Assembly: GCA_965369655.1 (NCBI GenBank) | Contig: CBDUQR010000033.1 | Coordinates: forward strand, 1-35,056 | Direction of reading: 5' to 3' | From: an uncultured bacterium | Lineage (GTDB): Bacteria; Zixibacteria; MSB-5A5; JAABVY01; JAHJOQ01 | DNA length: 35,056 nt | Part shown: in pieces, positions 1 through 35,056 of the stretch | Layout of the letters: each line of letters opens with the position of its first letter | How positions within the stretch are numbered: position 1 is the first letter of the stretch | The notes under the pieces: generated by a model | The model's database searches: none | What the model was told of the DNA's origin: nothing | What the model saw: only the letters and a program-made list of their open reading frames with translations | Program-made: the position numbers and the translations under genes

Positions 1-68
1 TCGCGCCAGTTCGAGATGATTTCGTCTGCTCGATCGACCGTGAATCTGGAAATATTGTTCAAACTCAT
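1..68 (-). CDS. 5' end of a CDS running off the window edge (M(SL)NNISRFTVDRADEIISNWR...); product uncertain, possibly an RfaE/HldE-type heptose kinase N-terminus
   Basis: Open frame on the minus strand from ATG 68 or TTG 62, with GGAGG upstream; only about 20 codons are visible. Confidence 0.4.
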   Translation of the reverse strand, partial: MSLNNISRFTVDRADEIISNWR

Positions 69-87
69 CCTCCGACATTTGCTATCT

Positions 88-180
88 TGTGGGCGGCAGA
101 CGTCCTCGCAAGTCCTGAGTCTCGAAGGGTCTGCCCCGTCTTGCATTGGCATCGGCAGATGTGAACATCTGCCGTGCACA
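88..180. repeat. REP-like palindrome doublet (GGCAGACGTCCTCG..GTCTGCC + GGCAGATGTGAACATCTGCC), REPIN-like
   Basis: Two short hairpins about 25 bp apart; a homologous but MITE-filled copy lies at 2604-3036. Confidence 0.75.
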
Positions 181-191
181 GTGGTCGCACC

Positions 192-363
192 CGTCACCCC
201 TGCGACACACCATCGTCACCCCTGCGACACACCATCGTCACCCCTGCGGAGGCAGGGGTCCAGTCAAATCATTCAAGCCTGCAATATTTGCGCATTCTGA
301 ATCTGGTTCTGGATTCCCGCCTTTCCCTTAGGATCGGGATCAGCGACCGACGCGGGAATGACG
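192..363. repeat. CGTC-type palindromic repeat pair preceded by a 22-bp tandem repeat (CGTCACCCCTGCGACACACCAT x2 plus a partial third unit)
   Basis: Direct tandem units at 192-248, CCCCTGCGGAGGCAGGGG hairpin, and a GGATTCCCGC...CGCGGGAATGAC partner hairpin. Confidence 0.75.
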
Positions 364-455
364 AGGACCAGTAACAATATTCATCACAGGCTTTTCTCTT
401 GACATCGCGAGCAATTATATCCAAATTGGTCGAAAACTCCAAGGAGGATTTTCGG

Positions 456-773
456 ATGCAAAGGCAATCCATGCAGAAAATACAAGTACAGCTTGGCGAT
501 TCGATACCGGATGAGGTCTACTCGAATGTGCCGATCATCAACTTCACTCCAAACGAATTCATCCTCGATTTCGCTCGCTTCTCGCCCGGGATGACCAAGG
601 CGAAGATACACGCCAGAGTGATATTGAATCCCGCAACTGCGAAAGGGCTTCAGAAAACGCTCGAAATGGCGATGAAGAACTTCGAGACCAAATTCGGCCA
701 GGTTAAAATTTCCGGTCAGGAAGATCATGTGATCGGATTCGGAGTAGAGCGAGAGAACAACGAAGAGAAATGA
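456..773 (+). CDS. DUF3467-family small protein
   Basis: YSN..IINFTPNEFILDF...ARVILNP..AK.L motif typical of DUF3467; AAGGAGG RBS before ATG 456. Confidence 0.8.
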   Translation: MQRQSMQKIQVQLGDSIPDEVYSNVPIINFTPNEFILDFARFSPGMTKAKIHARVILNPATAKGLQKTLEMAMKNFETKFGQVKISGQEDHVIGFGVERENNEEK

Positions 774-812
774 CCTGTCGATTCTGATCAAACTGACCTG
801 AAAGGGCTGATA

Positions 813-2552
813 ATGGCTGACAAACCTGTGGGCGCGTTCACATTCATACTGCACTCGCACCTTCCGTATGTGCTGTCGCACGGTCGCTGGCCGCATGGCA
901 CCGACTGGCTTGTGGAGGCCGCTTCGGAGACTTACGTACCAATACTCATAATGCTGAACCAACTCGTGTCGGAGGGCATAAGTCCTCATATCACGATTGG
1001 CATCTCGCCGGTACTCTGCGAGCAACTTGCGCACGAAACTTTCAAGGAAGAGTTCCGCAACTATCTCGATATAAAGATTAAAGCGGCGGTCACTGACAAG
1101 GATACTTTTGCCCGGCATGGTCGCGATTCGATGGCTGCGCTTGCCGAGAGATGGCGTGTTTTCTTCACCGAGTCCAGAGCCAATTTCAATGAGAAGTACA
1201 ATGGCGATGTGATATCCGAGTTCAGACGCTTGCAGGATGAAGGTCACATCGAGATCATGACCTGTGCAGCCACACACGGCTACATGCCTCTGCTCTCCCA
1301 CGACACGACGATTCAGGCACAGGTCAAGCAGGCTGTGGAATCCTACAACCGCTATTTCGGACGAAAGCCGAGAGGCATCTGGCTGCCCGAATGCGCTTAC
1401 AGGCCACGATACAAATGGTCACCTCCGGTCGAGTCGTCGATCGGTCAGGACGCCTACGAACGCAAAGGAATTGAGGAATTTCTTTCTGAGAACGGTATCG
1501 AATATTTCATTGTCGATTCGGCGCTTCTGAAAGGTGGAAAGGCGATCGGGGTCTACATCGATCGTTTCGAGGCTCTGCAGAAACTGTGGGGCCAGTTCGA
1601 GAAATCATACAAACCGAGAGGTGAGGACAAGACTCGCTACCCGCAGGAACTACATCTGGTATCATCGGCGGTCGAAGGAAAGAAGCCCGTGGTGATTTTC
1701 ACCCGCGATCCTGACACCGGACTGCAGGTCTGGTCGGGCGAGCACGGTTATCCCGGCGACGGCAACTATCTCGACTTCCACAAAAAGCATTTCCCCGGCG
1801 GTCACAGATACTGGCGAGTGACATCGGCCAAGAGCGATCTCGCCGACAAGCTCGAGTATGATCCGGATATGGCCATGTCGAGAATCCCGGAAAATGCTTC
1901 ACACTTCGCGGGGCTCATCAGTGACACCCTCAAGGATTACCACAAGACGACAGGCAGGAATGGAATCCTGAGTGCGCCGTTTGACGCCGAACTGTTCGGT
2001 CACTGGTGGTCCGAGGGTGTGCAATTCCTCGGACAAGTCATGCGCGAAATACACGCTTCGCCCGATGTTGAACTGACAACCTGCTCGAAATTCCTCGATC
2101 AGCAGACGCCTACAGACGTCATCTCCCTACCGGAGGGATCATGGGGAGAAGGCGGCTATCATTACATCTGGCTGAACGAATGGACCGAGTGGACCTGGAA
2201 ACATATCTACGAAGATGAAGCTAAGATGTCGGAACTCGCGCGGAGATACGGCGACAGGGCCGACAACAAACTTCAGGATATACTGCGTCAGGCTGCGCGT
2301 GAACTGATGCTCGAAACAGCTTCCGACTGGCAGTTCCTTATTTCAACGTGGGCTGCACGCGATTACGCCGAGATGCGTCTCGCCGAACACCATGATGCTT
2401 TCGTGAAACTTGCGGAGATGGCCGAGAGATACGCCAGCGGTCAGCAATTGTCCGAATCGGACTGGACATACCTCGGCGACATCAAGAAACAGGACGACAT
2501 CTTCCCGGACATCCGGGTCGACTGGTTCGCTAAAGTCGACTACCCGGCGTAG
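813..2552 (+). CDS. Glycoside hydrolase family 57 1,4-alpha-glucan branching enzyme (DUF1957 C-terminal domain)
   Basis: LHSHLPYV, ETYVP, AATHGYMP, GIWLPECAY, PFDAELFGHWW.EG, EGSWG and SDWQF motifs. Confidence 0.93.
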   Translation: MADKPVGAFTFILHSHLPYVLSHGRWPHGTDWLVEAASETYVPILIMLNQLVSEGISPHITIGISPVLCEQLAHETFKEEFRNYLDIKIKAAVTDKDTFARHGRDSMAALAERWRVFFTESRANFNEKYNGDVISEFRRLQDEGHIEIMTCAATHGYMPLLSHDTTIQAQVKQAVESYNRYFGRKPRGIWLPECAYRPRYKWSPPVESSIGQDAYERKGIEEFLSENGIEYFIVDSALLKGGKAIGVYIDRFEALQKLWGQFEKSYKPRGEDKTRYPQELHLVSSAVEGKKPVVIFTRDPDTGLQVWSGEHGYPGDGNYLDFHKKHFPGGHRYWRVTSAKSDLADKLEYDPDMAMSRIPENASHFAGLISDTLKDYHKTTGRNGILSAPFDAELFGHWWSEGVQFLGQVMREIHASPDVELTTCSKFLDQQTPTDVISLPEGSWGEGGYHYIWLNEWTEWTWKHIYEDEAKMSELARRYGDRADNKLQDILRQAARELMLETASDWQFLISTWAARDYAEMRLAEHHDAFVKLAEMAERYASGQQLSESDWTYLGDIKKQDDIFPDIRVDWFAKVDYPA

Positions 2553-2622
2553 CGTCTCTCCAGCGTCAGTCCTAGATTGCTGGCAATGTCCAGACAAATG
2601 TACTGTGGGCTGCAGACGTCCT

Positions 2623-2821
2623 GAGGTTGTCTCAAAAGTGCTAATGAACTTGAGCTGGAAGCTGACTCTGTCGCTCCCGCGGAGGCGGGAGCCTATTTAA
2701 CGATAACCCATTCAATAGATTCCCGTGATATCCTGAGCACAGCGAAGGGCCTCCGCGGGAATGACGGTACTTTCTTTCGCAAACGTGACCACCAACCTTT
2801 CAGGCCTTTTGGGACAGCCTC
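2623..2821. mobile_element. Non-autonomous MITE (199 bp) with imperfect TIRs and a 4-bp TCCT target duplication
   Basis: Left GAGGTTGTCTCAAAAG, right CTTTTGGGACAGCCTC; TCCT at 2619-2622 and 2822-2825; a partial second copy starts at 32238. Confidence 0.8.
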
Positions 2822-2864
2822 TCCTCGTCTGCCCCATTCTTGCGCTGACATCGGCAGATGTGGA

Positions 2865-3019
2865 GAGATTGTCCCAAAAGTGGGTCGTGTTCCGAACCTG
2901 ATGAAATCAGGTGAGAAACGCGACACTTCTATCTTCTTATCTTGGAGTCGGGTTTCTTGCAGGCTCCGCCTGCTGCGGAACGCCGACCTACTGGAGAATG
3001 GGACTTATGGGACAACCCC
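2865..3019. mobile_element. Second MITE (155 bp) with related TIRs and a 4-bp TGGA target duplication
   Basis: Left GAGATTGTCCCAAAAGT, right ACTTATGGGACAACCCC; TGGA at 2861-2864 and 3020-3023; removing it restores the hairpin GGCAGATGTGGACATCTGCC. Confidence 0.8.
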
Positions 3020-3061
3020 TGGACATCTGCCGCGCACGGGAGCAATCTTGGTGGCCAATCA

Positions 3062-3282
3062 TGTCATTCCGGTGCAAACCGGAATCCATCTTCGCTTTCC
3101 TTCGATGGCTGATTTAGCTTCCTGCCTTTGCGGCGATGACCTGAATACAAAATGAAGATGGTTCCCGACTTTCGTCGGGATGACATAGTCTTGTAGGTCA
3201 ATCAGCCTGCATGATTGACATCTCTTCCAAGTGTCAAGCGCCCTTCGCAAGTCTCGGGGCAGGCGAGCGCGCTTGACCTACG
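3062..3282. repeat. Cluster of REP-like palindromes (CGTC and GTAG types) between convergent genes
   Basis: GTCATTCCGG..CCGGAAT, TCCCGACTTTCGTCGGGATGAC, GTAGGTCAATC..GATTGAC and GTCAAGCG..CGCTTGACCTAC. Confidence 0.7.
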
Positions 3283-3308
3283 CGGATACGGAGTCATCAG
3301 TGCAACAA

Positions 3309-5060
3309 TTATTCGAGTGTAATCGTGATCCCCCATCTCGCCGGATCGTCAGGTCTGGTGGAGTTCCAGTTCCCGAATGAATGAGAATCGTCGGTAATAT
3401 AGAAGGCCTCGTATGAGCCCTTGTCGAGATGAATGATGTCATCAAACACGCGGTTTTTCTTTGCGCCGCCTGCGTGACGAGTCTTCCTGTATTTCATCTC
3501 CCAGACTACGCGTCCGGTCCTGGCGTCCTCGATCCAGCTGTAGTCATACATCTCGCTACGAGTCCCCTCTCCGATGGAGTATATCCTGATATCTGAAGAC
3601 TTATCGAGTGTGAACTCGCGGCTCTCCTCCTCGTAATCGCCAACCTCAATTATACTCACGAGCGTATTTTCGCCCAGCGCGGGACGGTCTGATACAACGA
3701 AAATCGACTTGTCGAAATCGTCGCCGATTCCATAAATAGTAACGCCATACTGCCGCTGGTCTATGGGAGGTGATAAATTCCAACGTCTGTAGGAGTGGGA
3801 TCCATCGGAAACATAATGCAGGACGTAGCTACCCGCCTCAAACTCTGCATTCCCGACGAATCGCCTGTTCTTGGTGGAACCTCCGGCGTGCTCTGTGTTG
3901 CGTTGAGTCATTTCCCACACGCGGTCAAATGAGTTCATATCCTCGATCCAGGCGTAGTCTGAGAACCCGTCGCCGTACTTGTCATACTCACCGATTGCAT
4001 AGATGTGCAGAGTCGCCGGTTTCTCGATAGTGAAATATCGAGTCTCATACTCATCGTTCCCGACGCGCGTGATGGAAACCAGCTCTCGCGACGACTGATC
4101 GTCTGTGTATGGTTTGACCGATGAACGGCTCGCTGCATCTTTCACCGAGATGGTTATCCCCCATCCATAGGGATCGTGGGGCGACGGCATATTCCAGTCC
4201 TCGGGTGAGTGAGAATCATCGGTGGAATAGTAAACGATATAGTTGCCTTTCGGCAGAGTGATATCTTCATTTGCGACCCTGTTCTTGCTGGCTCCGCCTG
4301 CCGGTTCTGTGTTCCACCGCTCCATCATCCAGACTTTTTCTCGAGTGTCGGCGTCGATGATCCACCCATAATCGACCATAATCCTGTCGCTCTTCGAGTA
4401 CTCTCCGATCGCATAAATACTCAGAGGCATTTCTCTGTCGAGCGTGAAACCTTCGCTCTCGTAGTAGTCGTCGTCAACAGCGGCAAGGTGAATGATCGTA
4501 TTGTCGTCTCTGGTTCTCGGCCTTGCAATGGTACGGAATGCATCACTCTCGGTAGTAAGCTTGAATTCATACTCCTCGACATAACGGTCCTTGCCTGAAA
4601 ACGCCTCTCCGAGTACAACAATGAGATCTTTCAGGCCGTCGACCTCCAGATTTGTACTGAAAGCATACATGTGTCCTGAAAAGAAATATGCCGTGTATGA
4701 ACCCGGCTGCAGCTTTATCTCTCCACTGAACTCTCGCAGATCACTCCGAGGAGTACCGCGATCAGTGTACTCATACTCCATCAGCCATTCCAACTGGCGT
4801 TTGCCGTTGTTGAATATCCAGCCGTACGCATGGAGCTCATCCGATTTCCTGCTGCCCGCTCCGGTCGCCTCGATTTTCACCGTGAGCGGAGCGGTCACCT
4901 CGAATGTTCTCTCTTCGAGATCGTCCCCCCTCATATCGTCGAAATGTACAATGGTATTGATATCCGCCTGTGCCACTGCAGTGAAGATCAGCAGCATCCA
5001 CCCGAGAAAAAACGCTGCCACAGCCGCTATGATCCAGCCCTTCAGGCTATCCATACTCAA
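3309..5060 (-). CDS. Secreted hypothetical protein with four tandem ~130-aa homologous domains
   Basis: N-terminal signal/hydrophobic segment; recurring motif IYAIGE...DY.WI.D..T...VW.M....T..AGG..KNR...G.Y...Y..D.SHS...WN. Confidence 0.85.
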   Translation of the reverse strand: MSMDSLKGWIIAAVAAFFLGWMLLIFTAVAQADINTIVHFDDMRGDDLEERTFEVTAPLTVKIEATGAGSRKSDELHAYGWIFNNGKRQLEWLMEYEYTDRGTPRSDLREFSGEIKLQPGSYTAYFFSGHMYAFSTNLEVDGLKDLIVVLGEAFSGKDRYVEEYEFKLTTESDAFRTIARPRTRDDNTIIHLAAVDDDYYESEGFTLDREMPLSIYAIGEYSKSDRIMVDYGWIIDADTREKVWMMERWNTEPAGGASKNRVANEDITLPKGNYIVYYSTDDSHSPEDWNMPSPHDPYGWGITISVKDAASRSSVKPYTDDQSSRELVSITRVGNDEYETRYFTIEKPATLHIYAIGEYDKYGDGFSDYAWIEDMNSFDRVWEMTQRNTEHAGGSTKNRRFVGNAEFEAGSYVLHYVSDGSHSYRRWNLSPPIDQRQYGVTIYGIGDDFDKSIFVVSDRPALGENTLVSIIEVGDYEEESREFTLDKSSDIRIYSIGEGTRSEMYDYSWIEDARTGRVVWEMKYRKTRHAGGAKKNRVFDDIIHLDKGSYEAFYITDDSHSFGNWNSTRPDDPARWGITITLE

Positions 5061-5178
5061 ACCTCCTGAGAATTACAACACAGCACTCAGTTCGCGTCCG
5101 TTCATAGAATACGCGGACTCGTCTGCGATGTTGCAAGTTTCAGATGGTCGGCCTGTAATGGACCAGATCATCCACAAA

Positions 5179-6531
5179 TCAAAAGTCGGTCTTTCCCGTA
5201 AACTTGAACTTCCCGATTCTCATTGCGGGAACGCACATCGATGCTACGCCTCCCCACCAGGGAGCCACCAGCTTTCTCTCGCTGGTTATGCCGAGAACAT
5301 TCGAGAAGACATCAAGCATACTGTCGGTGAATCTCAGATTCCTGACCCCGCCATTCAGCTTGCCGTTCTTGATTCGCAGCAAGCCGTCGCGAGTCATGCC
5401 GGTCATCAGTGCGACTCTCGGATCGAGAAATCCGTTGATATAGTGAAAACGCGTCACGAGAAGCCCGTCTTCGACCTCGGCGATCAGTTCGTCCAGAGTC
5501 GAATCACCTGCTGCAAGCTGGATGTTCAATGGAATGGCGCCTTCGGCTGATTCCTCGGGAGGCAGGCAGTGACCAGTCGATTCCAGACCGGTCCTCTTCG
5601 CCGACAGGAGGCTGTGCACAACACCCTTCGCGACTCCTTTCTCCACAAGCTCGACTCTCTTTCGCGGGACGCCCTCGAAATCAAATGCGAGGCCGGGATG
5701 CTCCGGGTCAAGCGCGTCATCAAAGATCGAAACGTTCTCACCCATGACTTTTTCACCCTCGCGGCCTGCGATGAACGATGTTTTTTCCTCATACGATTTC
5801 GATCCGAATGCCACGAAATCGAGCCACTCGAAAAGCTCCCCAATCGCAGCGGGTTCGAGAATGACCTCATACTCCCCCGGCTTGGCATCTTTGGGATTCC
5901 TCGACTTCCGGCACTTCTTCACAGCGATTCCAGCCAGTTCACCGACGTTTATACCGTCTACTGTTCCGGATGCGCTCGCAGCATAGCCGGACGAATCATC
6001 TCCGGTCGCGATGATATTGATTGTCGCAGAAGTATATGGCTGATAGCATCGCACGCCATTTGAATTCAGCACTGCGACTTCGCCGGAATCAGTGGAAAAC
6101 GCGCCCGCCATGTCGTAATCATACTTCGCACCCTTTGTGAAAACTCGTTTCAGTTTGGAGGCGCGCTGTTTCGGAGAAAACTTCTCTGTCCTGGGATCAT
6201 GGGTGTCGAGTTTCGCGTACTCCGACGGCTGTGCAAGACCATCGAAATCGGGATTCGGTCTCTGTCTTTTGGCGATCTCGTATGCCGACCTGAGTGCCCT
6301 CTTCAGGTCGGTCAGCGTAAACGAATTGCACGACGCCACACCGATCTTGTTGCCGATTGCAACGCGAAATGCGACCCTTGTGTTTTCGAGCGCAACGTTC
6401 TGGTGTATGAACGAATTGGCGAATCGAGTGAGCCCAATGTTCGATCCTGTAACTACGGCCTCAACCTGATCGGCCTTCGATGATGCCAGGACTTTCTCGA
6501 TAGTCGTGAATATCTTGTCTTGCCCGATCAT
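5179..6531 (-). CDS. TldD/PmbA family protein (PmbA/TldE-like partner)
   Basis: TRFANSFIHQN, PGEYEVILEPAA, FDFEGVP, TRFHY and TGMTRDG motifs; start ATG 6531 overlaps the tldD stop (ATGA). Confidence 0.9.
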   Translation of the reverse strand: MIGQDKIFTTIEKVLASSKADQVEAVVTGSNIGLTRFANSFIHQNVALENTRVAFRVAIGNKIGVASCNSFTLTDLKRALRSAYEIAKRQRPNPDFDGLAQPSEYAKLDTHDPRTEKFSPKQRASKLKRVFTKGAKYDYDMAGAFSTDSGEVAVLNSNGVRCYQPYTSATINIIATGDDSSGYAASASGTVDGINVGELAGIAVKKCRKSRNPKDAKPGEYEVILEPAAIGELFEWLDFVAFGSKSYEEKTSFIAGREGEKVMGENVSIFDDALDPEHPGLAFDFEGVPRKRVELVEKGVAKGVVHSLLSAKRTGLESTGHCLPPEESAEGAIPLNIQLAAGDSTLDELIAEVEDGLLVTRFHYINGFLDPRVALMTGMTRDGLLRIKNGKLNGGVRNLRFTDSMLDVFSNVLGITSERKLVAPWWGGVASMCVPAMRIGKFKFTGKTDF

Positions 6532-7970
6532 TTGCTCACCCCCACTTCGATCTTTCTGAATCTTGCCGGAGATGTTCCATGCGCGACGTGAGCCGTCTGC
6601 ATTGGCTCGCCCTTCCCGCAATTCGGAATGCCCCAGACATGCCAGTGGTTCTTATCGCAAATTGCATCACACGAATTCCAGAACTCGGGCGTCATCCCTG
6701 TATAAAGTGGATTCTTGTACATCTGTCCCTTCTTGCCGTTCTCGATTTTCCAGGCGACTTCGAGACCGAACTGGAAATTGAGTCTCTTGTCGTCAATCGA
6801 CCAACTCTTGTTCGTCTCGACGAAATACCCGTCGTTCGTGTCGGCCATGAGATCATCGAGAGAAACATCACCCGGTTCGAGATTGATATTGGTCATCCTG
6901 ATCAGCGGGATCGCGCCCCAGCCATCGGCTCGCATAGCTCCGTTCGACCGCTGATTGACCACTGGTGCAGTCTCGCGCGATGTAAGATAACCGACGAATT
7001 TCCCATTTTGGATGACGGGCGAGCGCTGGGCGCGGACACCCTCGTCGTCATAGCCGAATGTACCGAGCGCACCCGGAATAGTCGCATCGGCATTGATATT
7101 CACGATGTCTGATCCGTACTGGAGCTTGCCGAGTTGATCGATCGTCAGGAACGATCCGCCCGCCAGTGAGATCTCCGTACCGAGCACGCGGTCGAGCTCA
7201 ATCGGGTGTCCGCACGATTCATGAATCTGAAGCGCCATTTGTGAACTGTTGATTATGATATCTTCGCGTCCCGATGGCATCGGCGGAGCGGTCAGGAGAG
7301 CTATAGCTTCCTCCCTGATCCGTTCGGCATTATCGAGCAACGCCATATTCTCGACTATTTCATACCCGCCAGTACCGTAATCCCCGCCGAACGATGTCGG
7401 AAACGAACGACGTTGAGTTTCGCCGTCAGCGAGAGCGGTGGCGGCATAACCTGATCCCGATTCAAGTATATCCTGCTCGATGACCGAACCCTCGGTCGAT
7501 ATGAATATCTTGTTGATTCGAGTGAAACCCATAGAGGCTTCAGCAGTATGGATTTTCGAGTTCTTTCTCAGGACTTCGCAGATTCCGAGCAACAGTTTGA
7601 GCTTTTTGTCGAGCCGAACCTTGAACGGGTCAACTGCGAACGCTGTCGTGAACTGATCCTGACACACCTCGACTTCCGCGAGCCTGACGTTCTGTTTCTT
7701 TGTCATCGCCGAAGCCTTCGCTACCTGGAGCGCCCTGTTGGCGATCTTGCGGAAACTGGCTGGCTTCATCGTCGAGCTTGCTGCAAAGCCCCACGCACCA
7801 TCGGCAATAACTCTGATACCGAAACCCTGATCGATCTGACGATTGATCGAATCGACATTCTCGTTCTTGACCTGGATACGTTCGGATTCAGTCCTGACGA
7901 ACCGGATGTCCGCGTAGTCCACGCCCTTGGATTTCAGATACTCAATTGCGTCGAGAAGTTTATCTTTCAA
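6528..7970 (-). CDS. tldD: TldD family metalloprotease
   Basis: HESCGHPIELDR metal motif, YDDEGV, PLIRMTN, CGKGEP; TTG start with GGAGG RBS. Confidence 0.92.
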   Translation of the reverse strand: MKDKLLDAIEYLKSKGVDYADIRFVRTESERIQVKNENVDSINRQIDQGFGIRVIADGAWGFAASSTMKPASFRKIANRALQVAKASAMTKKQNVRLAEVEVCQDQFTTAFAVDPFKVRLDKKLKLLLGICEVLRKNSKIHTAEASMGFTRINKIFISTEGSVIEQDILESGSGYAATALADGETQRRSFPTSFGGDYGTGGYEIVENMALLDNAERIREEAIALLTAPPMPSGREDIIINSSQMALQIHESCGHPIELDRVLGTEISLAGGSFLTIDQLGKLQYGSDIVNINADATIPGALGTFGYDDEGVRAQRSPVIQNGKFVGYLTSRETAPVVNQRSNGAMRADGWGAIPLIRMTNINLEPGDVSLDDLMADTNDGYFVETNKSWSIDDKRLNFQFGLEVAWKIENGKKGQMYKNPLYTGMTPEFWNSCDAICDKNHWHVWGIPNCGKGEPMQTAHVAHGTSPARFRKIEVGVSK

Positions 7971-8089
7971 GAGAACCTCCTTCCGTGGAACAACTGTGAT
8001 TAATTGCTAATGTAGCAGCCAGCCGGAGCCAAGTCAATACTGATGTCACGATTGTCAAGGCAAAATAGAAATGTCCTATTCTTAGCAAA

Positions 8090-8216
8090 GTGTAGCTCAC
8101 GCCCACTCGGGGCGTGAGTCTTAATCAGAAATCGTCACGCCTCCCTTCGCCAAGCTCAGGACTTTGCAAGCAGGCGTGACCTACAAGACTACTCAACTAC
8201 TCAACTACTCAACTCC
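8090..8216. repeat. GTAG-type REP doublet followed by an 8-mer tandem (ACTCAACT x3)
   Basis: GTAGCTCACGCCC..GGGCGTGAG and GTCACGCC..GGCGTGACCTAC hairpins. Confidence 0.65.
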
Positions 8217-8286
8217 GTGACTGCTCTTTTCAGATCGTTGTTCAAATTGATCGAGTCGGGCGACTTTCCTCTTTCATCGAAATCTG

Positions 8287-8985
8287 TCAATCAACCTTTC
8301 CGTTTCTTCTCTTTAAGTTCTTTTTCCTCCGGTCCTGAAGCACTTGTGGGGTTAATTGTACCATATCTAACGACATGAGGTACATTGAGGTATGTCCATT
8401 TCTATAGCCTATACTCTTCGCTGCAATAGAGTAAGCTCTGTTAAGTTTGTTATCGACTTCCGAAAGCTGAATGGCTTTTTGAAGGTCCTGCACAGCCCCA
8501 TCATTGTCACCCGTGGCGTCTCTTGAGTTTGAGCGCAAGAAATATAAATTGCAATCTTCGGGCTTCAATGATATTGCTCTGGTGAAATCTTCAATCGCTT
8601 CAATATCAAAATCAAGTCCTTGTAAGCATTGTGCGCGTAAACCATATGCTTCATCATTAAAGCCACATTCAATAGCTTCATCAAAACATGCTAGCGCCTT
8701 CTGATTTTGTTTTTCAAGATAATAGGCTTCTCCCTTTACAAAGGCATCACAACCGGCAAGCATTTTTGCATGATCCTGCATGGCGGCCTCTGAAGTCTCT
8801 TGTGTTTTGTTGAAGAAGCCGATCTTTTCCCATATTAACACCAAGACACCGCCAACTATCAAACAGACCCAAGCACATCCGAGAAACCACCCTAAATTGG
8901 GAAAACCATGAAAAAAATATGTCCCCACCATTAGGGATATCCATATAAACAGGGTTTGCCAATTTTGCTTGATTTCAGTTTTCAT
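8287..8985 (-). CDS. Membrane-anchored TPR-repeat protein (AT-rich, accessory)
   Basis: Two N-terminal hydrophobic helices; TPR-like AIEDFTRAISLKP..YFLRS..G..DGAVQDLQKAI. Confidence 0.8.
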   Translation of the reverse strand: MKTEIKQNWQTLFIWISLMVGTYFFHGFPNLGWFLGCAWVCLIVGGVLVLIWEKIGFFNKTQETSEAAMQDHAKMLAGCDAFVKGEAYYLEKQNQKALACFDEAIECGFNDEAYGLRAQCLQGLDFDIEAIEDFTRAISLKPEDCNLYFLRSNSRDATGDNDGAVQDLQKAIQLSEVDNKLNRAYSIAAKSIGYRNGHTSMYLMSLDMVQLTPQVLQDRRKKNLKRRNGKVD

Positions 8986-9038
8986 ACTTGCTTTGCTCTA
9001 TCCTTCAAGATCGTGCCCGGCTCTACGCTTTTGGTGGG

Positions 9039-9857
9039 CTACTGGCTCCTTGATTTCTCAGACGCCTGCTTCATCGTATCGAGCTTGTTTCTGAACGTTT
9101 GCATTGCCCTAAACTGCTTTCCCCAGAACTCCTGGGATAGCGCATCGACAATATTAACGTACGCCTCGAAAAAGGCATGAAGCGGCATGTCCAAATCCTC
9201 CAACTTAGGTCGAGCCGACCAACAGTTATGAACAGGGTCGTAGAATTCATACAGAGTGAACTGCGAAGAATGTACATACTTCGAAAACAGATCAAAGACA
9301 GTCTTGTAATAATCCCCCATGCCTGCTTTCTTGGCAAGTTCGTCCATCTTTTGGCCAAGCCAAAAATCATTGTATTTCTTGTCATGATACTTCAGGTTGA
9401 GATTTTTCAATTCTCCACTGAACACCTGTATTGAATCCAGGTCACCTCTCTCATTTGCTATGCTAAGCGCATGATGAATTCCTTTTCTCTGTCGAAATCT
9501 GAGATAGGCAAAGAACTCCTCGGAAAGGCTCTCCATGTCAGATGCTCCATGTTGCTGAATATATCTCAATTGAATGAGTGCTTCGACCACCGGCCTAGCA
9601 AGTATGAAAGATTCTACTTTGTGTCCGATGCTTGCGACCAACCACAGGCTCACTCCGTGAGAAGTGCTCTTGAAGAACAGATACAAAAGAAATCGCCTAA
9701 AGGCACTCTCATCCTCTGGTATCAACCGAGCCTCATTCAGTTCATCGATTACCCTATCGGAAAAGAGAAGCAAGTCCCTTGTTAGATTCAAGTAATCCTT
9801 AAATTGCTCATACACCTGTTGATCGACGGGTTTTAATATCTGATCTAGTGCGAGCAT
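9039..9857 (-). CDS. DUF5677-like (HEPN-like helical) protein, AT-rich
   Basis: ARPVVEA and Y..VF..FSKYVHSS motifs resemble DUF5677; AAAGGAAG RBS before ATG 9857. Confidence 0.6.
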   Translation of the reverse strand: MLALDQILKPVDQQVYEQFKDYLNLTRDLLLFSDRVIDELNEARLIPEDESAFRRFLLYLFFKSTSHGVSLWLVASIGHKVESFILARPVVEALIQLRYIQQHGASDMESLSEEFFAYLRFRQRKGIHHALSIANERGDLDSIQVFSGELKNLNLKYHDKKYNDFWLGQKMDELAKKAGMGDYYKTVFDLFSKYVHSSQFTLYEFYDPVHNCWSARPKLEDLDMPLHAFFEAYVNIVDALSQEFWGKQFRAMQTFRNKLDTMKQASEKSRSQ

Positions 9858-9936
9858 GTGACTTCCTTTGGAATCCGACCACTGGTACCCCACCCAGAGT
9901 GCAACGTCGGGTGGGTTTATGTCTCAAAATATATAA

Positions 9937-10047
9937 GGGCGGTGCCCTAAATGAGTAGGTGCTCCAGAAAACTGGATTATGACATAGTCGTCCTGACACC
10001 CTGAGCTGAAAACTCATGCTCAGTACCTGGACCCAGGGTCACCGCCC
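9937..10047 (-). ncRNA. Candidate structured RNA, copy 1 (unassigned family)
   Basis: Closing stem GGGCGGUG-A-CCCUGGGU/AUUUAGGG-CACCGCCC, internal hairpins, possible AUGAGU/ACUCAU pseudoknot; downstream of a promoter. Confidence 0.6.
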
Positions 10048-10066
10048 AAATGACATTACCATCAAT

Positions 10067-10095
10067 ATTATACCCCCGGCCTGACAAACCTTCAA
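10067..10095 (-). promoter_or_regulatory. Sigma70-type promoter TTGAAG-N17-TATAAT
   Basis: Near-consensus hexamers with 17-bp spacing, about 20 bp upstream of the structured element. Confidence 0.7.
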
Positions 10096-10156
10096 GTATA
10101 ATCGTTGCTTTCATCTATGAATTTCATAGTCGTCCGTGCTCTGGGTGAACTATAGG

Positions 10157-10867
10157 CTACTCAGGCTGCCAAACCTCCCACACTTTGCCCACCAGGTTTG
10201 GTCCCGGCTTAAGTGTAGTCTTTCCCGGTTCCCAGCCCGCAGGGCATGCTTCAGCGCCCTTGGTTTTGCGAACGAGCTGAAATGCGTGAACTTGTCTGAT
10301 TGTCTCCTCAATCTTACGGCCAACAGGTGGTGTCATCACTTCCATAGCCTGAATTACTCCGTCAGGATCAATGAGAAATCGTCCCCTGATATTGATACCG
10401 TTGGCTTCATCATAGACACCATACACTTTTCCGAGATTGCCTGCTCCATCAGCTACCATTGGCCAGGGAATCCCATCTTTGGTCATTTTGGAAAGCTCTT
10501 CCTCTTCCCATATTTTGTGGACGAAAACGCTATCCGTTGATACAGAGAGGACTTCGACTCCAAGCTTCTGGAGTTCATCAAACTTGCCGGCGACCGCCGA
10601 CAATTCGGTTGGTCAAACAAAGGTGAAATCACCTGGGTAGAAACAAAGCAAAACCCACTTACCGAGATAGTCAGACAGCTTGATATTCACAAACGCGCCC
10701 TTGTGATAAGCAGGGGCTTCGAAATCGGGAGCCTTACCTCCGACCTTTGCCATCACCATGATACTGCCTCCTTCTTTCGATTCATCTTTTGTCGCTGTGT
10801 CTGATTCGGCAACTTCGCCGATAACCGTGCCAGTCGGTTTGGCACATCCAACAGGTTCATCGGGCAT
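10157..10867 (-). CDS. prxU: Selenocysteine-containing AhpC/Prx1 peroxiredoxin (PrxU-like), copy A; TGA at 10613-10615 read as Sec
   Basis: [16 protein letters not shown] is in frame at the peroxidatic Cys position (canonical FTFVCPTE); resolving ACPAGW; SECIS-like hairpin; AGGAGG RBS. Confidence 0.92.
10584..10603 (-). promoter_or_regulatory. Bacterial SECIS element, copy A
   Basis: UUGUCGGC-GGUC-GCCGGCAA stem-loop starting 10 nt 3' of the UGA, with a G/GU-containing apical loop. Confidence 0.8.
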
Positions 10868-10992
10868 TGGACACCTCCTATGTTTCGTGCCGGCAGATCC
10901 TTCGAAGCTCAGGACTCGTGTCCACATCTGCCGACCACTGGTACCACACCCAGAGTGCATCGACGGGTGGGTTTATATATCATAATATATAA

Positions 10993-11103
10993 GGGCGGCG
11001 CCCTAAATGAGTAGGTGCTCCAGAAAACTGGATTATGACAGAGTCGTCCTGACACCCTGAGCTGAAAACTCATGCTCAGTATTTGGACCCAGGGTCACCG
11101 CCC
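10993..11103 (-). ncRNA. Candidate structured RNA, copy 2 (5' of prxU copy A)
   Basis: Four substitutions relative to copy 1, all in loops or junctions or pairing-compatible; promoter TTGGAT-N17-TATTCT at 11122-11150. Confidence 0.6.
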
Positions 11104-11239
11104 AAACGACATTTCTTTAATAGAATACCCCCGGCCTGACAAACATCCAAGTACAATCTTGGCATTTGTCTTTTCCCTCGGGGATCGGGATCAGCGACCG
11201 AGAATTTCATAGTCGTCCGTACCCTGGGTAAACTACAAG

Positions 11240-11950
11240 CTACTCGGGCTGCCAAACCTTCCACACTTTGCCCACCAGGTTTGGTCCCGGCTTGAGTGTC
11301 GTCTTTCCCGGTTCCCAGCCCGCAGGGCATGCTTCAGCGCCCTTGGTTTTGCGAACGAGCTGAAATGCGTGAACTTGTCTGATTGTCTCCTCAATCTTAC
11401 GGCCAACAGGTGGTGTCATCACTTCCATAGCCTGAATTACTCCGTCAGGATCAATGAGAAATCGTCCCCTGATATTGATACCGTTGGCTTCATCATAGAC
11501 ACCATACACTTTTCCGAGATTGCCTGCTCCATCAGCTACCATTGGCCAGGGAATCCCATCTTTGGTCATTTTGGAAAGCTCTTCCTCTTCCCATATTTTG
11601 TGGACGAAAACGCTATCCGTTGATACAGAGAGGACTTCGACTCCAAGCTTCTGGAGTTCATCAAACTTGCCGGCGACCGCCGACAATTCGGTTGGTCAAA
11701 CAAAGGTGAAATCACCTGGGTAGAAACAAAGCAAAACCCACTTACCGAGATAGTCAGACAGCTTGATATTCACAAACGCGCCCTTGTGATAAGCAGGGGC
11801 TTCGAAATCGGGAGCCTTACCTCCGACCTTTGCCATCACCATGATACTGCCTCCTTCTTTCGATTCATCTTTTGTCGCTGTGTCTGATTCGGCAACTTCG
11901 CCGATAACCGTGCCAGTCGGTTTGGCACATCCAACAGGTTCATCGGGCAT
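11240..11950 (-). CDS. prxU: Selenocysteine-containing peroxiredoxin (PrxU-like), copy B; TGA at 11696-11698
   Basis: Same sequence as copy A except four substitutions near the 3' end (VWKVW versus VWEVW). Confidence 0.92.
11667..11686 (-). promoter_or_regulatory. Bacterial SECIS element, copy B
   Basis: Hairpin identical to 10584-10603. Confidence 0.8.
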
Positions 11951-12075
11951 TGGACACCTCCTATGTTTCGTGCCGGCAGATCCTTCGAAGCTCAGGACTC
12001 GTGTCCACATCTGCCGACCACTGGTACCACACCCAGAGTGCATCGACGGGTGGGTTTATATATCATAATATATAA

Positions 12076-12186
12076 GGGCGGCGCCCTAAATGAGTAGGTG
12101 CTCCAGAAAACTGGATTATGACAGAGTCGTCCTGACACCCTGAGCTGAAAACTCATGCTCAGTATTTGGACCCAGGGTCACCGCCC
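12076..12186 (-). ncRNA. Candidate structured RNA, copy 3 (5' of prxU copy B)
   Basis: Identical to copy 2, with the same promoter motif at 12205-12233. Confidence 0.6.
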
Positions 12187-12385
12187 AAACGACATTTCTT
12201 TAATAGAATACCCCCGGCCTGACAAACATCCAAGTACAATCTTGGCATTTGTCTTTTCCCTCGGGGATCGGGATCAGCGACCGAGAATTCCATTGTCGTC
12301 CGTACCCGGCAGATCCTTCGTCAAACTCAGGACGCGCGAGCGGGCGTGAGCTACTGTCAACTCGGCAACAATGAAAGTACGCACA

Positions 12386-12415
12386 GAGAAAAGGCCTCGA
12401 GTACTCGAGGCCTTT
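12386..12415 (-). terminator. Intrinsic terminator after the large secreted-protein gene
   Basis: Perfect palindrome AAAGGCCTCGAGTACTCGAGGCCTTT with a T-run on the minus strand, 30 bp after the stop. Confidence 0.75.
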
Positions 12416-12444
12416 ATGAGTAGTCTATAGAATCAGACGATGAT

Positions 12445-15400
12445 CTATTTCAACAGAACCATCTTTCTAATTTCACTGTATTGTCCGGCGGTCGCTTTAT
12501 AGAAATAGATGCCTGAGGCAACCCGCGTTCCGCCGTCGTTGTCGCCGAACCATTTGATGACAACAAGGCCGGCCTCAGCGTATCCGCTCATCGTCCTGAC
12601 CAGTTGCCCCTGCACGTTGAGTATGTCTACTCTCCACTCAGACGCTTCGGGCAAATACATATCAAACTCAGTCTCCGGATTGAACGGGTTCGGGTAATTC
12701 TGCGACAGGCTGAACCTGCCCGGCATCACCCCCGCCGTCCTCTGATTCACCGTAAGCTGATTTCCATAGTAGTCGGCAAAATCGCTGTGCACCAGACGCA
12801 GTTCCCCATCGCCCGCGACCGGTATATTCAACAGGATGTTGTCGCCCGCTGCAATACGGTTTGTCGTGAAGCTGTATATCAGGATTTTCATCTGATCTCC
12901 GTCAATGCTGTACATGACCTCCATCGACGAAGCGTCGCCCTGCAGAATCGGGGCGCCCGGTGTGATCCTGTCGGGATCGAAATCAAACACGAAGTATCCG
13001 CCGCCGATAGTTGTTCTCGAATCAGACGATATCTGATACGAGTCGGCGTTCTTTGTGATACCGATGTCTATCTGATCGGCGAAGTGCGCAAGCTTCGGAA
13101 TCGGCTGCGCATCGCCTGTCAGAATCCTGATCAGGTATACCAAGTCGCCGACAGTCAAAGTGTTGCCGTCGGCATTGACATCACTCGCGGCGATCTGTCC
13201 CGGCGGATTGATCGTAAAGACCGACATGCCCCAAATGAAGTAGTTCGTGTACAGCACACCGTCAGCGATTTCGTTGGCGACATTGTTAAGATTCATATCC
13301 CCGCGCAAGTCTATCGAGTCGGGGCTGATGATACATATCCCGCCGTTGTTGAATATCACGCATCTCAGTGGAGCTGTCTTGCCGCCAACAAGGCAGGTAT
13401 CCGGCGCGCCCACATTGGGGTAGCGAGCGGATTCCGGGTAGTTGACGTCATCGAACTCGTCCCAGACCACGCCGTTGTGATCGAGAATGAGCTTGTCCAC
13501 GAAAAACGTATCGCCACTAATCGAGGAAAAACCGTTGTCGCCACAATCAAGCCAGTAGAACTTCACCGGGAAGAACATGCCGCCGAAATTCACATCGTCG
13601 GTCGTTCTGAAATGCAACTGAGCAATCACACCGTCCGGCCAGAATGCGTCCGGAGGTGGATGGCTCGCTCCGTTGTTGATGTCAGCGATGCCGACCATGC
13701 GAACGACTCCATCGGGACACGGTCCGCCGCCGCAGTCACCATCCCCAAGGTAACGATACGTGAAGTACTCCCATCCCGTGGCGCCCGCTCCGATATTCGC
13801 ACCGAGGAATGTAAACGCTGTGACGTCGAACTGTACCAGCAGGTCAAATCCGCCGACGCCCTCCTGGAAATCGCCGATGACGTCAAGAACGACTTCAGAA
13901 CCGTTGTACACACAATTCTCGGTCTCATCGATCCTGATCGTCATACAAGAAGCCGTGTCGCAAATATCAACCGGCCTGATCGTCAGCAGCATCGACACAT
14001 CGTCATAGGCGCCGCAGAGATCGGTCACGCGGTAACAGAATTCATACGTCGTGTCTTTCAACACCGGAGTGAAACAGGTCATCAGCGTTCCCGGGTCGAA
14101 TGTGCCCGGGCCGCATGTCTGCGTCACAGTCAGTACATCTGTCACATCCGGGTCGTCGATAGTAATGCCGACGAAGCAGAGTTCTTCGGGTGTGGCGTCC
14201 GGTCCGCAATAGAGCACGTCGATAGTCGTATCCTCAGCCGCAATGCTCGGCGCTGAGTTGAGCACGACCGTGATTCCGACCGTATCAGTGTCAGATGCGC
14301 CGCATTCATCCTGTACCCTTATGATAAACTCGTACAGACCTGCCGCAGGCGGAGTGAAACAAATCATACCGTTCTCAGGGAACACGATTCCGGAACCCGA
14401 TATAAGTTCGAAGAGGAGCACGTCCATCGGGTCTGGATCGGAATAAGGATTCTCGAAACATATCTGCTCAGGAGAACAGAGCAGCCAGGTCGTATCATTT
14501 GCGGCATCAAGCTCAGGCGGGTTGTTGAAGACAACTGTTACAAAAATATCATCAGCTTCATACTCGCCGCATGCATCAGTAGCGCGCACGATGAAATAGT
14601 AGCTGCCCGCAGTGTCGGCGACGAAACAGACTTCTTCATCATTGAGGAAACCGTTTCCAACCATCAAGTCGACCACAGGCTCTTCCCCGTCCGGATCAGT
14701 CACGGTATAGCTGAAGCAAACGGTATCGCCGGGTTCGCATGCGACTGCCGTGAAGTCCGGCTCGACATCTAATGAGGGGGGTTCGTTGACATAGACAGTC
14801 ACACATATCTGATCTTCGTCATAGGCCCCACAGATATCGGTCGCCCGAACCGTGAGGCAGTAAGTCGTATCTTTGGTAGCGGGGAAACATACCTCGCCAT
14901 TCTCGTAGTAGCCGATCGGCGTGACATCCACGACGACCTCGCCATCGTCGTAGATCATCACCGGGAAGCAGACCTCGCCCACGGCACACAGCGAATCGAT
15001 GAAGTCGTCAGGCAAATCGACTGTCGGATTGCCGTTCAGCCTGATCGTTACGGACGTTTGAGCTTGATCGGTTGCCCCGCACTCGTCAGTCACCTTGAAT
15101 TCAAAGATGTATGTTCCGGCGGTATCCGGCAGGAAACAGAACATGCCGGTTTCGAAATCGATGTTGCCCGGCAGGCCTGCAATCTGCTCGTAGATAAAAC
15201 TCTGCCCAATATCCGGATCATCGACCTCGATCACGAAACAGACAGAATCACCGAGATCACACCAGGAAAGCGTATCGGCTTCCGGCAGTGTAATATTGGG
15301 ATCGCTATTGAGAACAATTGAGACAGTCGCCGTATCGTAGTCATATTCGTTGCAGAGATCGGTCACCTTGACCACAAACTCGTAATCGCCTTCAGCGGCT

Positions 15401-17295
15401 GGAGTGAAGCATATCTCGCCGGTCTGAGGATCGAGCGAACCAGGTCCACTGACGAGTTCAAGCGTCAGCACATCATTAGGATCGGGATCGTATGTCGACA
15501 CCTCGAAACAGACCTCGCTCAGGTCACAAACGAAAAGCGATGTGTCCGGAGCGATGACAACAGGCGGCGAGTTCAGTTCGATGTCGATTTGAATCGTGTC
15601 GTAATCCATCGACTCGCACGAATCCTTCACAGACACAATGAATGTATAACTCCCGGCTCCCGTTGGAGTGAAACAGACCTCGCCGGTGCCGCCGTCGATC
15701 TGTCCAGGACCGCTGTCGAGACTGATCGTAACAGGCTCGCCGTCAGGATCGCTCGCCTGCGCGATGAAACAGATTTCAGTCAGATCACACATGAAGTATG
15801 TCGTGTCGTCCGGCAGTTGTACCGATGGGGGAGCGTTCAGGTCGATCGTCACCAGCGATGTGTCGACATCAGACAGTCCGCAGTAATCGTCCCATAATGC
15901 AATTTCGATTTCGTATGTTCCATCCGCGTCCGCATAGATGCAGACTTCGCCTGTAGCCGGATTGTATGTGGCGGGCGGAGTGACTTCGACCGTAAACTCG
16001 CCTCCACCCGGATTGCTTATTTCGATCGGGAAACATATCTCCACTGGTTCGCACAGGAATGTATCGATGTCCGGCACGTAGATTATCGAAGGTGTCTGGG
16101 CTATGATCACAGTAATATCGACAGTATCAAGCGGACACCAGTATGGACACAGCGGATCGCTGGAACATTCTCCACTCCTGCTCAGACAGCAGTCATCTTT
16201 CGCGCGTATGACAAAACGATAATCGGCCGAACCCTCCGACCCGGGCAAGAAACAGACCTCTCCCGTCAGGGGGTCGATTCTTCCGAGACCTTCGACAAGC
16301 TCGAACTGGAGTTCATCGCCGTCATCGTCGTAGGCGTCGACTGTGAAGCAGATGCTGTCTGATGAACAGACAACCGTATCGAAATCTTCGGGCACGAATA
16401 TCTCGGGAGGACTGTTTATCTGATAGTCAATCGTAAATGTACCGTACACGACATTGCCGAGGTTGTCTTCGACGCGGAATATGAATTCATACAACTCGTC
16501 GAACGGGGCAGGATCGAAGCAATGATGAATCGTCGCAGAATCGACAATATTTACAATAGGAAAGTCACCCGCACCCGCGATCATTTTCACTTCCAGCGAA
16601 TCTCCCGAGCAGCTACTTCCTGATACGAAAATATCGAAACAGACCTCTTCAGGTGTGCAGACATTGAACACCATATCGTCAGGGACCTGAATAATCGGCC
16701 CATCGCAGCCGGTCCGGATCAGGATTATCAGATCGTTGAAGTCCCGGTCTCCGCCGTTCTTGAGATCTTCAAAGCAGACAAGGTATTCATTCTCATTCTG
16801 ACCCGTGGCGAACACCTTCGCGTGGTCGTACAAATCCCTGTTGTATGTCGGCTCGGTATACCAGGTATAGCCACCGCTAATGCCGGGAATGAAATAAAGA
16901 CCTATGCTCGAACCACCGTCGACAGAAAAGGTCACAGAGTCGTTGACCTCGTTCGACGGACTGAAAAGCTGCGTTTTCTGGGTCGAGTCCGTCGACACAT
17001 GGAAACCAGCCACAGACGATCCATAAGAAGATGAAAGCTTCTGAAGCAGGACCGCTACATTTCCGCCACCGGAAGCAGCAATTTCGGTCAGTCCCAACTC
17101 ATCGGCTGCGACGTCGATATCGTAGCCGAGGCTGTCGAAAATCTCCTGAAGCGTCGGCTCTCCGGCAGCCGTTGAAAGCAGCGAATCGAGCAACGCCTGA
17201 TCGCCTCCACCGGCCAGCGCGGCTGATCCGGACACGAGAAACAGCAGCAAGAGCAGCAGCTTTATTGTGACACTTCTGACAATACTATCAGACAT
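12445..17295 (-). CDS. Large secreted protein: DUF4114-like N-terminus, about 9-10 Cys-rich Ig/cadherin-like repeats, cohesin-like and dockerin-like domains, C-terminal FlgD-Ig/T9SS-like sorting domain
   Basis: Signal peptide; FEDL..GGDRDFNDL; repeated N.PP...C...VCF...DPD...ICFTP...G.Y.F...D.C; GGFDLLVQFD; RGDMNLN..ASDVNADG..DLVYLI; LSQNYPNPFNP..ASGIYFYK; AAGGAG RBS before ATG 17295. Confidence 0.88.
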   Translation of the reverse strand: MSDSIVRSVTIKLLLLLLFLVSGSAALAGGGDQALLDSLLSTAAGEPTLQEIFDSLGYDIDVAADELGLTEIAASGGGNVAVLLQKLSSSYGSSVAGFHVSTDSTQKTQLFSPSNEVNDSVTFSVDGGSSIGLYFIPGISGGYTWYTEPTYNRDLYDHAKVFATGQNENEYLVCFEDLKNGGDRDFNDLIILIRTGCDGPIIQVPDDMVFNVCTPEEVCFDIFVSGSSCSGDSLEVKMIAGAGDFPIVNIVDSATIHHCFDPAPFDELYEFIFRVEDNLGNVVYGTFTIDYQINSPPEIFVPEDFDTVVCSSDSICFTVDAYDDDGDELQFELVEGLGRIDPLTGEVCFLPGSEGSADYRFVIRAKDDCCLSRSGECSSDPLCPYWCPLDTVDITVIIAQTPSIIYVPDIDTFLCEPVEICFPIEISNPGGGEFTVEVTPPATYNPATGEVCIYADADGTYEIEIALWDDYCGLSDVDTSLVTIDLNAPPSVQLPDDTTYFMCDLTEICFIAQASDPDGEPVTISLDSGPGQIDGGTGEVCFTPTGAGSYTFIVSVKDSCESMDYDTIQIDIELNSPPVVIAPDTSLFVCDLSEVCFEVSTYDPDPNDVLTLELVSGPGSLDPQTGEICFTPAAEGDYEFVVKVTDLCNEYDYDTATVSIVLNSDPNITLPEADTLSWCDLGDSVCFVIEVDDPDIGQSFIYEQIAGLPGNIDFETGMFCFLPDTAGTYIFEFKVTDECGATDQAQTSVTIRLNGNPTVDLPDDFIDSLCAVGEVCFPVMIYDDGEVVVDVTPIGYYENGEVCFPATKDTTYCLTVRATDICGAYDEDQICVTVYVNEPPSLDVEPDFTAVACEPGDTVCFSYTVTDPDGEEPVVDLMVGNGFLNDEEVCFVADTAGSYYFIVRATDACGEYEADDIFVTVVFNNPPELDAANDTTWLLCSPEQICFENPYSDPDPMDVLLFELISGSGIVFPENGMICFTPPAAGLYEFIIRVQDECGASDTDTVGITVVLNSAPSIAAEDTTIDVLYCGPDATPEELCFVGITIDDPDVTDVLTVTQTCGPGTFDPGTLMTCFTPVLKDTTYEFCYRVTDLCGAYDDVSMLLTIRPVDICDTASCMTIRIDETENCVYNGSEVVLDVIGDFQEGVGGFDLLVQFDVTAFTFLGANIGAGATGWEYFTYRYLGDGDCGGGPCPDGVVRMVGIADINNGASHPPPDAFWPDGVIAQLHFRTTDDVNFGGMFFPVKFYWLDCGDNGFSSISGDTFFVDKLILDHNGVVWDEFDDVNYPESARYPNVGAPDTCLVGGKTAPLRCVIFNNGGICIISPDSIDLRGDMNLNNVANEIADGVLYTNYFIWGMSVFTINPPGQIAASDVNADGNTLTVGDLVYLIRILTGDAQPIPKLAHFADQIDIGITKNADSYQISSDSRTTIGGGYFVFDFDPDRITPGAPILQGDASSMEVMYSIDGDQMKILIYSFTTNRIAAGDNILLNIPVAGDGELRLVHSDFADYYGNQLTVNQRTAGVMPGRFSLSQNYPNPFNPETEFDMYLPEASEWRVDILNVQGQLVRTMSGYAEAGLVVIKWFGDNDGGTRVASGIYFYKATAGQYSEIRKMVLLK

Positions 17296-17731
17296 TGTTA
17301 CATCTCCTTGTATACAGCCCACTTATTGAGAATCTATAGATTTATTTTTATTTACCATCTTGCCGTTCTCTCGCAATACAAATGTGCATCTAACCAATAT
17401 CCTGCTATTCAGGACTGTCAAATTCCGGACTGATTTCAAGCACCTAAATAGAGCGAGTACGACAAAGCATGGACAACAATGGTACTGTAAATACATTCCA
17501 GCCTTCCGACTGGAACTCTCACCGAGCACAATATAGCAGAAGCAATTGAATTGTCAAGGCGTTTCTGGCTTCTAACGCTCTTCTAACATGTTGAAATTTT
17601 ACACACTTACAGAAATTTGATAAACTAACGCCTATAGGGAATCTCTGGTCAAAATCTGCGCAGTTTCTGCGTCAAATCCAAGGGTCGCAATACCGGTCCC
17701 GTCACATAAAGCTGAACTTCATGTGCGGCTG

Positions 17732-18948
17732 TCAATCCGTTTTGTTTCTTACGGTTACGATAGGAGTCAGATCGACGTGTTGAATCATATCGAACAAACG
17801 ATCTCGATGTTCGGGATCATATTTTACCCTGGTCACAAAGCTGTTGAAACCCTGAACATTGTAGCTGAAAACCTGGTTAATCATTCCGGTCTCGATCAGA
17901 AAATCGATAAACTTCTTTCTCTCCTCTGCCTTTCCCTCGGTCATTTTCGAGAATTTGGGGCGGTACTGCGACGAGAATCTAATGCCGACATTCTTGCCTG
18001 TACCCGACAGAACAGTAAGCCCATTCAGTTCTGCGAAATCAGCCAGTTGTTTCTTGATGGTCCGTTCCTCGTCCTCAAGTGACGCCATTAGCCCTTTGAT
18101 CTCCACGAATCTATCGATAGCTTTTGCTACTTCATCCTCATGCATATCTCCAGCATTCTTTTCCGCCGCCTGCAGTTGATGGATCTTCGCCGGACAAAAC
18201 GACATATACTCACACCAGTTGCAGAGACGAGTCTCTTTGGTCGGGAAATTGTCATCGAGTTGAGCCTGCTCGATTTCCCGAATCAGACGAATTGTCTCTT
18301 CGACGAGTTTATCGAGATCAGCGTCGGTTCTCTTTGACGTGCGCTTCTCCGGTATGGCGAGATAGTGCCATACCAGTTCATATCTGTCGCGGTCGGGCCA
18401 CAACTGCTGGACCGCGAGTTGATAGAGCGCAAGCTGGCGATCATCGTCCAGATTGATCTGACTCACCATCGACCGAGCAGTCTTGTAATCGCACACGACC
18501 ATCGTGCCGTCAGCCTTGACAGCGAGCCGATCGATTATACCTCGAATCCGGTACTTGCCATCTTCATCCAGATTGACCACCACGTTCCGTTCGAGAGCCA
18601 CCGTCCTGTCCTGATCGAATGGGTGATACTCGCGATAGTAATCAGAGAGCATTCTCCTGCCCTTCTCCCTGAAATGCTCCTCATCCAGATCCTCATCTCT
18701 GATAGCAAGATCAAGCGGCCTCTGATTCTCCCATATCTTGTCATAGAAATCGAGGAGTTCCTGCTCGGACCATAACTTCCCATACATCACGAGTTCGTAT
18801 AGCCGCTCCAACGCCTCATGCACCCTGCCTCCGAGAAAGCTCTCGATGGAGACGCGATCACCTGCGTCGAACTTCTCGACATACCGGAATTTGTACCGCC
18901 TCGGGCATTGCTCAAACGTCGACAGCCTTGAGTGTGAATATGTCCCCA

Positions 18949-18949
<1 letters not shown>
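17732..18949 (-). CDS. PD-(D/E)XK nuclease, RecB/Cas4/AddB-like, with a probable 4-Cys Fe-S cluster
   Basis: YSHSRLSTFEQCPRRY, G.RVHEALE, RGIIDRL, DYKT, QLALYQ, C..C.Y...CP; start overlaps the upstream stop (TAATG). Confidence 0.88.
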
Positions 18950-20625
<1,676 letters not shown>

Positions 20626-20679
20626 ACGTCTACTCCATGTGCCGGATCATCCATGCCGAGTCAGCCTCTACGCATCATC

Positions 20680-21288
20680 TCAAAGCAGTTTGAGGGTGAC
20701 TCCGCCATAGATAGCACTGTATTTCGTAGTTTCATTTTCACCGGATATGGTTCCGATTCTCCCCTCGACAAAGATTTCGAGAGGCGACGCAGGCAGGCTA
20801 AATGCAACTCCTGCCAGACCATGAACGCCTATCCGCTGGCCATCTTCCGGTATCACAATTGTAACATCATCGAGAACTCCTGCCGGACCAAACTTGTACA
20901 CAATCTGATGCCACCCGATACCACCGCCAAGATATGGTTTCAGGACAGGTATCTTAAATATGTATTTCAGGTTGGCTGCAATCATGAAGTCCTCGACTTC
21001 AACATTGAGCTTCTTCTTCCATCCCTCAACTGAGAGCTGTTCATCGCGCCAGCTTCGTTCTGCGGCCACTTCCAGCGTGAAAATCGGGAAGCGGCTGAAC
21101 CTGATATGCCCTCCGAACATCGACAGATCATCGATCCCGATCGACTTGCCATTCTCGAAGGCAAGCTCCGGGTTGTCGTAGTCTGCGATAACTCCCGCCC
21201 TGACTCCGACACCTATGCCGGTGAGAGCATATGCGTCGGCAGCCAGAAGCACAAGAGCAAGTGCAAGCAGGAATGTTGTAGTTCTCAT
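20680..21288 (-). CDS. Outer-membrane beta-barrel (8-stranded, OmpA-TM-like) protein
   Basis: Signal peptide, amphipathic strands, KPYLGGGIG, terminal YGGVTLKLL; GGAGG RBS. Confidence 0.8.
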   Translation of the reverse strand: MRTTTFLLALALVLLAADAYALTGIGVGVRAGVIADYDNPELAFENGKSIGIDDLSMFGGHIRFSRFPIFTLEVAAERSWRDEQLSVEGWKKKLNVEVEDFMIAANLKYIFKIPVLKPYLGGGIGWHQIVYKFGPAGVLDDVTIVIPEDGQRIGVHGLAGVAFSLPASPLEIFVEGRIGTISGENETTKYSAIYGGVTLKLL

Positions 21289-21387
21289 CGACGCCCTCCA
21301 TCAGTTGTATGCGTATACTTCCATTTGGACTCATGATAGCCTTTTTGACGAAACGAGTCAATCATACAAGCGAATGTCTTACGGCAC

Positions 21388-21415
21388 TTGACAACTTCGT
21401 CGTGTGCAGTATATT
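21388..21415 (+). promoter_or_regulatory. Sigma70-type promoter TTGACA-N16-TATATT
   Basis: Consensus -35 and near-consensus -10 upstream of ATG 21510. Confidence 0.55.
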
Positions 21416-21509
21416 GATGCAAAGCATACCTGCTCGATTAAGTAAGTTCACACATGGACCGATTTATCATATCACAAGGCATCGCCATTCGCAACGCGAG
21501 GAGAAGAAG

Positions 21510-23066
21510 ATGAGCGCTCAGAAACCGACTAATTCCGCAGCAAGATTCACAATCGCCTGCTTCGCAGTATGTATCCTGATATTGCTTGCAGCGCCAATTC
21601 ATGCGCAGGACATCGGGACGCCCGACACCTGTCGTTATGACCCTGCCGCCACTATATGGCACATCGACTCTGATGCCGACTCGGTTTTTTCCATAGAACT
21701 GTGGGCATGGACGGACGCCGCCGACATTAAGGGCGCTTCACTCGGATTCAGGCTGACTACCAGTACCGGGGGAGGACTCGGCCTTGATGATTCGCTGATA
21801 GCCGTGGACACTTTCATTTTCAGCCCCGAGACAGACACGATACCATTCGCCGTATTCACGAGGAGTGTGCTGGATCCGACGATATATCCAGGTTCCGCCG
21901 ACTGGGGATACAACGGTTACGCGATTGGATTCCTTGCGACTGAAGGCATCATATTCCTTCCGAGCACACCGACCAAACTCGGCGATCTGTACCTGAAGAT
22001 CGTCGATCTCAATTCTATCTCGGATACTTTTGAGATCGCGATCGATTCGTCATACTTCCCGCCTGCGGGACCGTTCAAGTTCTCGCCCGGCAGCGGCAAC
22101 GGGTTCCCTCCTCAGTTTGTGAACGCCGTAATTACAGTGCAGAAATTGATCTGCATCGATTCTGACGGCGATGGCTTCGGCGATCCAGGACATCCGGAGA
22201 ACGACTGCCCTGATGACAACTGCCCGTTTGTGTTCAATCCGGCACAGGAAGATGCCGACTCCGACGGCATCGGTGACTCATGCGATATCTGCCCGAACCA
22301 TCCTGATGATGATTGCTGCAATCCCACAGGATCGAACGAATCCCCTGTGATCACATCTGCTGCTACAGTCAATGTACAACCGGGTGAAACATTCCTCTAT
22401 ACAGCAACAGCATCAGACCCAAACTGTGATGGTTCTGAGTTAGCCATTTCGTTTGCAGACTATCCATCCTGGTGTAGCATCACGGAGCCGGAGATCAGCG
22501 GGACAGCCGAATGTGACTACATGGACACATCGTTCACGGTGATCGCATTTGATGGCGACCTCGCCGGCAGCCTGACTGTTGCCCTTCTGATTGACAAGTC
22601 GAACCAGCCTCCTGTTATCGATGATCCTGGCGACACAGTCACCGTACGCAATCAGGCGCAGTTCGTCTATTTCCCGACAATAATCGATCCCGACGATACT
22701 TCCCACACGATCGGCTACCCGGAGATACCTCACTGGTGCGCGGTTCAGAACGATTCCGTAATTGGCGTGGCTCCGGACACTGTATTCATAGAGCCGCTGA
22801 CCGTCACCGTGCATGACTATTGCAATGCCGACACTCTGAGTTTCTTCGTATCGATCTATCTGTGTGGCGACGCTGACAACAGCGGGATGATCGACATCGA
22901 TGATGTCGTTTTCCTGATAAATTACATCTTTGCGGGTGGACCTGCTCCCGATCCGTACGAACAGGGAGACGCAAACTGCAGCGGGCTGATCGACATCGAT
23001 GACGCGGTATATCTGATCCAGTACATTTTCGCAGGCGGACCGTCGCCCTGCGCAGATTGCCCGTAG
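21510..23066 (+). CDS. Secreted protein with a cohesin-like N-terminal beta domain, TSP3-like Ca-binding repeats, Ig-like repeats and a C-terminal dockerin
   Basis: Signal peptide; DNCP...NP.Q.D.D.DGIGDSCD; paired CGDADNSGMIDIDDVVFLI / GDANCSGLIDIDDAVYLI; GAGGAG RBS. Confidence 0.85.
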   Translation: MSAQKPTNSAARFTIACFAVCILILLAAPIHAQDIGTPDTCRYDPAATIWHIDSDADSVFSIELWAWTDAADIKGASLGFRLTTSTGGGLGLDDSLIAVDTFIFSPETDTIPFAVFTRSVLDPTIYPGSADWGYNGYAIGFLATEGIIFLPSTPTKLGDLYLKIVDLNSISDTFEIAIDSSYFPPAGPFKFSPGSGNGFPPQFVNAVITVQKLICIDSDGDGFGDPGHPENDCPDDNCPFVFNPAQEDADSDGIGDSCDICPNHPDDDCCNPTGSNESPVITSAATVNVQPGETFLYTATASDPNCDGSELAISFADYPSWCSITEPEISGTAECDYMDTSFTVIAFDGDLAGSLTVALLIDKSNQPPVIDDPGDTVTVRNQAQFVYFPTIIDPDDTSHTIGYPEIPHWCAVQNDSVIGVAPDTVFIEPLTVTVHDYCNADTLSFFVSIYLCGDADNSGMIDIDDVVFLINYIFAGGPAPDPYEQGDANCSGLIDIDDAVYLIQYIFAGGPSPCADCP

Positions 23067-23072
23067 CTGCTA

Positions 23073-24170
23073 TCAGGGCTGCGACCTGTAATCGACATAA
23101 CGAGCGACGGGGCTGGTTTTACCGGCTTCCGCCGCTCTTGCTATATTGTACATCTCCCGCGCGGTGACATAGTGCAGCCTGTACTCATCACCCTCAGCGA
23201 GTCGTCTTTCAAGACAATCCAGAGTATGGTCGAGTGATTCGAGCAGTTCCGATGATGAGCCCGCCAGGAAATGATCGCTCAGGATCAGCTTCACGAAAAC
23301 CCAGTTTGGCTGACCGTCAACATGAACATCGGCTCTGATCCATCTCTCAATCCTTGTGGTGTCGGGAGGCGAGTAATACGAAAGCCGTCCAAACTCCACA
23401 CTCGGATTGAACAGACCGCACCAGTTCGTCCAGTCGATGATCATCGGGCCATCAATCACAAACAGATCACCATAAGACACCGCGCCGGACTTGATCGAGG
23501 CAGCGTCCTTGTATGGATTATCGCTGTCAGCCTGATGCGAAACCGAAGTTACGGTATTGATCCGTGACGGTTGCAGGCTGCTCGCAGGATCGGGAAAACT
23601 AAAATCAGCATAGCAACCGAAGTCTCTCAGGAGCAGTAACTCTGCTTTTCGATCAGGCGATGCTTTACGTTCTGAAGACCGCTCTGATGATCTCACAATA
23701 ACGAAGCTCGACTGTTCAAGTGACGATACCGATCGCGTCAGCAATCGGCGCAGGTTATCTGAGTCGGGACAAACAGATGGAAGAAGCAACTCGATTTCGC
23801 CGAGACCTGCCCTGCAGTACTCTGTAAGACATGCCATGTCGGATGCACTCCAGTCGTATACCGGACAGGCGAATGTATATCTGAAATGGCGTCCGGTGCA
23901 ATCGACATGGGCTTCTGTGATACGAGTCATTCGATTCAGCGCCTGCTCGGCCTGCTCATCGATGCCCTGTTGCGGCAATTCGCATATAACCGTCACGAGC
24001 AGATCGCGCGGTTGTTCGAGCCTGTACCTGTCAGTCTGCGTTGAGAATTCCCAGACAAGATATGAACTGAGAGAGACTTCGCCAAGTCTGCTGTCAAGCA
24101 TACAATAGAAAACGGTTAATAGAACCGCAAGCAACAGAAACAATATGACACAAATCCAGGAGCCGCGCAT
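23073..24170 (-). CDS. Membrane-anchored hypothetical protein of the kind found in polysaccharide loci
   Basis: N-terminal TM; GCYADFSFP, PNWVFVKL and LHYVTAREMYN motifs; starts 2 bp after the dehydrogenase-like stop. Confidence 0.7.
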   Translation of the reverse strand: MRGSWICVILFLLLAVLLTVFYCMLDSRLGEVSLSSYLVWEFSTQTDRYRLEQPRDLLVTVICELPQQGIDEQAEQALNRMTRITEAHVDCTGRHFRYTFACPVYDWSASDMACLTEYCRAGLGEIELLLPSVCPDSDNLRRLLTRSVSSLEQSSFVIVRSSERSSERKASPDRKAELLLLRDFGCYADFSFPDPASSLQPSRINTVTSVSHQADSDNPYKDAASIKSGAVSYGDLFVIDGPMIIDWTNWCGLFNPSVEFGRLSYYSPPDTTRIERWIRADVHVDGQPNWVFVKLILSDHFLAGSSSELLESLDHTLDCLERRLAEGDEYRLHYVTAREMYNIARAAEAGKTSPVARYVDYRSQP

Positions 24171-24172
24171 GC

Positions 24173-25486
24173 CTACCAGCAAAGTCCCTCGTAGTTACCT
24201 CCGCAGTCGGAAATATCTTCTGAGATTCGTACGAGGTCTATGATAATCTTGTCGGTGTCAAAGCTCGCGAGATACTCGAGTGAATCGAGCTTGTGCCCGA
24301 GCACGAGAACATCCGCGAAGTTGAACAACTGATCGAACGATCCGGCCATCAGTTCGGCGATATTCGGGAGTCTGGATTCAACATACTCCTTGTTTGCATC
24401 CATCAGATTGGCCGGAGAAACACCTTCATCGAATATCATCACATCGAGATCACGATCTATGAGCGAAGCCGCGAGTTTCACCATCTGCGATTCCCGCAGT
24501 TCATCCGTGCCCGGTTTGAACGCAAGCCCGACAATCCCGATTCTCTTCGCACCGGTCTGAAGGATCATTTCCAGTGCTCTCTGAAGATGCGCCTCGTTGG
24601 ACTGCGAGAAAGATGTGAACATTGGAAGGTCGTCTTTCGACAGCCCTGAATCATTCAACAGTATCCTGATGCTCTTTGGAATAGATGGTCCGCCATAACT
24701 GAATCCGGGCTCCAGGTATGCTCCCGAAACATTCAATCTCTCATCCAGTCGCAGGAGATTCATCATCTCATGCGAATCAACGCCAAGTTTTTTGCATATT
24801 TCGCCAACCTCGTTCGCAAAACAGACCTTCGATGCGTGATAAACGTCGCACGCATACTTCATCATCTCCGCCGTCTTGATCGACGTCCTGACAACCGGCG
24901 CATTCGTGTCCCCGTAGAGTTTGGCGACCCTGTCTCCGGCTCTGTCATCCTGCTGACCGATCAGAGTGTACGGCGGATCGTTGAAATCCTCAACGAGCGA
25001 TCCGACTCTCAGAAAGTAGGGATTGTAGCAGATATCGAAATCGAGAAAGACTTTCTTGCCTGACGCATTCTCGATAAGCGGTACAATCAGCTCTTCGGTC
25101 ATTCCCGGCAGGACAGTGCTTCTGATGACAAAAGTGTGAAAGCCGTCCTTGTTGGCGAACACCTGGCCGAGTTTCGTGCAGACGCGATTCAGGTACGTCG
25201 AGTCCAGACTGCCGTCGTCTTTCGATGGCGTACCGACTGTGATGATCGAGACATCGGATTCAAGCAGAGCTGACCTTGCATCGAAAGTCGCCTTGAGCCT
25301 TCCACTATCGACAGCATCCGCAATCAGCTTCTCCATGCCCGACTCATAGATCGGAGACCGACTGGCATTCACATGATCGATCTTGACCTGGCTTATATCG
25401 ACGCCGGTGACGTCATGGCCGGACACTGCAAGACAACCGGCCGTGACTGTGCCGACATATCCAAGCCCGAAAATTGATATTCTCAT
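24173..25486 (-). CDS. GDP-mannose/UDP-glucose 6-dehydrogenase family homolog (AlgD-like) with a degenerate active site
   Basis: GLGYVG Rossmann motif, VGTPS, RSTVLPG, AEMMKY, GLAFKPGTD.LRES; catalytic GGSCLPKD appears as GGPSIPKS. Confidence 0.88.
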   Translation of the reverse strand: MRISIFGLGYVGTVTAGCLAVSGHDVTGVDISQVKIDHVNASRSPIYESGMEKLIADAVDSGRLKATFDARSALLESDVSIITVGTPSKDDGSLDSTYLNRVCTKLGQVFANKDGFHTFVIRSTVLPGMTEELIVPLIENASGKKVFLDFDICYNPYFLRVGSLVEDFNDPPYTLIGQQDDRAGDRVAKLYGDTNAPVVRTSIKTAEMMKYACDVYHASKVCFANEVGEICKKLGVDSHEMMNLLRLDERLNVSGAYLEPGFSYGGPSIPKSIRILLNDSGLSKDDLPMFTSFSQSNEAHLQRALEMILQTGAKRIGIVGLAFKPGTDELRESQMVKLAASLIDRDLDVMIFDEGVSPANLMDANKEYVESRLPNIAELMAGSFDQLFNFADVLVLGHKLDSLEYLASFDTDKIIIDLVRISEDISDCGGNYEGLCW

Positions 25487-25629
25487 TCCGAAGTTTCTCC
25501 TTCAGGATACGCTCTCATGCTCCCGGATCAGAGTCCGACAGAAGCCCCCGCGCGATGACATAGAATGAAACCAACGAACCGTGCAGACGCAAGAAGAATT
25601 ACATACCTGGAACAACTGGGGCGGAACCA

Positions 25630-26436
25630 CTACCCTTTCAGCATCTCGATGAATCTCATGCCGCTTTCCATAGCGGAAGCGAGAAATGCCTCCGGAGTCT
25701 TGCATGCGGAATGATGGACTTCGGCTTCTACCGTTATCGGACATGAGACGCTGCCTTTGTTCAACTGTGCTGCGAGATTCGGAAAATTGTATTTCCCCTC
25801 AAATGCAAGCTGATGCAAGTCCTTGCTGCCGTCATTGTCATGCAGATGGATAGCGTACAACCTCTCGCCATACTTGCCGATCAGTTCGATTCCGCCGGGA
25901 TCAATAGCGTCGTGGCCGCTGTCGAAACAGAGTCCAAAAAGCTCGTCGTCAAAGAGCTCGAGTGCATAGTTGAGAATCGTAAGTGAATTGCCGCCGGGAA
26001 GATTCTCTGCCGCCAGCCTGACCCCATGCTTGCGCGCAACACTAAGTAGAGCCGTGATGCTCGCCCTGACCGATTTGAGCCGCTGCGAGATATCGTCGGT
26101 TCTCGTCGCATTCAGGTGCAGGATAAGAGTCCGAACACCGAGGTCCGCGCAGGCTTCGATGGAGCGCAGGACATCGACAACAGCGGACCTGCGGAGAACA
26201 TCCTCCGGCTCGGAGATATCTGTTGTCGCTCCGAACGGGGCGTGTATCGAGTCTATCGTGATGCCGGACTGCTCGACAAGAGACCTGAGCCTTTTTCGTC
26301 CCGGCTCCTTGTGATACTGAGAGTGCTCCTGCTTGCCACCGAGTGAAACCAGCTTGAAACCCGCATTGCGAATCTGCTGCAGCGATTCCTGCAAGGGAAC
26401 TCGGTAATCGTAGCATGTTGAAACGGACAGATTCAT
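25630..26436 (-). CDS. Sugar phosphate isomerase/epimerase family TIM barrel (AP endonuclease 2 fold)
   Basis: SIHAP, LAAENL, CFDSGH, IHLHDN.G..DLH and TVE metal motifs. Confidence 0.88.
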   Translation of the reverse strand: MNLSVSTCYDYRVPLQESLQQIRNAGFKLVSLGGKQEHSQYHKEPGRKRLRSLVEQSGITIDSIHAPFGATTDISEPEDVLRRSAVVDVLRSIEACADLGVRTLILHLNATRTDDISQRLKSVRASITALLSVARKHGVRLAAENLPGGNSLTILNYALELFDDELFGLCFDSGHDAIDPGGIELIGKYGERLYAIHLHDNDGSKDLHQLAFEGKYNFPNLAAQLNKGSVSCPITVEAEVHHSACKTPEAFLASAMESGMRFIEMLKG

Positions 26437-26491
26437 TCTCGCCAAAATACCGCTGCGGACAGGTGTGTCAAGGCATTATTCGTAATGGAAA

Positions 26492-26643
26492 GAAGATGGT
26501 TCCCGGCAAGTCCTGAGTAGAACGAAGGGCTTTCGTCGGGATGACATACGCAGAGTTGTCGTCATCGCGATAAATGATAGCGATGTGGCGATCTTAGTCT
26601 TGATAGGGGAGAACCCTGAGCAAAGTAGAGTAGTTCTGCCATT
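26492..26643. repeat. Cluster of REP-like palindromes with micro-insertions
   Basis: Filled homolog of 3154-3187; GTCATCGC..GCGATG hairpin; 26604-26643 resembles 28219-28262. Confidence 0.65.
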
Positions 26644-26670
26644 TATACTAATAAGACGCCTGCATTCGTC

Positions 26671-28020
26671 TTAACGTTCGTACGCGTCAGCGCTGTCGAA
26701 ACTCGCAGCAGCCTCTTCGAATCTGCCGAGTTCCTGCAGAGCAATCCCCCGGTTGTTCCAGGCTTCGTGATAATCATGTTTGTAAGAGATAGCGCTGTCA
26801 TAGCTGGCAATCGCCTTATCGAATCTGCCGAGTTTCCCCAAAGCAACACCTCGGTTGCACCAGGCTTCGTAATAGTCATGCTTGTAAGCAATGGCGTTGT
26901 CATAGCTGGCAATCGCCTCTTCGAATCTGCCGAGTTCCATGAGAGGATTACCCCGGTTGCACCAGGCTTCGTGATCGTCATGTTTATAAACAATGACACT
27001 GTCATAGCTGGCAATCGCCTTTTCGAGTCTACCGAGTTCCCACAGAGCAATACCCCGGTTATTCCAGGCTTCGTGTTTATCATGTTTGTAAACAATAGCG
27101 CTGTCATAGCTGGCAATCGCCTCTTCGAATTTGCCGAGTTCTCCCAGAGCCACCCCTCGGTTGTACCAGGCTTCGTAATCGTCATGTTTGTACACAATAG
27201 CGCTGTCATAGCTGGCAATCGCCTCTTCGAGTCTGCCAAGCATATCCAGAGCAACCCCCCGGTTGTACCAGATTTCCTGCAAGTCATGTTTGTAAACAAT
27301 AGAGCTGTCATAGCTGGCAATCGCCTCTTCGAGTCTGCCGAGTTCGCCTAGGGCAATCCCCCGGTTGTACCAGGCTTCGTGGTCATCATGTTTGTGAGCG
27401 ATAGCGCTGTCACAGCTGGCAATTGCCTCTTCGAATCTGCCGAGTTCCTTCAGAGCAATCCCCCGGTTGTACCAGGCTTCGCGGTCATCATGTTTGTAAG
27501 CAACAGCGCTGTCATAGCTGGCAATTGCCACTTCGAATCTACCGAGTTTCCTTAGAGCAATACCCCGGTTATTCCAGGCTTCGTGTTTATCATGTTTGTA
27601 AACAATAGCGCTGTCATAGCTGGCAATCGCCTCTTCGAATTTGCCGAGTTCTCCCAGAGCCACCCCCCGGTTGTACCAGGCTTTGTGAAAGTCATGTCTG
27701 CAAATAACAGGGCTGTCAAAGCTTGCAATAGCCTGTTCGAATCTGCCGAGTTTCCCCAGAGCGACCCCCCGGTTGTCCCGGCCTTCGTAAAAGTCCTGTT
27801 TATAAACAATAGCGCTGTCATAGCTGGCAATCGCGGTTATGTAGTCACCTTTCGCAAACGATTCTACGCCGCTGTGGAAGCAGGCTTCAGCGATTGAGGC
27901 GGAATCACCCTCCACTCCAGCACGCTGCATCAAGGAGTGACAATTGCTGATCGTGGTCACCGACAATAGGACCAGAACTGGTAACAGTCCGTAGTTTTCC
28001 TTCAGCCATCTGTTTCTCAT
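26671..28020 (-). CDS. TPR-array protein (12 x 34-aa repeats, 102-bp DNA period), probably exported and possibly a lipoprotein
   Basis: EAW.NRG.AL..LG.FEEAIASYDSAI.YKHD repeats; N-terminal basic plus hydrophobic segment ending in ISNC. Confidence 0.9.
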   Translation of the reverse strand: MRNRWLKENYGLLPVLVLLSVTTISNCHSLMQRAGVEGDSASIAEACFHSGVESFAKGDYITAIASYDSAIVYKQDFYEGRDNRGVALGKLGRFEQAIASFDSPVICRHDFHKAWYNRGVALGELGKFEEAIASYDSAIVYKHDKHEAWNNRGIALRKLGRFEVAIASYDSAVAYKHDDREAWYNRGIALKELGRFEEAIASCDSAIAHKHDDHEAWYNRGIALGELGRLEEAIASYDSSIVYKHDLQEIWYNRGVALDMLGRLEEAIASYDSAIVYKHDDYEAWYNRGVALGELGKFEEAIASYDSAIVYKHDKHEAWNNRGIALWELGRLEKAIASYDSVIVYKHDDHEAWCNRGNPLMELGRFEEAIASYDNAIAYKHDYYEAWCNRGVALGKLGRFDKAIASYDSAISYKHDYHEAWNNRGIALQELGRFEEAAASFDSADAYER

Positions 28021-28294
28021 AGCGGACGGTATAACATATGAAGCACAACTATAAGGACAAGTGCCGATATGAACAGCGCGATTGCCACGCCTCATATCCC
28101 TATCTCACACAGAGAACGACCGCTCCCCTGTGATTGTCATAGCTGAACAACTAACTCGGCAACAATATACGTCGAGAACTGAGTCTACATCAACTCAATT
28201 CTGAATAATCATGATCTTGTAGGGAAGAACCCGGAGTGAAACGAAGCGGTTCTGCCATTCATTTAGAGCTAAAGAACCACTGAAAGAATTTGCC

Positions 28295-29113
28295 CTACGA
28301 AGACTGCCTATTTAGCGCTTCAATTGGCTTGTCGCATTCCCCTGGCATGACTATCTGGTGATAGCTGTTGAACAGACGACCCCTGACCAGACAGAGCGCC
28401 ATCAGACTACTGATCGCGGCAGCGGCGAGAATCGCAATTATGATCGCAATCTGATACCTGACAGCCAGCATAGGCTCGACGCCCGCGAGAATCTGGCCGG
28501 TCATCATTCCCGGCAGATGAACCAGCCCGATGCCCGACATCGATACGATCGTCGGAAGCAGCGCAGCCTTGTAAGCTGACCGGAAGGCGGCTGTCGAGGC
28601 CTCCTTGCTGGTTGCACCGAGCGAAAGGCTTGTTTCGATCAGAGCCCTTCCCTGCCTGACCTCGCTCGTGAACCGCTCGACAACAAGCGCACACGCTGTC
28701 ATGGCGTTGCCGATAATCATTCCGCCGATCGGCAGCACGTACACCGCGTCATACCAGGGAAATCGCCCGACGATCAGGAAAATAAATACAGCCGTCACCA
28801 ATCCGCTCCCGACGCCGATTGACGCCAGGAGAATCAGCGATAAGCCGCGTACCTTGAGTTCGATCCTGCCGAGAACAATATGAACCGCCGATGCCAGCAT
28901 CACGAGAAGCACGAGGAGAGTCGTGTACCAGAAGTTGAATCCGAAAATATAGCGCAGAACGATTCCGGCCAGCAGGAGTTGTACGGTCATCCTGAACGAG
29001 GCGATCAGCAGTTGTCTGCCGACGCCTAATCGATTAGTCAGCACAAGAAGGAAAACAGCCAACAGCAGAATGTAGGCTATCGCCATCTGTGTAAGTTGAA
29101 TCTGCTCAGCCAT
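28295..29113 (-). CDS. fetB: FetB/YbbM (UPF0014) ABC transporter permease
   Basis: RMTVQL, PIGGMIIGNAM, LSLGAT, GLVHLPGMMTGQILAG..P..AVRYQI. Confidence 0.88.
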   Translation of the reverse strand: MAEQIQLTQMAIAYILLLAVFLLVLTNRLGVGRQLLIASFRMTVQLLLAGIVLRYIFGFNFWYTTLLVLLVMLASAVHIVLGRIELKVRGLSLILLASIGVGSGLVTAVFIFLIVGRFPWYDAVYVLPIGGMIIGNAMTACALVVERFTSEVRQGRALIETSLSLGATSKEASTAAFRSAYKAALLPTIVSMSGIGLVHLPGMMTGQILAGVEPMLAVRYQIAIIIAILAAAAISSLMALCLVRGRLFNSYHQIVMPGECDKPIEALNRQSS

Positions 29114-29843
29114 CGTCTCCTCCCGCCCCTTCGTCACTGAGGAATTCCGCGAATTCCGCAGGAGTCAGAGAATCGCACTGTGTGACAATCCTGCCACCGG
29201 ATACAAGAATAATCCTGTCTGCCATCTCCAGAAATCTGGTCGAATGTGAAACTACAACCAGTGTCATATCGCCTTTCAGTCTGTCGAAAAGTTCGACCAC
29301 TCTCTGCTCAGAGAGTTGATCCAGCGCCGAAGTCGGCTCGTCAGCCAGAAGCACTTCCGGCTGCAACATCAGCGCCCTCGCTATCGCCACACGCTGCTTT
29401 TCGCCACCTGAGAGCAACGCTGCGTCCTGATCGAGCGCCTGTCTGTTCAGACCAAGCTCGGAGAGCATCTTGACTACACCGCGCTCGCCGACTTCGATCG
29501 AACGGTTGACATCGTAGCCAAGTGGAATCCGCATGTTGTGCTCAACAGTACCGGGAAACATGACCGGTTCCTGAAATATCATTGCGACACGGGATCTCAG
29601 GAGAGTCATGTCGTGTGACAGCAGGTCCTCTCCACGATAGACGATGCTGCCCGAAGCAGGCGTCGACATACCATTGAGCAGCCTTAGAAGCGATGTCTTT
29701 CCGCTGCCCGAAGGCCCTGCAATGAGATGAAGTTTTCCTGAGAAAAGCGTCAGGTCGATTGAATCGAGAATCGTGAAATTATCGCCGCGAAGGCTGATCT
29801 TCGAAAGCCGATACAAGGCGTCATGTCCGGGAGATCCATTCAA
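29106..29843 (-). CDS. ABC transporter ATP-binding protein (FetA-like)
   Basis: GPSGSGKT, LSGGEKQR, LLADEPTSALD, VSH; overlaps the fetB start. Confidence 0.9.
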   Translation of the reverse strand: MNGSPGHDALYRLSKISLRGDNFTILDSIDLTLFSGKLHLIAGPSGSGKTSLLRLLNGMSTPASGSIVYRGEDLLSHDMTLLRSRVAMIFQEPVMFPGTVEHNMRIPLGYDVNRSIEVGERGVVKMLSELGLNRQALDQDAALLSGGEKQRVAIARALMLQPEVLLADEPTSALDQLSEQRVVELFDRLKGDMTLVVVSHSTRFLEMADRIILVSGGRIVTQCDSLTPAEFAEFLSDEGAGGDDG

Positions 29844-29912
29844 TACAAATCCTCGCGGTGTCAGGAGCTTAAGATAATTCGGCGGGGTGCTCAGGTCAAG
29901 GATACGGATCTG

Positions 29913-30392
29913 TTATGAAGCAACACTGGAGAGAATCTGGTCAAATGAACTGTCTTCAGACTCTGGAAAGGTACCGAAATCAATCTTAAAATCGACTGAT
30001 GATGTGAACTCGCCGGTTTTCTGGAGGTAATCTGAGAGGCTCTCGGACAATCTTCGGGCAAAAGCTGCCGCGCCATCGCCGGGAGTCTCGACAAGCAGCA
30101 ACATGATCTTGTCGCGATCCAGCGATGATACGATATCAGTGCATCTGACCATAGACCTGACAAGATAAGAAAGCTGCGAAACGAATGTGTCAGACTGTGC
30201 GCTGTCGGCTGGGAACTTACGGGCCAGGCGATCTCTCAGGCCATCGAGGCTGACCTTTACGAGAGAGACGAATGAACAGTAGCGCTCTGAACGCTTCAAC
30301 TCCTGCCGAACCATCGCCTTGAAGTTGCGATGATCCGCGACAAGATCACGAAAACCATTCGATGCCCCACTCTGTCCACCCGAGTAAATCAA
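29913..30392 (-). CDS. Stand-alone degenerate GGDEF-domain protein
   Basis: ELKRSERY..FVSLV, VRCTDIV, LLLVET..GA..FARRL; GGDEF replaced by DRDKI; TTG start with GAGAGG. Confidence 0.75.
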   Translation of the reverse strand: MIYSGGQSGASNGFRDLVADHRNFKAMVRQELKRSERYCSFVSLVKVSLDGLRDRLARKFPADSAQSDTFVSQLSYLVRSMVRCTDIVSSLDRDKIMLLLVETPGDGAAAFARRLSESLSDYLQKTGEFTSSVDFKIDFGTFPESEDSSFDQILSSVAS

Positions 30393-30432
30393 CTACCTCT
30401 CCCTTGTTGTAGCACAGTCAGCGTATGAAAGA

Positions 30433-30448
30433 AGCAACTTACATGCCT
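30433..30448 (-). promoter_or_regulatory. Sigma-54 -24/-12 promoter
   Basis: AGGCATGTAAGTTGCT (GG-N10-GC) about 40 bp upstream of the GGDEF-like start; dyad TGTTCAAATATTGCGCA at 30556-30572 is a candidate UAS. Confidence 0.6.
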
Positions 30449-30602
30449 CGATCGATCAGTACTGTGACGATTTGACGGAAGCAAGCTTATAAGCGGCAAG
30501 GCGTTATAGAAGTAGAAATGGTGAGGGCTACATGGTTAGCGTTCTGCAACACGACTGTTCAAATATTGCGCAACCAACTTCACATTATCTGCATTTGACT
30601 TA

Positions 30603-32069
30603 CTACTTGTTCATCTCATTGATTCTATAATCTTTGATCTTGTAAAGCAGGGATCTGTAACTGATCTCCAGTATCTCGGCGGCTTTTCTACGATTCCAGT
30701 TCGTCTTGTTCAGAACCTCGGCGATCAACTGTTTTTCCTGAGCAGCGACCGTTTTCGAGATACGCCGCTTCAACGAGTAATCCCGTTCTTCCGGCTCCTC
30801 CTCCGGCTCACTGTACAATCCGCCCGCGCCAACCGCCACGGGCTGCAATTGTCCGACCGCCTGATACGATCTCGCAGGTTGGAGTTGCACATCCCGCCTC
30901 AGAAGATTTTCGACAATGCTCTTATCTTCCCTGACCACAACCTGCTTGATCAGGTTTTCGAGTTGACGGACATTTCCGGGAAAATCGTAGGCATACAACT
31001 TCTCCATGGTCTCGCCATCAATCGGCGGGACATCCTTCTTATAGAGCACTGCGTACTTTTTGACAAAATGCTCGACGAGCAAAGGAATGTCGTCCTTTCT
31101 CTCCCTGAGTGGTGGTATGAATATCGTAATCTCATTGAGCCTGTAGAACAAATCATCTCGAAATGCCCGACCAGCCAGCGCTTCCTCCAAGTTTCTGTTC
31201 GTTGCGCAGACGATTCTGATATCGACTTTGATGTTGTTGACACCGCCGACTCTCACGAATTCGTGCTGCTCCAGAACCTGCAGGAGCTTTGACTGAAGTT
31301 CAAGCGGCATATCGCCGATTTCATCGAGGAACATCGTCCCCTTGTTAGCAACCTCGAACCTGCCTGGTTTGGTCTTATGCGCGCCGGTGAATGCGCCCTT
31401 CTCGTAACCAAAAAGCTCGGCTTCGAGCAAATCCCTCGGTATCGCCATACAGTTTACTTTCGAGAATGCACTTTTCGAGCGACCTGACAGATTATGAAGC
31501 ATCCGAGCGACAATCTCCTTGCCGGTTCCCGACTCTCCACGAATCAGCACTGTCAACTCGCTGTCGGCTACCTGCTCTATTATGTTCTTCACCTCCAGAA
31601 TCCCGGGAGAGTCACCGATGAAGGCATCGTAGTGTGACTTTGCATCGAGTTCCGACCTGAGGTGAGTCAGTTCCTGCCTAAGCCGCGATTTTTCGAGGAC
31701 CGAGTGGATATGCAACTCGACCTCTTTCACATCGAACGGCTTATTGATAAACTCAGCCGCCCCCTTGCGAATCGATTCGACAACATACTTGGTCTCACCG
31801 TGCCCAGAGAGCATTATCACCTCTGACTGGAGGTCCGATTTTTTCAGTTTGGTGAGAACATCAAGCCCAGACATTCCCGGCATCTTGATGTCGAGCAGGA
31901 TCACATCAGGTTTCTCTGAAGAGGCAACCTGAATGCCCTCAATGCCATCAGAAGCGGACAGTATCTCGTATTTGTCCCCAAGCCCTAACGACAACAAATG
32001 CGGGACGTTCAGATCATCGTCGATTACAAGCAGTTTGATCGTATCTTCTTTCATTCCAGAACCTTTCAT
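30603..32069 (-). CDS. Sigma-54-dependent response regulator (NtrC/AtoC family; REC-AAA+-Fis HTH)
   Basis: [50 protein letters not shown]-terminal HTH; start may be 32054. Confidence 0.95.
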
Positions 32070-32218
32070 CCATACGCCTCAACCATAGTATCGGCCAGAC
32101 GTTCCAGATGTTGAGCACGATTATGCCTATTTCCTGCAAATCGCTGCATTCAAATAGGGGGAATATCTCGTCAGGTCAACAAGAACCTGTATGAGATTTA
32201 ACTCTGTACGTTGATTCT

Positions 32219-32397
32219 TGTGGATTGCAGATGTCCTGAGGGCATCTCAGAAGTCATGTGTAGCTCAAGTGGGAAGCTGACTCTGTCTCTCCCGCGAAGG
32301 CGGGAGCCCATTTAACATCAACGCATTCAATAGATTCCCGCCTGCGCGGGAATGACAGTACTTTCTACTGAGATTGCCACGCTTCGCTCGCAATGAC
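32219..32397. repeat. Partial second copy of the REP plus MITE composite seen at 2604-2775, followed by a CGTC-type hairpin
   Basis: Shared GCAGAYGTCCT-GAGG..., GGAAGCTGACTCTGTC.CTCCCGCG.AGGCGGGAGCC and CATTCAATAGATTCCCG...GGGAATGAC.GTACTTTCT. Confidence 0.75.
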
Positions 32398-32615
32398 CGG
32401 ACGATATCGTCTCGTGCACGTCGGGGCTATGCCCCGACGACGCAGAGGCACAGCCTCTGATCACACAGTAATTATCTGGTGCAAGCAATGGTTAGGCAAG
32501 CGAAAAGAAGCCAGCGCCACGAGACCCCAAACCTGTATTCACACTCTATACCCGAACCAATTACTACGGATTGTCACTGACGGTTTTGACCAAGTCAATC
32601 TTGACACTGTCGGTA

Positions 32616-33590
32616 TCATGACGAGTCATCCGGCCTTTCCGAATCAATGACCGCGTTCCCTCGCCTGTGTGCAAAGAAAACCTCTTCCCGATACATAACA
32701 TCATATCCCTGTTCCTGCAGATAGATTGCCCGGTCCAGATCAATAATACTTATGCAGATATCACTGTCGACAGCGTTCCGTGCGACTTGGAGAAATGTTT
32801 CGGAGTCAGCCAGATCCCGGGCAGCTTTGCTTCGCGGATAAGCATCTTGATTGTATTCATCGGTGAAGTAGAAACCCTCATTCTTTTTCTTGTATTTTGT
32901 GAACTGCCAATTCTTCATCGCCATGTAGCGGTTGAGCATTGACCATTTCTTAACTATTTCGACGTTTCCGCAGATATTCTCGTGGCAGCAGGTTCTGAAA
33001 ATCAGGAATGGCGATTCGATCTCAATTCCATAATCGATGGCAGCATCAGTCACCGATCCGCAGGCGCCAAAGAAGATAATAGCTGCAGGTTTCCTCCCTA
33101 AATCTGGTTCGAAGATACTCTCTTGCACAAACCTGAAGTTCTTCTGACTTCTCAAGCATACGATACGGTAAAGGGTGTTCCATCTTGTATCGATGTCGGA
33201 ACCGATGATTTCGAAGTGTGGTAGATCTCTTGCCAAATGTCTTGCCTGTCTTCCTTCAACTGTGGCGGGATTTACAATAACGCGGCTCTCCATATCAAGG
33301 TCTTTCAGCGCGTCCACGACAAGCCGCCTGATGTATGTGTCTTTTCTCTCCCGCTTGAATACCCGGAGGAGTGTGCGACGCTTCTCTGAGTATTTGGGAA
33401 ACTCCGGAAAGACAGTATCCCATGCTTGAATATGTTCTCCCAAGTGCGTCCGAATGGCTGTATCTTCCAGCAATCGGGCTCTATCTGCAATCTTACCGAG
33501 TCGGAACTCATTCAGCAGCAGGCCTAAAGCCTTTCTGAAATCCATACCACTGCTTACATCGTGAAATGTTTCGAGGGAAAACGTATTCAT
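32616..33590 (-). CDS. Hypothetical protein, possibly a divergent SAM-methyltransferase fold
   Basis: Long ORF with GGAG RBS; VIVNPATVEG, IIGSDID, GACGSVTD and TCCH pattern. Confidence 0.6.
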   Translation of the reverse strand: MNTFSLETFHDVSSGMDFRKALGLLLNEFRLGKIADRARLLEDTAIRTHLGEHIQAWDTVFPEFPKYSEKRRTLLRVFKRERKDTYIRRLVVDALKDLDMESRVIVNPATVEGRQARHLARDLPHFEIIGSDIDTRWNTLYRIVCLRSQKNFRFVQESIFEPDLGRKPAAIIFFGACGSVTDAAIDYGIEIESPFLIFRTCCHENICGNVEIVKKWSMLNRYMAMKNWQFTKYKKKNEGFYFTDEYNQDAYPRSKAARDLADSETFLQVARNAVDSDICISIIDLDRAIYLQEQGYDVMYREEVFFAHRRGNAVIDSERPDDSS

Positions 33591-33711
33591 GAATTCTCCT
33601 TCCCAATCTCATCCTTAAGAGCAGTAGTATCTGCCCTGATAACCTGCTCACAATTAAGAGGCCGAGTATCTTTCGGCCGCGCCTGGCAGTGGCGCGAGCA
33701 CTGCCAACCAG

Positions 33712-34323
33712 TTAGGCATCGTGTGAACAGCGACCGCCACCCAAGAAACTGCGACGCGAAACGGCAACAGCGATGAGCGTTGCCGCTGGTATCGCCCCAA
33801 CAAACAGAGCGAGGTGGTAGCCGCGCATTGGCATTCCTGAGAGTGCCTCTACCTCCAACTGGGCAAACGGCATCTGAGCCACAATGTGAGACATTGGGTT
33901 GGTCAGAAACGTCACAGTCGAGGAGGTTATCATGAGACCGAGGAAGACAACAGCACACCACCAGGCCCAGTAGCACCTTCGCGCAACTCCCCAAGTGAGT
34001 ATCACAGCTATGGCGATCGAGAGATCAATGATCAGCACTCCCGGCAGGCCAAGAACCACTCGGCCAAATAGCGGAAAGAAGCCACCAAAGAGCAGTGGGA
34101 AGTGAAGAGTCAATGCTACTAACACCATAAGGCTGTCCGCGACCTTCACGGCTTCGGGGGTGTCCGACAGCCAATTCGATGGGACATCGGCCGCTTGAAA
34201 CGCTCGCCGTGCAGTCCGACTCCGATAGAAACGCAGCAAAGCAAGCGGAAGAACTGGATAAATCAGTATGAACCCCAGCGCCACAACTGGCAGACTGGCC
34301 AGGCTTAGTTCCTTGGATGTCAC
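33712..34323 (-). pseudogene. 3' portion of a multi-TM membrane protein gene interrupted by IS630
   Basis: Hydrophobic ORF whose 5' boundary coincides with the TA/left end of the IS; no RBS. Confidence 0.65.
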
Positions 34324-35056
34324 TAGTGGTGTGATGCATAATTAACGGGCATTATCTTGCTTTCATTAGTCCTCCTCCATTGTATAGTTGCAGTGGAGGT
34401 ATTAAAGATGCGCGTGGCAGAGGAAATCGTACTCAACAAGAAAGAACAGACAGCCCTTCACCGATGGTCACAAGGTCGCAGGGTTTCGGTGCGACAGAGT
34501 GAGCGAGCCGGGATGATTCTGCTGGCCGCAGACGGCATGTTGAACAAAGAGATCGCCAGCCAAATGGGCGTTAAAGCTCACACGGTTGGGCGCTGGCGAA
34601 GTCGATTTGCAGAGTTGCGTCTGGCCGGTATCGAAAAGGATCTTCCTCGTGGTGGTCGCCCGCGAGATCAGCGGGAGCAATTGGAAAGCGAGATCATTCG
34701 CAAGACCACCCAGGAGACTCCGGAGCATGCAACCCATTGGAGCACCCGTTCACTTGCCCAGGAATTGGGCGTAAGTCAATCGATGGTTCATCGGGTTTGG
34801 AAAGCCAACGGGTTAAAGCCACATCTTGTCCGAACTTTCAAGCTGAGCCGGGATCCCCATTTCGAGAGAAAGTTGATCGACGTCGTTGGCCTCTATCTCA
34901 ACCCGCCGGAGAAAGCACTCGTCATCAGTGCCGACGAGAAAAGTCAGATACAGGCACTCGACCGAACCCAGCCGAGTTTGCCCATCATTCCCGGTCGATG
35001 CGGAACAATGACCCATGATTACAAACGCAACGGTACGACGACTCTCTTCGCCGCCA
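34324..35056 (+). mobile_element. IS630-family insertion sequence (left part; runs off the window)
   Basis: CTAGTGGTG.. left end at a TA dinucleotide, followed by a transposase ORF. Confidence 0.85.
34408..35056 (+). CDS. IS630 family transposase (partial; absent from the ORF track because no stop lies in the window)
   Basis: Own translation: MRVAEEIVL...HWSTRSLA...GLKPH..TFKLS.DP...[29 protein letters not shown]...[23 protein letters not shown]. Confidence 0.95.

Follow-up and report, generated by a model that had tools for sequence, protein, structure and literature searches.

Bacterial Y RNAs of the YrlA type, which associate with the Ro protein (Rsr), are small RNAs in which a long, conserved, bulged stem joins the 5' and 3' ends; they end in a U-run and are distributed patchily across phyla. 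Riboswitch aptamers of the THF and SAM-I type are built around a three-way junction and a pseudoknot. The twister, hammerhead and pistol ribozymes have patchy, multi-phylum distributions and variable contexts, sometimes with several copies per genome, and self-cleaving ribozymes usually lie within longer transcripts, not between a promoter and a terminator of their own. Small RNAs can also be borne by integrons, as is sRNA-Xcc1 of Xanthomonas. Integron attC sites have cores of the form RYYYAAC ... GTTRRRY and are imperfect palindromes. Integron cassettes that hold no open reading frame and have promoter activity are described in the outlines of two reports (PMC6557892, 10.1101/2023.11.21.568050).

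The window analysed here is a stretch of 35,056 nucleotides from an uncultured bacterium of the Zixibacteria (contig CBDUQR010000033.1, assembly GCA_965369655.1), and it contains an RNA element in three copies. The element resembles the orphan motifs of Weinberg and Breaker, as these are outlined in PMC2864571, in having a covarying conserved fold, in occurring mostly in uncultured bacteria and in lacking a fixed neighbour gene. It differs from them in the absence of an Rfam 15 match, in a promoter of its own, in a closing helix (P1) that apparently doubles as a terminator, and in a distribution over more than 12 phyla that nevertheless covers only about 3-8% of the sampled genomes. The long bulged end-stem, the terminal U-run and the patchy occurrence in phyla recall YrlA. 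The size of about 100 nt, the junction with a pseudoknot and the near-invariant unpaired nucleotides, which could line a pocket, recall riboswitch aptamers; unlike these, the RNA is tied neither to 5' UTRs nor to a gene class and has no expression platform apart from P1. In Acidobacteriota arrays the RNA forms a cassette of about 280 bp, comparable to sRNA-Xcc1 and to the cassettes outlined in the two reports, whereas most of its members lie outside integrons, and the family reaches far beyond one genus and possesses an elaborate conserved fold.

Judged from sequence, the element represents a new free-standing family of structured RNAs and is not a leader linked to selenium or redox. Each copy is best read as a self-contained small RNA gene of a conserved, uncatalogued family, a reading to which a probability of about 0.65 is assigned; its product, about 110-135 nt in length, would act in trans and bind a partner.

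Organization of the repeated locus

All three minus-strand copies noticed in the initial annotation were located at the same coordinates. The features of the locus are:

9039..9857, minus strand: DUF5677 gene, downstream of copy 1 (Pfam PF18928, E 3.1e-17)
9889..9915, minus strand: GTAG-tagged REP hairpin, a genome-wide repeat (also at 10945-10971 and 12028-12054)
9927..9936, minus strand: U-rich tail after P1 of copy 1 (the others at 10983-10992 and 12066-12075); P1 and tail together resemble an intrinsic terminator
9937..10047, minus strand: small RNA gene, copy 1, 111 nt (sequence comparison, fold, full-length match to models R1 and R2)
10067..10095, minus strand: predicted sigma-70-type promoter of copy 1, TTGAAG-17-TATAAT (10 of 12 consensus matches, promoter scan)
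10120..12303, minus strand: two tandem 1083-bp units, each with one RNA gene, one REP hairpin and one prxU
10157..10867, minus strand: prxU copy A, selenocysteine peroxiredoxin (in-frame UGA at 10613-10615; AhpC-TSA and 1-cysPrx_C domains)
10993..11103, minus strand: small RNA gene, copy 2, identical to copy 3 (sequence comparison, model matches)
11122..11150, minus strand: weaker promoter-like site of copy 2, TTGGAT-17-TATTCT (7 of 12 by count)
11240..11950, minus strand: prxU copy B (in-frame UGA at 11696-11698; in the tandem 1083-bp unit)
12076..12186, minus strand: small RNA gene, copy 3 (sequence comparison, model matches)
12205..12233, minus strand: weaker promoter-like site of copy 3, same sequence as that of copy 2 (7 of 12; repeat family D3)

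Four core positions set copy 1 apart from copies 2 and 3: two junction nucleotides, one loop nucleotide and one base pair in which U-A has become U-G. The number and kind of these changes are those first reported. The two 1083-bp units have 11 mismatches in 1100 positions, and the stretch 10218-11206 is identical to its partner. This RNA-prxU unit is evidently the product of a recent tandem duplication in the window genome. Duplication of one unit, for which unequal crossing-over at two copies of the RNA is the probable mechanism, would have given rise to the three RNA genes. Since they stem from a local duplication, the three copies are not independent evidence.

The prxU product is identified by NCBIfam NF040737 (396.5 bits against a cut-off of 270), and the in-frame TGA sits in FTFVUPTE, at the peroxidatic position of FV-U-PTE. 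The gene following copy 1 had been described as HEPN-like. Pfam assigns it to DUF5677, no HEPN family is among its matches and it has no PADLOC or NCBIfam match; the HEPN or defence label was therefore rejected.

A promoter had been proposed for every copy. The proposal stands for copy 1; the sites of copies 2 and 3 fall below the threshold of the scan. The -10 hexamer of copy 1 ends 19 nt before the RNA, and the distance is mostly 6-12 nt in relatives from other genomes. Among 89 relative loci, a promoter-like site with at least 9 of 12 matches is present upstream in 23, versus 2 of 89 controls. A T-run follows the RNA in 62 of the 89 (controls, 18 of 89), and P1 is extended by at least 3 bp into the flanks in 42. 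In the window, the scan predicted terminator-like sites at the 3' ends of all three copies, where a G+C-rich P1 stem and a U-run follow each other as in intrinsic terminators. Transcription would start at the RNA gene's own sigma-70 promoter and would end at P1, often lengthened by flanking pairs, and the U-run.

The initial annotation had also noted a U-rich tail and a CCCACCC/GGGUG(G/U)G hairpin following the fold. Both are present 3' of the copies, but the hairpin is a dispersed REP repeat lying outside the RNA. It has 36 copies in the genome, 34 of them intergenic, with compensatory variants in the stem; it is a dispersed palindrome whose ...GGGTGGGCTACCGG reads GTAG on the other strand. 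This hairpin, and not the RNA, is similar to the REP/REPIN elements that occur with RAYT, being a short, GTAG-tagged and mostly intergenic palindrome. It is absent from the relatives of the RNA in other genomes and is a separate element that merely adjoins the RNA in the window.

Fold, pseudoknot and strand

The elements of the fold in copy 1 are:

RNA positions 1-8/104-111, bulged A9, then 10-17/96-103: closing helix P1
RNA positions 25-30/42-47: P2
RNA positions 48-52/86-90: P3
RNA positions 72-76/81-85: P3b
10012..10017, minus strand: pseudoknot strand AUGAGU in the P2 loop, complementary to 9951-9956
9951..9956, minus strand: pseudoknot strand ACUCAU in J3/1, overlapping the two innermost P1 pairs

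The minimum-free-energy prediction contains the closing stem, the CUGAGC/GCUCAG hairpin, the GGUGU/GCACC stem and the UCCAG-UUUU-CUGGA hairpin, and so returns the stems and hairpins originally drawn by eye. The fold energies are -51.6 and -49.4 kcal/mol, with z about -4.6 relative to shuffled sequences.

Covariation among homologs, the absence of which would have spoken against a functional RNA, was found above controls in two sets of relatives. With alignments fitted to the covariance model itself, the covariation score is 0.341 versus 0.155 in shuffles (none of 500 as high) and at most 0.084 when the partners are slid; in the second set, loci found in metagenomes by a second pattern, it is 0.342 versus 0.136. 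The strands of the AUGAGU/ACUCAU pseudoknot, likewise proposed at the outset, covary in the relatives: at least 5 bp can form in 74 of 90 cognate pairs, as compared with 17.8% of non-cognate pairs, and in the second set in 42 of 49 versus 30%. The minimum-free-energy fold instead lengthens P2 by a UGA/UCA extension. This extension was rejected in favor of the pseudoknot because it is paired in just 59% of the relatives. As the pseudoknot strand overlaps inner P1 pairs, two folds compete; the overlap is restricted to these inner pairs, and the G-U pairs in the inner part of P1 are poorly conserved.

In the family fold proposed here, P1 would comprise 8 bp, a conserved bulged A and a further 4-8 bp, and would lead into a three-way junction whose other two arms are hairpin P2 and helix P3. 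The pseudoknot would be formed by the P2 loop and the strand joining P3 to P1, and P3 would run on into P3b over a conserved one-sided bulge (CAGGAC...AA), which may hold an optional hairpin. The family has 36 conserved base pairs. Its near-invariant unpaired nucleotides, UCCAAGUAC, CAGGAC and AAUCC, would form a pocket or surface for a protein or small-molecule partner shared by many phyla.

The U-G pair of P3 is conserved in 88 of 90 relatives and G-U pairs are frequent, which identifies the minus strand as the RNA strand; the initial annotation had noted that the wobbles work only in that direction. The same pairs weigh against a DNA-level element, such as a miniature inverted repeat or a recombination site, whose palindrome merely resembles an RNA fold. 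The closing stem is indeed a 16-bp inverted repeat, the plus strand folds almost as stably as the minus strand (z -4.9), and REP repeats are abundant in the window genome. On the opposite strand, however, the P3 U-G pair and the other G-U pairs become C-A mismatches, and the promoter and the T-run are enriched on one side only. The flanks of the 12 loci inspected have no target-site duplications, and copies are few, three in the window genome, all at a single locus, and one to three in other carriers. An explanation at the level of DNA is thus extremely improbable.

Relatives and comparison with catalogued RNAs

BLAST of the element against 11 other genomes of the same order gave no match, and its relatives were reached by covariance models instead. 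Model R1, built from the window copies alone, found one full-length match in each of 10 other genomes in a 151-genome sample of the phylum. Model R2 matched 12 of these 151 genomes, the window genome included, all with E at or below 1.4e-11, and the RNA is present in 5 of 151 genomes sampled from another phylum. A pattern scan yielded at least 119 genome stretches; all 80 loci taken from them are full-length matches, and these loci represent at least 12 other phyla, with no cultured organism among their carriers. A second pattern, confined to P3/P3b and run on metagenomes, yielded at least 120 stretches, and 77 of the 80 loci taken match the model. Conservation among the 80 genome loci is in part by construction, because the pattern that selected them holds some columns fixed, a bias that is partly offset by the second pattern and by the 12 and 5 genomes that the model found unaided. 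Carriers include Acidobacteriota, Planctomycetota, Desulfobacterota, Chloroflexota, Ignavibacteria, Gemmatimonadota and Nitrospirota, among others; occurrence is rare and patchy, at about 3-8% of the sampled genomes. The pattern scan of viral contigs gave 0 matches, as did blastn with a single 120-nt member (L083) in plasmid and phage collections, and a phage or plasmid origin was rejected.

No Rfam 15 family matches the element, so that the strong hit to an existing family that would have removed its novelty is absent. The single member L083 gave chance-level Rfam matches only, on the opposite strand (IhtA, E 2.8; mir-1544, E 4.4). The text available from a literature search on the motif, on integrons with ncRNA and on new RNAs with the phylum names holds no description of this RNA. 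With no matching Rfam family and no tRNA call, the initial opinion is upheld that the element belongs to no known class of riboswitch, ribozyme, tRNA, SRP RNA or 6S RNA. Several of these candidates were also considered individually. ARAGORN finds no tRNA in the window, the tRNA-Sec of the genome is on another contig (C17), and the 16-bp closing helix is incompatible with a tRNA acceptor/T-arm stack. The SRP RNA model RF00169 matches contig C76 and not the RNA locus. For 6S RNA, RF00013 has no match at the locus, and the RNA is a 111-nt three-way junction, in contrast to the 6S rod of about 180 nt and its central bubble. RF00013 also goes unmatched in the rest of the window genome and throughout the 151-genome phylum sample; it therefore does not detect 6S RNA in this phylum, and a comparison of the occurrence of the two RNAs is uninformative. 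Y RNA was rejected as well, since TROVE/Ro (PF05731) is found in 0 of the 151 genomes, including the 12 RNA carriers, in a search that did match Deinococcus radiodurans and Bacteroides thetaiotaomicron as controls. In addition, no rsr or rtcB neighbours the RNA, and no Rfam Y RNA matches it.

The compact three-way junction, the pseudoknot and the near-invariant junction nucleotides, together with a patchy distribution over many phyla, variable context and several copies in some genomes, are reminiscent of a catalytic RNA, possibly of a new self-cleaving class. Yet the self-cleaving families of Rfam (hammerhead, twister, pistol, hatchet and others) have no match in the window stretch even at E up to 10. 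A promoter and terminator of its own would be atypical for such a ribozyme, and the signature of a cleavage site cannot be read from the nucleotides themselves. A catalytic function is considered very unlikely.

Gene context, mobility and possible role

In the window, each RNA copy is followed by a co-oriented gene, prxU or the DUF5677 gene, and the promoter scan found no other promoter-like site in between, so that transcription of these genes probably depends on read-through of terminators that are rather weak. The initial annotation favored a cis-regulatory switch or attenuator, possibly linked to selenium or redox, with an independent sRNA as the fallback. A leader of this kind, in which the P1/U-run terminator would be opened or closed to control the downstream gene, is suggested by the arrangement in the window, by the competing folds at the inner pairs of P1, by the poor retention of the inner G-U pairs, and by the orientation of downstream genes. 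Crude longest-ORF calls at 91 relative loci put the nearest downstream gene on the RNA's own strand in 52 cases and on the other strand in 32, and give no gene in 7; the co-oriented share, 52 of 84 called genes (62%), is above an even split. In the multi-copy clusters inspected (the window genome, G072 and G156), the copies point in the same direction as most of the following genes, which leaves room for an effect in cis on neighbours.

The remaining context data argue against a leader. A leader should precede a co-oriented gene, within its 5' UTR, in almost every member, but the called gene is convergent in 32 of 84. Nor is the set of downstream genes coherent: the 84 ORFs fall into 129 Pfam families, at most three ORFs sharing one, and no ORF family recurs in more than 6 of 170 loci, so that a conserved partner gene was not found near the RNA. 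The outer part of P1 is long, G+C-rich and extended by flanking pairs, and it looks like a constitutive terminator. Within the same genus, one genome has prxU behind a catalase gene and without the RNA. Selenium use does not track the RNA, because selA is present in 147 of the 151 sampled genomes of the phylum and the RNA in 12; a near-universal trait cannot explain so rare an element, and the selenium link was rejected. A cis-acting leader is accordingly unlikely, and the switch first favored is not supported, given the convergent genes, the lack of a shared family and the prxU without the RNA. Read-through into the genes that follow the RNA in the window would be a local by-product and would not represent the function of the family. 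The fallback, an independent sRNA, fits the absence of a conserved neighbour gene.

A different association is seen in one acidobacterial genome (G156), which has three RNA copies, each flanked by attC sites in a cassette array with at least 10 such sites. The attC sites are 38 nt upstream and 32 nt downstream of the RNA, and an integron integrase (TIGR02249, 489 bits, above cut-off) is encoded on another contig. Here, as in a small number of other Acidobacteriota bins, a cassette of about 280 bp without a protein-coding gene is made up of the RNA gene, its promoter and attC. An automated test found attC attached in 4 of 93 loci, L094 and L112 among them, and inspection by eye added L096, L065 and L079. 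A relaxed scan of the window found no attC next to the RNA copies; its three matches are elsewhere, two in coding regions and one across a prxU 3' end. TIGR02249 has no match in the window genome. The RNA gene is thus, as far as these comparisons go, an accessory and apparently horizontally moving gene, and in some Acidobacteriota it is an integron cassette.

The cassette loci, the co-oriented multi-copy clusters, the patchy distribution and the promoter-active ORF-less cassettes mentioned above could also be taken to mean that the element is a mobile promoter or insulator, selfish or serving the array, in which the DNA signals outweigh the RNA product. This is quite unlikely. By the automated test, 89 of 93 loci, the window included, have no attC, and the window genome has no integron-integrase match. 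A mere promoter needs neither 36 conserved base pairs nor a covarying pseudoknot and near-invariant loops, and a terminator would prevent the next cassette from being transcribed instead of driving it.

The reading as a self-contained small RNA gene can be carried further, to a suggestion that is speculative and rather unlikely. The element might be the first elaborately folded RNA gene that moves between phyla as a self-sufficient set of promoter, RNA and terminator, an RNA-only accessory trait that is an integron cassette in some lineages and that would earn its upkeep unaided. Its product might be a natural aptamer or decoy that sequesters an agent directed at a universal target (a toxin, an antibiotic or a phage factor); alternatively, it might be a trans-acting ribozyme of a new kind.

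For the annotation of this genome, the results mean that the RNA is no selenium or redox leader and that its triplication reflects a recent local duplication. Structured RNA families that cross phyla are few, and most have proved to be riboswitches, ribozymes or the cores of RNA-protein particles. The rarity of the present family, its own promoter and terminator, and the cases in which it forms a cassette suggest that the RNA is selected and exchanged alone, as an accessory gene.

The three copies in the window

The RNA element is present in the window in three copies. Each is followed by a REP hairpin, a short dispersed palindrome, and two peroxiredoxin genes lie among them.

9937-10047, minus strand: RNA element, 111 nt, copy 1
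10993-11103, minus strand: RNA element, 111 nt, copy 2
12076-12186, minus strand: RNA element, 111 nt, copy 3
9889-9915, 10945-10971 and 12028-12054: REP hairpins, one after each RNA copy
10157-10867: selenocysteine peroxiredoxin gene (prxU) with in-frame UGA, tandem duplicate of 11240-11950
11240-11950: prxU with in-frame UGA, tandem duplicate of 10157-10867

Copies 2 and 3 are the same in sequence, and copy 1 is set apart by four positions, whose kinds are those named in the initial annotation (two junction, one loop and one U-A to U-G change). Each copy is predicted to fold into a 16-bp closing helix (P1) with one bulged A, a three-way junction, a hairpin (P2) and a second helix (P3) bearing two small hairpins; the folding energies are -51.6 and -49.4 kcal/mol (z about -4.6). 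No tRNA was found in the window by ARAGORN, and Rfam 15 had no match in the whole window at gathering scores, nor in 9700-12500 at E values up to 10.

The three copies are not independent evidence. Positions 10120-11220 and 11203-12303 (offset 1083 bp) differ by 11 mismatches in 1100, and 10218-11206 is identical to the partner stretch 1083 bp away. This near-identity indicates either a very recent tandem duplication of a unit made up of the RNA, the REP hairpin and the peroxiredoxin gene, or homogenisation. Only about 190 bp (9875-10065) are common to copy 1 and the other copies. The peroxiredoxin is identified as PrxU (NF040737, 396.5 bits, cut-off 270), and its in-frame TGA sits within FTFVUPTE. 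The gene after copy 1 had been labelled HEPN-like; it matches DUF5677 instead, and no HEPN or defence model. Genes of an ordinary chromosomal kind surround the locus, for a TPR protein, a TldD/PmbA pair, a GH57 enzyme and an ABC1 kinase. A 1625-aa ORF with many repeated domains (12445-17322) lies immediately upstream of copy 3, and its C-terminal tail resembles, by eye, a type IX secretion sorting signal.

The hairpin that follows each RNA copy is an element in its own right. A BLAST search of the genome with this region found the CCCACCC...GGGTGGG hairpin on many contigs. By pattern count it occurs 36 times, 34 times between genes, and its stem variants are compensatory (CCCATCC/GGATGGG, for example); 33 sites lie outside the window (e.g. 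C55:916-942 and C62:4079-4105, on two other contigs). The hairpin has the GTAG-tagged form CCCACCCGRCG...TCTGGGTGGG, then CTACCGG; most copies carry GGGTGGGCTACCGG, which is GTAG adjoining the palindrome on the other strand. It is absent from the RNA relatives inspected in other genomes.

Relatives, covariation and the pseudoknot

The order's 11 other genomes gave no BLAST match to the RNA element. A covariance model built solely from the window's three copies (R1) hit 10 further genomes of a 151-genome sample of the phylum, once each and at full length. A sequence pattern written from the conserved words of these relatives matched at least 119 stretches in a collection of species-representative genomes, and R1 matched full-length in all 80 loci fetched. 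Among the matches listed, the bins are labelled Acidobacteriota/Thermoanaerobaculia, Planctomycetota, 'Deltaproteobacteria'/Desulfobacterales/Syntrophaceae, Ignavibacteria, Anaerolineae/Dehalococcoidales, Gemmatimonadota, Nitrospirae, Verrucomicrobiota, Myxococcota, Binatia, KSB1, Latescibacterota, Calditrichia and Neomarinimicrobiota, plus one Paceibacterota. Another pattern, covering just P3 and the hairpin continuing it (P3b), matched at least 120 metagenome stretches; a better covariance model (R2) matched 77 of 80 fetched loci, 74 of them at full length. One metagenome contig (L225) carries two divergent copies 1.3 kb apart, at 2752-2865 (-) and 4148-4261 (+); the RNA clusters inspected elsewhere are co-oriented.

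The predicted fold is supported by covariation in both sets of sequences.

Covariation in 90 distinct genome sequences and 77 distinct metagenome sequences. Alignments were fitted to the covariance model, and some genome-set columns are fixed by the search pattern.
Measure: genome set; metagenome set
Cells forming a standard pair: 88.0%; 89.4%
The same in shuffles: 78.2%; 78.1%
Pairs changed on both sides: 26/36; 22/36
Covariation score: 0.341; 0.342
Score in shuffles: 0.155 (0/500 reach observed); 0.136 (0/500)
Score with partners slid: <=0.084; <=0.066

Covariation is seen at nearly all P1 and P2 pairs. P3 is nearly invariant, with a U-G pair in 88/90 sequences of the genome set, and one P3b pair varies among UA, AU, CG and GC. 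In the metagenome set, where the junction was free of the pattern, UCC is retained by 97% or more of the sequences and AARUACC by 80% or more.

The extra UGA/UCA pairs placed inside the P2 loop by the energy model are kept in just 59% of cells. The loop pairs instead with the strand between P3 and P1, forming a pseudoknot: AUGAGU/ACUCAU in the window copies and CAGGUC/GACCUG, GAGAU/AUCUC, GAUGUC/GACAUC, CUAGGC/GCCUAG or CAUGGU/ACCAUG in relatives. A helix scoring at least 5 bp is formed by 74/90 cognate pairs of the genome set, compared with 17.8% of non-cognate pairs (different sequences, with 3' strands differing at 3 or more of 7 positions). The metagenome values are 42/49 and 30%, leaving out 25 sequences whose junction variant did not fit the anchor expression.

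Gene context, distribution and mobility

The RNA is probably a free-standing gene and not a leader. A sigma-70-like site (at least 9 of 12) lies upstream in 23/89 loci, compared with 2/89 controls, the -10 hexamer of relatives mostly ending 6-12 nt before the RNA. The closing helix extends at least 3 pairs into the flanks in 42/89 relatives, and a T-run follows it in 62/89 loci, compared with 18/89 on the control side. Of 91 loci, judged by crude longest-ORF calls, 52 have a co-oriented gene next downstream, 32 a convergent one and 7 none. These 84 nearest ORFs match 129 Pfam families, each represented in at most 3 loci, and all-against-all clustering of ORFs within 3-3.5 kb gave no family in more than 5/91 or 6/170 loci. 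In a same-genus relative (G011), prxU with TGA is single (L163:1501-2225) and directly follows a catalase gene; the spacer of about 110 nt contains no such RNA. Carriage of selA by 147/151 genomes in the phylum sample means that almost the whole phylum uses selenocysteine, which therefore does not mark the RNA carriers.

The gene is rare, patchy and sometimes mobile. R2 detects it in 12/151 genomes of the phylum sample, all at E <= 1.4e-11, and in none of the other 139, nearly all of them more than 90% complete and including the same-genus relative G011 at 94%. It was found in 5/151 genomes sampled from the phylum of G156, an Acidobacteriota bin. Several genomes carry two or three near-identical copies. 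Two copies in one genome (G072), 6.3 kb apart, are 97% alike across a 240-nt stretch that takes in the promoter. At that locus (L160, C30:1-14000), they bracket the small accessory genes DinB_2, DUF6144 and Abi_C, and SnoaL-like, DinB_2, O-methyltransferase and hydrolase genes come after.

On a single contig G156 carries three copies; G157-G159 carry two apiece. Each G156 copy lies between integron attC-type recombination sites (GCCTAAC ... GTTAGGC, 94-125 nt), the upstream one ending 38 nt from the RNA and the downstream one starting 32 nt away. The integron-type array (L161, C9:12001-31000; L162, C9:31001-40000) comprises 10 or more of these sites along with numerous small ORFs (90-180 aa), and in it the RNA gene occurs three times as an ORF-less cassette of roughly 280 bp. 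The integron integrase (TIGR02249, 489 bits) is on another contig. These attC-bounded copies indicate that the RNA gene has been taken up as an ORF-less cassette in some Acidobacteriota. Three further loci (L096, L065 and L079) are also within attC arrays, by eye. Most family members, the window's included, are not in integrons; in an automated test, 4/93 loci had an attC-like site immediately downstream, compared with 3/264 control windows. The RNA pattern had no match in 2.9 million viral contigs, nor did BLAST of one member (L083) in plasmid and phage collections.

Identity and proposed action

No Rfam 15 family corresponds to this RNA. At gathering scores, twenty of the relative loci gave only one unrelated tRNA, and the consensus-like member L083, at E values up to 10, chance-level matches only, all on the opposite strand. 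Y RNA is excluded because no TROVE/Ro gene is present in any of the 151 genomes. RF00013 detects no 6S RNA anywhere in the phylum sample, so no comparison is drawn from it; the fold, besides, is not a rod. The genome of the window has a normal small SRP RNA and a normal tRNA-Sec of its own. No description of this RNA was found in titles and opening lines of abstracts in the literature.

The analyses show a conserved pseudoknotted fold, strand-specific signals, the lack of a tie to any neighbouring gene and a patchy spread over many phyla. The RNA would be made in quantity from its own promoter, with the P1/U-run terminator as its own 3' end, and would act in trans. The partner held by its near-invariant unpaired nucleotides would be one that very different bacteria share, since the gene functions, or at any rate survives, in over 12 phyla with no protein gene accompanying it.

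The terminators in the genome of the window look weaker: the U-run is interrupted (UUAUAUAUU) and P1 has no flank extension. Neither prxU nor the DUF5677 gene has a further promoter-like site ahead of it in the window. Read-through from the RNA probably feeds both genes, and may explain why the RNA-prxU unit was worth duplicating; it is regarded as a local by-product. The RNA is filed as a new family among the orphan free-standing structured bacterial RNAs, and a bolder, less likely reading makes it an accessory trait consisting of RNA only, with integrons accounting for part of its spread.
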